This document shows positions 1 to 64,000 of a stretch of 64,000 nt of DNA, one piece after another. This DNA is from Alphaproteobacteria bacterium (GTDB taxonomy: Bacteria; Pseudomonadota; Alphaproteobacteria; UBA2966). The notes below the pieces were generated by a model, which saw nothing but the letters and a program-made list of their open reading frames with translations, searched no databases and was not told the DNA's origin. The stretch's first letter is position 1; every line of letters begins with the position of its first letter. Both the position numbers and the translations under genes were made by a program. The DNA is taken from positions 2,707,799 through 2,771,798 of the forward strand of contig CAXXKS010000001.1 in assembly GCA_963663355.2 (NCBI GenBank). The letters run 5' to 3'.

Positions 1-106
1 TCTGGGTGAGCTCGGTCACCGTGAGCTCGGCCTCCGCGCAGAGCGCGAGAAGGCGTAGCCGGGTCGGCTCGGCGGCCGCGCGTAGCGCATTCAGGAGTGT
101 GTTCAT
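1..106 (-). CDS. ArsR-family transcriptional regulator, SahR-like (5' part only, runs off window)
   Basis: Manual translation MNTLLNALRAAAEPTRLRLLALCAEAELTVTELTQ is a typical ArsR wHTH N-terminus; not in the ORF track because it is truncated. Confidence 0.8.
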   Translation of the reverse strand, partial: MNTLLNALRAAAEPTRLRLLALCAEAELTVTELTQ

Positions 107-147
107 GGGCTCGTGTCGAGGAAGAGGCGTTTCCGACATAGACAGTT

Positions 148-167
148 ATATAAACATATATTTATAG
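148..167. promoter_or_regulatory. Palindromic operator, likely SahR-type autoregulatory site
   Basis: TATAAA-N6-TTTATA perfect inverted repeat (149-166), about 40 bp upstream of the ArsR gene, in an AT-rich patch. Confidence 0.55.
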
Positions 168-294
168 ACTCAATTCATGAATTATGAGGAGGTTGGACCG
201 ACTTTGGTTCACGGCAAGTGGTGTTTATCGGTCGATTTTGAGCGCGCACAGGCTTCCATTCGGCGCTTTGGGGCGCCGGGATATGAGATTGTCA

Positions 295-1380
295 GTGCCG
301 GGGTTTGGAGTTGAAGGAACTGGGTTTGGCGGAGCACGGCGCTCCGGCGGTCAGGGACCCGAGGCGGCGAGGCGTCCCGCTGGCGCCCGGGCAGGCGGAG
401 GCGAAGCGGATGTGGGTGCGGGCGGTCTTCTCGGAAACGCGGACACCCGATCCTGAGGAGGCACTGCCGGAGGGTTACGAACTCGGCTTGGACCAGCGAC
501 ATCCCGCAGGGCACCGTGTTGCGCAAGGCGAGCATCAGCCAGTAGGCGGCGGCGTGGAGGACCAGCCGGACCCGGTTAGCGAGCGGGCTCCGGCAGGATG
601 TCCAGTCGGAGGCGAGTTGGACCTTGTGCTGCTTGATCAGGTTTTCGGCCTGCCCGCGGGTACAGTACACGGCTTCGTAGAGATGGCGGGCCTTGCCGGC
701 GAGCGAGGTGACGATGGTGCGCGCGTCGAAGCCCCCTGCGGCCTCTTCCAACCGGGCGACGAACCGACGGCGGCGGCACCACAAGCGGGCGGCATAGGCG
801 AAGTCGGCGAAGCCGCGCATCCCGTCCGCGCCAGCCTCGGCGCAACGCATCTTGAGGTCGGCGTCGCAGATGAGGTGGTGCAGCGCGGCATTGCCCGCCA
901 AGCCGAAGACGTAGCCGACGCCGTTCTCCTCGCACCATGTCATGGCCTCGGTTCGGCCGTAGTGGGAATTGCCTCGGACGGTGAGCCGGGTGCGCGAGCC
1001 GGTGCCGGCGGATGCGGCGGACCAAGTGCCTGAGCAGGGTGCGGACCTCGACACCGGACGGCGTCTTGCCGGGGTGCGGGAGAGACGCCACCGGCTTGCC
1101 GCTCTCGACGTGATGGACGTGCACGGGCAGGAAGCGGCGCCTGTCGTGATGGGTGTGGAACAACGGCAGTTGCTGGTGGCCGAACTGCATCGCGGGTATC
1201 GTCGATGTCGAGGGTGATGACGTCAGGCGGGTCGGGAAGAAGCGGCAGCGGAGGTCGATCAAAGTGGCAGTCATGCGCGCCACCTCGGTGCGTGAGGGCG
1301 CGTTCTCCAGCCGGCTCATGGTCGGCTGCAAACACAAGTCGCGCCCGCTCTCCGGCGTCCGGCCTATGGCCCGCCTGAAC
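295..1380 (-). pseudogene. IS1380-family transposase remnant (frameshifted, 5'-truncated)
   Basis: IS1380 motifs spread over several frames: GRTPESGRDLCLQPTMSRLEN, ITLDIDDT, PGKTPSG.EV, VRGNSHYGRTE, YCTRGQAENLIK. Confidence 0.85.
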
Positions 1381-1828
1381 CTTCGGTCCAGCGCGCCGCA
1401 GCGACGGCGTCGCTGCCACGGGCCGCGACCCACTTTGCGCCTTGGGCCGTCGTCTCCCGCTTCCAGAACGGAGCCTTGGTCTTGAGCCAGTCCACGAGAA
1501 ACTCGCTCGCTTCGAAGGCCGCCCGGCGGTGCGCGGATGCGGTGACGACCATAACGATCCTGTCCCCCGGTTCGAGACGGCCGTAGCGGTGGATGATCAG
1601 GCTCGCGGACAGGGGCCAGCGCGACGCCGCCTCGGCCTCGATCCGGGCCAGCATCTTTTCCGTCATACCCGAGTAGTGCTCGAGCGTCATGTCCAAGATC
1701 GCCTCGCCGTCGTCGATGTCGCGGACAAGGCCGACAAAGGTCACCACCGCGCCGGCACCCCGGCCGGTGCGGACGACCCGGTCGATCTCGGCGGCGACAT
1801 CGAAGTCCTCTCTCTGAACCCGGATCAT
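1364..1828 (-). CDS. moaE: Molybdopterin synthase catalytic subunit
   Basis: MIRVQREDFD, GAVVTFVGLVR, LEHY.GM, HRRAAF, LKTKAPFWKRE. Confidence 0.95.
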   Translation of the reverse strand: MIRVQREDFDVAAEIDRVVRTGRGAGAVVTFVGLVRDIDDGEAILDMTLEHYSGMTEKMLARIEAEAASRWPLSASLIIHRYGRLEPGDRIVMVVTASAHRRAAFEASEFLVDWLKTKAPFWKRETTAQGAKWVAARGSDAVAAARWTEGSGGP

Positions 1829-1845
1829 GTGGCCCGCTTCCGGTC

Positions 1846-2097
1846 TCACCCGCCGGTCACCGGCGGAAACAAGGCCACTTCGTCGCCGGCCGAGACCGGC
1901 GCGTCGAGCGATGCGTACTCCTCGTTCACGGCGACCCGCACGACGGACGTATCCTGGAGCGCGTCTGCGTGCTGAGGACTGCGGCCTCGCAGCCATTCGA
2001 GCAGGTCGCCGACCGTGGACACATCGCCGGGAAGGTCGACAGTCTCTTCCGAAAGGCCGATTTTCGAGCGGACCCAGGCAAAATAGAGGATATTCAA
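1846..2097 (-). CDS. moaD: Molybdopterin synthase sulfur carrier subunit
   Basis: ILYFAWVR start and C-terminal FPPVTGG di-glycine; TTG start overlaps the moeA stop. Confidence 0.95.
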   Translation of the reverse strand: MNILYFAWVRSKIGLSEETVDLPGDVSTVGDLLEWLRGRSPQHADALQDTSVVRVAVNEEYASLDAPVSAGDEVALFPPVTGG

Positions 2098-3347
2098 GAC
2101 GCCACCTCGGCGAAGGGAAGAAACTCCACCATAGTGCCCGGCACCACCTCCGTCATCTCCTCGGGCAGCTCGACAAGGCCGTCCGACTCCACCAGGGAGC
2201 GCAGAATCCCGGCCCCCTCGCGCGCGAACTTCTCGGCTTCCAGAGTCCCGTCGGCGCCCGGCTTGAGACGTGCCCGCACCCATTCGCGGCGATGGAGCTT
2301 CTTGCGATGGGAGAACTCTGCCCGGACGCGGTAAAGCCGCGGTTCGACGCGCGTGCCCCCCGCCAGACGCAGCAGCAGCGGCCGCGCGAAGCGAAGAAAC
2401 GTCACCATCGCGGCCACCGGATTACCGGGCAGCCCGACGAACGGCACCCCGTTCACCTGCCCCAACGCCAGCGGACGGCCCGGCTTTATGGCTAGGCGCC
2501 AAAAGTGGAGGGTGCCGTTTCCCTCGACCGCGTGCCTGACGTGATCCTCCTCACCCACCGACACGCCACCCGACGTGATCAACAGGTCGTGCGCGCGGGC
2601 GGCGTCCCGCAGGGCCGACGCCACCGCCCACCGGTCGTCGGCCAGAATCCCCAGATCGGAGACGTCGGCGGGAAGACCGTCCAACAGCGACATGAGGACG
2701 TAGCGGTTCGAGTCATAGATGCCCCCGCAGGTGAGAGGGGTGCCCGGCTCGCGGACCTCGTCGCCCGTGGAAAAGACGGCCACCCGGACCGGCCGGTACA
2801 CGGAGACGCCGGTGCGGCCGACGGAGGCCGCGATGCCGAGATCCTGAGGCCGCAGCAGACGGCCCGCAGCTAGGACGACATCTCCCTTCTCGACGTCTTC
2901 GCCGGCGCGGCGGCGGTTGGCGCCCCGCGACAGTCCGGGAGGAACGACGACCTCGCCAGCGTCGGCGCGGCAGTCTTCCTGCATGGCGACGGTATCACAT
3001 CCCTCCGGCATCACGGCGCCCGTGAAGATGCGCAATGCCTTGCCGTGGCCGGGCTCGCGCGGCGCCGGATGTCCCGCCGTGGCCCGGCCGGCTATTCGAA
3101 GGTGCGTCTCCCGGCCGGGCGTCAGGTCGTCGAACGCGAATGCGTAGCCGTCGACTGCCGAATTTCCCTGTGGGGGAATGTCGCGCTCGGACACGATGTC
3201 TTCCGCGAGAATCCGCCTGACTGCGCCGCGCAGGGGACGGCGTTCGGCGACGCAGACGGGCACGATGCGCTCCGCCAGAAGGGCAAGCGCTTCCGCCGTC
3301 GTCATCGGACGGTCTCCGGCGGCGAAGCAATCGTCAGAAAGCTGCAC
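2094..3347 (-). CDS. moeA: Molybdopterin molybdotransferase
   Basis: SAVDGYA, IFTGA, STGDE, SGGVSVG, KPGRP, GLPGNP motifs. Confidence 0.95.
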   Translation of the reverse strand: MQLSDDCFAAGDRPMTTAEALALLAERIVPVCVAERRPLRGAVRRILAEDIVSERDIPPQGNSAVDGYAFAFDDLTPGRETHLRIAGRATAGHPAPREPGHGKALRIFTGAVMPEGCDTVAMQEDCRADAGEVVVPPGLSRGANRRRAGEDVEKGDVVLAAGRLLRPQDLGIAASVGRTGVSVYRPVRVAVFSTGDEVREPGTPLTCGGIYDSNRYVLMSLLDGLPADVSDLGILADDRWAVASALRDAARAHDLLITSGGVSVGEEDHVRHAVEGNGTLHFWRLAIKPGRPLALGQVNGVPFVGLPGNPVAAMVTFLRFARPLLLRLAGGTRVEPRLYRVRAEFSHRKKLHRREWVRARLKPGADGTLEAEKFAREGAGILRSLVESDGLVELPEEMTEVVPGTMVEFLPFAEVAS

Positions 3348-3348
3348 G

Positions 3349-3879
3349 CTAGCGCCCCTCGGCCGTCGCGCGCCGGGTTTCCCCGGCGAGGTCGCAATGG
3401 GTCGCGATGAACGCCGCGATTTTGTCGACCGCGGCGAGATCGAGGACGGGAACGGGAACGCCCGTCAGCGGCGTGTCACTGGCCACGGCGACGACGTGGG
3501 GATCCTCGTGCCGGAGCATGGGTTTCCCCAACTCCCGGCGGAAGACCTCCAGCTTGTCGATGGCCTCCCGCTTGAACCCCTCGACCAGAACGAGGTCCAC
3601 GGGCGACAGCCGAGAAACGAGATCCGCCAGCGAGGGTTCCGGCTCACCGCGATTCTCGTGTATGAGTGCCCATCGCCGGCTTGAGGATACCAGGACCTCG
3701 GAGGCACCCGCCTTTCGATGCTCGTAGGAATCCTTCCCCGGCCGGTCGACGTCAAATCCGTGGTGCGCATGCTTGATGGTCGCTACGCGAATGCCGCGTC
3801 CCGTAAGCCGGGGCAGCAGGCCCGTCATGAGTGTCGTCTTGCCGCTACCGCTCCATCCGGCGATGCAGAACAGCTTCAT
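3349..3879 (-). CDS. mobB: Molybdopterin-guanine dinucleotide biosynthesis protein B
   Basis: GWSGSGKTT, IKHAHH.FD.D.PGKDS, LVEGFK. Confidence 0.93.
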   Translation of the reverse strand: MKLFCIAGWSGSGKTTLMTGLLPRLTGRGIRVATIKHAHHGFDVDRPGKDSYEHRKAGASEVLVSSSRRWALIHENRGEPEPSLADLVSRLSPVDLVLVEGFKREAIDKLEVFRRELGKPMLRHEDPHVVAVASDTPLTGVPVPVLDLAAVDKIAAFIATHCDLAGETRRATAEGR

Positions 3880-4490
3880 CGCGAAATCCCTCGCGGGCCG
3901 GTGGCGCGGGTGCGGTCCGCCGCCTCCGCGCCGCCGTTCGCTGCGATGTGCACCAGTCCCGCCTTCAGGTAATCATAGCCCGTGTAGAGCGTCAGCGCGG
4001 CGGCGATCCACAGGCAGACAGTCCCGATTTCCTTGGCCGGCAGCAGCAGGTCCCCCGCGTTGCCCGACAGCAGAAAGGCGATTGCCACGATCTGGAGCGT
4101 GGTCTTCCACTTCGCCAGACGGCTTACGGGAACAGGGACCTGCACGTCCGCCAAGAATTCGCGCAAGCCGGACACCAGAATCTCGCGGCATACGATAATC
4201 ACCGCCGCGAGAACCGTCCATCCGTCGATGCGGTCGAAGGCGATCAACATGACGATCGCGGCGCCAATCAGGAGCTTGTCGGCCACGGGATCCAGGAACC
4301 GACCCAGCGCGGACATCTGTCCGCGCAGGCGCGCCACGTAGCCGTCCAGAAAGTCGGTGACGCCAGCGGCACAGAACAGCCCCAGGGCGATCCAATCCGC
4401 CAAGAGGCCCGGGAAGTAGAACGTCACCACCAGCGCCGGAATGACCAGAATCCGCGAGAGAGTCAAGAGGTTAGGCAGGCTGGTAATCAT
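3876..4490 (-). CDS. pgsA: CDP-diacylglycerol--glycerol-3-phosphate 3-phosphatidyltransferase
   Basis: PNLLTLSRI and DFLDGYVAR...GRFLDPVADK motif; downstream of uvrC. Confidence 0.95.
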   Translation of the reverse strand: MITSLPNLLTLSRILVIPALVVTFYFPGLLADWIALGLFCAAGVTDFLDGYVARLRGQMSALGRFLDPVADKLLIGAAIVMLIAFDRIDGWTVLAAVIIVCREILVSGLREFLADVQVPVPVSRLAKWKTTLQIVAIAFLLSGNAGDLLLPAKEIGTVCLWIAAALTLYTGYDYLKAGLVHIAANGGAEAADRTRATGPRGISR

Positions 4491-4559
4491 CGGCGGACGG
4501 GAGGTTTTCGGCTGTCGTCGTCCATCCCCGGCGTTCGGGCTCTCGGCACCGGAAGTCCT

Positions 4560-6494
4560 CTAGTCGCCGGGACGAAAATGGTCATGTACCGACTTTGCCA
4601 CACCCTGCGAGATTCCTTCGACCGCTTCAAGGTCGGCGAGGCCCGCGCGCTCCACCGCCCGCGCGGAGCCGAAATGATGCAGCAGGGCGCGCTTTCGCTT
4701 CGCCCCGATGCCGGGGATATCGTCCAGAACCGAACGGCCCAGTTTACGCGATCGCTTGGCCCGATGGCTGCCGATGGCGTATCGATGCGCCTCGTCGCGC
4801 AGACGCTGAAGGAAGTATAGAACGGGATCGTTCGGTTCCAGGGAGAAAGGCGGTTTCCCCGGAACGTGGAACGTTTCGCGCCCGGCATTGCGGTCCGGGC
4901 CCTTTGCGATGGCGGCGAGCGCCACGTCCGTGACTCCGAGATCGGCGAACACCTGACGGGCCGTCTTCATGTGGCCAGCGCCGCCGTCGATCAGGACGAG
5001 GTCGGGCCACCACCCGCCTCCGCGGCCTTCATCCTCCTTGAGCAGGCGCGAGAAACGCCGGGTCAGAACTTCGGCCATCATGCCGTAGTCGTCGCCCGGA
5101 GCGAGATTGGCCCGCCTGATGTTGAACGTCCGGTACCGGTTCTTGAGGAGCCCCTCAGCCCCCGCGACGATCATCGCGCCCAGCGCCTCGCTGCCGCGAA
5201 TATGGCTGTTGTCGTAGACCTCGATGCGCTCGGGGGCGGCCTCAAGCCCCAACGTTCGAGCCACGCCCTCCAGCAGCAGCCGTTGCGATGCGCTCTCCGC
5301 GAAGCGGCGGGCGAGCGCTTCCCGGGCGTTGTCCGCGGCATGCTCGACGAGCCGGCGCTTGGCGCCCCGGCGCGGAACGCGAACGTCCACCCGCCTGTCC
5401 GCCCGGACGCAGAGTGCCTGCTCGACCAGATCCCTGCCTTCCATGTCGTGACTGGTCAGCACTAGCCGGGGCGGCGGCTTGTCGGCGTAGAACTGGCCGA
5501 TGAAGGCGGACAGGACGTCTTCGATCGTGTCGCTCCTGGCGTGCGCCGGGAAATAGGCCCGGTTACCGTAGTTTCGCCCGGAACGGAAAAAGAACACCTG
5601 GATGCAAGTCTGTCCGGCGTTCCGGCAGGCTCCGATGACGTCCGCTTCTCCCAGTGCCGGCATGTTGATCCCTTGGCGTGCCTGGATCTGCGTGAGGGCC
5701 CGAATGCGGTCCCGATAGACCGCCGCGGTCTCGAATTCCAGGTTCGCGCTGGCCTCCTGCATCCGTTCGGAGAGCTCCTCCTGGGTTCGCCGGCTCCGGC
5801 CCGAAAGAAAGTCCCGCGCCTCGCGCACGATGCGGCCGTAGTCTTCCCCGCCGATACGGCCGACGCAGGGTGCCGTGCAGCGGCGAATCTGGTACTGCAG
5901 GCAGGGCCGCGTGCGGCTCGCGAAGATGCTGTCGGAACAGGAACGAAGCGGAAAGGCCCGCTGGAGCGCGTTGATCGTTTCGTTGACGGCGCCTGCCGAC
6001 GCGAAGGGCCCGAAATATTCACCCGGCCGGTTTCGCGCGCCGCGGTGTTTCATGATCCGGGCCCAGCCGTGGTCCGCCGTGATAAGAATGTAGGGGAAGG
6101 ATTTGTCATCCCTCAGCAATATGTTGTACCGGGGCTTGAGTTCCTTGATGAGGTTCGACTCCAGAAGCAGGGCCTCGACCTCGGTATGCGTCGTGATGAA
6201 CTCCATATCCGCGGTCGCCGCGACCATGCCCAGTATGCGTGTCCCGAGGCCGGTCGAATTCGCATAAGAGGCGACCCGCTTCTTCAGGCTCTTCGCCTTG
6301 CCGACGTACAGGACCTGTCTCTTCGCATCGATCATCCGATAGACGCCGGGACTGTTGGGCAACGTCTTCAAATGAACGCGAATGACATCACGACCGCGCG
6401 TGATCGAAGGGGCGGCGAGTTTGCCGCCCGCGCCCTCCGAGCCGGAGACCGCGCGGTGCCGCAGGCGCTGAACCTCGGGTTGCATGGCCGTCAT
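4560..6494 (-). CDS. uvrC: Excinuclease ABC subunit C
   Basis: PGVYRM/LYVGKAK GIY-YIG domain, IEVYDNSH, RDEAHR, HhH GIG; start approximate. Confidence 0.97.
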   Translation of the reverse strand: MTAMQPEVQRLRHRAVSGSEGAGGKLAAPSITRGRDVIRVHLKTLPNSPGVYRMIDAKRQVLYVGKAKSLKKRVASYANSTGLGTRILGMVAATADMEFITTHTEVEALLLESNLIKELKPRYNILLRDDKSFPYILITADHGWARIMKHRGARNRPGEYFGPFASAGAVNETINALQRAFPLRSCSDSIFASRTRPCLQYQIRRCTAPCVGRIGGEDYGRIVREARDFLSGRSRRTQEELSERMQEASANLEFETAAVYRDRIRALTQIQARQGINMPALGEADVIGACRNAGQTCIQVFFFRSGRNYGNRAYFPAHARSDTIEDVLSAFIGQFYADKPPPRLVLTSHDMEGRDLVEQALCVRADRRVDVRVPRRGAKRRLVEHAADNAREALARRFAESASQRLLLEGVARTLGLEAAPERIEVYDNSHIRGSEALGAMIVAGAEGLLKNRYRTFNIRRANLAPGDDYGMMAEVLTRRFSRLLKEDEGRGGGWWPDLVLIDGGAGHMKTARQVFADLGVTDVALAAIAKGPDRNAGRETFHVPGKPPFSLEPNDPVLYFLQRLRDEAHRYAIGSHRAKRSRKLGRSVLDDIPGIGAKRKRALLHHFGSARAVERAGLADLEAVEGISQGVAKSVHDHFRPGD

Positions 6495-6739
6495 GATCCG
6501 TTCCCGGCGAGCATATCACCGGCGAGGCCACACGGCTCCCGAAGTTTGCCGCGGTTCGGGATCGAAAAGGTCGGTCGCCCCGTCGGCCCCGCTTTCGGGG
6601 CAATCGGGCCGTGTCACGAGACATGGGCGCGCGGACATCCCGCCCCCATACGCGAGCCGGAGACCTGCGCACCTGACCGTTTCGGTCGGGGCTCCTCGTT
6701 CCGGCGACGGGTCGGCGACGATTTCACATGAGTGTTACA

Positions 6740-6890
6740 CTATCCACGATTCGTGTGGATAAGTTTGTGGGAAATCGCGCCGCCAAAGCGTACAAGCGCG
6801 GCATTCCTTTGCCTTTGACCTTATTGCCCATATTTTGGGCAAATACATCAAGTCATTGATTTTGAATAAGAAATAAAAAATCAAGTGATT
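6740..6890. promoter_or_regulatory. AT-rich cluster of DnaA-box-like and IHF-like sites
   Basis: TGTGGATAA (6754-6762, perfect DnaA box), CTATCCACG (6740-6748), TGTGGGAAA; palindrome TTGCCCA-N5-TGGGCAA (6824-6842); AATCAATGACTTG on the minus strand and AATCAAGTGATTT. Confidence 0.5.
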
Positions 6891-7008
6891 TCCGATGTCC
6901 GGGGCCGGAAATCTCGAACGGACTGCGGCAGTTGGTATCCGTCAAATATTCGCCTGTGCACAACTTGACGACAAACGGCCGTCAACCGCTAGAGAATTTG
7001 TCGAATTA

Positions 7009-7482
7009 TCAATGGTTAGGTCGGAATCTCTTGATTTCGACGCCGACGCTTTCCGCTTCGGGGATGGCGTGAAGTTTCTCGACTCCCACGTGAACCCCTA
7101 CGACGCGGAGATCAGACAGGCATAGTTCCGCGATCTTTTCGGCCAATGTCTCGACTAAGTTTGTGTGACCTTCCGCCAATACTTCCTTCACGCCCAATAC
7201 CACCGTCTCGTAGCTGACGACGTGGTCGATCTCGTCGTTCGGGGATCGACGGGGATCCTCGGTAATCAACTCAAGATTGATGCGAACCTGCTGCGGACCG
7301 GATTTCTCGTGACGGTACACGCCGACGCGGGCGGACAGAACGAGATTGCGGATGACGATCCGCCGCGTCTCGAGCCTTTCCCGTTCCCGGCTCAAGCCAG
7401 CCCCATCCGGCGACGCGGTCACGTCAGTCCGTCCCCTTGCGCTGCGCCCGGCGGCGGCATCATTCCTTGAGGTCCGCGTCAT
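7009..7482 (-). CDS. folB: Dihydroneopterin aldolase
   Basis: VGVYRHEK..PQ, VVSYE, LVETLAE, VEKL..I; start uncertain. Confidence 0.88.
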   Translation of the reverse strand: MTRTSRNDAAAGRSARGRTDVTASPDGAGLSRERERLETRRIVIRNLVLSARVGVYRHEKSGPQQVRINLELITEDPRRSPNDEIDHVVSYETVVLGVKEVLAEGHTNLVETLAEKIAELCLSDLRVVGVHVGVEKLHAIPEAESVGVEIKRFRPNH

Positions 7483-8248
7483 CCGGGCGCCGTCGCCATT
7501 TGAGGTGCTGGCCGCCGTCCAGCGCAATCATTTGTCCGGTCATCGCGGGCGACGACAGGATGAACCGGACGGCGGACACGATCTCGGCCGGTGTCGTGCC
7601 TCGCCCCAGCGGCGCCGAGGCGGCCTGTGCCTCGAAGTGTTCGCGGCTTTGCCGGGGGCTCGGCAGCGTCGATCCCGGCCCGATGCCATTCACCCTGATC
7701 CGGGGCGCGAGCGCCAGCGCACACGTTCGGGTCAAAGTCCACAGGCCGCTCTTGCTCAACGTGTAGGACGCGAAGCGGGGCGTCAGGTTCCATACGCGCT
7801 CGTCGATGACGTTGACAATGCAGCCGGATGCACCCGCCGACATCTCTCGGGCGAAGGACTGTGTCAGGAAGAACGGTGCGCGCAAATTGACGTCGATGTG
7901 GCGGCACCAGGACTCCAGCGTGGCCGAACGGATATCGTCCGGCTCGAACACGGACGCGTTGTTGACGAGGCAGGTCACCGGCCCCAACTCCGCGATGACG
8001 CGCGGGATCAGGTCCGTGGCGGCGGTCGCGTCCGCGAGGTCGGCGGCGACCGCGACGGCGCGACCGCCACTCGCCGCGATGTCGGTCACGACTTCCTCGG
8101 ACTGACTCGCCGACCGCAGGTGATGGACGGCGACCGCCCACCCGTCCTCCGCCAGCGCCCGGCAGATCGCCCGTCCGATTCGCTGCCCGCCGCCCGTGAC
8201 GAGCGCCACACCTGGCTCGATGAACGACGGGGGCACCGCGCCGCTCAT
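7460..8248 (-). CDS. SDR oxidoreductase, pteridine reductase/FolM-like
   Basis: TGGGQRIG, NNAS, YTLSK, VNGIGPG; overlaps folB. Confidence 0.88.
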   Translation of the reverse strand: MSGAVPPSFIEPGVALVTGGGQRIGRAICRALAEDGWAVAVHHLRSASQSEEVVTDIAASGGRAVAVAADLADATAATDLIPRVIAELGPVTCLVNNASVFEPDDIRSATLESWCRHIDVNLRAPFFLTQSFAREMSAGASGCIVNVIDERVWNLTPRFASYTLSKSGLWTLTRTCALALAPRIRVNGIGPGSTLPSPRQSREHFEAQAASAPLGRGTTPAEIVSAVRFILSSPAMTGQMIALDGGQHLKWRRRPDDADLKE

Positions 8249-9234
8249 GGGCTCGGGTAGCCGGTCTCGAGCGAGAGCACCGGCACGCCGAGGTATTGGA
8301 TGGAGACGAATCCGAGATAGGCGGCGGAGAACGCGACGCCCGCGGCGCGGCCGATGGGTATGCGGCGCAGCGCGAACGGCAACAGAGCCAGCGAGGCGCC
8401 GAGCATCACCCAGAGGTCGAACTGCAACGTTTGCGCGGGTACCGGCACCGGAACGATCAACGATGTGACGCCCATGACGCCTAGTATATTGAACATGTTG
8501 CTACCGACCACGTTACCGACAGCGATTCCGCCTTGACTTCGAACGGCGGCGGCGACGGTCGTGGCGAGCTCGGGCAGGGACGTTCCCAGCGCTACGAGGG
8601 TGAGGCCGATGACCGTTTCCGACACGCCCCACATCCGTGCGACGCCCACTGCCCCGCCGATCAGGACATGGGATCCAAACAGCAGTCCCGCCAATCCGAC
8701 GGCGATGAATCCCAGGAACACGGGCACGGAACGGGGAAACGCGCCGATGCCGTCGAACTCTTCGCCGTATTCCTCGCGGCCACGGCCGTCGCCACGCTCC
8801 GACACGTAGGAATTGATGAGGAAGGCAAGGAGGAGGACCACTAGGACCGCGCCTTGCCACGCCACCAGCGTCCCGCCCCAGCAGAGCGCGACGAAGAGCA
8901 GGCTCGCACCGATCATCACGAAGACATCACGGTTCAGGGACGGGGCCCGGCAGACGATGGGGGACACGATCGCGGGCGCCCCGAGGACGAGAAGGACGTT
9001 GGCCACGTTGCTGCCGACGATATTGCCGATGGCGAGCCCGGGCACGCCGTCCCACGCCGCTTCCACGCTGACGATCAACTCCGGCGCCGAAGTGCCGAAG
9101 GCAACGACCGTCAGGCCGATGACGAGCGGCGAGACCCCCAGTTTTCGTGCCAGCGCCACGGCACCCCGGACGAGAACGTCCCCGCCCAGGAGCAGGATGA
9201 CGAGACCGCCGACCAACTGGAGGTAAATCGACAC
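8245..9234 (-). CDS. Calcium/sodium antiporter (YrbG family)
   Basis: Two alpha repeats, GTSAPE...GNIVGSN and GTSLPE...GNVVGSN. Confidence 0.93.
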   Translation of the reverse strand: MSIYLQLVGGLVILLLGGDVLVRGAVALARKLGVSPLVIGLTVVAFGTSAPELIVSVEAAWDGVPGLAIGNIVGSNVANVLLVLGAPAIVSPIVCRAPSLNRDVFVMIGASLLFVALCWGGTLVAWQGAVLVVLLLAFLINSYVSERGDGRGREEYGEEFDGIGAFPRSVPVFLGFIAVGLAGLLFGSHVLIGGAVGVARMWGVSETVIGLTLVALGTSLPELATTVAAAVRSQGGIAVGNVVGSNMFNILGVMGVTSLIVPVPVPAQTLQFDLWVMLGASLALLPFALRRIPIGRAAGVAFSAAYLGFVSIQYLGVPVLSLETGYPSP

Positions 9235-9274
9235 CTACGCCTCCCCGGCTCGTCCCGGAACCGGCCGGTCGCAT

Positions 9275-9697
9275 TCATGCCGTCTCTTCAACGTCGTCCA
9301 GGTCCGTGTAGGCCAGCACCATATCCCGCAGGGTCACGATACCTACCAGATTACGGTCGTGATCCACGACCAAACCACGGCTCAATCCCAGACCGCTGAG
9401 GAGGCGGGATGCGAATTTGGCGTCCATTCCTGCGTCCAGCGTAACCACCGGCTTCACCATGACCTCGTAGACGTCCACCCGGTCCAGCGAACGGTTCCTG
9501 GCAATCACTTCCCGGGCAATATCCGCGACCACGATGAGACCCAGCTCGTCCCGCTCGTCCCGGCGTTCGATGACGAGAGAGCTGACGCCGTGCTTCCGCA
9601 TCTCGTGCAGCGCATCGCGGATGGTGGCAAGCGGATCGATGACGTGCACGTCCTTCCGCATGATGTCGCCGACCTTGATGTAGGGGAGCCGGGTCAT
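9275..9697 (-). CDS. CBS-pair domain protein
   Basis: VGDIM...VSSLVI...GLIVVADI and EVM...VGIVTLRD tandem CBS pattern. Confidence 0.88.
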   Translation of the reverse strand: MTRLPYIKVGDIMRKDVHVIDPLATIRDALHEMRKHGVSSLVIERRDERDELGLIVVADIAREVIARNRSLDRVDVYEVMVKPVVTLDAGMDAKFASRLLSGLGLSRGLVVDHDRNLVGIVTLRDMVLAYTDLDDVEETA

Positions 9698-10044
9698 AGC
9701 TGATCCTGGATTTCTTCCGAGATCGCCCGGAACTGGGACTCCAGACCCACGGCGTCCTCTATGGAGAGCTGGAAGGCAATGCCGGCCCCGGGCCGTTCCT
9801 CGAATTGTCCCGTCTTCGAGATCCGTTCGAGAATGTCTCGGGCAAGCTGTTCGGCGACGAGGAACATCAGCAGATCCCGTTGCCCCGAAACATCGAGGCC
9901 CAGGAATGATTTCTCGGGTTCGACGCCCTCCCCCCTCGCCGACGTGATGACCGTGGCGCCCGTTGCGCCCGCCGAACGGGCTGCTTGAAGGATGGCTTCG
10001 GTATGGCGGTCGTCAACCAACGCCATGATCAGCTTGAATCTCAT
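9694..10044 (-). CDS. PII-like signal transduction protein
   Basis: FKLIMALV, AGATGAT...ARGEG, G.GIAF..IEDAVG; start overlaps the upstream stop (ATGA). Confidence 0.85.
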   Translation of the reverse strand: MRFKLIMALVDDRHTEAILQAARSAGATGATVITSARGEGVEPEKSFLGLDVSGQRDLLMFLVAEQLARDILERISKTGQFEERPGAGIAFQLSIEDAVGLESQFRAISEEIQDQL

Positions 10045-10826
10045 GATCTCCGTCGCCCCGCGCGTCTGCGACGCCGTTGCCAAGCGGTCGCCTGGGCGTA
10101 ACCCATGACGGTGATCATGGGAAATAGGCTCGCGAACGCGATGAGGCCGAAGCCGTCGATCAGCGGGCTCCGCCCCGGGATGCTCGTTGCCAGTCCGAGC
10201 CCCAGCGCCGTCACCAAGGGAACGGTCACGGTCGACGTGGTGACGCCACCCGTATCGTAGGCCAAGGGAATAATGGTGCGCTCCGCCCGCGCTGTCTGGA
10301 GAACGACAATGATGTACCCCACCACGATGAAATACGGTAGGGGGAGGCCCGTCACGATGCGAAACGTTCCCAGGCCGACTCCGACCGCGACACCGACGGC
10401 CACGGCCGTTCTCAGACCCCAGACGCCGATCGTGCCGCCCGACACCTCGTTGGCCTTGAGGGCGACCGCGATCAACGACGGCTCGGCGATAGTGGTCGCG
10501 AAGCCGATAGCCGCAGCGAAAACGTATACCCAGAGATAGGCGCTCCAGTCGATCGCCCCGACGTCCGGCGTCACGCCGAGAAATCCGGGCGCCGTGAGTT
10601 GCGCGGCCATGGCTTCGCCAAGCGGAAACAGAGCCTCTTGCAACCCGACCAGGAACAGGGTGAGGCCGACAACCACATAGATGAATCCGACAGCGATTGC
10701 TTTCGGGCGCGGCGGCCTGCGTCTGATGACCAGAAATTGAAATCCCAGAATGACGACCGCGATCGGAACGACATCGATTACGGTCGACACTCCGGTTTCC
10801 GCGACTCGCCAGATCGTGCCCATCAC
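10041..10826 (-). CDS. DUF1538 membrane protein
   Basis: [39 protein letters not shown]. Confidence 0.88.
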   Translation of the reverse strand: MMGTIWRVAETGVSTVIDVVPIAVVILGFQFLVIRRRPPRPKAIAVGFIYVVVGLTLFLVGLQEALFPLGEAMAAQLTAPGFLGVTPDVGAIDWSAYLWVYVFAAAIGFATTIAEPSLIAVALKANEVSGGTIGVWGLRTAVAVGVAVGVGLGTFRIVTGLPLPYFIVVGYIIVVLQTARAERTIIPLAYDTGGVTTSTVTVPLVTALGLGLATSIPGRSPLIDGFGLIAFASLFPMITVMGYAQATAWQRRRRRAGRRRS

Positions 10827-10833
10827 GGGTCCT

Positions 10834-11577
10834 TCAAGCCGTGGTCCAGACGATTCCGAACGCCATCACGAAGATCATCGGCGTGAGGCTGGCGAACGCG
10901 ATGAGCCCGAACCCGTCCGTCAATGGGTTTCGGCCGCGGATCGCGGTGGCGAGGCCAACTCCAAGCGCCGTGACCAGGGGAACCGTAATGGTCGACGTCG
11001 TGACGCCGCCGGCGTCGTAGGCAATGCCGACAATGCTCTCCGGCGCGAGTACGGTCATGACCAGCACGAGCACGTAGCCCCCGATGATGAGGTAGTGGAC
11101 CGGCCAGCCCTTGATGATTCGAAGGGTGCCGACCACCAGCGCGATTCCGACCGAGACCGCGACGGTCATCCTGAGCCACGTGGCGTATTCCCGACGCGCG
11201 CCTTCCGTGGGCGGAACGATACCGGCCTCGGCCGCGGCGGCGGCCGCCTCCGCGGAAACGGCGATCAGCGCTGGTTCCGCCACCGTCGCCCCGAAACCGA
11301 GCGCGAACGCGAAGACGAAGAGCCAGAACAGGCTTCCTTTCCGGGCGAAATCGAATGCCAGGGCCTCGCCGAGGGGGAAGAGAGCCATGTCCAACCCGCG
11401 AATGAACAACGTGAGGCCCACGAGCACGAAAAGCGTACCGACGACAATGCCGGCGAGGTCAGGCGGCGGCTGGCGCAGAACAACGATCTGGAAGAAGGCG
11501 ACGACCGCGACGATTGGCGCCAGATCGCGGCAAGACCCGCCGACGAGCGCGAGGAAGCGCGTTAGTACTCGCAGCAT
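10834..11577 (-). CDS. DUF1538 membrane protein (paralog)
   Basis: [39 protein letters not shown]. Confidence 0.88.
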
Positions 11578-11645
11578 GATGTCCGTCGGTTCCGGTCTTG
11601 GCCCGGGCGCGTGGCCGTTCTCTTTCTATCGACCGACGGAGCTGA

Positions 11646-15359
<3,714 letters not shown>

Positions 15360-15531
15360 GCCGCTCCCGGCGGGACGGCGCCGGGGTGATTTTCCGTGCG
15401 GTTTTCCGCTTGCATGGCCGGCGCGCGCTTGAAAACATAGCTGGCTAGGGAAGGACATTGTTCCGCTCCGGCGCCAGGGTCCCCGACGGGATTCCGGCCG
15501 GTGCCGGAGCGGCAGCATCGGGGCACGATCC

Positions 15532-17556
15532 ATGAGCGGGAGTACCGATACCGGACCGCGATCCGTCGCGCTTGTCGGTCCATACACCTCGGGAAAAACG
15601 ACACTTCTCGAGGCGATTCTGTTCGCCACGGAGGCAGTCCATCGAAAAGGGAACGCGAAGGACGGCAATACCGTCGGCGACGCGAGCCCCGAGGCGCGCG
15701 ACCGGCAGATGAGCACGGAGCTCAACGTCGCGACGACCACCTACCTCGGCGACGTCTTCACGTTTCTCGACTGTCCGGGCTCCATCGAGTTCTGGCAGGA
15801 CGGCGCCAACGCGCTGATGGGTGCCGACGCGGCCGTCGTCGTGTGCGAGCCGGCGGCGGACAAGGCGATCATGATGATGCCCGTGCTGCGCCGGCTCAGT
15901 GACATGGGCCTGCCCCATTTCATTTTCGTCAACAAGATGGACCGGGCGTCGTCCCCGGTCGGCGACCTCGTGACGGCCTTGCAGGAGGCCTCGGAAAAGC
16001 CTCTCGTGCTGCGGCAGTTGCCCATCCTCGACGGGGAGGCGGTGACCGGCTACGTCGATCTTCCCAGTCTTCGGGCCTTCACCTACAAGCCCGGTGCGGC
16101 GTCGGAAGCGGGCGGCATTCCCGACGGCATGGCCGACGACGTGGCGCAGGCCCGCTACGAGATGCTGGAGAAACTGGCCGATTTCGACGATACGCTGCTG
16201 GAGCAGCTTCTCGAGGACGTCGATCCCGAGCAGGACACCGCCTACAGGCACCTTTGCGACATCACTCGGGACGGACATGTCGTGCCCGTCCTGGTGGGCG
16301 CGGCGGAGCAAGGGGCCGGCGTCAACCGGCTGCTGAAGGCGCTGCGGCACGAGGTGCCGGCCGCGGACGCCGCCGCCGAGCGGGCGGGGGTCGCTCCCGA
16401 TGGCAGCGAACCCCTGGTGCAGGTCATCAAGTCCTTCAACACCCAGCACGGCGGCAAGCTGTCCGTCGCCCGGGTGTGGCGGGGTGCGGTCGTGGATGGG
16501 ATGACGCTCGGCGACGAGCGTGTTTCGGGCTTGTTCCGGCTCCTGGGTCAGCAGACGGAAAAGGTGGCCGAGGCGGCCGCAGGAGACATCGTCGGATTGG
16601 GCCGGCTCGAACGGGCCGTCACCGGCGTGACGCTGTCGACCGCGAAGGATGTGGCGCAGCTCCCGCGGGCGGCGGTGCCGCAGCCCGTCTATGCGTTGGC
16701 CATGACCGCCGCGGACCGCAACGACGAGGTCAAGGTCTCGGGGGCCGTGACCAGGCTGATCGAGGAAGATCCGTCGCTACGGTTCGAGCACGAGGACGAC
16801 ACGAAGCAATGGCTGCTGTGGGGGCAGGGCGAAATGCACCTGCGCGTCGCCGCGGACCGGCTGAAGAACCGTTCAGGTCTGTCGGTCAACGTGGAGCGCC
16901 CCAAAGTCCCGTACAAGGAGGCCATTCGCAAGGGAGTCTCGCAGCACTCGCGGTACAAGAAGCAGACTGGCGGCCACGGGCAGTTCGGCGACGTGCACAT
17001 CGACATCAAGCCGTTGCCGCGCGGTTCCGGCTTCCAGTTCGAGGGGAAGGTCGTGGGCGGCGCCGTGCCGCGCCAGTTCATCCCCGCCGTCGAGGCAGGC
17101 GTCCTCGATTTCCTGAACAGGGGGCCCCTCGGATTTCCCGTGGTCGACGTGTCGGTGACCCTGACGGACGGACAGCATCACGCGGTCGACAGCTCCGAGC
17201 TGGCGTTCAAGACGGCGGGCCGCATGGCCATGTCGGAGGGGCTGCCCAAGTGCGACCCGGTGCTTCTGGAGCCGATCCTGCACGTCGACGTCTCGGTGCC
17301 CTCGGAGCTCACGTCGCGGGTCAACAGCGTGGTGAGCAGCCGGCGCGGACAGATCCTGGGCTTCGACGCCCGTCCGGGCTGGCCGGGCTGGGATGTCCTG
17401 TCGGCCCAGTTGCCGCAGTCCGAGATGCACGACCTGATCATCGAGATACGCTCGCTCACCTCCGGCGTCGGCACGTTCGTCTGGAAGTTCGACCGCCTGC
17501 AGGAGTTGCACGGGCGTCTCGCGGACGAGGTCGTGGAAGCCTACGCGGCGGAGTGA
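15532..17556 (+). CDS. Elongation factor G-like protein (EF-G II paralog)
   Basis: EF-G domain layout (NKMD, GQGEMHL, KKQTGGHGQFG, DSSELAFK, LLEPI) with divergent G1 GPYTSGKTT and G3 DCPGS. Confidence 0.92.
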   Translation: MSGSTDTGPRSVALVGPYTSGKTTLLEAILFATEAVHRKGNAKDGNTVGDASPEARDRQMSTELNVATTTYLGDVFTFLDCPGSIEFWQDGANALMGADAAVVVCEPAADKAIMMMPVLRRLSDMGLPHFIFVNKMDRASSPVGDLVTALQEASEKPLVLRQLPILDGEAVTGYVDLPSLRAFTYKPGAASEAGGIPDGMADDVAQARYEMLEKLADFDDTLLEQLLEDVDPEQDTAYRHLCDITRDGHVVPVLVGAAEQGAGVNRLLKALRHEVPAADAAAERAGVAPDGSEPLVQVIKSFNTQHGGKLSVARVWRGAVVDGMTLGDERVSGLFRLLGQQTEKVAEAAAGDIVGLGRLERAVTGVTLSTAKDVAQLPRAAVPQPVYALAMTAADRNDEVKVSGAVTRLIEEDPSLRFEHEDDTKQWLLWGQGEMHLRVAADRLKNRSGLSVNVERPKVPYKEAIRKGVSQHSRYKKQTGGHGQFGDVHIDIKPLPRGSGFQFEGKVVGGAVPRQFIPAVEAGVLDFLNRGPLGFPVVDVSVTLTDGQHHAVDSSELAFKTAGRMAMSEGLPKCDPVLLEPILHVDVSVPSELTSRVNSVVSSRRGQILGFDARPGWPGWDVLSAQLPQSEMHDLIIEIRSLTSGVGTFVWKFDRLQELHGRLADEVVEAYAAE

Positions 17557-17584
17557 CGCCGGGAGGACGGGAACGGCAGACCCC

Positions 17585-18370
17585 ATGGCGTCGTCTGCCG
17601 CACGCGCCGCGAACCTGCTGGCCGCGGCGTATCGCCGCCGCGAGCAACTGGAGGCGTTGCCGCCGGATCTGGCGCCCGGTACGGTTTCCGAGGCGTACGC
17701 GATCCAGGATCGCCTCGTCGAGGCCTGGGGCGGCAAGACCGCCGGCTGGAAGCTGAGCTGCACGAGCGCAACCGCCCGGCGGATGCTGAAATTCGACGAG
17801 CCCTGCCGCGGGCGGGTGATGGCCGGCAGGCTCGATCGAAGCCCCGCCGCCCTGAAAAGCGGCGGATATTTCATGCGCCTGATCGAGCCCGAGTTCGGTT
17901 TCCTTCTCGGTAGGGACCTGCCCCCGTCCGCGGCACCGTTCGACATGGACGCCGTGGCCGGCGCCGTCGACGCGATGGTTCCGCTCATCGAGGTCGTGGA
18001 TACGGCGTATCGGGATTGGACGACTGTCGGGGTCTTGAGCCTCATCGCCGACAACATGCTGTTCGGAGGTTTGGTCCTGGGCGAGCCGGCCGCCGATTGG
18101 GACCGGGAAGACCTGGCGTCGCGCGAGGTGACCCTGGCGATCAACGGAGACGTCGTCGCGTGCGGAAGCGGGGCCAACGTTCTCGGGCACCCGGTGAACG
18201 CGCTGCTCTGGCTCGCCAACCACCTGCCCGGCGCGGGAACCGGCCTGCGTGCGGGAGAGGTCGTGGCGACGGGCCTCGCCACCGGGCTGGCCTTTGCCGA
18301 CGCCGGAGACACGGCGGTCGCCGATTTCGGGGAATTCGGGCAGGTGACGGCCGCCTTCGACGCAGGGTAG
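17585..18370 (+). CDS. 2-keto-4-pentenoate hydratase / FAH-family protein
   Basis: AYAIQ, GWK, IEPEF, IEVVD, IADN, LGHPVNAL.WLAN, VATG. Confidence 0.85.
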   Translation: MASSAARAANLLAAAYRRREQLEALPPDLAPGTVSEAYAIQDRLVEAWGGKTAGWKLSCTSATARRMLKFDEPCRGRVMAGRLDRSPAALKSGGYFMRLIEPEFGFLLGRDLPPSAAPFDMDAVAGAVDAMVPLIEVVDTAYRDWTTVGVLSLIADNMLFGGLVLGEPAADWDREDLASREVTLAINGDVVACGSGANVLGHPVNALLWLANHLPGAGTGLRAGEVVATGLATGLAFADAGDTAVADFGEFGQVTAAFDAG

Positions 18371-18456
18371 GACGCCGCCGCGCGGGTCCGACCCGTGACC
18401 GAAACCGGCGGCCCCGCGTGGGGGACGCCATGCGCCAAGGGGCACAGGAGGCAGAC

Positions 18457-19443
18457 ATGTTGATCAAGGTTCGCAAGGGCTGGGAGCTCCCGGAATCGGC
18501 AGCGACGCCCGAAAGCGCTTTTCTCGACCGGCGCCGGCTCATGAAGGGACTCGCGGCGGGTGGCATCCTGGCGGGGGTGGGCTGTTTCGCGCGGCCAGCT
18601 TCGGCGGAGACGCCATGGGCGGACGCGCAGCGCGCCGATCCGTCGTTCCCGCTCTATCCCGTGGCGCGGAATTCGGCATATCGCGTGGAGCGGGATATCA
18701 CGGACGAGGAAACCAACGGCAAGTACAACAACTTCTACGAGTACGGATCCCACAAGGAGATCTGGCGCTCGGCGCAGAAGCTGGAGATCAGGCCGTGGGA
18801 GGTCCGCATAGAGGGCATGGTCGAGAAGGAGTTCACGATCGGGATCGACGACCTGCTGGCCGGGGTGCCGCTGGAGGAGCGGGTCTACCGTCACCGCTGC
18901 GTCGAGGCCTGGTCGATGGTCGCGCCGTGGACGGGATTCCCGCTCTCGGCATTGGTGGAGCTCGCCAAGCCGCTGGGTGGCGCGAAGTACGTGGAGATGG
19001 CGACGTTCGACAAGCCAGAGATGGCGCCGGGCCAACGGCAGTTCTGGTATCCTTGGCCCTACGTCGAGGGACTGACCATGGCCGAGGCGGCGAACGATCT
19101 CGCGTTCTTGGTGACGGGCGCCTACGGAAAGCCGCTGGCAAAGCAGCACGGCGCGCCACTACGGCTCGCGGTCCCGTGGAAGTACGGCTTCAAGTCGGTC
19201 AAGTCGATCGACCGGTTCACGTTCACCGACACGCGGCCGAAGACGTTCTGGGAAGAGGTCCAGGGCCGGGAATACGGCTTCTGGGCCAACGTCAACCCGG
19301 ACGTTCCTCATCCGCGATGGAGCCAGGCGACGGAACGCGTGCTCGGAACGGACGACCGGATCCCGACGGCGATCTATAACGGCTACGGCGAGTTCGTCGC
19401 CGGGCTCTACGACGGCATGGAAGGCGAACGGTTGTTCATGTAG
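18457..19443 (+). CDS. msrP: Protein-methionine-sulfoxide reductase catalytic subunit (Mo, Tat-exported)
   Basis: Tat motif DRRRLM, YNNFYEY, HRCVEAWS, QHGAPLRL.VPWKYGFKS, HPRWSQA. Confidence 0.94.
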   Translation: MLIKVRKGWELPESAATPESAFLDRRRLMKGLAAGGILAGVGCFARPASAETPWADAQRADPSFPLYPVARNSAYRVERDITDEETNGKYNNFYEYGSHKEIWRSAQKLEIRPWEVRIEGMVEKEFTIGIDDLLAGVPLEERVYRHRCVEAWSMVAPWTGFPLSALVELAKPLGGAKYVEMATFDKPEMAPGQRQFWYPWPYVEGLTMAEAANDLAFLVTGAYGKPLAKQHGAPLRLAVPWKYGFKSVKSIDRFTFTDTRPKTFWEEVQGREYGFWANVNPDVPHPRWSQATERVLGTDDRIPTAIYNGYGEFVAGLYDGMEGERLFM

Positions 19444-20111
19444 TGCCGGACGTGGTCGAGTTGGTCATCTTCGATTGCGACGGCGTGCTGGTGGACTCGG
19501 AGCCGGCCGCCAACCGTGTTCTGACGGAATGTCTGGCCGAGGCGGGCCTCCGCCTCACACGGTCGGAGGTTTACCGGGTGACGACCGGCCGTTCGATGAT
19601 ACAGGTCGTGGCGTGGGCGGAGCGTGCCCTGGGCCGTGCGTTGCCTCGGGATTTCGTCGCGCGGACTCAGGAGAGGACGTACAACGCTTTCGAGCGCGAG
19701 CTCCGGCCCGTGCCAGGCGCGGACGCGGCGCTCGACGCCATCGCGTCCGCCGGCGTCGCCTGTTGCGTCGCCTCGTCCGGCGACCACGACAAGATGACGG
19801 TCACGCTTGGGCTGACGGGCCTGCTCGACCGGCTCCAGGGCCGCATGTTCAGCACCTACGACGTCGCGCGCGGGAAGCCCGCTCCGGACGTCTTTCTCCT
19901 CGCTGCCCGGCGGCTCCGGGCGAACGCCGCGAACAGCGTCGTGATCGAGGACAGCCTGCCGGGCGTCGCCGGCGGCCTCGCCGCGGGCATGACCGTGTAC
20001 GGCTACGCGGCGGGCCGGGAGGCGCGGCGCAGGTCGCTCGCCGGGGCGGGCGCGAAGGTGTTCGACGATCTTCGCGACCTGCCCCGGTTGCTGGGGCTTT
20101 CCCCCGGCTGA
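19443..20111 (+). CDS. HAD-family hydrolase
   Basis: IFDCDGVLVDSE, KPAPD, IEDS..G. Confidence 0.9.
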   Translation: MPDVVELVIFDCDGVLVDSEPAANRVLTECLAEAGLRLTRSEVYRVTTGRSMIQVVAWAERALGRALPRDFVARTQERTYNAFERELRPVPGADAALDAIASAGVACCVASSGDHDKMTVTLGLTGLLDRLQGRMFSTYDVARGKPAPDVFLLAARRLRANAANSVVIEDSLPGVAGGLAAGMTVYGYAAGREARRRSLAGAGAKVFDDLRDLPRLLGLSPG

Positions 20112-20120
20112 GGGTCCGCT

Positions 20121-20741
20121 CTAAATCCCCGTCGGCAGATCCGCCGCCTGGGCCATCTCGCTGTCCTTGAACAGGTCCGGATTCTCGAGATAGGCGAACA
20201 GCATCGACGTGGAGTCCTGGCCCCAGAAGAGTTCGCCTTCGACGATGGCCGTCGGCACGCCGAAGAGGCCGAGCCCGACGGCGGCCTCCGTGTTTGCGCG
20301 GAGCTGGTCCTTGACCCCTTGATCGTTGATCAGCGTCTCGGCGTCGGCGACGCCCAGCTTGTCCGTCAGCCGGGTCCAACCCTCCGGGTCGCCCACGTCT
20401 TCTCCATGCCGCCAGATGTGATCGAATATCGTCTCGATCGCCGAGCCGTCGTTCCCCAGGGCGATGGCGAGGCGTAGCGGCGGCAGGGGCGGGAATGGAT
20501 GCTTGGGCGGCATGCGGAACGGGACGTTTGCCTGTCTCGCCTGCCAGATCCAGTGGCGATAGGTATAGACGCGCTTGCGCGGGATTTGAGCCGGGCCTTT
20601 GGTCTCGTGGTGCCGCAGCAGTCCCGCGAACAGCATGGGGCGGTACGAGATCGACACGTCGCCGGGCAGTTCCTTGAGCTGCTTCAATTGCAGATAGGCG
20701 AAACCCGAAAGAAAGTCGAAGTACCAGTCCAGAGTCCTCAT
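20121..20741 (-). CDS. 2-hydroxychromene-2-carboxylate isomerase / DsbA (GST-kappa) family protein
   Basis: WYFDFLSGFAY, HPF, GLFGVPT, FWGQD. Confidence 0.88.
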   Translation of the reverse strand: MRTLDWYFDFLSGFAYLQLKQLKELPGDVSISYRPMLFAGLLRHHETKGPAQIPRKRVYTYRHWIWQARQANVPFRMPPKHPFPPLPPLRLAIALGNDGSAIETIFDHIWRHGEDVGDPEGWTRLTDKLGVADAETLINDQGVKDQLRANTEAAVGLGLFGVPTAIVEGELFWGQDSTSMLFAYLENPDLFKDSEMAQAADLPTGI

Positions 20742-20911
20742 CCGTGTCTCCCATCGGCGCGTGGCGCGGACTCGAAATGAGTCCGGGGCGGGACGTGCGG
20801 ATTGACCGCGCCGCCAGACTGCCCGAAAAGGCGAAGCCGACTCAACCCGCAGGCCTCGGAGGCGGGGGCTCCCATGGACCGGAGGCCGATCATCCACTAA
20901 CAATCGACGCG

Positions 20912-21892
20912 ATGTGCCCGGCGGTCCCACCCCTCCATCCACCTCCGACGCCCGAGGCGCCGTCACGGGGGGCGAACGATTTTCTCGCGGACGTGCTCAA
21001 CGGCCTGGGCGGCTCGCCCAAGACCCTGCCGTGCAAATACTTCTACGATGCGCGCGGCTCCCGGCTCTTCGATCGGATATGCGCTCTCGAGGAGTACTAC
21101 CCGACGCGCGTCGAGACCGCGCTGCTCACGGAGCATGCCGACCGCATCGCCGCCGCGGCCGGACCGCGGGCGACCCTCGTCGAGTTCGGCGGCGGTTCCT
21201 GCGCGAAGGTGGGGATTCTGCTAGATGCGCTGGAATGCCCGCGCGCCTACGTCCCGATCGACATCTCCTACGACCACATGGCGGCGGCGGCGGCCCGGCT
21301 CGCCGCGGCGTATCCGGCGCTCGAGGTCCGGCCCGTTCCGGCCGACTACACGCGCCTCGCGGATCTGCCGCCCGACCTGCGAGGGACGGGCTGCACCGGC
21401 TTCTTTCCCGGATCGACGATCGGAAACTTCACCCCCCGCGACGCCCAGGCGTTCCTCGGCGACATGCGGCTCTGGCTCGGCGCAAACGGCCGCTTCCTGG
21501 TCGGCGTGGATCTGAAGAAGCCCGCGCCTGTCCTGCACGCGGCTTACAACGACGCGGCCGGGATCACGGCGGCTTTCAATCTCAACCTGCTGCGCCGCGT
21601 CAACCGTGAGACCGGCGCCGACTTCATCCTCGATAACTTCGAGCACGAGGCTCGCTATAACGAGATCGAGGGCCGGATCGAAATGCATCTGATCAGCCGT
21701 GAAGCCCAGCGCATCACGGTCGCGGGACGTGTCTTCCGTTTCACGGCCGGCGAGACGATTCACACCGAGAACTCCTACAAATACACTGTCGGGGAGTTTC
21801 ACGCGCTGGCCGCCCGCGCCGGATGGTCGGTCGAGGCTTGGTGGACGGACCGGGACGAGCTCTTCAGCGTCCACCTCCTGATCGCCCCCTGA
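20912..21892 (+). CDS. egtD: L-histidine N-alpha-trimethyltransferase
   Basis: PKTLPCKYFYD.RGS.LF..I..LEEYYPTR.E, VEFGGG, PGSTIGNF, AYND..G.TAAFNLN, IHTENSYKY; start uncertain. Confidence 0.93.
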   Translation: MCPAVPPLHPPPTPEAPSRGANDFLADVLNGLGGSPKTLPCKYFYDARGSRLFDRICALEEYYPTRVETALLTEHADRIAAAAGPRATLVEFGGGSCAKVGILLDALECPRAYVPIDISYDHMAAAAARLAAAYPALEVRPVPADYTRLADLPPDLRGTGCTGFFPGSTIGNFTPRDAQAFLGDMRLWLGANGRFLVGVDLKKPAPVLHAAYNDAAGITAAFNLNLLRRVNRETGADFILDNFEHEARYNEIEGRIEMHLISREAQRITVAGRVFRFTAGETIHTENSYKYTVGEFHALAARAGWSVEAWWTDRDELFSVHLLIAP

Positions 21893-21999
21893 GCGCTCGA
21901 GTCCGGCGTGGAGCACATGGCTGCAGGCATTCTCGGGACGCGACGCCGGCAAAACGCGCGGCCGGCTCCGCCGCCCGCCGGGCCGTCCGGATTGATGCG

Positions 22000-24285
22000 G
22001 TGAAAGCCGGCCCCGCACCGATCGTCAAGGACCTCGTGCTCGTCGGCGGCGGGCACAGCCACGTCATCGTGCTCAAGCGCTTCGGCATGAAGCCGATGCC
22101 GGGGGCGCGGGTCACGCTGATCTGCCGCGACGTGGAGACGCCGTACTCGGGAATGCTCCCCGGCCACATCGCCGGGCACTACACCCATGACGACATTCAC
22201 ATCGACCTGGGTCCCCTGACGCGCTTCGCCGGCGCGCGCTTCTACCACGACGAGGTCATCGGGCTCGATCCGGTCGAGCGGCGGGTGATCTGCCGCGGCC
22301 GGCCTCCGGTACGGTACGACGTGCTTTCCATCGACGTGGGATCCGCGCCGCGGATGCACGACGTGCCGAGCGCGGAGGGCGCGGTGGTGCCGGTCAAGCC
22401 GATCGGACACTTCGTCGCCCGGTGGGACGCGCTGGTCGAGCGGGTGCTCGGCGCCGGAGTCCCGTCGCGGATCGGTGTGGTGGGGGCCGGCGCCGGCGGC
22501 GTCGAGATGGTGCTCGCCATGCGGCACGGGCTTCGCCGCCGGCTGCGCGAGGCGGGAGGAGAGCCCGATCGGGTGAGCTTCGACCTGTTCACCGCCGGAA
22601 CCGAGGTGCTTCCCCGCAACCCGCTTCCCGTTCGGACCGCGTTCACCCGCGTGCTGGCCGAGCGCGGCGTGGGAGTTCATCTCGAGTCCCGCATCGAGCG
22701 TGTCGTTTCGGGGCCTCCGACCGCGCTGCACACGGCCGACGGCGCCGTGCATGAGCTCGACGAGGTTCTCTGGGTCACCCAGGCCGCCGCCCAGCCGTGG
22801 CTGACCGCGTCCGGACTTGCCACCGACGAGGACGGCTTCGTCGCGGTGCGGCCGACCCTCGAATCGATTTCCCATCCGGACGTCTTCGCCGCGGGCGACT
22901 GCGCCGCCGTGCTCGAGCATCCGCGCGAGAAGGCCGGGGTCTTCGCCGTCCGGCAGGGTCCGCCGCTCGCAAGGAACCTGCGCCGGGCGCTCCGCGGCAT
23001 CGCGCCGAAGCCGTTCGCTCCGCAGCGCCGCTACCTCAGCCTCATCAGTACCGGCGACCGGCGCGCCGTCGCCACCCGGGGCGGCCCGATCGTCCTCGAC
23101 GGAGCCTGGGTGTGGCGGTGGAAGGACTGGATCGACCGGCGCTTCATGCGCAAGTTCGCCGACCTTCCCGACATGGGCGACGACGCGAAGCTCGATCTGG
23201 CACGGGGGCTCGCCAGCGAGGACGCGATCAAGGAGCTCTCGGCCATCGCCATGCGCTGCGGCGGATGCGGGGCCAAGGTGGGTGCGACGGTGCTCGGGCG
23301 GGTGATGAACGGGATCGAGCCCGTGGTGCGCGACGACGTGCTCATCGGGCTTGCCGACCCGGACGATGCGGCGGTGGTGGAGACGCCGCCCGGCAAGGTG
23401 GTGGTGCATACCGTCGACTCCTTCCGCGCCATGATCGACGACCCGTACCTCTTCGGCCGTATCGCCGCCAACCACAGCCTCGGCGACATCTTCGCCATGG
23501 GCGGCGAGGCGCAGACCGCGCTCGCCATCGCCACGCTGCCCCACGGGATCGAGTCCCAGGTGGAGGACACGCTGAGCCAACTGATGGCCGGGGCGACGGA
23601 AGTGCTGCGCGAAGCCGGCGCTGCGCTCGTGGGCGGGCATACGAGCGAGGGCGCGGAGCTCGCGCTCGGGTTCGCGGTGAGCGGACTGATCGACCGGGAG
23701 AAGATCCTGCGCAAGGGTGGAATGCGTCCGGGCGACCGGCTGCTGGTCACCAAGCCGCTGGGCACCGGCACGCTCTTCGCCGCCGACATGCGGCACAAGG
23801 CGCGCGGGGCGTGGATCGCGGCGGCCCTCGAGTCGATGCAGCTCTCGAATCACGCGGGCGCCCGGTGCCTGCACCGTCACGGCGCAAGCGCGTGCACCGA
23901 CGTCACGGGCTTCGGGCTGCTCGGCCATCTGGTCGAGATGATCCGCGCCTCCGAGGTCGACGTGGAACTCGACCTGGAAGCCGTCCCGATCCTCCCGGGC
24001 GCCCTCGAAACCGTCGCGGCGGGGATCACGAGTTCCCTTCAGCCTCAGAACCTGCGGCTGCGCCGCGCGGTGCGCGACCTCGACCGGGTGGCCGGCGATC
24101 CCCGCTGGCCGCTCCTCTTTGATCCGCAGACCGCGGGAGGCCTGCTCGCGTCGGTCGCCGAAAGTGAGGCCGAGGCCCGCGTCGAAGAGCTGCGCTCGCT
24201 CGGCTACCCGCATACCGCGCTCATCGGCCGCGTCGTCGCCCCGAGCGGCGCCTTGGAGCCGATCACGCTGTCGGTTCGAGCGTGA
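22000..24285 (+). CDS. selD: Selenophosphate synthetase fused to an N-terminal FAD-dependent oxidoreductase domain (SenC role)
   Basis: N-terminal LVLVGGGHSH, PYSGMLPG, GAGAGGVE, FAAGDC, KAGVFAVRQG; C-terminal MRCGGCGAKV, DDAA, DIFAMG, GGHT, TKPLG.G, TDVTGFGLLGH, DPQTAGGLL. Confidence 0.93.
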   Translation: MKAGPAPIVKDLVLVGGGHSHVIVLKRFGMKPMPGARVTLICRDVETPYSGMLPGHIAGHYTHDDIHIDLGPLTRFAGARFYHDEVIGLDPVERRVICRGRPPVRYDVLSIDVGSAPRMHDVPSAEGAVVPVKPIGHFVARWDALVERVLGAGVPSRIGVVGAGAGGVEMVLAMRHGLRRRLREAGGEPDRVSFDLFTAGTEVLPRNPLPVRTAFTRVLAERGVGVHLESRIERVVSGPPTALHTADGAVHELDEVLWVTQAAAQPWLTASGLATDEDGFVAVRPTLESISHPDVFAAGDCAAVLEHPREKAGVFAVRQGPPLARNLRRALRGIAPKPFAPQRRYLSLISTGDRRAVATRGGPIVLDGAWVWRWKDWIDRRFMRKFADLPDMGDDAKLDLARGLASEDAIKELSAIAMRCGGCGAKVGATVLGRVMNGIEPVVRDDVLIGLADPDDAAVVETPPGKVVVHTVDSFRAMIDDPYLFGRIAANHSLGDIFAMGGEAQTALAIATLPHGIESQVEDTLSQLMAGATEVLREAGAALVGGHTSEGAELALGFAVSGLIDREKILRKGGMRPGDRLLVTKPLGTGTLFAADMRHKARGAWIAAALESMQLSNHAGARCLHRHGASACTDVTGFGLLGHLVEMIRASEVDVELDLEAVPILPGALETVAAGITSSLQPQNLRLRRAVRDLDRVAGDPRWPLLFDPQTAGGLLASVAESEAEARVEELRSLGYPHTALIGRVVAPSGALEPITLSVRA

Positions 24286-24324
24286 CGCGGTCCCCACGGC
24301 CCGCGCGCCCCGTCGCGTTTCGCG

Positions 24325-25302
24325 TCAGCGGTCCGAGAGCTCGCCGAGCAGCGCGGCCCAGGCCGCGCGCTCGCGCTCCGGCGCGAACCGATGGCGCCGC
24401 GCGTCGCCGTGCGCGCGCACCGCTTCGAGAAATTCGGGATCGGTCTCGGCGCGACGGAGTAGCGCATACAGGGCCTCGGTGTCGCCGGCGGGGTACAAGG
24501 CGGGATGGTCCGGGCCGAGCAGCCCGACGTTTCCGGGAATGTCGGACGCGATAACCGGCACGTGGGCCATCACGGCCTCCGAGACCGCGTTCGCGCCGCC
24601 CTCCATGAGCGAGCTCATCACCATCGCGCGGGCGCGCGCCAAGGCGCGCCGGACCCGCCAGCGCGGCACCTCCCCACGCCAGACGTAGCGCGGGTTCGCG
24701 GCCGTCTCGGCGCGCGCCGCCCGCGCGTGCGCCGCGTCGTGGGGCTTGCCGAGGTGGATGATCCGCAGCCTCGAGTCCTCCGGCGCCAGCCGGGCGGCGT
24801 ACGCCGCCCGGAATGGGTCCTTTTCGTCGCGCAGATGGCCGACGACGCACACGTCGAAGGTCCGCGAGGAGGGGGTTCCCGGCGTGGACAGGGGCAGCGC
24901 CGATTGATGGATGACCCGAAGCTTCGCGCGGAAGCGCGGCGGCAGGTCGCCGGCCACGAAATCGTGCAGGCCGACCAGCCGGTCGGCGGCCGCCATGGAT
25001 GCGATGGTGTCCTCCGGATGGCTGTATTGGAAACGGTAGATGTCGGTGCCGGACATGAGTACGACGAGAGGTCGGGAGGGATTGCGGTCGCGGAACGCGG
25101 CTACCGAGGACGCGCTCCGCCAAGCGTGGATGGCGATCAGAATGTCGGTGCTCTCCGGCCGGGCCGCGCCCGGCCACGCTTCTCCGACCGTCGCAGAATG
25201 GCCGAGGGACTCCAGGATCCGTGCCCACCGCGCGGCGGTCGCGCGGTTGCCGCTCCGCGACCGTTTCGCCGTCGGGGTGATCACGCTAATGTTCAGCGCC
25301 AT
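24325..25302 (-). CDS. senB: Selenosugar synthase, SenB-type GT-B glycosyltransferase
   Basis: SGNRATA.RW, HAWRS, SGTD, GHLRDEKDP, EGGANA.SEA, I.GNVGLLG; adjacent to selD. Confidence 0.88.
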   Translation of the reverse strand: MALNISVITPTAKRSRSGNRATAARWARILESLGHSATVGEAWPGAARPESTDILIAIHAWRSASSVAAFRDRNPSRPLVVLMSGTDIYRFQYSHPEDTIASMAAADRLVGLHDFVAGDLPPRFRAKLRVIHQSALPLSTPGTPSSRTFDVCVVGHLRDEKDPFRAAYAARLAPEDSRLRIIHLGKPHDAAHARAARAETAANPRYVWRGEVPRWRVRRALARARAMVMSSLMEGGANAVSEAVMAHVPVIASDIPGNVGLLGPDHPALYPAGDTEALYALLRRAETDPEFLEAVRAHGDARRHRFAPERERAAWAALLGELSDR

Positions 25303-25322
25303 GTCCTCGGGAAGTCCTCGCC

Positions 25323-26690
25323 TTGGTCGTCGGCGATAGTCCGGCCGCCCCGCCGCCGGCGGGCATCCCGCCGGTCAGGGAGGTCGGATCGGCAACGCTT
25401 GAAGCCTACATCCGCGATGCGCATTCGCGCACCCGGGAGTTGATCGACGACCTCACCGACGAGCAGCTCATGGGACCCCGGCTGCCCACCGTCAACCCGA
25501 TGCGGTGGGAGATCGGGCACGTCGCGTGGTTTCACGAGCACTTCATCCTGCAGCGCGTGTACGGCGAGGCGCCGTTGCTTGCCGACGGCCATGCGCTCTA
25601 CGATTCCATCGCCATCCATCACGACGCGCGCTGGGATCTGCCGCTGCCGTCGCGCGCGGACACCCTCTCCTACATGCGGCGGGTGCGCGATCGCCTGCTC
25701 GAAAGGCTCGGCTCCGGCTTGGCGAGCGCGGTGGACAGCTATCTCTACCGGTTCACGGCGTTCCACGAAGACATGCACGACGAGGCCTTCACGTGGACAC
25801 GCCAGACGCTCGCCTATCCGCGCCCCCGCCTCGCGGCGGCGTCCGATCCGGGGCCACCGACCGGCGTCGGCGCGGGCGACCTGCCCGGAGACGTGTCCGT
25901 GCCCGGCGGAGAGTTCCTGGCAGGCGCGCCGGGGGACGCGCCGTTCGTCTTCGACAACGAGAAGTGGTCCCATCCCGTGGAGATCCGGCCGTTCCGCATC
26001 GCGCGGGCGCCGGTGACCAATGTCCGGTTCGCCGAATTCGTGGACGACGGCGGTTATACGCGCCGTGAGCACTGGACGGACGCCGGGTGGCGGTGGCGTG
26101 AGTCCGCGAGGGCCGAACACCCCGTGTACTGGCGGCGCGACGGCGAGGGCGGATGGCTGGTCCGGCAGTTCGACGAGACGCTCCCGCTGCCCCCTCACCA
26201 GCCGGTCGTTCACGTCAACTGGCACGAGGCGAACGCGTGGTGCCGGTGGGCCGGTCGGCGCCTGCCCCGCGAACGCGAGTGGGAAGCGGCCGCCCTCGGC
26301 GAGGCCGCCGCGGACGGGGCGTTCCTCGCGGAGACCAAGCGGCGCTATCCCTGGGGCGGCGAGGCCGCGGAGGCCGCCCGCGCCAATCTGGACGGTCGCT
26401 CTCTTGGCTGCGTCGACGTCGCGGCGCTGCCGGAGGGCGACAGCGCGTTCGGCTGCCGCCAGATGCTGGGCAACGTCTGGGAGTGGTGCGCGGACGCATT
26501 CTGCCCGTACCCTGGCTTCGCTCCGGACGCCTACAAGGAGTATTCGCAGACCCTGTTCGGTCACACCCGGGTGCTGCGCGGCGGCGCGTGGATGACCCGC
26601 TCGCGCATGGTGACGGGCCTCTACCGGAACTTCTTCGACCCCGACCGCAACGACGTCTTCGCCGGATTCAGAACCTGCGCTGTGGAGTGA
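25323..26690 (+). CDS. senA: Selenoneine synthase, SenA-type (EgtB-like DinB + FGE-sulfatase domains)
   Basis: NP.RWEIGHVAWF.E, YDS, FHEDMHDEAF..TRQ iron motif, FDNEKW.H, RLP.E.EWE.AA, GNVWEW, RNFF, FAGFRTCA; start uncertain (TTG). Confidence 0.88.
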   Translation: MVVGDSPAAPPPAGIPPVREVGSATLEAYIRDAHSRTRELIDDLTDEQLMGPRLPTVNPMRWEIGHVAWFHEHFILQRVYGEAPLLADGHALYDSIAIHHDARWDLPLPSRADTLSYMRRVRDRLLERLGSGLASAVDSYLYRFTAFHEDMHDEAFTWTRQTLAYPRPRLAAASDPGPPTGVGAGDLPGDVSVPGGEFLAGAPGDAPFVFDNEKWSHPVEIRPFRIARAPVTNVRFAEFVDDGGYTRREHWTDAGWRWRESARAEHPVYWRRDGEGGWLVRQFDETLPLPPHQPVVHVNWHEANAWCRWAGRRLPREREWEAAALGEAAADGAFLAETKRRYPWGGEAAEAARANLDGRSLGCVDVAALPEGDSAFGCRQMLGNVWEWCADAFCPYPGFAPDAYKEYSQTLFGHTRVLRGGAWMTRSRMVTGLYRNFFDPDRNDVFAGFRTCAVE

Positions 26691-26802
26691 ACCTGTCCCG
26701 AACCGGGGCCACCTCACGCCCCACGTCATGGCCCGGCCCCCGGTCAGTCCGTTGCTGTCCGGCTTGGAAAGGCCGGACACGGTGCATGGCCTGGATTCGA
26801 GA

Positions 26803-27051
26803 GGGTTTTGGAAGATCGAGTCGAATCGAGGCTCGAAACGGAGCCCGAGCCATACGCCATCGAATGAATTCGCACAGTTCGCACAGAGTCGGGGGGCCGC
26901 CACCCGCATCCGCCTCCCCCGGGCACGCAGGCGTCCCGCCCGCATGTGCGGGCCAGAGGCTCGTGTCCATGAAACTTCGAGTAAATTATTGATTTATAAT
27001 AAAAATATTGCTACATCTACCCCTCCGATGTCGTGCGATGTGTGCGAATTC
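26803..27051 (+). repeat. Dispersed MITE-like element, copy 1
   Basis: Aligns by eye with the reverse complement of 55348-55578; core 26866-27051 bounded by GAATTCGCACAGTTCGCAC / GTGCGATGTGTGCGAATTC. Confidence 0.8.
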
Positions 27052-27300
27052 AAAACGAACCCGAGGGTCCCCTCCCCTGCTTGCGGGAGAGGAACAGGGT
27101 GAGAGTGTCCGCCATGAACCGGGCGGACGGACGTGGATGCCTGGAACGCCCCGGGACTTGATCCGGGAGCCGCGGCATGACGGCTCGGGGAGCGGCCCGT
27201 GCGGAGGGAACGGCGCCGATCCAACGACACGAACGATCCCGACGGAGACGAGCCACCCGTGGCTCAACGGCCTGGATGCACGTTGCTCGGGAGTTCCCCC

Positions 27301-27328
27301 AAAAAAAGCCGGGCCGCTGGGGCCCGGC
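27301..27328 (-). terminator. Rho-independent terminator
   Basis: GCCGGGCC-CCAGC-GGCCCGGC followed by T7 on the minus strand. Confidence 0.8.
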
Positions 27329-27453
27329 AGCTGTAACAGGGAGGCATTACGTCTGGGAGACGCAAATCGGTCGAATGTTGGGAGGGCCAACTCGACCTGC
27401 CTCGAGCGAACCGCCCGAGGCATCGTGGATATCGTGGGCACGATATCCACGAA
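27301..27453 (-). ncRNA. Putative small regulatory RNA in the AbcR-like position downstream of the LysR gene
   Basis: Four consecutive hairpins, three CUCCC anti-SD motifs, an intrinsic terminator, CATAT-type -10 and an upstream LysR palindrome. Confidence 0.65.
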
Positions 27454-27504
27454 GTCATATATGGTCTCGGCGGACGGCTACGGGTAGGCCCAAATGCTCA
27501 AACC

Positions 27505-27527
27505 AGCCATGCATTTTTTGCATGGCT
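27505..27527. promoter_or_regulatory. LysR-type binding site
   Basis: Perfect 9-bp inverted repeat AGCCATGCA-N5-TGCATGGCT containing T-N11-A, about 60 bp upstream of the inferred sRNA start. Confidence 0.6.
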
Positions 27528-27538
27528 CGGGAACGCCG

Positions 27539-28432
27539 TCAGAAACGCTCGCCCCTCACCTTTCGCACGAGAAAGTCGCGGAAAATGGCGACCCGCTTCG
27601 AATGCCTGAGTTCCTCGGGATAGACGAAGAAGGTGTCGAACGCCGGACCCTCGACCTCGGGAATGATCCGTGTCACCCGTGAGTGCCCCTGGACGATGTA
27701 ATCGGGCAAGCCGGCAATCCCCACGCCGGACTCGACCGCGAGGAGCGTGCTGTAGATGTTGTTCACCTTCAACGTCGGTCTCAGCCGCTTCCTGCTTCCC
27801 TTGTCGCCGAGGGTGAGAAGCCAGTTCACGTCGGCGATAACCGTCGGAGCTTCCTCGCCGTACACGATGAGCTTGTGGTCCGCCAGATCCTCGATCGTCG
27901 TGGGCGTTCCGTTACGGGAGAGGTAGTCCGGCGAGGCGTAGATGTGGCGGTGCACCTTGACGAGCTTCCGTTTCACGAGGTCGCCCTGCACCGGCTCGTG
28001 CATGCGGATGGCGATATCCGCCTCGCGCATCCCGAGGTCGAGCTCCCGGTCGTCGAGGATGAGGTGGAGCGTGACGTCCGGGTAATGTTCCGTGAACTCG
28101 CGGATGCGCGGCGTCAGCCAAGTCGAGCCGAACCCCACGGTCGTCGTCACCTTGAGCTCGCCCCGGGGTTTTTCGGCGGCGTCCGTGATCATGGCCTCGG
28201 TCATCGCCAGGCGCGCGGACACGTCGTGCGCGGTGCGATAGAGCGTCTCGCCCTGCTCGGTCAGAATGAGTCCGCGCGCGTGGCGGTGGAACAGCATGAC
28301 GCCAAGGTTCTCCTCCAGCGCGCCGACCTGCCGGCTGACGGCGGATTGACTGAGGTTCAGGGTTTCGCCGGCGTGGGTGAAACTGCCCGCTTCGGCCACG
28401 TCGTGGAATATCCTGAGCTTGTCCCAGTCCAT
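27539..28432 (-). CDS. LysR-family regulator, LsrB/VtlR-like
   Basis: MDWDKLRIFH..AEAGSFTHA...LSQSAVSRQ; directly downstream of trxB. Confidence 0.92.
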   Translation of the reverse strand: MDWDKLRIFHDVAEAGSFTHAGETLNLSQSAVSRQVGALEENLGVMLFHRHARGLILTEQGETLYRTAHDVSARLAMTEAMITDAAEKPRGELKVTTTVGFGSTWLTPRIREFTEHYPDVTLHLILDDRELDLGMREADIAIRMHEPVQGDLVKRKLVKVHRHIYASPDYLSRNGTPTTIEDLADHKLIVYGEEAPTVIADVNWLLTLGDKGSRKRLRPTLKVNNIYSTLLAVESGVGIAGLPDYIVQGHSRVTRIIPEVEGPAFDTFFVYPEELRHSKRVAIFRDFLVRKVRGERF

Positions 28433-28453
28433 GGTCCAGCCCGGCCGTCGCCG

Positions 28454-29422
28454 CTACTCCGCGGCCTCCCGCGCCGCGGCTTCGTGCTCCGCGAGGAACT
28501 TCTCGGCCTCCAACGCAGCCATGCATCCGGTGCCCGCCGCCGTCACCGCCTGGCGGTAGATCTTGTCCTGGACGTCTCCGGCGGCGAAGACGCCGGGGAC
28601 GTCGGTCGCCGTCGAGTCCGGCGCCGTCCTGATGTATCCCTCCTCGTCCATCTCGATCTGGCCGCGGAACAACTCCGTGGAGGGCGTGTGGCCGATGGCG
28701 ACGAAGACGCCGTCGACGGCGATCTTCCGGACCTCGCCGGTCCCCGTGTGCCGGAGCCTTGCTCCGGTCACGCCCGGAGGCTCCTGCTCGCCCAGGATCT
28801 CCTCGAGGACGTGATCCCACAGCACTTGGATTTTTTCGTTATCGAACAGGCGCTTCTGGAGGATCTTCTCCGCCCTGAGCCGATCCCGGCGATGGACCAG
28901 CGTGACCCGCCGGGCATGGTTGGTGAGATAGATCGCCTCCTCCACCGCCGTGTTCCCGCCGCCGACGACGACGACCTCCTTCTCGCGGAAGAAGAACCCG
29001 TCGCAGGTGGCGCAGGCCGACACGCCGAAGCCCTTGAACTTCTCCTCGCTGGGGAGGCCGAGCCAGCGCGCCTGCGCGCCCGTGGCGACGATCAAAGAAT
29101 CGCCGCTATAGGTGTTTCCGGAATCGCCCTGGGCGGCGAAGGGACGGGACGAGACGTCGATCTCCGTGATCGTGTCGTCGATCAGCTCGGCCTCGACGGT
29201 GCGGGCCTGCTCGGCCATTTGCTCCATGAGCCAGGGTCCTTGGACGATCTCGGAGAATCCCGGATAGTTCTCCACGTCGGTGGTGACGGTCATTTGCCCG
29301 CCCGGTTCCATCCCGCGAACCACCATCGGCGCGAGGCTGGCCCGGGCGGCATAGATCGCGGCGGTATACCCCGCCGGGCCGGACCCGACGATCAGGACCC
29401 GGCTGTGTTTGTGCTGGCTCAT
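28454..29422 (-). CDS. trxB: Thioredoxin reductase
   Basis: [36 protein letters not shown]. Confidence 0.97.
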
Positions 29423-29522
29423 GGGGCGCTCCTCACGCGGCGGCGTCTCCTGGCCGAAGACGGCCTTTGTCTATGTATGAAGCCGGCGGTGGCCGCGCAA
29501 GGCATGGCAGCGCGAACCGCCG

Positions 29523-31457
29523 TCAGAAGCCGAACATGTGGTCGAGGCAAAAGGCGCCGCCGTCGGAAAGCAACCCGTGATAGCCGAAAAGACGGCATGT
29601 CGTATCGCGGACCAGGACGTATGCGCCGTCGCCGGCGCGGCTCAGGGCATCCGCGCCGAACGTCTCGCGGCAGCGCCAGTGCAGGGACCCGCCGCAGGGG
29701 ATCCTGACGGAGACCGTATCCACGATGTCCCCGTTTCCGTCGTGGAGGACGAGCCGCGTGTCCGAGAAGTCCTTCCACGGCCGCGAGGCGGGGTAGATGA
29801 GGTGGCACATGGTCTCGAGACCGTGGCTGCCGACCCTGAGGAAAAGGCGGGTGGACAGTCCGGGAGGGCTGGACGCGTAGGACTGCGGTTCATCCCGATA
29901 CACCATGGGCGTATTGAAGATGTGGGCGCCGAAGCTGGTATCCGCCGCGTGGCCGCCGTCGCGGCGCCGGTAGCGCCCGATGGCATGCAACCAGCCGTCC
30001 GCCTCGCCGCCGTCCCGGAAGTCGTAGAGCAGTTCGACGTGCCCGTACCCGGACGGCAGGTCCGCGCCCTCGTCCCGCATCCACGAGTCGACGTCGACGA
30101 CCGCGCTGTCGCGCCGCGCGATGCGTCCGAGAAATTTCTCGGCGACGCGCTCTCCGGCCGCGTCCGTGAGCACGCACGTGACGGGCAGCTCCCTTTGCGT
30201 GGTCGCCATGGGCGTCGGGAGAGCGAGGCTCCTGAAACCGGACACCGGCAACACCGGAAGGGGCAGGATGTATCCCTTGCCCATGAGGGGCGCGAGGTCC
30301 GGGATTCGCGGATCGGGCTCGAGATCGGTGCGCTCGACATTGGCGTGGGCGATCCGCCGCCGGCCGTCGGGGCCTTCGATCTCGTACCGGGGCCTGATGA
30401 AGTAGCGCCCCGCCCGGACTTCGATCTGGCCGGGCCAGCGCAGGTCGGGAAGGAGGGTGGCGACATCGAGCGCATGGGTGCCGAACGGGGGAATCTCCTT
30501 GTCCAGCCACGCGATATCCGGCGAGCCCATGGCGTTCAGCCCGACCCCTCCCTTGGGTATCGCCAGCGGGTGGCTGTTCTGAATCCAGAGCACGACGCGC
30601 TCGCCCTCGTCCGGGGCCGGCATGCCGCCGTAGAGATCCGCCGGCCAGGCGTTGGCGTCGTGGGTGCAGGAGAGCGTGCCGGCGCCGTCTCCGTGAACGT
30701 CCAGGGCGTACTTGACGACATCGTGTCCGCGAATGCGCAGCGCATGAACGAACAGGGAGCCGCGGAAGTCGTCGAGACCGAACCGGCTTCGAACGTCCGC
30801 GCTGTCGATCGTGATGGTGGAGCACGTGTCCGTCAGCGGTTCGTTCCAGCTCGCCAGCACCGAGCCGGATTCGTCGAACAGGCAGAGCCACAGCTCGGCG
30901 TCCCGCGCGCCGTATCCGGCCCAGTAGTTCGCCGTGCGAACGGACGTGTGCAATTCTCGCGTGTCCCGGAAAAACGCGAAGTTGGTGGCGAAGTTCAGGG
31001 GATCGAGGTACGTGCGGCGATTGCCGAGCCAGTCCTCGGGCAGGCGCATGTCGTCGAGGGAAACGACGCTCATCCCGTCCGGGACGAGATGGCGGACGTG
31101 ATCCAGGAGCCGGTTCGCGTCGAACGCCGCGATCAGGAGCGTCGATGCGGCGCAGCCGGGCAGCTCGGTGACCGGCCGGGCGTCGTGGCCCGCCACGTCG
31201 GAGCCGACCGCGTCCACGTTCTGGACGAAGGCCGCAACGACGTCGCAGCCGTCGAGCGGATAGAGCACCTCGAAATCGGAGGCATGCCCCAGGGGATCGT
31301 AGACGGCGATCGGGCCAGCCCGCCGCAGACGCTCGAGCAACGCCCGACCGCGTTCGGAGGCGCGCGGGTGTCCCAGGGCCTTGAACAGGGTCGTACCGCC
31401 GAAATTGCCGCCGGGGCGCCAGCCCTGGTTCTTGAACGTCTCTATGTTCAGCGGCAT
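29523..31457 (-). CDS. Large hypothetical protein (644 aa)
   Basis: Long ORF with coding-like codon use, overlapping the upstream gene; no family recognised. Confidence 0.8.
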   Translation of the reverse strand: MPLNIETFKNQGWRPGGNFGGTTLFKALGHPRASERGRALLERLRRAGPIAVYDPLGHASDFEVLYPLDGCDVVAAFVQNVDAVGSDVAGHDARPVTELPGCAASTLLIAAFDANRLLDHVRHLVPDGMSVVSLDDMRLPEDWLGNRRTYLDPLNFATNFAFFRDTRELHTSVRTANYWAGYGARDAELWLCLFDESGSVLASWNEPLTDTCSTITIDSADVRSRFGLDDFRGSLFVHALRIRGHDVVKYALDVHGDGAGTLSCTHDANAWPADLYGGMPAPDEGERVVLWIQNSHPLAIPKGGVGLNAMGSPDIAWLDKEIPPFGTHALDVATLLPDLRWPGQIEVRAGRYFIRPRYEIEGPDGRRRIAHANVERTDLEPDPRIPDLAPLMGKGYILPLPVLPVSGFRSLALPTPMATTQRELPVTCVLTDAAGERVAEKFLGRIARRDSAVVDVDSWMRDEGADLPSGYGHVELLYDFRDGGEADGWLHAIGRYRRRDGGHAADTSFGAHIFNTPMVYRDEPQSYASSPPGLSTRLFLRVGSHGLETMCHLIYPASRPWKDFSDTRLVLHDGNGDIVDTVSVRIPCGGSLHWRCRETFGADALSRAGDGAYVLVRDTTCRLFGYHGLLSDGGAFCLDHMFGF

Positions 31458-32527
31458 GCGGCGGGCTCCTGCGCGGCCAATCCTAGTCTCCCGCGAACGG
31501 CCGCGGCAACCGCCGCAGTGTCGTCCAGGGGCGCGTAGCTCCAGCGCTCCAGGCGTCCGTCGAAGGGCCGGGTGATCCCGTCCGCGCGCAGGGAGTCGTG
31601 AAACCTGCGAAAGCGCCGCGAACCGCCGTCGAGGTCGATCACGTAGACCGGCTTTCCCGTGGCGGCCGCCTCGGACACCATGCTGACGGAGTCGCAGGTC
31701 ACGGCGATGGTGTCCGCCAGCCCGAGAAGCCCGAAATAGGGGTTCCGGCCCGTGCCGTCCCAGAAATATGCGCCGCTGCCCGAGAGTTTCCGGCGGAGTT
31801 CGGCGACGTTTTCCGCACCCGTCCGTCGCGACGGCGTTACGGCCAGGCCCACGCCGGTCGACCGTGTCAGTGCGAGCAGTTGATCGGCAAGGCGGCCGGT
31901 CCGCGCGGGGGTCAGCCGGAAGCTGTTGCTGGTGCCGCCCAGCAGCACCGCGACCACGGGACGGGGCAATGCCGCTATCCCGGGCGCGAGGCGCCGAACC
32001 CCTTCGGCGAGTCTCCGCGGGGTAATTCGGTTGAGTGCCCCTCGGGACGCGATGACGTTGGGACCGGACAGTCCGTCGTGCCGGGGCGGCACGACGAGGT
32101 CGAAGTTGCTCAGGCGCGCCCTGGGGTCCTGGATGTGGATCGTGAAGCAGCCGCCCTCGCCGGTGCGCCGAACCGCGATGCTGAAGGGGACGCTACGCCG
32201 TCCGCAGGTAATCAGCAGGCGGGGCCAGGGCGCCTCCAACCGGTCGCTGTTCCCGGCGATCAGGTTCAGGGGACGCGGCCAGAGCTGAACGGGGAGGCGC
32301 GTCCACGGAGCGCGGACCGTTACCCGCTTGACGACGGTGGGCAAGCCGACCGCCTCCGCCAATCCAAGGGCTTGGTTTTCCATGCCGACGGCACCCTCGG
32401 TCACGACCCAGCATACCGGCGCGGGCGGGTCCTCGGTGGCGCGGGATGTCGGACCGGGCACGGGGGACTCCGCAGGGGCAGTTCGCGGCGGGTCAGCGCG
32501 GCGGACGACGGCCGGCTTGTCGCGCAT
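31448..32527 (-). CDS. ELM1/GtrOC1-family (mitochondrial fission ELM1-like) protein
   Basis: G.ENQA.GLAEA, IHIQDP, FDLVV.P.HD, TPSRRT, NPY.G.L, DSVSMVSEA; start uncertain. Confidence 0.88.
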   Translation of the reverse strand: MRDKPAVVRRADPPRTAPAESPVPGPTSRATEDPPAPVCWVVTEGAVGMENQALGLAEAVGLPTVVKRVTVRAPWTRLPVQLWPRPLNLIAGNSDRLEAPWPRLLITCGRRSVPFSIAVRRTGEGGCFTIHIQDPRARLSNFDLVVPPRHDGLSGPNVIASRGALNRITPRRLAEGVRRLAPGIAALPRPVVAVLLGGTSNSFRLTPARTGRLADQLLALTRSTGVGLAVTPSRRTGAENVAELRRKLSGSGAYFWDGTGRNPYFGLLGLADTIAVTCDSVSMVSEAAATGKPVYVIDLDGGSRRFRRFHDSLRADGITRPFDGRLERWSYAPLDDTAAVAAAVRGRLGLAAQEPAACR

Positions 32528-32619
32528 ACGAAACAATATTACCCTTTGAAATAAAGTTGCGCGGCCCGGACGTCGACACCGCCGGGCGGGCGGACGACAG
32601 CGGGAGGTAAGAGGTCGCG

Positions 32620-33111
32620 ATGGCCCGGGTCAAGCTCGACCGCATCGATCGCCATATCCTGCGGACGCTCCAGACGGACGGACGGGTCACCAACGTGAAG
32701 CTGGCGAAGACGGTGGGTATCTCCGCGCCGCCGTGCCTGAGGCGCGTGCGCGCGCTGGAGGCGGCCGGGCACATTCGCGGGTACCATGCCGAGCTGAACG
32801 CGGAGGCCTTGGGGTTCGGCGTTACGGTGTTCGCCCAGGTCGGATTGGAGAGCCAGGCGGAACACGACCTGGCCGCGTTCGAGGAGCTGGTGGCGAGTTG
32901 GCCCATGGTGCGGGAATGCTTCATGCTCGCGGGCGAAGTGGACTTCCTGTTGAGAGTCGTCGCCACCGATTGGGACGCGTATCAAACGTTCCTGACGACG
33001 GAGCTGACGACCGCTCCCAACGTCGCCCATGTGAAGAGCGCCCTGGCGATCCGGCCGTCCAAGTCCGACCCCGGCGTTCCCATCGACCTCGACCTCCCGG
33101 CCGGGTCGTGA
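32620..33111 (+). CDS. Lrp/AsnC-family regulator
   Basis: LDRIDR.IL..LQ.DGR.TN..LA..VG.SAPPCLRRV. Confidence 0.93.
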   Translation: MARVKLDRIDRHILRTLQTDGRVTNVKLAKTVGISAPPCLRRVRALEAAGHIRGYHAELNAEALGFGVTVFAQVGLESQAEHDLAAFEELVASWPMVRECFMLAGEVDFLLRVVATDWDAYQTFLTTELTTAPNVAHVKSALAIRPSKSDPGVPIDLDLPAGS

Positions 33112-33152
33112 CGGCGTCGGTCCGTGCCACCGCGCACCGGCGGAACGGGCGT

Positions 33153-33626
33153 CTATTTGTATTTGACGGTGACGATCTCGTAGTACTTCAGGCCGCCCGG
33201 CGTGTTGACCTCGGCCGTATCGCCCTTGCTCTTGCCGATGATCGCGCGGGCCAGGGGCGAGGTCACGGATAGCAGGCCTTCCTTGATGTCGGCCTCGTCG
33301 GTGCCGACGATCGTGTAGGTCACCCTTTCGTCGGTATCCTCGTCCGCCAGCCGGACGGTCGCTCCGAACTGGACACGGTTTCCCGACAGTGCGCTCACGT
33401 CGATGACGTCCGCGCGCCGCAGCTTGTCCTCAAGCTCCATCACGCGGGTTTCGATGAAGCTTTGACGCTCCTTGGCCGCGTGAAACTCGGCGTTCTCCGA
33501 GAGGTCGCCGTGCTCCCGCGCCGCTTCGAGCGCTTTCACGATCGAGGGCCGCTCGACCGTCTTGAGGCGTTTGAGCTCGTCCTGCAGGCGGTTGTGGCCC
33601 GCCGAGGTCATCGGGACCTTTTCCAT
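33153..33626 (-). CDS. greA: Transcription elongation factor GreA
   Basis: AREHGDLSENAE, SPLARA.IGK. Confidence 0.96.
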   Translation of the reverse strand: MEKVPMTSAGHNRLQDELKRLKTVERPSIVKALEAAREHGDLSENAEFHAAKERQSFIETRVMELEDKLRRADVIDVSALSGNRVQFGATVRLADEDTDERVTYTIVGTDEADIKEGLLSVTSPLARAIIGKSKGDTAEVNTPGGLKYYEIVTVKYK

Positions 33627-33703
33627 GACGTCTCGCTCTGCCCGTTCAAAGCCGGAACAGCGTCACCTCCCGACGGTTTCGCGCTGCCAGTCGGGAATGA
33701 CCC

Positions 33704-36997
<3,294 letters not shown>

Positions 36998-37054
36998 GTG
37001 ACGTCAACCACGGAGACTCGGAGTCACAGAGAAGGTTTCCCGCTCTTCGCGCAG

Positions 37055-37432
37055 CTACAGGATGAGACGCTTTATTCCGTCTTTGATGACGGGGGTCTGG
37101 AAATTCGGCAACAGACCCAAACGAATTCCGCTCAGCTTGAGACAGGTCAGTAGCTGAGCATCGTGGATCGGGTTCAGCCGCTCGACGGTTTTGAGCTCGA
37201 CGACCAGACATTCGTTCACGACGACATCCATTCGATAACCGCACTGGAGACGAACGCCTTTGCAGGTTATCGGCAATTCGACTTGGCGCCGCCACTCCAG
37301 TCCACGCAATGTCAGTTCGTGACACAGACATCGTTCATACGCCGACTCGAGAAGTCCGGGACCGAGCGCTCGATGCACATCTATTGCCGCACCGATGACC
37401 CTGTACGTAAGGGGATCGCCGTTTGCCGACAT
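37055..37432 (-). CDS. GxxExxY protein (PD-(D/E)xK-like)
   Basis: VHRALGPGLLESAYE, YRMD.VV...VVELK, AQLLT.LKL; lower GC than its neighbours. Confidence 0.9.
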   Translation of the reverse strand: MSANGDPLTYRVIGAAIDVHRALGPGLLESAYERCLCHELTLRGLEWRRQVELPITCKGVRLQCGYRMDVVVNECLVVELKTVERLNPIHDAQLLTCLKLSGIRLGLLPNFQTPVIKDGIKRLIL

Positions 37433-37519
37433 GATGTCGACAGATGTGAACCGATCAGACGTGTTTCTTTCGCGGTGCGCGGCATATCGAGAATCCTTCG
37501 AGTCTCCGTGCCTCTGTGG

Positions 37520-38713
37520 TCAACCAACCGGTTCCTCCATCAGCGCCACGAAGCGCTCGAACAGGTGGTGACTGTCCTGGGGTCCGGGCGAGGCCTCGGG
37601 GTGGTACTGGACCGAGAAGACGGGCGCGCCGTCCACGGCGAGGCCTTCCAGCGTGCCGTCGAACAGGGACACGTGGGTCGCCGACACGTCCGGCGGCAAC
37701 GACTCCGCGTCGACGACAAAACCGTGGTTCTGGCTCGTGATCTCCACCTTGCCCGTGGCCAGGTCCTTGACCGGATGATTGGCTCCGCGGTGGCCCAGGT
37801 GCATCTTGCCGGTCTTCGCGCCCAGCGCGAGCGCCAGGATCTGATGCCCGAGACAGATGCCGAAGAGCGGGACTCCCGAGTCCAGCACGCCCCGGACGGA
37901 CGGCACCGCATACGCGCCGGTCGCGGCCGGGTCGCCCGGGCCGTTCGACAGGAACACGCCGTCGGGCTTGCGCTCCAGGATCTCGTCCGCCGCCGCTCGA
38001 GCGGGTACGACGGTGACCGCGCAGCCGAGGGCGGCGAGGCAGCGCAGAATGTTCCGCTTGATGCCGAAGTCGACGGCGACCACGTGAAAGCGCGCGTCCG
38101 CCAATCTTCCGTATCCCCCGGTGTCGGCGCCGCGGCCCGGAGTCCACCGGGTCTCGTCCCACGCATAAGCCTGGGCGCAGGACACCTCCCCGGCCAGGTC
38201 CATGCCTTCCAGCCCCGGCCAGGCCTTCGCGTCCCCGTGCAGCGCCGCGAGGTCGAAGTCGCCGCCCGGCGCGTGGCGAAGAAGCCCGGTGGGCGCCCCG
38301 CCGTCCCGGATGCGGCGCGTGAGGCGGCGCGTGTCCACGCCCGCGATGCCGACGAGGCCGTGGCGCTTCAGCCAGACGTCGAGGCGGGACAGCGCCCGGA
38401 AGTTCGACGGATCCGTGACCGGCGCCTTCAGGACGACCCCGCGGGCGGCGGGGTTCAGCGTCTCGATGTCGTCGTCGTTGGCGCCGACGTTGCCGATGTG
38501 GGGGAAGGTGAAGGCGATGATCTGTCCAGCGTAGGAGGGATCGGACACGATCTCCTGATACCCGGTCATGGAGGTGTTGAAGCAGACCTCCCCCACCGCG
38601 GTGCCAGTGCATCCGAGCCCCTGGCCCCAGAGCACCGAACCGTCGTCCAGCACCAGAACCGCCGCCGCCTCCGCGATATGGGATGTGGCGTCAGTCGAGT
38701 CGGGCCGGGCCAT
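37520..38713 (-). CDS. carA: Carbamoyl-phosphate synthase small subunit
   Basis: GEVCFNT.MTGYQE, LSNGPGDP, GICLGHQ, QYHPEASPGP; start approximate. Confidence 0.97.
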   Translation of the reverse strand: MARPDSTDATSHIAEAAAVLVLDDGSVLWGQGLGCTGTAVGEVCFNTSMTGYQEIVSDPSYAGQIIAFTFPHIGNVGANDDDIETLNPAARGVVLKAPVTDPSNFRALSRLDVWLKRHGLVGIAGVDTRRLTRRIRDGGAPTGLLRHAPGGDFDLAALHGDAKAWPGLEGMDLAGEVSCAQAYAWDETRWTPGRGADTGGYGRLADARFHVVAVDFGIKRNILRCLAALGCAVTVVPARAAADEILERKPDGVFLSNGPGDPAATGAYAVPSVRGVLDSGVPLFGICLGHQILALALGAKTGKMHLGHRGANHPVKDLATGKVEITSQNHGFVVDAESLPPDVSATHVSLFDGTLEGLAVDGAPVFSVQYHPEASPGPQDSHHLFERFVALMEEPVG

Positions 38714-38975
38714 CGATGAGGGTCTATCGCGAACGTCGTGTTGTCGTGCCGCGGCGAGACTCCGAACCGCACCGGCCATGCCGGCCGAACGCTCCGGGGC
38801 GCGGGGCCTGGATGTCAAGCCGGCCAGAACCTACGCAAGAATCGTGCCGTAGTCAACCCTCCCCCGGTATCGATTCTCATTGTGTTTCAACGAGTTAAAC
38901 GGGAAAATGGGTTTTGCCATCCGGGTCCGCGTCAACTAGACTCGGGGCTTCCCGCTGGATCATGCCGGGGTGGGC

Positions 38976-39431
38976 ATGTTACGCGAGCGCCTTTCCGAAT
39001 CGCTCAAGAGCGCGATGAAAGCCAAGGACGCGCGGCGGTCCGCGACCGTGCGGCTGATCCTGGCCGCCTTGAAGGACCGTGACATCGCCGCGCGCGGCTC
39101 CGGCGAGCCGGACGGCCTGAGCGACGACGAGATCCTCAACATGATGCAGACGATGATCCGCCAGAGGCGGGACTCGATCGAGCTGTACAGGAAAGGTCGG
39201 CGCGAGGACCTCGTGGAGCAGGAGGAGAGCGAGATCCGCGTCATCGAGGAGTTCCTGCCCCGGCAGATGTCGGAGGAGGAGGTCTCGGCCGCCGGCCGGG
39301 AGGTGATCGAGGAACTCGGCGCCGGCAGCATCAAGGACATGGGGCGGGTCATGGGAGCGCTCAAGTCCCGCTATGCCGGGCGGATGGATTTCGGCAAGGC
39401 CAGCCGGGTCGTCAAGGCCCTGTTGTCGTAG
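38976..39431 (+). CDS. GatB/YqeY domain protein
   Basis: K.AMKAKD, KDMGRVMG.LK; position between carA and dnaG. Confidence 0.92.
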   Translation: MLRERLSESLKSAMKAKDARRSATVRLILAALKDRDIAARGSGEPDGLSDDEILNMMQTMIRQRRDSIELYRKGRREDLVEQEESEIRVIEEFLPRQMSEEEVSAAGREVIEELGAGSIKDMGRVMGALKSRYAGRMDFGKASRVVKALLS

Positions 39432-39596
39432 GACCGGTCGGCGCGGGCGCGAACTTTCCTCTCGCGGACCGGCGCCCGGCGTATCGCTGTTCGGCCGGAC
39501 GTTGCGCACGGTATAGTTCGGCCGTTGTTTCGGAGCGGCGCCTCGTGAACGCGGGCACGGGGCCGAGAATGGATATGAGAGGCTGATCCCGCGTCG

Positions 39597-41456
39597 ATGG
39601 CATTTCCGGACCACTTTCTCGACGACGTGCGGGCGCGGGTCCCGCTTGCGGACGTCATCGGACGGCACGTGAAGCTCACGCGCCGCGGGCGCGAATGGCT
39701 GGGGCTGTGTCCGTTCCACAATGAAAAGACCCCGTCGTTCACGGTGAACGAGGACAAGGGCTTCTATCATTGCTTCGGATGCCAGGCTCACGGCAGCGTC
39801 TTCGATTTCGTCATGCGGCGCGAGGGGCTCGGCTTTCCCGAGGCGGTGGAGAAGCTTGCCGCCGAAGCGGGGATGCAGGTGCCCACGCGCACGCCCGACG
39901 CCGAGGCGCGGGACCGGGCGCGGACCACGTGGTTCGACGCGATGGCGTCCGCCGCCGACTGGTTCGAGGGGCGGCTCGCGACCGGTTCCGGCCGGGAGGC
40001 GAGGGCGTATCTGAAGAGCCGGGGACTCGCGGAGGAGACGGTCGGGGCGTTTCGTCTGGGGTACGCCCCGAGGAGCCGCACGACGCTCAAGGAAGCATTG
40101 CTGACCAGGAGCTTCACCGAAACGCAGCTCGTCGATTGCGGGCTCCTTGTGGCGCCCGAGGACGGCGGCGAGACGTACGATCGATTCCGCGACCGGATCG
40201 TGTTCCCCATCACGGACGTTCGCGGCCGCGTCGTGGCCTTCGGCGGACGGGCCCTTGGCGAGGCACGGGCCAAATACCTGAACTCGCCGGAGACTCCGCT
40301 CTTCCGGAAAGGCGGCCTGCTCTACAACCTCGCCCATGCGCGCCCGGCGATCAGGGACCAGGGATCGGTCGTCGTCGCGGAAGGCTACATGGACGTCATC
40401 GCGTTGCACCAGGCGGGTTTCGTCAACGCCGTGGCTCCGTTGGGAACGGCACTGACGGAGGACCAGCTCGGCCTGCTGTGGCGCCTCGCGCCCGAACCGG
40501 TCGTATGTTTCGACGGCGACGCGGCGGGGTGGAACGCGGCCGAACGGGCGGCGGACCGCGCGCTGCCGCTCCTGCGCTCGGGGCATTCGCTCCGCTTCGC
40601 CCTGCTGCCGGATGGCGAGGATCCGGACAGCCTCGTGGCGTCGAAGGGCGCGGACGCGTTCCGCCAACTGCTTTCGGACGCCATGCCGCTTTCGGACCTG
40701 TTGTGGCGGATCGCCCTGCGGGACCGGAGTCTCGACACGCCCGAACGGCGCGCCGGCTTCGCCGCGGACATCCGCGCCCTCGTCGGGCGGATCAGGAACC
40801 GGCAGGTCAGGGCGTTCTACGAGCGCCACTATCGCGCGCGGCTGGAGGAGCAGTTCGGCGTGGGCGGGTGGACTGCGGGCACGCGGACGGTGCCTCGGGG
40901 CCGCGGCGGACAGGCGGTGCCCTACGAACGCCGCCTATCACGGCATCACGGACTGGGTCTGGGGAAGGCCGGCACCACCGACCGCCGCGAGCGTGTCCTG
41001 GTCGCCACGGTCGTCGGCCACCCCGACCTTCTGGAGCAGAAGCTGGAGGAGTTCGCGGACATCGAGTTCGGCAACCTTGCGCTTGACAGGTTGCGCAACG
41101 AAATCATAGAGATAATGCGGGGCAGCCCGGATCTTGACAGCGCGACGTTGAAGCGACACCTCTGTGAAAAGGGACTCACGGCGGCGCTGGACGATATCGC
41201 CGAAGCGAAGGTCGTCCCGCTCGCGTCGTTCGTGCGCCCGGACGTGCCGCTGGGAACCGCCAGAGAAGGGTGGGAGAACGCGCTGTCCGTACATCGCCTG
41301 GCCGTGACCTTGCCGGCGGAGAAGAGCACGTACATCGAGGAGTTTGACTTCACCGACGAGGGGTTCAACCGGCTGAAGGCGTTTCTTGGCGAGGCGGAGC
41401 GAAGCGGCACGGCGGAAACGGGTGCCGCGGACTCGGCGGGCACCGGATCGTCCTGA
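39597..41456 (+). CDS. dnaG: DNA primase
   Basis: CPFHNEKTPSF...CFGC zinc finger, FGGR, KYLNSPET, EGYMD, FDGD.AG, DPD. Confidence 0.97.
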   Translation: MAFPDHFLDDVRARVPLADVIGRHVKLTRRGREWLGLCPFHNEKTPSFTVNEDKGFYHCFGCQAHGSVFDFVMRREGLGFPEAVEKLAAEAGMQVPTRTPDAEARDRARTTWFDAMASAADWFEGRLATGSGREARAYLKSRGLAEETVGAFRLGYAPRSRTTLKEALLTRSFTETQLVDCGLLVAPEDGGETYDRFRDRIVFPITDVRGRVVAFGGRALGEARAKYLNSPETPLFRKGGLLYNLAHARPAIRDQGSVVVAEGYMDVIALHQAGFVNAVAPLGTALTEDQLGLLWRLAPEPVVCFDGDAAGWNAAERAADRALPLLRSGHSLRFALLPDGEDPDSLVASKGADAFRQLLSDAMPLSDLLWRIALRDRSLDTPERRAGFAADIRALVGRIRNRQVRAFYERHYRARLEEQFGVGGWTAGTRTVPRGRGGQAVPYERRLSRHHGLGLGKAGTTDRRERVLVATVVGHPDLLEQKLEEFADIEFGNLALDRLRNEIIEIMRGSPDLDSATLKRHLCEKGLTAALDDIAEAKVVPLASFVRPDVPLGTAREGWENALSVHRLAVTLPAEKSTYIEEFDFTDEGFNRLKAFLGEAERSGTAETGAADSAGTGSS

Positions 41457-41522
41457 GAGACGGATCCGCGTGTCCGGAACCCGTGCCGGGCGCGCGACGG
41501 CGGCGCAGCGGCATCAACGATC

Positions 41523-43478
<1,956 letters not shown>

Positions 43479-43494
43479 GTCCCGACGCCTTCGG

Positions 43495-43571
43495 GGGCCC
43501 GTAGCTCAATTGGTCAGAGCCGGCCGCTCATAACGGTCTGGGTGCAGGTTCGAGTCCTGCCGGGCCCACCA
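43495..43571 (+). tRNA. tRNA with CAT anticodon, probably tRNA-Ile2 (lysidine type)
   Basis: GGGCCCG acceptor stem, TAGCTCAATTGG D-arm, CTCATAA anticodon loop, GGTTCGAGTCC T-arm, encoded CCA; directly after rpoD. Confidence 0.93.
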
Positions 43572-43809
43572 GCCTCCGCCCGAACGGGCAACGGCTCGGG
43601 CGGACAGGAAGAGGGTGTCCTCTCATGTTCTCCGATGCGAACCGGCAACGGCGCCGCCGGTGACAATGGGCCTCGCCTCGAAAGTGGCGCGTATCAATTC
43701 CATGCAGGTACAATAGGGAGTTGTAGTCGGTTCGGTGGGAGGGCCAGACTGGGGCGGTTGCCGATTTTGGTGGCCTTCGGCGTAGCCTCTATCGAGAGAT
43801 CGCGTAAGA

Positions 43810-45081
43810 ATGTTCGTCAAACTCCAGGCCGAACACTACAAGAGCCTCTCGCATGTCGAAGTCGCCCTTGAGCCGGTCACGGTGTTGGTCGGTCCCAACG
43901 CGACCGGCAAGAGCAACGTGATCGACGTTCTGAAGTTCCTACGGCAGGCGCTGGCATACGATCTCGACCGAGCCGTGTCGGAGCGTCACGGAATCGCCAG
44001 TCTCCGTCAGTGGTCGCCGTACCGACCCTACAACGTGACGGTCGGAATTGTCGTCCGGTCGAGCGAAGGTTCGGGACAATATTCGTTCACGCTGGGTTCT
44101 TCGGGTGGACATTTCAACGTCATCAGAGAAGAGGGCGAATGGCGTGGTGACGCACTCGTCGGCCCTGGTGACTTTTCTGAAGACGATCTTGCAAAGCTTG
44201 TTGACGATTACGATGTACGCCATAGCGGCTATTTTGACGTGTCAAGAACGACGAGATTTGTTCGCGAACCCGGTAGGTCTGATGGCTTGAGAATAGAGCA
44301 AGACTATGGACAGTTTAATTTCATTTCAGGAGACGAATCGATTTCAATCGGAAGAGACGAACTGTATCTGACTCACCAACGTGGTTATGTTCTTGGTGTT
44401 GGTGAGGATCTGCAGTATCTCCGAAATGCAATCGTGGATTTTGAAGCTTATTCTATATTCCCGAATACCCTGAGAACCCCTCAAACACCGACGAACGACA
44501 CACGACTGGATGCGAACGGCAGTAATTTGACATCTGTCTACAGGGCTTTGAACAAGACCCAGGCAGGACGGCGGTCCAAGTCAAGGATCCTCGAGGCTAT
44601 GCGTATCGTGATGCCCGAACTCGAAACAATCAACGTACAAAGCGTCGGAGGGTTGATGGTTCCGATGTTTCGGGTTCGAGGTCGCGGTCCCGACGGAAGG
44701 GTGCACGATTTCAATGTGTCTCAGGTGTCTGACGGAACGTTGAGGATGTTCGGTATTCTGACGGCGCTCTTTCAGCCAGACAAGCCGTCGGTCGTCGCGC
44801 TGGAGGAACCCGAGCAAACGGTAAACCCGGGGATTTTGGGTCTGTTGTCGGACGCCATACGTAGTGTGAAATCGCAATCTTCCCAACTGGTAGTTAGTAC
44901 TCATAGTCCCGATCTCATCGATGAATTCAGCTCCGAAGAAATCAGGGCGGTCCAATACTCGGACGAATCGACAATAGTCGGGTCTATCGAAGACGCGCAA
45001 AGGGCGGTTCTTCGAGATAGGTTGTTCACCGCCGGTGAACTCATGAGGATCGAGGGACTTCGCCCTTCGGATGGCAGTTGA
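43810..45081 (+). CDS. AAA_21/ABC-type ATPase
   Basis: Walker A GPNATGKS, signature SDGTLR, Walker B ALEEPE, STHS; visibly lower GC. Confidence 0.88.
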   Translation: MFVKLQAEHYKSLSHVEVALEPVTVLVGPNATGKSNVIDVLKFLRQALAYDLDRAVSERHGIASLRQWSPYRPYNVTVGIVVRSSEGSGQYSFTLGSSGGHFNVIREEGEWRGDALVGPGDFSEDDLAKLVDDYDVRHSGYFDVSRTTRFVREPGRSDGLRIEQDYGQFNFISGDESISIGRDELYLTHQRGYVLGVGEDLQYLRNAIVDFEAYSIFPNTLRTPQTPTNDTRLDANGSNLTSVYRALNKTQAGRRSKSRILEAMRIVMPELETINVQSVGGLMVPMFRVRGRGPDGRVHDFNVSQVSDGTLRMFGILTALFQPDKPSVVALEEPEQTVNPGILGLLSDAIRSVKSQSSQLVVSTHSPDLIDEFSSEEIRAVQYSDESTIVGSIEDAQRAVLRDRLFTAGELMRIEGLRPSDGS

Positions 45082-45674
45082 CTATCGGTATCGCCCTGGT
45101 AGTCGAGGGATACGGTGACGTCCGGTCTGTCCCCGCCCTAGTGACCAGGATCCTCCATGAACACCAAGTGTTCGACGTGACAATTTCGCGACCTCCGATT
45201 CGAAGCGGGGGTCTTGTCAGCCTGCAGCGACATGGAGAGCTGGAACGTTTCGTAGAACTCGCGCTCAGGAAACAAGGTGCCGACGGCGTGCTTGTCGTTC
45301 TGGATTGTGACGACGATTGCGCTGCCGAGGTCGCCGTGGCATTCGCGTCCCGGATCAATCCGCTGGCGCGGCGCTACGAGAGGAAAGTCGGAGTCACGTT
45401 TATGGTGCGTGAATACGAGTCCCTGATGCTCGCGGGCCTCGCGTCGATTCCGTCTATCGCGAGGGAACCAGAATCGATTCGCGGCGCCAAGGAGCGTTTG
45501 CTCGCCGCGACCGGCGGTTCCTACGGGGAAACGGTGGATCAGGAGCGATTGACGTATCAGTTGGATTTTCAATTGCTTCGTCCCCGACATCGGTCGTTTC
45601 ACCACCTCGAATCGACATTGCTCTGGCTGATCGATAGGGGAGCTCTCCGTCCGCCATACACGAGACCGGCTTGA
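45078..45674 (+). CDS. DUF4276-like TOPRIM-type protein
   Basis: VVEG.GD, VLDCD, EYES motifs; 4-bp overlap with the ATPase. Confidence 0.75.
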   Translation: MTIGIALVVEGYGDVRSVPALVTRILHEHQVFDVTISRPPIRSGGLVSLQRHGELERFVELALRKQGADGVLVVLDCDDDCAAEVAVAFASRINPLARRYERKVGVTFMVREYESLMLAGLASIPSIAREPESIRGAKERLLAATGGSYGETVDQERLTYQLDFQLLRPRHRSFHHLESTLLWLIDRGALRPPYTRPA

Positions 45675-45829
45675 ACGTGGATTTCCCGGCAGGTGTCGTG
45701 CATGGGTCCGCTCCGGCGGGTCAAGCAGCATCGGGAGCGGGGCGATCACTTCGAACGGTTCGTCAGGACCGTGCGCGATCCGGTCGCGGCTTCTATCATG
45801 CTCCCCGAACATACACAGGAGGCGCCCGC

Positions 45830-46717
45830 ATGAAATTCGGCATCTCTTTCCCGCAGGCCGAGATCGGGACGGACCGCATCGTCATCCGCGACTTCGCGCA
45901 GGCCGCCGAGGAGATGGGCTACAGCCACATCTCCGTGCCGGATCACGTGATCCAGGCCGCGACGCCGCGGGGTCCGGAGGCGATGGCGGTGCACTACACC
46001 CGGGACTTCCCCCACCACGAGCCGATGACCATGATGGCCTTCATCGCGGGCGTCACCGAGACCATCGGCATCAACCCCGCCATCGTGATCCTGCCCCAGC
46101 GCCAGACCGTGCTCGTGGCCAAGCAGGCCGCGGAGGTCGACGTGCTGTGCGGCGGGCGCCTCAGGTTCGGCGTGGGCATCGGCTGGAACGAGCTCGAATT
46201 CGAGGCGCTCGGCATGGAGTTCGGCAACCGCGGCAAGCGCGTCGAGGAGCAGGTCGAGGTGCTGCGCCTCCTGTGGACCCGGGAACTCGTCACCTTCCGC
46301 GGCAAATGGCACACGATCGACGAGGCCGGCCTCGCGCCCATGCCGATTCAGCGGCCGCCGGAAATCTGGTTCGGCGCGGTGAGCGACGCTGCGGTGCGCC
46401 GCGCCGGCCGGCTCGGCGACGGGTTCTTCATGATCGCGCGTCTCAGGCCCGACGAGGAGTCGCGGCGCGTGGTCCGGGTGTTCCGCGGCGCCGCGGAGGA
46501 CGCCGGCCGCGATCCCGACTCCCTGGGCGTCGAGTCGATGGTGTACTCCAAGCTGGGCGGACCCGACGAGTGGATCGCCGACGCCCGGGCCTGGGTCGAC
46601 CTCGGCGCCACCCAGCTCGTGTTCAGAACGACGGAGGGCGGCTACGGCTCCTTCGACGAGCATCTCGACGCCATGCGGAGGTTCGCCGACGCGATGACGG
46701 ATTTCAGCAAGGCATAG
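45830..46717 (+). CDS. LLM-class flavin-dependent oxidoreductase (F420-dependent-like)
   Basis: VPDHV, HEP, ILPQRQTVLVAKQAA, GRLRFGVGIGWN..E; RBS AGGAGG upstream. Confidence 0.88.
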   Translation: MKFGISFPQAEIGTDRIVIRDFAQAAEEMGYSHISVPDHVIQAATPRGPEAMAVHYTRDFPHHEPMTMMAFIAGVTETIGINPAIVILPQRQTVLVAKQAAEVDVLCGGRLRFGVGIGWNELEFEALGMEFGNRGKRVEEQVEVLRLLWTRELVTFRGKWHTIDEAGLAPMPIQRPPEIWFGAVSDAAVRRAGRLGDGFFMIARLRPDEESRRVVRVFRGAAEDAGRDPDSLGVESMVYSKLGGPDEWIADARAWVDLGATQLVFRTTEGGYGSFDEHLDAMRRFADAMTDFSKA

Positions 46718-47055
46718 GACGCACCGCGCCCGCGTCCGGGTAGCCCGCGAATAGACCAGTGGAAGAGCGTTTGACCGAAATGATGGACTTGCCGAGCTGG
46801 GCGACCACCGCGCTTGAAGTGCTCTACTACGCCATGTTCGAGCCGCCTTTAGTTCTTTACGCGATCATTTGTGCGGGCTGCATTGTCTTCAATGATCGTA
46901 CATCCGATCTGGGGTGCGATTCACGGTCGTAGTGCTGACGGCCCTTTCCATCCCCTTACACGGCTTGTGCTCGGCCTCATTGGCTTCAGCCTTTTGTGAT
47001 CGTTTATCAACCCTTGGTTGTAGACTTACCAAGACCGTAAACTAGGAAATCCCGT

Positions 47056-47241
47056 CTGGAAATTCCGCAATCCTGTCCCGGCGTGCCCCGCGGGATTCTC
47101 AACCCGCGCGGCACTTGGGCGGATCGGGCCGCCTATGACGCGGCGGCGGCGGACCTTCGGGACCGGTTCGGCCGCAACTTCAAGCAGTTCGAGGACGACG
47201 TGGACGACGGCGTACGGGCCGTCGCGCCGAGGGCGGCGTAG
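47056..47241 (+). pseudogene. pckA: Orphan C-terminal fragment of ATP-dependent PEP carboxykinase
   Basis: Manual translation LEIPQSCPGVPRGILNPRGTWADRAAYDAAAADLRDRFGRNFKQFEDDVDDGVRAVAPRAA* matches the PckA C-terminus; no upstream part of the gene. Confidence 0.8.
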
Positions 47242-47323
47242 CGTCCGTCCGTCGCGTGTAGGCGCCCCGGACGATCCGCGCTATAAACGCGCCGGTCGGG
47301 GAAACCAACGCGGCCGGATCGGG

Positions 47324-48829
47324 ATGGAAAGTCAATCGTCGGATCTGGCCGACCGCATCGTCGTTCGGCCCACGGGCGAAATCGCACTGAAGGCGGCCCG
47401 CGCGCGGCGGCGTTTTCAGGAGACTCTGCGGGCGAACGTCGCCGATGCCCTGCGCGCCCGGGGAATAGCCTGCCGGCTGCGGATGAGCGGGGCGCGCATC
47501 GTGCTGTCGACCGATTCGGCGGCGGCGGCGTGCGGCGTGTTGTCCAAGGTTTTCGGCATCAGCTCGTATTCCGTCGTCGAGGCGACCGCGGACTGCGATC
47601 TCGACGCGATCGTCGCGCGGGGAGAGGTCGCGTTCGCCGATGCCGTCCGGGACCGGAGCTTCGCGGTTCGGGCCCGGCGTTCGGGTCACGGCAAGGACAA
47701 GATGGGTTTCACCAGCGTCGACGTGGCCAGGCGGTTGGGGGCCGCCCTCGACCGGCACGGCCGGGTCGACCTCGATTCGCCGGACGTCGCCGTCGAGGTG
47801 GAGGTCGACCTGGCGCGGGCGGTAATGTACGCGGCTCGGATGCCCGGCCCCGGGGGACTGCCCCTCGGCGTCCAGGGCCGCGCCCTGACCCTGCTGTCCG
47901 GCGGGTTCGATTCGGCCGTGGCGGCCTGGCGGCTCATGAAACGGGGCGTGGCCACGGACTTCGTGCTCTGCAATCTCGGCGGCAGCGCCTACGAGCGCCT
48001 CGTGCTCCAGGTCGCCAAGGTGCTGACCGAGCTGTGGGCGCACGGCCAGCATCCCCGTCTGTTCGTCGTCGATTTCGCGGCGGTCGTGGAAGAGCTCCGG
48101 GAGAAGGTGCGCGAGACCTACCTGCAGGTTCTGCTGAAGCGGCAGATGTACGGCGTCGCCGAACGCATCGCCGTCGAGGAGGGGCTCGAGGCCATCGCCA
48201 CCGGCGAATCGATCGGCCAGGTGTCGTCGCAGACGCTGAAGAACCTGGCCAGCATCGACGGCACCGTTGCCCTGCCCGTCGTCCGCCCCCTGGTCACGTG
48301 CGACAAGCGGGAGATCGTGGCCGAGGCCGAGCGTATCGGGACGGCACCCCTCTCGGCGCGCGTGCGGGAATATTGCGCGCTGACCGGCGCGCGGCCCGTC
48401 ACGGCGACGTCCGCCGAGCGGGTGGCCGGCGAGGCGGGGAAGCTGGACCCGGCGATCCTCGACGCAGCGGCTGCGGGCCGGCGGGCGTTCGATCTCAGGA
48501 AGCTGGACGCCGCGGACTTGCGGACGCCCTATCTGTTCACCGAGGAGATTCCGGACGGCGCGGTTCTGGTCGACTGTCAGCCGCGCCGCATGTTCGAGGC
48601 CTGGCACGCCCCGGACGCGGTGCATCTCGACCCCGCGTCGTTCGCCGACGGCCTGCGGACCCTGAACAAGGAGACGCCGTACGTCGTCTATTGCACCTAT
48701 GGCGCCCAGGCGCCCCATTTCGTCGAGATCATGCAGCAGGCGGGATACGAGGCCTACGCCTTTCACGGCGGATTGAGTGCCGTGAAGAAGGCGTGCGAAG
48801 CGCCCCACGGCGGTTCGCACCCGGCTTGA
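47324..48829 (+). CDS. thiI: tRNA 4-thiouridine synthase (THUMP + PP-loop + rhodanese)
   Basis: PGGLP.G.QG, LLSGGFDS, TGESIGQVSSQT, RPL...DK, EYC, C-terminal rhodanese VYC..G. Confidence 0.92.
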   Translation: MESQSSDLADRIVVRPTGEIALKAARARRRFQETLRANVADALRARGIACRLRMSGARIVLSTDSAAAACGVLSKVFGISSYSVVEATADCDLDAIVARGEVAFADAVRDRSFAVRARRSGHGKDKMGFTSVDVARRLGAALDRHGRVDLDSPDVAVEVEVDLARAVMYAARMPGPGGLPLGVQGRALTLLSGGFDSAVAAWRLMKRGVATDFVLCNLGGSAYERLVLQVAKVLTELWAHGQHPRLFVVDFAAVVEELREKVRETYLQVLLKRQMYGVAERIAVEEGLEAIATGESIGQVSSQTLKNLASIDGTVALPVVRPLVTCDKREIVAEAERIGTAPLSARVREYCALTGARPVTATSAERVAGEAGKLDPAILDAAAAGRRAFDLRKLDAADLRTPYLFTEEIPDGAVLVDCQPRRMFEAWHAPDAVHLDPASFADGLRTLNKETPYVVYCTYGAQAPHFVEIMQQAGYEAYAFHGGLSAVKKACEAPHGGSHPA

Positions 48830-48852
48830 GCTGTCACGGTTCCGCGTCGCCG

Positions 48853-49602
48853 CTATCCGCGGCCGATGAAGGGGATGTTCGTCGCCATGATCGTCATGAA
48901 CTGGATGTTGGCGGTGAGCGGGAGTTCGGCCATGGAGACCACGGCGTCGGCCGCATGGGCCACGTCCATCGTGTCCTCCGGCCTGATGCCGCCGTCGGCC
49001 TGCGGCACGCCCTTCGCCATCCTCTCCGTCAACGGGGTCAGCGCGTTGCCGATGTCGATCTGGCCGCAGGCTATGTTGTAGGCTCGGCCGTCCAGGGAGA
49101 TCGACTTGGTCAACCCCGTCACCGCGTGCTTCGACGACGTGTAGGGCGCCGACCCGGGGCGGGGCGCGTGCGCCGAGATCGAGCCGTTGTTGATGATGCG
49201 GCCGCCCCGGGGGTCCTGGCGGCGCATGAGCTCGAACGCGTTCCGGGCGCAGAGAAAGACCCCGGTCAGGTTCACGTCGAGAACCCGCTTCCACTGCTCG
49301 TGGGACAGGTCGCCGAAGTTGGTCGGCGGCGCGTTGGCGCCGGCGTTGTTGAACAGCACGTCGAGCCGGCCGTAGGCGCGTTCGATCTCCCCGAACATGG
49401 TCGCGACGGCATGCGGATCGGAGACGTCGCAGCGGATGGGCCTGATGCCGCCGCGTCCGGAGCCCGCGAGGGCCGCGGTTTCCTCGAGCGCGTCTTCCCT
49501 TCGGCCGCAAATGGCGACGCCGTAGCCGGCCCTCAGCAGCGCCAGCGCCGCGTGGCGGCCGATTCCCGAGCCGCCGCCCGTGACCAGAGCCGTCTTCGCC
49601 AT
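48853..49602 (-). CDS. SDR oxidoreductase
   Basis: [31 protein letters not shown]. Confidence 0.9.
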
Positions 49603-49797
49603 GCCGAATCCTCCGCCTGGAACGCAGTCGCGCGGGAGCGGCGGCCTCGTCCCGGCGCGCCTCCCGGACGGCAACGTATATCGGAGCGGAGAAGATCGCC
49701 ACCGCGCCGGCCGGGCCGGACACCGTGCCGCGCAGCCCGGTCCGATGTGGTAGGTTGAAACGTCCGGTCCGAGCCGCTCTCGATCCGGAGGCGCGGG

Positions 49798-50940
49798 ATG
49801 AGCGAGATCGATGTCCGCCGCGTGGACTGTTACGTCTTCCGTGCGCCGGCCGAGGTGCCGGTGGTCGCCGCGTTCGGGACGTCCCGGGACCGCCCCGTCG
49901 TTCTCGTCCGCCTCGAGGACCGGGACGGCGCCTTCGGCTGGGGCGAGGTCTGGTGCAATTTTCCCAACAGCGGCGCCGAGCATCGCGCCCGCTGGATCGA
50001 GACGCTCCTCGCGCCCCGGATCGTCGGCCGGTCCTTCGGGTCGCCGGAGGAGGCATTCGACGCGCTGACGGCCGATACCCACGTCTGGACGCTCCAGTCC
50101 GGCGAACCGGGCACCGTCTCGCAGTGCCTGGGGGGGCTCGACATCGCGCTGTGGGACCTGGTCTCCCGGCGGCGGGGCACACCTCTGCGCCGCCTGTTGT
50201 CGCCCTCCGCCCTGCAGGCGGTTCCCGCCTACGCCAGCGGGATCAACCCGGACGGCGCGCTCGACACGGTGGAGCGCGCCCGCGACGCGGGATTTCGGAA
50301 CTTCAAGCTCAAGATCGGGTTCGGCGAGGACAAGGACCTCCGCAACATGAGGGAGATCGCCGGGAGGCTTTCCGACGGCGAGGGTTTCATGGTCGACGCC
50401 AATCAGGCCTGGGATCTGGCGGGGGCCACCGGCATGGCGGGCCGGATGGCGGGGTTGCCTCTGACGTGGCTGGAAGAGCCGCTGCCCGCGGACCGGCCGG
50501 CGCGGGAATGGCGGACCCTGCGCGAGGCCTCGGAGATCCCGTTGGCCGGCGGCGAGAACCTCCGGGGGGAAGCGGCCTACCGGGATCTCGTCGAGGCGGG
50601 CTGGTGCCGCTTCGTGCAGCCGGACGCCTGCAAATGGGGCGGGATCACCGGTTGCTGGCGCGTCGCGCGGATGATCGCCGACGCGGGCCTGACCTACTGC
50701 CCCCATTTTCTGGCGGGCGGTGTCGGCCTCGTGGCTTCGGCGCACCTGCTGGCGGCGGCGGCCGGGGACGGACTGCTCGAGGTGGACTTCAACGCCAATC
50801 CGCTGCGGGAGGGACTGGCCGCGCCTTATCCGGAGCTCGTCGACGGCGCGTTCGTCCTCGGCGAAGCCTCGGGGCTCGGCGTCGCCCCGGATCTGGCCGC
50901 GGTTCGCCACATGCAGGTGATGCACGTGGAGATCGCATAG
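49798..50940 (+). CDS. Mandelate racemase/muconate lactonizing enzyme family protein
   Basis: KLKIG, MVDANQ, WLEEP, AGGEN, QPD, PH motifs. Confidence 0.9.
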
Positions 50941-50949
50941 GCCGCGCGC

Positions 50950-51501
50950 TCAGTCCGGCAGAGGCGGCGGCGCGCCGTCGGGGACGGGGACGTCGAAGCC
51001 GTTCAGGGTCAACGCCACGAGGATGTAGTAGCCCACGATACCCACCAGCTCGACGACGCCCCGCTCGCCGAGCAGCGCAAGCGCGCCGGCGTAGGCGTCG
51101 TCCGACAGGCGGTGGGTTTCCAGCAGGTCCGTGACCGCCGCGTGGACCGCGCGTTCGTCCTCATGGACGAACTCGGGAGGCCGGTTCTTCCTGATGGCGT
51201 CGATGACGCCGTCCGCGACGCCGGCGTCCCGGGCGATCGGTTCGTGCAGGTGCCACTCCACCTGGCAGGTCGCGTGGCGCGCGACGGTCAGGATGGCGAG
51301 TTCGGAGAGGCGCGGCGGCAGCGACGAGCCGAAGCGGCAGAAGGCGCCCAGCTTCTGGGCGCGGCCACACAGGTCGGGACTCCGCAGCCAGGCGTGGAAA
51401 GGACCCTGAACCCTTCCGCGCGGGCCGTCGACGATGTCGTCGTAGACTCGGCGCTGCTCCGGAGACATGGCATCGGGATCGAGTTCCGGAAGGCGGCTCA
51501 T
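50950..51501 (-). CDS. Carboxymuconolactone decarboxylase-family protein
   Basis: GPRG...GPF..WL.SP, ELAIL, EW..H...A, E.GVVEL....GYY. Confidence 0.85.
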   Translation of the reverse strand: MSRLPELDPDAMSPEQRRVYDDIVDGPRGRVQGPFHAWLRSPDLCGRAQKLGAFCRFGSSLPPRLSELAILTVARHATCQVEWHLHEPIARDAGVADGVIDAIRKNRPPEFVHEDERAVHAAVTDLLETHRLSDDAYAGALALLGERGVVELVGIVGYYILVALTLNGFDVPVPDGAPPPLPD

Positions 51502-51521
51502 CGCGGTCTCCGGCCGGCGGA

Positions 51522-52475
51522 TCAGGGGTTCAGAACGCGGATCGGGCTCCCGGCCAGCCACGCTTCGACGTTCTCCACGATCTCGCCGTAGAACAGCCGA
51601 TAGCTGTTCCCGGTGACGTAGCCGATGTGCGGCGTGAGCACCACGTTGGGCAGGGTGCGGTAGGGATGGTCCGCTGGCAGCGGCTCGACGTCGTACACGT
51701 CGAGGCCCGCTCCGGCGATGACGCCACGCCGGAGGGCGTCGATCAGGTCCGGTTCCCGGACGATCGGTCCCCGGGAAGTGTTGACGAGGTAGGCGCTCTC
51801 CTTCATGCGGGCGAGCTCTTCGGCACCGATCAGGCCGCGCGTGCGCTCGCTCGACACCATGTGGATGGTGACGAAGTCGGACCGGGCCAGGAGCTCGGCC
51901 TTGCCGACCCGCACGGCGCCGCATTCGCGGGCCCGCTCGTCGGTCAGGTTCCGGCTCCAGGCGACGACCGGCATTCCGAACGCGGCCGCCACCCGCGCGA
52001 CGCGGGAACCGAGCCTGCCGAGACCCAGGATGCCGAGGGTCGCGCCCGCGAGGTCCGCGCCCACGGTGGTCTGCCAGCGTCCGCCGCGCATGTTGGCGAA
52101 CTCGAGCGGAATGCGCCGGGCCAGCGCGAGGATCAGGGCCCAGGTCAGCTCGGGCGTGCCGGTCGCCAGGGACGCCGTGTGACATACCGTGATCCCGTGC
52201 TCCCTGGCCGCGGCCACGTCGATGGAGGCGTTTCGCGGCCCGGTCGTGATCAGCAGCTTCAGATCCGGCAATTCGGCGAGGAGGGCGCGGGAAAAGGGGG
52301 TGCGCTCCCGCATGGCGCAGACGATGTCGAATCCCTTCAGGCGCGCGGCGAGCGCCTCCGTCCCGGAGAGGTGGTCGTTGAACACCACGACGTCCGCCCG
52401 CGCGGACACCCGGCTCCAGTCGGCCATGTCGAGGGCGACGCCCTGGTAGTCGTCGAGAACGGCTATGCGCGACAT
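51522..52475 (-). CDS. D-2-hydroxyacid dehydrogenase
   Basis: LDDYQ, MRERT, GLGRLG, NTSRG, LDVYD.EP, TPHIGY. Confidence 0.92.
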   Translation of the reverse strand: MSRIAVLDDYQGVALDMADWSRVSARADVVVFNDHLSGTEALAARLKGFDIVCAMRERTPFSRALLAELPDLKLLITTGPRNASIDVAAAREHGITVCHTASLATGTPELTWALILALARRIPLEFANMRGGRWQTTVGADLAGATLGILGLGRLGSRVARVAAAFGMPVVAWSRNLTDERARECGAVRVGKAELLARSDFVTIHMVSSERTRGLIGAEELARMKESAYLVNTSRGPIVREPDLIDALRRGVIAGAGLDVYDVEPLPADHPYRTLPNVVLTPHIGYVTGNSYRLFYGEIVENVEAWLAGSPIRVLNP

Positions 52476-52578
52476 CCGTCGTCCCTTCCGCGCGTCGGGG
52501 TTTCGCCGTGCCCGCGAAGCGTAGCCGGGCCGGGTCCCGCGCCACAAGCCGGGGCGAATTCCGGTCGAGCCGGAACCG

Positions 52579-53466
52579 CTAGAAGGCGCGCCGGCCGGGC
52601 AGCCGGCGCTCCGAGATGGTCGGCAGAAGCGTGCCGAAGACGACGACGGCGATGGCCGTCCAGTCCAGCAACGTGACTTCCGTCCCCAGGTAGAGCCAGG
52701 ACATCAGCGCCCCGAGCGGGCCGATCAACGTCAAAAGCAGGCTGACCACGCCGACCGTCATGAAGCGCAGCGCGTAGTTGTAGAGGAAAAATGGCCCCGT
52801 GCTGCCGATGACGCCGAGGTAAACGAGCGTCAGGGCGACCTCCAGGTCCACGTCCACGAAGGGGCGCGCCGGGCGCTCCACGGCGATCATCACGAACAGC
52901 CCGACCAGCACCGCCATCGTGAGCTGAATGGCGGTGACGGCCATGGCGCGGCCGTGAACCTGGGCGACTCGCCGCGCGATCAGCTGCGCGCCGCAAATGA
53001 TCAGAACGGCGGTCGCCAGGAACGCGTCGCCGAGCAGCGAGCCCCCGCCGTGATCCTCCTGTCCGTGGACGAGCAGGATCGCGCCGGCGAAGGCGACCAC
53101 GGCTCCCGCGATGACGCTGTTCCGGACCGGTTCCCGAAGCACGAGCCAGCCCAGCAGCGGCATCAGGATGGGCTGCGTGCTGAGGAGAACCACGCCGCTG
53201 ACGGCGCTGCTCAGCGTCAGGCCCCAGACCATGAAGATCGCCGCGATACCGGGGTCCAGAATGCCCAGCAGCACGGGTCCCCAGCCGATTTCCTTCAGTC
53301 GGCGGCCCTGTCCCGCCAGCAGGACGACTGACCACATCGTCAGGGCCCCGATGACGAAACGCCCCACCGTGATTTCCGATATCACGAGGTCGTCGACGAT
53401 GGATTTGTTCGCGATCATCGTCGACGCCCAGAAGGCCGACGCCAGTATCAAGGCGGAGACGGGCAT
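52579..53466 (-). CDS. DMT/EamA-family transporter
   Basis: About 10 hydrophobic segments in two EamA-like repeats. Confidence 0.8.
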
Positions 53467-53634
53467 GGAGTCGGTCCGCGGGAGAGTCGGGAGCCGCCGT
53501 CACGGCGACGGTCCCGGGACACTACATCGAATTCCTCGCCGAACCCAGGCGCGGTTCGTTGCGGGCGCGAGGGCAATTGCCTAAAAAACGCGGACGGGCG
53601 ACGTCCCGAAGGGCCGGCCGCTCCGGAAAGACAC

Positions 53635-55317
53635 ATGGCCTCCTATCGATACGTCTACACGATGAACGGCCTCGCGAAGTCCTATCCGGGCGGGCGCGAG
53701 GTCCTCAAGGACATCCGGCTGTCGTTTCTCCCCGGCGCCAAGATCGGCGTCCTCGGATACAACGGCGCCGGAAAATCGACCCTGCTGCGCATCATGGCCG
53801 GAGTCGAGACCGAGTTCGCCGGCGAAGCCTGGCCCGCGGACGGCGCGACGGTGGGGTACCTGTCTCAGGAACCGGAACTCGACGCGACGAGGGACGTGCT
53901 CGGCAACGTCATGGACGGCGTGGCGCGGACCCGGGCGCTGCTCGACCGCTTCGAGGAGGTCAGCGCGCGATTCGCCGAGCCCCTCGACGACGACGAGATG
54001 CAGGCCCTGATCGAGGAACAGGGCGCGTTGCAAGAGCGAATCGACGCCGCGGATGCCTGGGAGCTCGACCGCCGCATCGAAATCGCCATGGATGCGCTCC
54101 GCTGTCCGCCCGGCGCCGCCGACGTCTCCACGCTCTCCGGCGGCGAGCGGCGGCGGGTGGCGCTATGCCGTCTCCTGCTGTCGCGCCCCGACCTGCTGCT
54201 TCTGGACGAGCCGACGAATCATCTGGACGCGGAGTCAGTGGCCTGGCTCGAACGCTTTCTCCACGACTATACCGGCACGGTCGTCGCCGTCACCCATGAC
54301 CGCTACTTCCTCGACAACGTCGCCGGCTGGATCCTCGAACTGGATCGAGGCCGCGGTCTGCCCTTCAAGGGCAACTACTCGTCATGGCTCGAGCAGAAGC
54401 ACGCGCGCCTGGAGCAGGAGGGCAGGCAGGAGGAGGCGCGCCGGCGCGTGCTCGCGCGCGAGCTCGAGTGGATCCGCGCGGCGCCCCGGGCGCGCCGGGC
54501 GAAGAGCAAGGCGCGAATCGGCGCCTACGAAGCCCTGCTTTCCCAGGATTTCGAGACGTCCCGCGAAAAGGCCCGGATCATGATTCCCGCCGGCCCCCGT
54601 CTCGGCGACCTCGTCCTGGATGCCGAAGGCGTCTCCAAGGGTTTCGGCGACCGCCTGTTGATCGACGATCTTTCCTTTCGCGTTCCCCCCGGCGCCATCG
54701 CGGGAGTCGTCGGCCCCAACGGAGCCGGAAAGACCACCTTGTTCCGCATGATCACCGGCGACGAAACCGCGGATTCCGGGACTCTGCGCCTGGGCGATTC
54801 GGTGGTCCTGGGTTACGTCGATCAGTCCCGCGACGTGCTCGACCCCCGGCGCACGGTGTGGGAGGAGATATCCGGCGGGCTCGACGAACTCGAGCTCGGA
54901 AAACGGAGAATGGCGAGCCGCGCCTATGTCGGCGCCTTCAATTTCCGCGGCGCCGAGCAGCAGAAGAAGGTGGGCCAGCTCTCGGGCGGCGAACGCAACC
55001 GGGTCCATCTCGCGAGAATCCTGAAGTCGGGAGCGAACTTCATTCTCCTGGACGAACCGACCAACGATCTCGACGTCGATACGTTGCGGGCCCTGGAGGA
55101 AGCCCTCCTGGAGTTCGCCGGCTGCGTCATGGTGATCAGCCACGACCGCTGGTTCCTGGATCGGACGGCCACCCACATCCTGGCGTTCGAGGGCGACAGC
55201 CACGTGGAATGGTTCGAGGGCAACTACGAGGCTTACGAGGAAGACCGCCGCCGCCGGCTCGGCGACGAGGCCGAGCGGCCGCACCGCATCAGGTACAAGC
55301 CCCTGCACCGGAGATAG
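53635..55317 (+). CDS. ettA: Energy-dependent translational throttle protein (ABC-F)
   Basis: [10 protein letters not shown], two ABC cassettes, [24 protein letters not shown]. Confidence 0.95.
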
Positions 55318-55347
55318 GACGCGTCCCAACCAGTCGGCGGCGGGAAC

Positions 55348-55578
55348 GAATTCGTACAGTTCGCACGACATCGGAGGGGATGGATATAGAAATATTTATA
55401 CTATAAATCAATATGTTACAGGAAGTTCCATGGATACGAGCCTCCGGCCCGCACATGCGCACGGGATGCCCACGCACCGGGGCGCCCCCCGACTCCGTGC
55501 GAACTGTGCGAATTCACCCGATGGCGCATGGCTCGGGCTCATTTGCGAGCCTCGATTCGACTCGATCTTCCGAAACCC
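55348..55578 (-). repeat. Dispersed MITE-like element, copy 2 (inverted)
   Basis: Core 55348-55515 bounded by GAATTCGTACAGTTCGCAC / GTGCGAACTGTGCGAATTC; contains AATCAATATGTTA (IHF consensus). Confidence 0.8.
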
Positions 55579-55593
55579 CGGGTGCGCGGTACT

Positions 55594-56205
55594 CTATTCG
55601 GCAGGTTTGGCTTTCTTCCGAAGCGCGGCGATCAGGGTCTCGAGACCCCCGCCGCCGCGCCGGATCACCGACACGAATTCGTCCCGTTGCGTGGCCGCCA
55701 TGCTCACGCCCTCGACGATCACATCGACGATCCTGTGGTCGCCGTTCCTGGTCCGCACGCGCCAGTCGACACGGACCGCCGGTCCGTCCGGCGTGTCGAT
55801 CCGGCTCGACACGATCGTGTCGCGCGCGCTGGCCTGGCGCTCTCCGTCCACCGTCAGCGTCTCGCCCGAATACTGCCGGAACCGGCGGGCATAGGTGGCG
55901 ACGATGAAATCCGCGAACAGCGGCTGGTACTCCTTTCGCTGTTCCTCGGTCGCCCGCCGCCAATAGGGGCCCACGACGAAGCGGCTGAGCGCAGCGACGT
56001 CGAAACTCTTTCGGAAGAGCCGCTCGAACTTCTCGGACCGGGCCTCCTCGGAGACGTCCTGCCTGGCGATCGCCGCGACCGTTTCCTTGCCGAGGGACTC
56101 GATGAACCGCCCGGGGCCTGACATCTCGGCGGATGCCGGCGGGACGCTCAGCAGCACGAACAGCGCAAGGGCCGATGCGACGGGGCCGGGACGACGCGCG
56201 GACAC
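55594..56205 (-). CDS. mlaC: Phospholipid-binding protein, MlaC/Ttg2D family
   Basis: Signal peptide, FD...SRFV.G..WR, V.W.V, IVDV.VEGVSM..TQR.EF; start uncertain. Confidence 0.88.
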   Translation of the reverse strand: MSARRPGPVASALALFVLLSVPPASAEMSGPGRFIESLGKETVAAIARQDVSEEARSEKFERLFRKSFDVAALSRFVVGPYWRRATEEQRKEYQPLFADFIVATYARRFRQYSGETLTVDGERQASARDTIVSSRIDTPDGPAVRVDWRVRTRNGDHRIVDVIVEGVSMAATQRDEFVSVIRRGGGGLETLIAALRKKAKPAE

Positions 56206-56218
56206 AGCTCGAAAAGGG

Positions 56219-57031
56219 CTAGTCGACCGCGGCCGAGACCCGGTCGGTCTCCGGCTTCTCGTCTTCGTCCCACGAAATGTCCGGCATGGCCTCCGATCGG
56301 GGAAGCCTGCCGTTGTGGATCTCGGCGTTGCGGCGTTGCCGGTACAGGCTGCGCACCGAGGCATAGAAGTCGATGGCGCCGCGCTCGACCTCGTCGAGGG
56401 TCTCGATGTTGCGGGAGCGGGTGTCCACGGCCGTCACGCCGTTCTGAATCCAGGGGACGGCGTGGCGTCCCGTATCCCGCGCATACCAGACCAGGGGATC
56501 CATGAGCATGTCGCCGGCCAGGCCCGCGGTGTCCCGGACCGATGACGGCCCGAGCAACGGCAGCACGAGATAGGGTCCCTCGTTCACGCCCCATGCGGCC
56601 AGCGTCTGGCCGAAATCCTCGTCGTGGAACTCGATCCCGGTGACGTCGAACAGGCCGCCGAGCCCGATGATGGTGTTCGCCATCAGGCGGCTGCCGGTCT
56701 CGCCGGCGCGGTTCATTTCCCCTTGCAATACATCGTTCACCAATATCACCGGCGATCTCAGGTTGTTGAGGAAGTTCCTCACCATCTCCCGGCCGAAGCC
56801 GGGCACGACGCCACGATAGACCTGGGCCGCCGGTTTGAACAGCACCCGGTCGACCCCCCGGTTGAATTCGAACACGGCCCGGTTGACCGGCTCCAGGGGA
56901 TCGTTGACCGCCGCGAGTTCGGCGCGCGCCTCCGGATCGTCGCCCGGCGGCGTCGCGCAGGCCGCCAGGACCACGCTTGCGGCAAGCATGGCGCCCAAGG
57001 TCCTGATCATGGAGACGTGGGTCAAGGCCAT
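56219..57031 (-). CDS. mlaA: VacJ/MlaA lipoprotein
   Basis: Lipobox LAAC, NDPLE..NR..F.FN, EDFGQTL..WG, GPYLVLP.LGPS..RD. Confidence 0.93.
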   Translation of the reverse strand: MALTHVSMIRTLGAMLAASVVLAACATPPGDDPEARAELAAVNDPLEPVNRAVFEFNRGVDRVLFKPAAQVYRGVVPGFGREMVRNFLNNLRSPVILVNDVLQGEMNRAGETGSRLMANTIIGLGGLFDVTGIEFHDEDFGQTLAAWGVNEGPYLVLPLLGPSSVRDTAGLAGDMLMDPLVWYARDTGRHAVPWIQNGVTAVDTRSRNIETLDEVERGAIDFYASVRSLYRQRRNAEIHNGRLPRSEAMPDISWDEDEKPETDRVSAAVD

Positions 57032-57149
57032 GACAGTGCGTTTTGCCGCCCATCCGTGGAAGTCCGCCTGTCGGCGTTCCGATCCGTCCCCGTTTCGGTG
57101 CGCCGATGCCGCGAAGCTCTCCTCCCCCGCGCAAGGCGGAAGAACATAG

Positions 57150-57171
57150 TGGATTCCCGCCTTCGCGGGAA
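57150..57171. repeat. REP-like palindrome
   Basis: TGGATTCCCGCCTTCGCGGGAA, identical to 59895-59916. Confidence 0.7.
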
Positions 57172-57291
57172 CAACAAAAGGCTCGATTCGTGAAGCGTAT
57201 GCATCGACTGGCCACGGCGGCGGGGAGGTCGAGGCGGAGGGCCGGGACCTGACCGCCGGGCTTTTCCGCCCCGGCCCTGCGGGGTTTACTC

Positions 57292-58452
57292 TCAGCCCGG
57301 CAGGTCTCCCACCCCTTCCCGGGTCTCCGCGAGCGCCAGATCGACCACGCGCCGCAACGCCTCCTCGTCGGTGTCGCCTTCCAGGCGGCGCAGGCGGAAA
57401 AGGTCGAGCTGGCGGTCCGCGCCGGTCCCGTTCAGGACAATGGCCGGCGCCCGGTGCAGTTCGTCTTCGCACCCCAGCGCGCGGGCGTCGGGCGCGAGCT
57501 CGTCCACGAGCCCGGACACGCGGTCGTGGATATCCATGCGCCCGCCGCCGGATGCCGTGTCGCCGAACATGGCGAACACGCCGTAGCGCTGGGCCATCCA
57601 GCGGTCCTCCGCGATGAGCTCGGTGAGCGGCTCTTCCGGCAGGACGCCGTCGCGGGCCTGGCGCGTCAGCCGCCGGATGAGGGACGCGTAGAGTGCCGCG
57701 ATGCTGACCGCTTCGTCGAGGCGCGTACAGATGTCGCAAATCCGCATCTCCACCGTCGGATAGGCGTGGGACGGGCGGATGTCCCACCACAACTCGCTCC
57801 CGTTCTCGATGAAATTCGCCCGCCGGTATTCGGCCACGAGGCGGTCGTACTCCGCCCACGACCCCAACGGATTGGGCATGCCCGTGCGCGGGAGGTTGCC
57901 CATGAGGTTCAGCCGGAAGGACTTGAACCCGGTCTCGCGGCCGGACACGAACGGCGACGAGGTGGAGAGCGCATGAAGCAGCGGCAGGTGGCGCCGGATC
58001 GCGGTCATGACGCGTATGCGGGTGTCCGGGTCGCCGAAACCGGCGTGGATGTGCATGCCGCCGACGACGAGGCGGCGCACGGCCTCCTGGTACGTGGCCG
58101 CGAACCGCGTGTAGCGGTCCTTCTGCGTCGGAGCCTGCTCCACCCAGACCGCGAAGGGATGGGTCGAGGCGGCCATCACGGCGGCGCCGTGCCGCTCGGC
58201 CGCCCCGATGACGAGCCGCCGGGTCTCCCGCAGCGCCGTGCGCAGCTCGCCGACCGAGCCGCACACCCGGGTGTTGGTCTCGATCTGGGAGCGCAGGAAC
58301 TCCCGCACGACCTTGTGCGGTCCGCGGTTCTCGTCGCAGGCCTCGAAGATGCCCGGATCCGGATCGGCGAGAAGGTCGCGGGACTCTGGGTCGATGAGAA
58401 AGAACTCCTCCTCGACACCGAGCGTGATCTCGGACGAAGGTCCGTCGTTCAT
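57292..58452 (-). CDS. Carboxylate-amine ligase (YbdK/GCS2 family)
   Basis: TLGVEEE, QIE, STHPF, GMHIH, ALS.SSPF, LWWDIRP, EMRICD. Confidence 0.92.
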   Translation of the reverse strand: MNDGPSSEITLGVEEEFFLIDPESRDLLADPDPGIFEACDENRGPHKVVREFLRSQIETNTRVCGSVGELRTALRETRRLVIGAAERHGAAVMAASTHPFAVWVEQAPTQKDRYTRFAATYQEAVRRLVVGGMHIHAGFGDPDTRIRVMTAIRRHLPLLHALSTSSPFVSGRETGFKSFRLNLMGNLPRTGMPNPLGSWAEYDRLVAEYRRANFIENGSELWWDIRPSHAYPTVEMRICDICTRLDEAVSIAALYASLIRRLTRQARDGVLPEEPLTELIAEDRWMAQRYGVFAMFGDTASGGGRMDIHDRVSGLVDELAPDARALGCEDELHRAPAIVLNGTGADRQLDLFRLRRLEGDTDEEALRRVVDLALAETREGVGDLPG

Positions 58453-58636
58453 GTCCGCCGACTCCCCCGGCCGCTTGCGAACCCGAACCATACACGGCGG
58501 CCCCGGGAGGCGGAAGCGCGACGCCCGCGGTTCCGCCGCCCGCGGTTCCGCCGCCCCGCGCCATGGGCTAGAATTTTCGCCGCTTCACGCGCTCGAAAGG
58601 CGCGAGGCGCGTCATTATCCAGGGGAGGACTCCGAG

Positions 58637-59809
58637 ATGTTCCGACAGCTCACGGGAGCCGCGGCCCTCGCGGCACTGCTGGCGAGCCCCGCCGCCGCGG
58701 CCGACACGGTGAAGATCGGCTTCGTCACCACGCTGACCACGGGCGCCGGCGTCATCGGCCGCGACATGCGCGATGCGGTCGACCTCGGCCTCGACCACAT
58801 CGGTCGCAAGATGGCCGGCCTCGACGTCGAGGTGATCTACGAGGACGACGGCTCCAAGCCGGAGATCGGCAAGCAGAAGACCGAGAAGCTGGTCCAGAAG
58901 GACAAGGTGGACTTCGTCGCGGGCTACATCTGGAGCCACGTGCTGCTCGCCTCCCACAAGACCGCGGTCGACGCCGGTACGTTCCTGATCAGCTCCAACG
59001 CCGGCCCCTCGCAGCTCGCCGGCAAGCTCTGCAACGAGAACTTCTTCTCGACCTCGTGGCAGAACGACCAGACGCCCATGGCCATGGGCGAGGTGCTGAA
59101 CCAGCGCGGCATCGGGTCGCTCTACGTCATGTCGCCCAACTACGCCGCCGGCAAGGACATGGTGGCGGGCGTCGAGCGCACCTACAAGGGCGAGATCGTC
59201 GCCAAGGACCTGACCAAGTTCCCCCACCAGCTCGACTTCTCGGCCGAGCTGGCCAAGGTCCGCGCGGCCAAGCCGGACGCGCTCTTCGTCTTCTACCCCG
59301 GCAAACACGGCACGCAGTTCGTCAAGCAGTACCAGCAGTCGGGCCTCAAGGGGACAGTGCCGCTCTACTCGGTGTTCACGGTGGACTCCATGAACCTGCC
59401 GCTTCTCAAGGACCAGGCCGAGGGCAGCCTGATGACCCAGTTCTGGGCGCCGGACCTCGACACCCCGGCCAACGCGCGGTTCGTCTCCGGGTATCGCGAG
59501 AAGTACGGGCGCTACCCCTCCTTCTACGCGGCCCAGAGCTACGACACGGTGTTCCTGATCAAGAGCGCCGTCGAGGCCGTCGGGGGCGACCTGAACGACC
59601 GCGACGGCATGCGCGCCGCCATGCGCAAGGCCGACTTCGAGTCGGTGCGGGGCCCGTTCGAGTACGGCAACAACCACTTCCCGATCCAGAACTTCTACCT
59701 GCGCGAGGTGGTGAAGGACGCGGACGGCAACTTCACGACCACGATCGTCGCGACGGTCCTGGAGAACCACCAGGACACCTACGCCAGGGACTGCAAGATG
59801 TCCTGGTAG
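58637..59809 (+). CDS. ABC transporter substrate-binding protein (HAAT family, aromatic-acid-binding type)
   Basis: Signal peptide, G.IWS.VL, ISSNAGPS..AG..C, SWQNDQ, PNYAAGKD, RGPF...NHFP.Q. Confidence 0.88.
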   Translation: MFRQLTGAAALAALLASPAAAADTVKIGFVTTLTTGAGVIGRDMRDAVDLGLDHIGRKMAGLDVEVIYEDDGSKPEIGKQKTEKLVQKDKVDFVAGYIWSHVLLASHKTAVDAGTFLISSNAGPSQLAGKLCNENFFSTSWQNDQTPMAMGEVLNQRGIGSLYVMSPNYAAGKDMVAGVERTYKGEIVAKDLTKFPHQLDFSAELAKVRAAKPDALFVFYPGKHGTQFVKQYQQSGLKGTVPLYSVFTVDSMNLPLLKDQAEGSLMTQFWAPDLDTPANARFVSGYREKYGRYPSFYAAQSYDTVFLIKSAVEAVGGDLNDRDGMRAAMRKADFESVRGPFEYGNNHFPIQNFYLREVVKDADGNFTTTIVATVLENHQDTYARDCKMSW

Positions 59810-59837
59810 GGCGGGAAAAAAAGAAAAACGCCCCGAC

Positions 59838-59920
59838 CCCGACCTCCCCCTTCCGGGGGAGGTCGGGAGGGATGAGGCCGCCCCGGCGTCCGTATGGATT
59901 CCCGCCTTCGCGGGAATGAC
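59838..59920. repeat. Perfect 13-bp stem-loop plus REP-like palindrome between the binding-protein and permease genes
   Basis: CCCGACCTCCCCC-TTCC-GGGGGAGGTCGGG (59838-59867) and TGGATTCCCGCCTTCGCGGGAATGAC (59895-59920). Confidence 0.7.
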
Positions 59921-59981
59921 AAAAAACAGCGCGTGGGCGGGGCGTTGGCCGCGTCCGGCGAGGCCGTGCCATAGTCCCTCC

Positions 59982-60905
59982 ATGGACTGGATCCTCCTCC
60001 TCGAGCAGTGCCTGAACGGGCTCCAGCTCGGCATCCTGCTGTTCCTGCTGGCGGCCGGGCTGACGCTGGTGTTCGGCATCATGGACCTGGTCAACCTGGC
60101 CCACGGCTCGCTCTACATGATGGGCGCGTACTTCGCGACCACCTTCGCGGGCTGGACGGACTCGTTCGTGCTCGGCGCCCTGCTCGCGCTGCCCGCGGCG
60201 CTGCTGCTCGGAATCGCCGTCGAGGTCGTGGCCCTGCGCACCCTCTACTCCCGGGACCACCTCGACCAGGTCCTCGCCACCTTCGGGCTCATCCTCTTCT
60301 TCAACGAGCTCGCGCGCATCGTCTGGGGCCCGGCGGGTCTCGACCTGCCGCTCCCGGCCTTCCTCGAGACGAGCGTCGAGCTCCTGCCCGGCGTCCCCTA
60401 CCCCGCCTACCGCATCGCCATCATCGTCACCGGGCTCGTCGTCGCCGGCGGCCTCTACGCGCTGGTGAGCCGCACGCGCGTGGGCATGCTGATCCGCGCC
60501 GGCGCCTCCGACCGGAAGATGGTCGGCGCGCTCGGCGTCGACATCCAGCTCCTCTACACCCTCGTGTTCGGCCTCGGCACCGTGCTCGCGGCACTGGCCG
60601 GCCTGATGGCGGCGCCCATACTGACCGTGCAGATCGGCATGGGCGAGACCATCCTGATCCTGGCCTTCGTGGTCATCGTCATCGGCGGCATCGGCTCGAT
60701 CCGCGGTGCCTTCGTCGCCGCCGTCCTGGTCGGCCTGATCGACACCGTCGGGCGCGCCTTCCTCGCCGACGTCCTGCGCCTCTTTCTCGCGAACCAGACG
60801 GCCGAGACGGCCGGGCCGGCCCTGTCGTCGATGCTGATCTACATCCTCATGGCGGCCGTGCTGGCGATCCGCCCCCAGGGCCTGTTCCCGCCGCGGGGGC
60901 GCTGA
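59982..60905 (+). CDS. Branched-chain amino acid-type ABC permease (LivH-like)
   Basis: GLTLVFGIM..VNLAHG, FVVIVIGG.GS, RPQGLF. Confidence 0.92.
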   Translation: MDWILLLEQCLNGLQLGILLFLLAAGLTLVFGIMDLVNLAHGSLYMMGAYFATTFAGWTDSFVLGALLALPAALLLGIAVEVVALRTLYSRDHLDQVLATFGLILFFNELARIVWGPAGLDLPLPAFLETSVELLPGVPYPAYRIAIIVTGLVVAGGLYALVSRTRVGMLIRAGASDRKMVGALGVDIQLLYTLVFGLGTVLAALAGLMAAPILTVQIGMGETILILAFVVIVIGGIGSIRGAFVAAVLVGLIDTVGRAFLADVLRLFLANQTAETAGPALSSMLIYILMAAVLAIRPQGLFPPRGR

Positions 60906-60908
60906 GCC

Positions 60909-61877
60909 GTGCGCGTCCCGGCCGGTACGGTCCTGGCCGCCGGAACGATAGCGGCCCTCGCCGTCGTGCCGCCGGTCGCCAACGCCCTGGAGGAGCCCTT
61001 CTACCTCGGCCTCGTCCTCCGGCTGATGATCCTCGCCATCGCCGCCGTCAGCCTCAACCTCATCCTCGGCTTCGGCAACATGGTGAGCTTCAGCCACGCC
61101 GCCTACATGGGCATCGGCGCCTACGTGGTCGGCATCGGCACCTTCCACGCCGTCGAGGACGGCATCGGCTGGCTGGCCAGCGGCTTCCTGCACGTGCCGC
61201 TGGCCGTCGCCGCCTCGGCGCTGGCGGCGCTGCTCATCGGCGCCGTCAGCATCCGCACCCGCGGCGTCTACTTCATCATGATCACCCTGGCCTTCGGGCA
61301 GATGCTCTACTTCGTCGGCGTCGGGCTGGAGGCCTACGGCGCCGACGACGGCCTCTCCCTCTACACGCGGAGCGAGTTCGGCGGCGTCCTCGACATCGGC
61401 GACAACACCCAGTTCTACTACCTCGTCCTCGCCCTGCTGCTCGCCGTCCTCTACGGGACGAAGCGCCTGGTCTCCTCGCGCTTCGGCCTGGTGATCCGGG
61501 GCGCCCGGTCCAACGAGCGCCGCCTCGCCGCCATCGGCGTCCCGGTCTACCGCTACAAGCTCGCGGCCTTCACGCTGGCCGGCGCGATCTGCGGGGTGGC
61601 CGGCGTGCTGCTCGCCAACCGCACGGACTTCGTGAGCCCCGACATGATGCACTGGACCCGCTCCGGCGACCTCATCATCATGGTGGTGCTGGGCGGCATG
61701 GGCACCCTGTTCGGCCCCCTCTACGGCGCCGCCGCCTTCTTGCTCGTCGAGGAGTTCCTCTCGGATGTCACCGAGCACTGGCAGATCGTCTTCGGTCCCC
61801 TGCTGATCCTGGTGGTGATCTACGCCCGGGGCGGCATCGCCGGCGCCGTGCGCGCCCTGGAACGCCGCCGTGAGTGA
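60909..61877 (+). CDS. Branched-chain amino acid-type ABC permease (LivM-like)
   Basis: VSFSHAAY.G.G.Y, GVYFIMITLAF.Q, VLGG.GT..GP. Confidence 0.92.
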   Translation: MRVPAGTVLAAGTIAALAVVPPVANALEEPFYLGLVLRLMILAIAAVSLNLILGFGNMVSFSHAAYMGIGAYVVGIGTFHAVEDGIGWLASGFLHVPLAVAASALAALLIGAVSIRTRGVYFIMITLAFGQMLYFVGVGLEAYGADDGLSLYTRSEFGGVLDIGDNTQFYYLVLALLLAVLYGTKRLVSSRFGLVIRGARSNERRLAAIGVPVYRYKLAAFTLAGAICGVAGVLLANRTDFVSPDMMHWTRSGDLIIMVVLGGMGTLFGPLYGAAAFLLVEEFLSDVTEHWQIVFGPLLILVVIYARGGIAGAVRALERRRE

Positions 61878-62622
61878 GCCGATCCTGCGGCTGCGGGACC
61901 TGACCAGGCGCTTCGGCGGCCTGACCGCCACCGAGTCCGTTACCCTCGACGTGGCCGAGGGCGAGATCCACGCCGTCATCGGCCCGAACGGCGCCGGCAA
62001 GACCACGCTGGTCGGCCAGATCGGCGGCGAGATCCGCTCCGACCGGGGCCAGATCTTCTTCGCCGGCCGGCCGATCACCCGCAGTCCGGTCCACGTCCGC
62101 GCCCGCCTCGGCATCGCGCGGTCGTTCCAGATCACCAGCGTCTTCGCCGACTTCACGGTGGCGGCCAACGTGGCCCTCGCCGTCCAGGCCCGCGCCGGCC
62201 ACTCCTTCCGCTTCTGGAAGGACGCGACGCGCGACGCCGCGCTGCTCGCGCCCGCCGCCGAATACCTCGCCCTCGCCGGCCTGACCGGCCGGGCCGGCGA
62301 CGTGGCCGCGACGCTCAGCCACGGCGAGCACCGCCAGCTCGAGCTCGCCATGGCGCTGGCCACGGAGCCCCGGCTGCTGCTGCTCGACGAGCCCACCGCC
62401 GGCATGGGGGGCGAGGAGTCCGCCCGCATGGTGGAGCTGCTGCGGGGCTTCAAGGGCCGCGTCACGATCCTGCTCGTCGAGCACGACATGGGCGCGGTCT
62501 TCGCCCTGGCCGACCGCGTCACCGTGCTCGATTCGGGCCGCATCCTGGCCAGCGGCCCCCCGGACGAGATCCGCGCCGACGCGGACGTCCGCCGGGCCTA
62601 CCTGGGAGACGCCGAGGCGTGA
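61870..62622 (+). CDS. ABC transporter ATP-binding protein (LivG-like)
   Basis: [35 protein letters not shown]. Confidence 0.92.
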   Translation: MSEPILRLRDLTRRFGGLTATESVTLDVAEGEIHAVIGPNGAGKTTLVGQIGGEIRSDRGQIFFAGRPITRSPVHVRARLGIARSFQITSVFADFTVAANVALAVQARAGHSFRFWKDATRDAALLAPAAEYLALAGLTGRAGDVAATLSHGEHRQLELAMALATEPRLLLLDEPTAGMGGEESARMVELLRGFKGRVTILLVEHDMGAVFALADRVTVLDSGRILASGPPDEIRADADVRRAYLGDAEA

Positions 62623-62722
62623 CACCTCCTCCCGGCCTCCCCCCTGTCGGGAGGAGTCCCGGTCCGGAACGTTGCCAGACGGCCGCGGCCGCCCCATAGT
62701 CGGGGCGCCGGGAGGCCGATCC

Positions 62723-63196
62723 ATGGCGAAGACGCACATCACCCTCACCCTCAACGGCGGGCGGCGGGACGACGTCGTGCCCGACAACATGCTGCTGGTC
62801 GATTACCTGCGCGAGACGGCGGGACTCACCGGCACCAAGATCGGCTGCGACGGCGGCGAGTGCGGGGCCTGCACCGTGCTCGTCGACGGCGCGCCGCGCC
62901 ACGCCTGCCTGACCCTCGCCGCGACCGTGGGGGGCCGGGACGTGGAAACCGTGGAGGTCCTCGCCCGGCGGGGCCGGCTGTCGGCGCTCCAGCGGGGCTT
63001 CCACGAGCAGTTGGGGGCGCAGTGCGGATTCTGCACGCCCGGCATGATCATGGCCGCGGAAGGGCTGCTGCGCGAGACCCCGTCGCCCTCCGACGACGAC
63101 ATCCGCCGGGGCATGGCCTCCAACATCTGCCGCTGTACCGGCTACGTGAAGATCGTCGCCGCCGTCCGGGCGGCCGCGGCGGAGCTGCGCGGTTGA
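62723..63196 (+). CDS. hcrC: 4-hydroxybenzoyl-CoA reductase gamma ([2Fe-2S]) subunit
   Basis: VPDNMLL.DYLRE, GCDGGECGAC, QCGFC, CRC; close resemblance to HcrC. Confidence 0.8.
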   Translation: MAKTHITLTLNGGRRDDVVPDNMLLVDYLRETAGLTGTKIGCDGGECGACTVLVDGAPRHACLTLAATVGGRDVETVEVLARRGRLSALQRGFHEQLGAQCGFCTPGMIMAAEGLLRETPSPSDDDIRRGMASNICRCTGYVKIVAAVRAAAAELRG

Positions 63197-64000
63197 GCGC
63201 AGCCCGCCTTGCGGCCGCCGCGGTCGGCGTGCCCACGCCCCTCGTCGACGGCCCCGACAAGGTCCGTGGGCGGGCCCTGTTCGCCGCCGACCACGGCGAC
63301 GGGGAGACGCTGACGGGCCGCGTGCTGCGGAGCCCGGTCGCCCACGCCCGCATCGCGCGGCTCGACGCCTCCCGCGCCGAGGCGCTGGCGGGCGTGCGGG
63401 CCGTCGTCACCGGCGCCGACGCCGCCGCCTCCTACGGCGTCCTGCCCATCGCCATGAACGAGTACGCGCTCGCCCGGGAGCGGGTGCGCTACCGCGGCGA
63501 GCCCGTGGCCGCGGTGGCCGCCGTCGACGCCGGGACCGCCGCCCGGGCCCTCGACCTGATCGAGGTCGAATACGAAGAGCTTCCCGCCTACTTCAGCGCC
63601 GCGGCGGCCCGCGCCGGCGATGCCCTGCGGCTCCACGACGACAAGCCCGGCAACGTCGAGCGCGAGGTCCACTTCGAGATCGGCGACATGGCCGGCGGGT
63701 TCGCCGCGGCCGATCTCGTGCGCGAGGAGACCTACCGCAATGCCGAAGTCTGCCAGGTCCAGAGCGAGCCCCACGCCGTCTTCGCCGAGTACGACGCCGA
63801 GCGCGGCCGCCTGACCGTGCGGCCGAGCACCCAGGTGCCCTACTACGTCCACCTGATGCTGGCGCGCACCATGGACATGGACCTGTCGCGCATCCGCGTC
63901 GTCAAGCCCCACATCGGCGGCGGCTTCGGCTGCCGCACCGAGACCCTGAACACCGAGCTGATCTGCGGCCTGCTGGCGCGCAAGGCGGGCGGCGCGGTGC
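63193..64000 (+). CDS. hcrA: 4-hydroxybenzoyl-CoA reductase alpha (molybdopterin) subunit, 5' part
   Basis: Manual translation: VG..TPLVDG..KV, GVLPIA.NEY.LAR..VRYRG, LHDDKP.N..REV, TQVPYYVHL, KP..GGGFG.RTE; runs off the window so absent from the ORF track. Confidence 0.82.
   Translation, partial: MSAARLAAAAVGVPTPLVDGPDKVRGRALFAADHGDGETLTGRVLRSPVAHARIARLDASRAEALAGVRAVVTGADAAASYGVLPIAMNEYALARERVRYRGEPVAAVAAVDAGTAARALDLIEVEYEELPAYFSAAAARAGDALRLHDDKPGNVEREVHFEIGDMAGGFAAADLVREETYRNAEVCQVQSEPHAVFAEYDAERGRLTVRPSTQVPYYVHLMLARTMDMDLSRIRVVKPHIGGGFGCRTETLNTELICGLLARKAGGAV

Follow-up and report, generated by a model that had tools for sequence, protein, structure and literature searches.

The pathway to the selenium antioxidant selenoneine (sen), the subset of sen clusters that carries egtD, and the fusion of an NADH dehydrogenase-like (Ndh) domain to selenophosphate synthetase (SelD) are already described in published work (preprint 10.1101/2022.04.13.486033; PMC2398784; PMC4561486). 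The reference system is senABC of Variovorax paradoxus, and the same preprint describes a co-localised egtD in a small share of the sen clusters. A related selenium system is the ovoselenol (ovs) cluster, where OvsA and OvsM are found with senBC, and the hosts described are aquatic gammaproteobacteria (Kayrouz et al., 2024, PMC11030361). The ergothioneine genes egtABCDE encode type I EgtB (PDB 4x8b), a member of the same DinB+FGE fold family as SenA, with the same His triad and catalytic Tyr and with EgtD-made hercynine as substrate. The published Ndh-SelD fusions are common in selenoprotein-making genomes and are linked to selenocysteine use; as described, a CxxC motif marks the SelD active site in all of them (Zhang et al., 2008, PMC2398784; Mariotti et al., 2015, PMC4561486).

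The 64,000-nucleotide stretch of DNA analysed here (the window) very probably contains, to judge from its sequence, a small accessory island with a complete selenoneine cluster of the published type (Table 1). The organism is related to alphaproteobacterial metagenome-assembled genomes (MAGs), unlike the hosts described for ovs. A first-pass annotation had proposed a sen-type cluster with its own egtD, and this is borne out: all four proteins exceed curated family cut-offs, and thus the four family assignments are far beyond chance. Its account of the four genes stands as to open reading frames, coordinates and every motif quoted, with two corrections, namely that senB lies on the minus strand and that the start of the SelD fusion is uncertain. 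The estimated contamination of the assembly is 7.1%.

Table 1. Features of the predicted selenoneine island (positions are those of the window)
Feature	Position	Strand	Size and start
Accessory island with the whole cluster on board	20791..27300		6.5 kb
egtD, histidine N-alpha-trimethyltransferase (hercynine-making)	20912..21892	+	326 aa from ATG 20912
Ndh-like FAD/NAD(P)H oxidoreductase-SelD fusion, SenC role (predicted selenophosphate synthetase)	21823 or 22000..24285	+	
senB, predicted selenosugar synthase (GT-B Se-glycosyltransferase)	24325..25302	-	325 aa
senA, predicted non-haem iron selenoxide (selenoneine) synthase	25323..26690	+	455 aa from TTG 25323
Right end of island, non-coding, mosaic of dispersed intergenic repeats	26691..27300		

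The locus shares with V. paradoxus senABC (preprint 10.1101/2022.04.13.486033) the SenA, SenB and SelD-type SenC families and the diagnostic residues of SenA and SenB. It differs in having a flavoprotein domain joined to the N-terminus of SenC, a senB that points the opposite way to its neighbours, and egtD within the cluster. The gap between senB and the SelD fusion, with which it converges, is 39 bp, and that to the divergent senA is 20 bp. A search for SenA relatives kept 80 loci, mostly unrelated FGE-domain genes; only four are close (L023–L026, 55–62% identity), and these together with L028 were the relatives taken into further analysis. The order [Ndh-SelD >][< senB][senA >] is found in 10 of the 14 SenA loci examined with their flanks, and the fusion itself is present in 11.

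The pathway chemistry can be proposed by homology to the reconstituted V. paradoxus pathway. EgtD would trimethylate histidine to hercynine, and the SelD domain of the fusion, in the SenC role, would convert selenide and ATP to selenophosphate. SenB would then join selenophosphate to a UDP-sugar, probably UDP-GlcNAc, and cleave the Se-P bond to give a selenosugar. In the last step SenA, with Fe(II) and O2, would couple the selenosugar to C2 of hercynine, and collapse of the selenoxide would give selenoneine.

The EgtD assignment is clear (TIGR03438, 400.6 bits against a cut-off of 290.9; Pfam Methyltransf_33, E 1.4e-110). Its gene is the only egtD in the genome, and within the genus egtD exceeds the cut-off in exactly the three of six species that have SenA. 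An adjacent egtD is found at only two of the 14 SenA loci, both within this genus, and the placement differs: here the gene is upstream of SelD, and in the second species (G005) it is downstream of senA. The direct contact between egtD and the sen genes resembles the egtD-bearing subset described in the preprint (10.1101/2022.04.13.486033), and it implies that the cluster supplies its own hercynine. No EgtB exceeds its cut-off anywhere in the genome, an absence first reported here. With a sole egtD and no EgtB, the hercynine would therefore be for selenoneine and not for ergothioneine.

The proposed check of the SenB model came out in favour of the assignment, with TIGR04348 giving 389.1 bits (cut-off 300). 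Among solved structures the protein's best relatives are the SenB chains 8jjn, 8jjq and 8fbx (E ~6e-51 to 8e-51), and the motifs read SGNRAT, SGTDIY, GHLRDEKDP and EGGANAVSEA. The SenB literature gives Lys158 as catalytic, N20, T23 and E231 as sugar-donor residues, and EGGAHV as a conserved motif. In published numbering, N20, T23, H58, R61, T85, D86, Q131, R155, K158, E231 and E239 are all kept; alignment to chain 8jjn places Lys158, N20, T23 and E231 at K161, N19, T22 and E234 of this protein. There are two departures, T83 to Ser and H235 to Asn. The second falls in the EGGAHV motif, which reads EGGANA here with Asn238 as the His235 equivalent; part of the activity is retained in published H235 mutants.

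The boundaries of the island are sharp. On one side it borders on the region upstream of a DsbA-like gene, on the other on the terminator of a LysR-family gene. At the syntenic site of four sister species (G001, G002, G004 and contig C3 of G005), window position 20790 is joined straight to 27301, and the absence of the 6.5-kb island from this site in these species is a new observation. The GC content of the island is 0.702, against 0.669 in the flanking 10 kb on each side. Three of the six species in the genus have the island, each at a different place. TrxB-like, LysR and DsbA-like neighbours were considered as cluster members and rejected, since sister species without the island have them in the same syntenic arrangement.

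The SenC role is assigned to a fusion protein whose two domains each exceed a curated cut-off. The N-terminal oxidoreductase domain (residues 70–445) scores 485.6 bits with TIGR03169 (cut-off 310), and the SelD domain (residues 477–782) scores 305 bits with TIGR00476 (cut-off 125); TIGR04369, 'fusion_not_SelD', a model of an oxidoreductase/SelD-related fusion, stays below its cut-off (490.7 against 700). Translation may start at ATG 21823, with a 70-nt overlap with egtD, or at GTG 22000; similarity to relatives, like the match to the family model, sets in near residue 65–70. The SelD motifs, numbered along the fusion, are CGGCGAK (479), DVTGFG (693) and DPQT (767). The CxxC is C479-G-G-C482, and in an alignment to E. 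coli SelD (chain 3u0o) the catalytic Cys17 and Lys20 correspond to C482 and K485.

In its N-terminal NADH-dehydrogenase-like domain, its Cys-type SelD and its active-site CxxC the protein is like the fusions of Zhang et al. (2008, PMC2398784) and Mariotti et al. (2015, PMC4561486). As those sources describe them, the published fusions are tied to selenocysteine, whereas the fusion here and those at 10 further loci occur with sen genes, adjacent in nine. We found no paper that links Ndh-SelD fusions to sen clusters; fused SenC genes, or egtD-bearing clusters of the present type, may be shown in the supplements to the Kayrouz papers of 2022 and 2024. In a JACS 2026 table, 'Lpd / pyruvate dehydrogenase E3' is listed near 4.0% of the genes for enzymes of the non-haem iron sulfoxide/selenoxide synthase (NHISS) family; our guess is that this is the same flavoprotein domain under another name.

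The first-pass annotation had noted that selA, selB, tRNA-Sec and selU are not in the window, and this is correct: selA, selB and tRNA-Sec are at C1:2288909-2293280, about 440 kb from the cluster, and selU was not found in a genome-wide search. It had also taken SelD to serve a selenium use other than selenocysteine or selenouridine. As regards selenocysteine this does not hold up, given that in a profile search of the genome the fusion is the only SelD over the cut-off. As the sole SelD, it is most likely a supplier of the selA/selB/tRNA-Sec system as well. Sharing with selenocysteine synthesis is thus probable, and what counts against it is selA, which in this assembly is divided into two frames by a frame shift near C1:2289630 and is intact in all five sister species. 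A search for the formate dehydrogenase alpha subunit, the only type of selenoprotein sought, yielded nothing above the cut-off, and none of the matches had an in-frame stop.

This raises the question of whether the fused SelD is essentially a housekeeping selenocysteine enzyme, with its place by senB and senA a matter of gene order and not of a dedicated SenC role. Its status as sole SelD beside a selenocysteine gene set and the prevalence of such fusions in selenoprotein-making genomes, as described in PMC2398784 and PMC4561486, are in keeping with that. We consider it improbable, however: the fusion accompanies senB and senA in the conserved order given above, it lies inside an island that sister species lack, and three SenA-less sister species have a different Ndh-SelD (55–59% protein identity to the island fusion) that adjoins selA, a finding new to this work. 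Moreover, a part in selenocysteine synthesis is compatible with dual use under the selenoneine reading and is not opposed to it.

The segment with the separate Ndh-SelD is missing in the present genome. Native SelD beside selA is absent from all three island-bearing species and from none of the three island-less ones, and this pairing suggests one SelD serving two selenium pathways. One guess for the fused flavoprotein domain is that it provides the SelD active site with reduced selenium. A more specific proposal is that in this genus the island fusion replaced the native SelD by selA and feeds both selenocysteine and selenoneine, with the Ndh-like domain as an in-cis reductase that delivers selenide to the CxxC. 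We regard this as doubtful; if true, a 6.5-kb mobile island would be enough to take histidine, a UDP-sugar and oxidised selenium to selenoneine.

For the NHISS enzyme, the sequence supports a SenA-like protein and not a canonical EgtB, as the first-pass annotation had claimed. The SenA model NF041186 passes (491 bits, cut-off 420) and the EgtB model TIGR03440 fails (318.2 bits, cut-off 360). The motifs are WEIGH at residue 62 and HEDMH at 148, and the iron triad H66/H148/H152 and catalytic Y404 are retained. H100 is at the position of EgtB Arg87 and F438 at that of Asp416, in an alignment to 4x8b where these are chain residues Arg88 and Asp417; the deposited chain appears to be offset by one residue, which holds at the three His ligands. 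According to the preprint, every SenA protein has His in place of Arg87 and Phe or Tyr in place of Asp416 (Kayrouz et al., 2022, preprint 10.1101/2022.04.13.486033).

Overall similarity gives a different ranking. The protein scores highest with Halomonas OvsA, namely 335.6 bits with chain 8ux5 and 325.8 with wild-type 8u41, followed by mycobacterial EgtB (249.3 bits) and the distant V. paradoxus SenA (220.7 bits, in two stretches). Because it is nearer in this respect to OvsA and EgtB than to V. paradoxus SenA, the basis of the SenA call is the NCBIfam model together with the motif and a quick tree. For the alignment, 76 of 150 representatives (those of 395–480 aa) were joined by the window protein to give 77 rows. 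The nine-site motif HHHHYYNFF is present in nine of the 77, the window protein included, and HHHHYYNFY in 14; the EgtB motif HRHHYYNWD is present in 13 and the OvsA motif in one. Before tree building, 21 rows were removed in which the iron triad or the catalytic Tyr was out of alignment, a sign of fragments or of predictions with frame shifts. In the tree of the remaining 56 rows, the window protein falls within a 27-row group (SH-aLRT 88) in which 25 rows have a SenA motif, and the 13 EgtB-motif rows are in a separate 19-row group (support 99). The phylogeny asked for earlier therefore places the protein with SenA-motif rows and apart from EgtB-motif rows, with moderate support.

The locus shares the selenosugar cassette with the ovs cluster (PMC11030361), and OvsA is the closest solved structure by sequence. 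If this were an ovs cluster, the NHISS enzyme would be an OvsA that selenylates free histidine at C5. Y407, N436 and F437 are found here at OvsA positions M401, Q430 and A431, and replacement of M/Q/A by Y/N/F in OvsA is reported to switch the substrate from histidine to hercynine and the position from C5 to C2 (Kayrouz et al., 2024, PMC11030361). The higher-scoring chain, 8ux5, is this engineered YNF mutant, which differs from 8u41 only at the three aligned Y/N/F positions. The adjoining methyltransferase is an EgtD above the equivalog cut-off, not an ovothiol-type N-pi-methyltransferase such as would correspond to ovsM, and the sole row with the OvsA motif lies outside the 27-row group. An ovoselenol product is thus very improbable.

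Scarcely credible is a sulfur product made by EgtD and an atypical EgtB, from an ergothioneine cluster that happens to lie beside selenium genes; such a cluster would not need egtA, egtC or egtE. The EgtB model still gives 318.2 bits and V. paradoxus SenA, as described in the preprint (10.1101/2022.04.13.486033), turns over thioglucose as a very poor substrate, but the protein passes the SenA cut-off and not that of EgtB, the thiol-binding Arg87/Asp416 pair has become His and Phe, a SenB equivalog and SelD directly adjoin senA in a conserved order, and the donor is predicted to be selenium from SenB where the ergothioneine pathway uses a thiol.

The selenoneine reading holds, because the curated models pass, EgtB fails, and the Y/N/F residues, the two substitutions and the tree agree with it. 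No DinB+FGE protein other than SenA was found in the genome, and none of the four other FGE-domain proteins checked has a DinB domain. The earlier expectation that automated annotation would call the locus ergothioneine biosynthesis is out of date, since the current NCBIfam equivalog models NF041186 and TIGR04348 both pass.

The locus adds one more predicted selenoneine producer, which carries little weight alone, as the pathway was reconstituted in 2022 and NCBI models name the genes. Of more interest for selenium metabolism may be a cleanly bounded island present in half of the species of a genus. In addition, the predicted SenC role in these alphaproteobacterial-type clusters is usually filled by an Ndh-SelD fusion, and the absence of native SelD that goes with island possession is a pointer to one SelD for two selenium pathways.

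The non-coding right end of the island shows no homology to the cluster copy in G005, and its two open reading frames have no Pfam match. Pieces of ~240 bp, 130 bp and 50 bp from it recur genome-wide, with several hundred match rows in a blastn search against the genome. An Rfam scan of positions 19000–29000 gave only a sub-threshold SorX-like match, and no riboswitch or leader for the cluster. A promoter/terminator scan gave one promoter-like site against 0.5 expected and six terminator-like sites against 3.1 expected.

The four contiguous genes described by the first-pass annotation as a selenoneine cluster are all borne out as real open reading frames, each passing an NCBIfam family model, and every motif it quoted is found in the translated proteins (see table). 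It missed the inversion of senB, which lies on the minus strand, convergent with the fusion gene (39 bp gap) and divergent from senA (20 bp gap). Pfam domains are Methyltransf_33 in EgtD, Pyr_redox_2, AIRS and AIRS_C in the fusion protein, Glycos_transf_1 in SenB, and DinB_2 with FGE-sulfatase in SenA.

Genes of the selenoneine cluster (window positions)
Gene	Position	Strand	Evidence
egtD	20912-21892	+	ORF; NCBIfam EgtD 400.6 bits (cut-off 290.9)
Ndh-SelD fusion gene	ATG 21823 or GTG 22000 to 24285	+	TIGR03169 and SelD models
senB	24325-25302	-	NCBIfam SenB 389.1 bits (cut-off 300)
senA	25323-26690	+	NCBIfam SenA 491 bits (cut-off 420)

The selenophosphate synthetase is a fusion with a flavoprotein oxidoreductase domain (Ndh-SelD). 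Its N-terminal half matches TIGR03169, ‘pyridine nucleotide-disulfide oxidoreductase N-terminal to SelD’, at 485.6 bits (cut-off 310), and its C-terminal half the SelD model at 305 bits (cut-off 125). The look-alike family TIGR04369, a ‘not SelD’ fusion, was considered and fails (490.7 bits vs a cut-off of 700). The first of the two possible starts would give a 70-nt overlap with egtD. In the SelD domain, C482 and K485 align with C17 and K20 of Escherichia coli SelD (3u0o), and there is a C479-x-x-C482 motif, as is likewise reported for all Ndh-SelD fusions by Zhang et al. (2008; PMC2398784). Ndh-SelD is described as the commonest SelD fusion and is predicted to retain SelD activity (Mariotti et al., 2015; PMC4561486).

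SenB was aligned to the Variovorax paradoxus SenB chain 8jjn, with sites taken from the mutagenesis work reported in PMC10891094. K161 is the equivalent of the catalytic K158, and N19, T22 and E234 are kept (N20, T23 and E231 of 8jjn), as are H59, R62, T86, D87, Q133, R158 and E242. Relative to 8jjn, T83 is changed to Ser and H235 to Asn, and the EGGAHV motif reads EGGANA.

SenA belongs to the non-haem iron sulfoxide/selenoxide synthases, together with EgtB and the ovoselenol enzyme OvsA, and it retains the iron triad (H66, H148, H152) and the catalytic tyrosine Y404. The claim that it is not an EgtB held in both the model scores and a quick tree: the protein passes the SenA model, falls below the cut-off of the EgtB model (318.2 bits vs 360) and does not cluster with canonical EgtB. 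All SenA proteins are reported to replace EgtB Arg87 by His and Asp416 by Phe or Tyr (2022 preprint 10.1101/2022.04.13.486033); H100 and F438 align at these positions here. A search of 1.84 billion representative proteins provided 76 near-full-length matches, which were aligned with the window's protein. In a tally of nine sites, the SenA-like motifs HHHHYYNFY (14 rows) and HHHHYYNFF (nine rows, the window's protein among them) form the largest classes; the EgtB-like HRHHYYNWD is in 13 rows and the OvsA-like HHHHYMQAY in a single row. Rows with an intact iron triad and tyrosine, 56 in all, went into a quick maximum-likelihood tree, whose support values are provisional. It places the protein inside a 27-row group (support 88), 25 members of which have a SenA motif, and sets all 13 EgtB-motif rows apart in another group of 19 (support 99).

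The closest solved structures overall are OvsA chains (8ux5, 335.6 bits; 8u41, 325.8 bits), which outscore mycobacterial EgtB (4x8b, 249.3 bits) and V. paradoxus SenA (8k5i, 220.7 bits), and therefore the possibility was considered that the enzyme is an OvsA and the product ovoselenol. However, M401, Q430 and A431 of OvsA are reported as the three residues that decide substrate and regiochemistry, and their change to Y, N and F as converting OvsA into a SenA (PMC11030361). Chain 8ux5 is this YNF mutant and, in the alignments obtained, differs from the wild type only at these three positions, with which Y407, N436 and F437 of the window's enzyme align; the latter thus has the hercynine-type motif. 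In addition, the OvsA-motif row is outside the enzyme's group in the quick tree.

As a SenA, the enzyme would act last in the pathway predicted by homology from these assignments. EgtD would form hercynine, SelD selenophosphate and SenB a selenosugar, which SenA would join to C2 of hercynine, the selenoxide collapsing to selenoneine. The coupling step is modelled on the V. paradoxus enzymes, with which the reaction is reported to have been reconstituted in vitro (2022 preprint 10.1101/2022.04.13.486033). One speculative role for the flavoprotein domain is to reduce selenium for use at the CxxC site.

The assembly (4.2 Mb, seven contigs, 100% complete, 7.1% contamination), in which the window is C1:2707799-2771798, was searched for other selenium and hercynine genes. 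The genome has no egtD besides the cluster's and no EgtB above cut-off, the four next-best matches to the EgtB model being FGE-sulfatase proteins without a DinB domain; thus hercynine has no evident use besides selenoneine. The EgtB model has 14 matches in the genome, where several FGE-domain genes are scattered; two paralogues (C7:5866-7290 and C1:1012340-1013788) have ankyrin repeats as well as an FGE-sulfatase domain.

The fused SelD had been read as apparently serving a use other than selenocysteine or selenouridine. It is the sole SelD above cut-off in the genome, and selU was not found genome-wide, yet selA and selB (C1:2288909-2292205) and tRNA-Sec (C1:2293186-2293280) are present about 440 kb from the cluster. 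The non-selenocysteine proposal therefore fails at the genome level, and we infer that the single SelD also serves selenocysteine. In this assembly selA (C1:2288909-2290265) is in two frames joined near C1:2289630 (near position 810 of the retrieved locus L015). The split, at a run that is not homopolymeric, looks like one extra base, from a pseudogene or an assembly error; each of the five sister species of the genus (G001-G005) has an intact selA. A genome search for a selenocysteine-type formate dehydrogenase gave nothing above cut-off and no in-frame stop.

Three sister species without SenA (G001, G002, G004) have a different Ndh-SelD directly adjoining selA, with 66% nucleotide and 55–59% protein identity to the fusion described here. 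The approximately 6-kb segment that carries the native selD in G001 is missing from the window's genome, with about 240 bp in its place, and no second, selA-linked copy was seen in the DNA comparison of G003 and G005, which have SenA. The selA-linked SelD is thus in none of three species with the cluster and in all three without it, a pattern from six related genomes, a small and non-independent sample, which suggests that the cluster's SelD replaced the native one. Downstream of the native selD, the missing G001 segment also holds a gene for a GmrSD-type restriction endonuclease and a fragment of a DDE transposase (positions 10615-13606 of L116, G001:C1:1868000-1886000).

Counting the window's genome, SenA is above cut-off in four of 61 genomes of a sample of relatives, three of them among the genus's six species, and in eight of 401 of a class-wide sample. 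Within the genus, egtD is above cut-off in exactly the three members with SenA. G005 has the same genes elsewhere (81–93% protein identity) in the order Ndh-SelD, senB, senA, egtD; G003 has a more distant copy (57–71%), inverted and a few kb from the site that the cluster occupies in the window, with egtD on a different contig. Of the named relatives, MAGs assigned to the Alphaproteobacteria or Rhodospirillales come closest (56–62% identity). Fourteen SenA loci were viewed with their flanks (the window, L117-L119, L134-L139 and L023-L026). The core order [Ndh-SelD >][< senB][senA >] is found in ten; the fusion is about 3 kb off in L023, SelD is unfused in L025 (a Rubrobacteraceae MAG), and L135 and L138 are without SelD nearby. 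Only the window and G005 have egtD adjacent.

The sen pathway is already published, with a count of 827 sen clusters, as is the Ndh-SelD fusion (PMC2398784, PMC4561486); the open-access text, supplements apart, yielded no statement that SenC of sen clusters is often an Ndh-SelD fusion. Automated annotation had been expected to label the cluster as ergothioneine biosynthesis, but NCBI models name SenA and SenB, so that current automated annotation would mislabel neither. The first-pass observation was sound and its interpretation mostly right, apart from the inferences on SelD use and annotation.

The five sister species were compared with the window over 16.5 kb around the cluster, with local re-alignment. 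Position 20790 joins 27301 directly in G001, G002, G004 and contig C3 of G005; thus 20791-27300 is a 6.5-kb insertion or deletion. On the left it ends upstream of a DsbA-like gene, and on the right it abuts the terminator T-run of a LysR-family gene; no flanking direct repeat was seen at the junctions. GC content is 0.702 vs 0.669 on either side. TrxB-like, LysR and DsbA-like neighbours were considered as cluster members, but their synteny extends to species that lack the island, and hence they do not belong to the cluster. More widely, the window consists of core chromosome, with uvrB, carAB, dnaG, rpoD and moeA.

The last 610 bp of the island (26691-27300) are non-coding and, by blastn, a mosaic of repeats dispersed through the genome (C1-C7). 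A repeat of about 50 bp (approximately 27060-27109) has well over a hundred matches genome-wide, some copies on C5 being tandem-like with a spacing of about 180 bp, and elements of about 240 and 130 bp have roughly 10–20 copies each. Against the 67% GC of the genome, an AT-rich segment of some 40 bp (approximately 27010-27050) is conspicuous. Exactly at the right boundary, 27302-27372 (minus strand) resembles the SorX sRNA of Rfam below threshold (38.5 bits vs a gathering threshold of 46.6, E 1.4e-6); the match takes in the terminator and 3′ end of the LysR-family gene, and its sequence conservation extends to sister species. A second small insertion or deletion (19453-20115) corresponds to a gene for a HAD-family hydrolase (19443-20111), which G003 has as well (70% protein identity) but which G001, G002, G004 and G005 lack at this site. 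Just upstream of the region (15532-17556) is an EF-G-like paralogue that has the full set of five EF-G domains and whose synteny holds across all five sister species.
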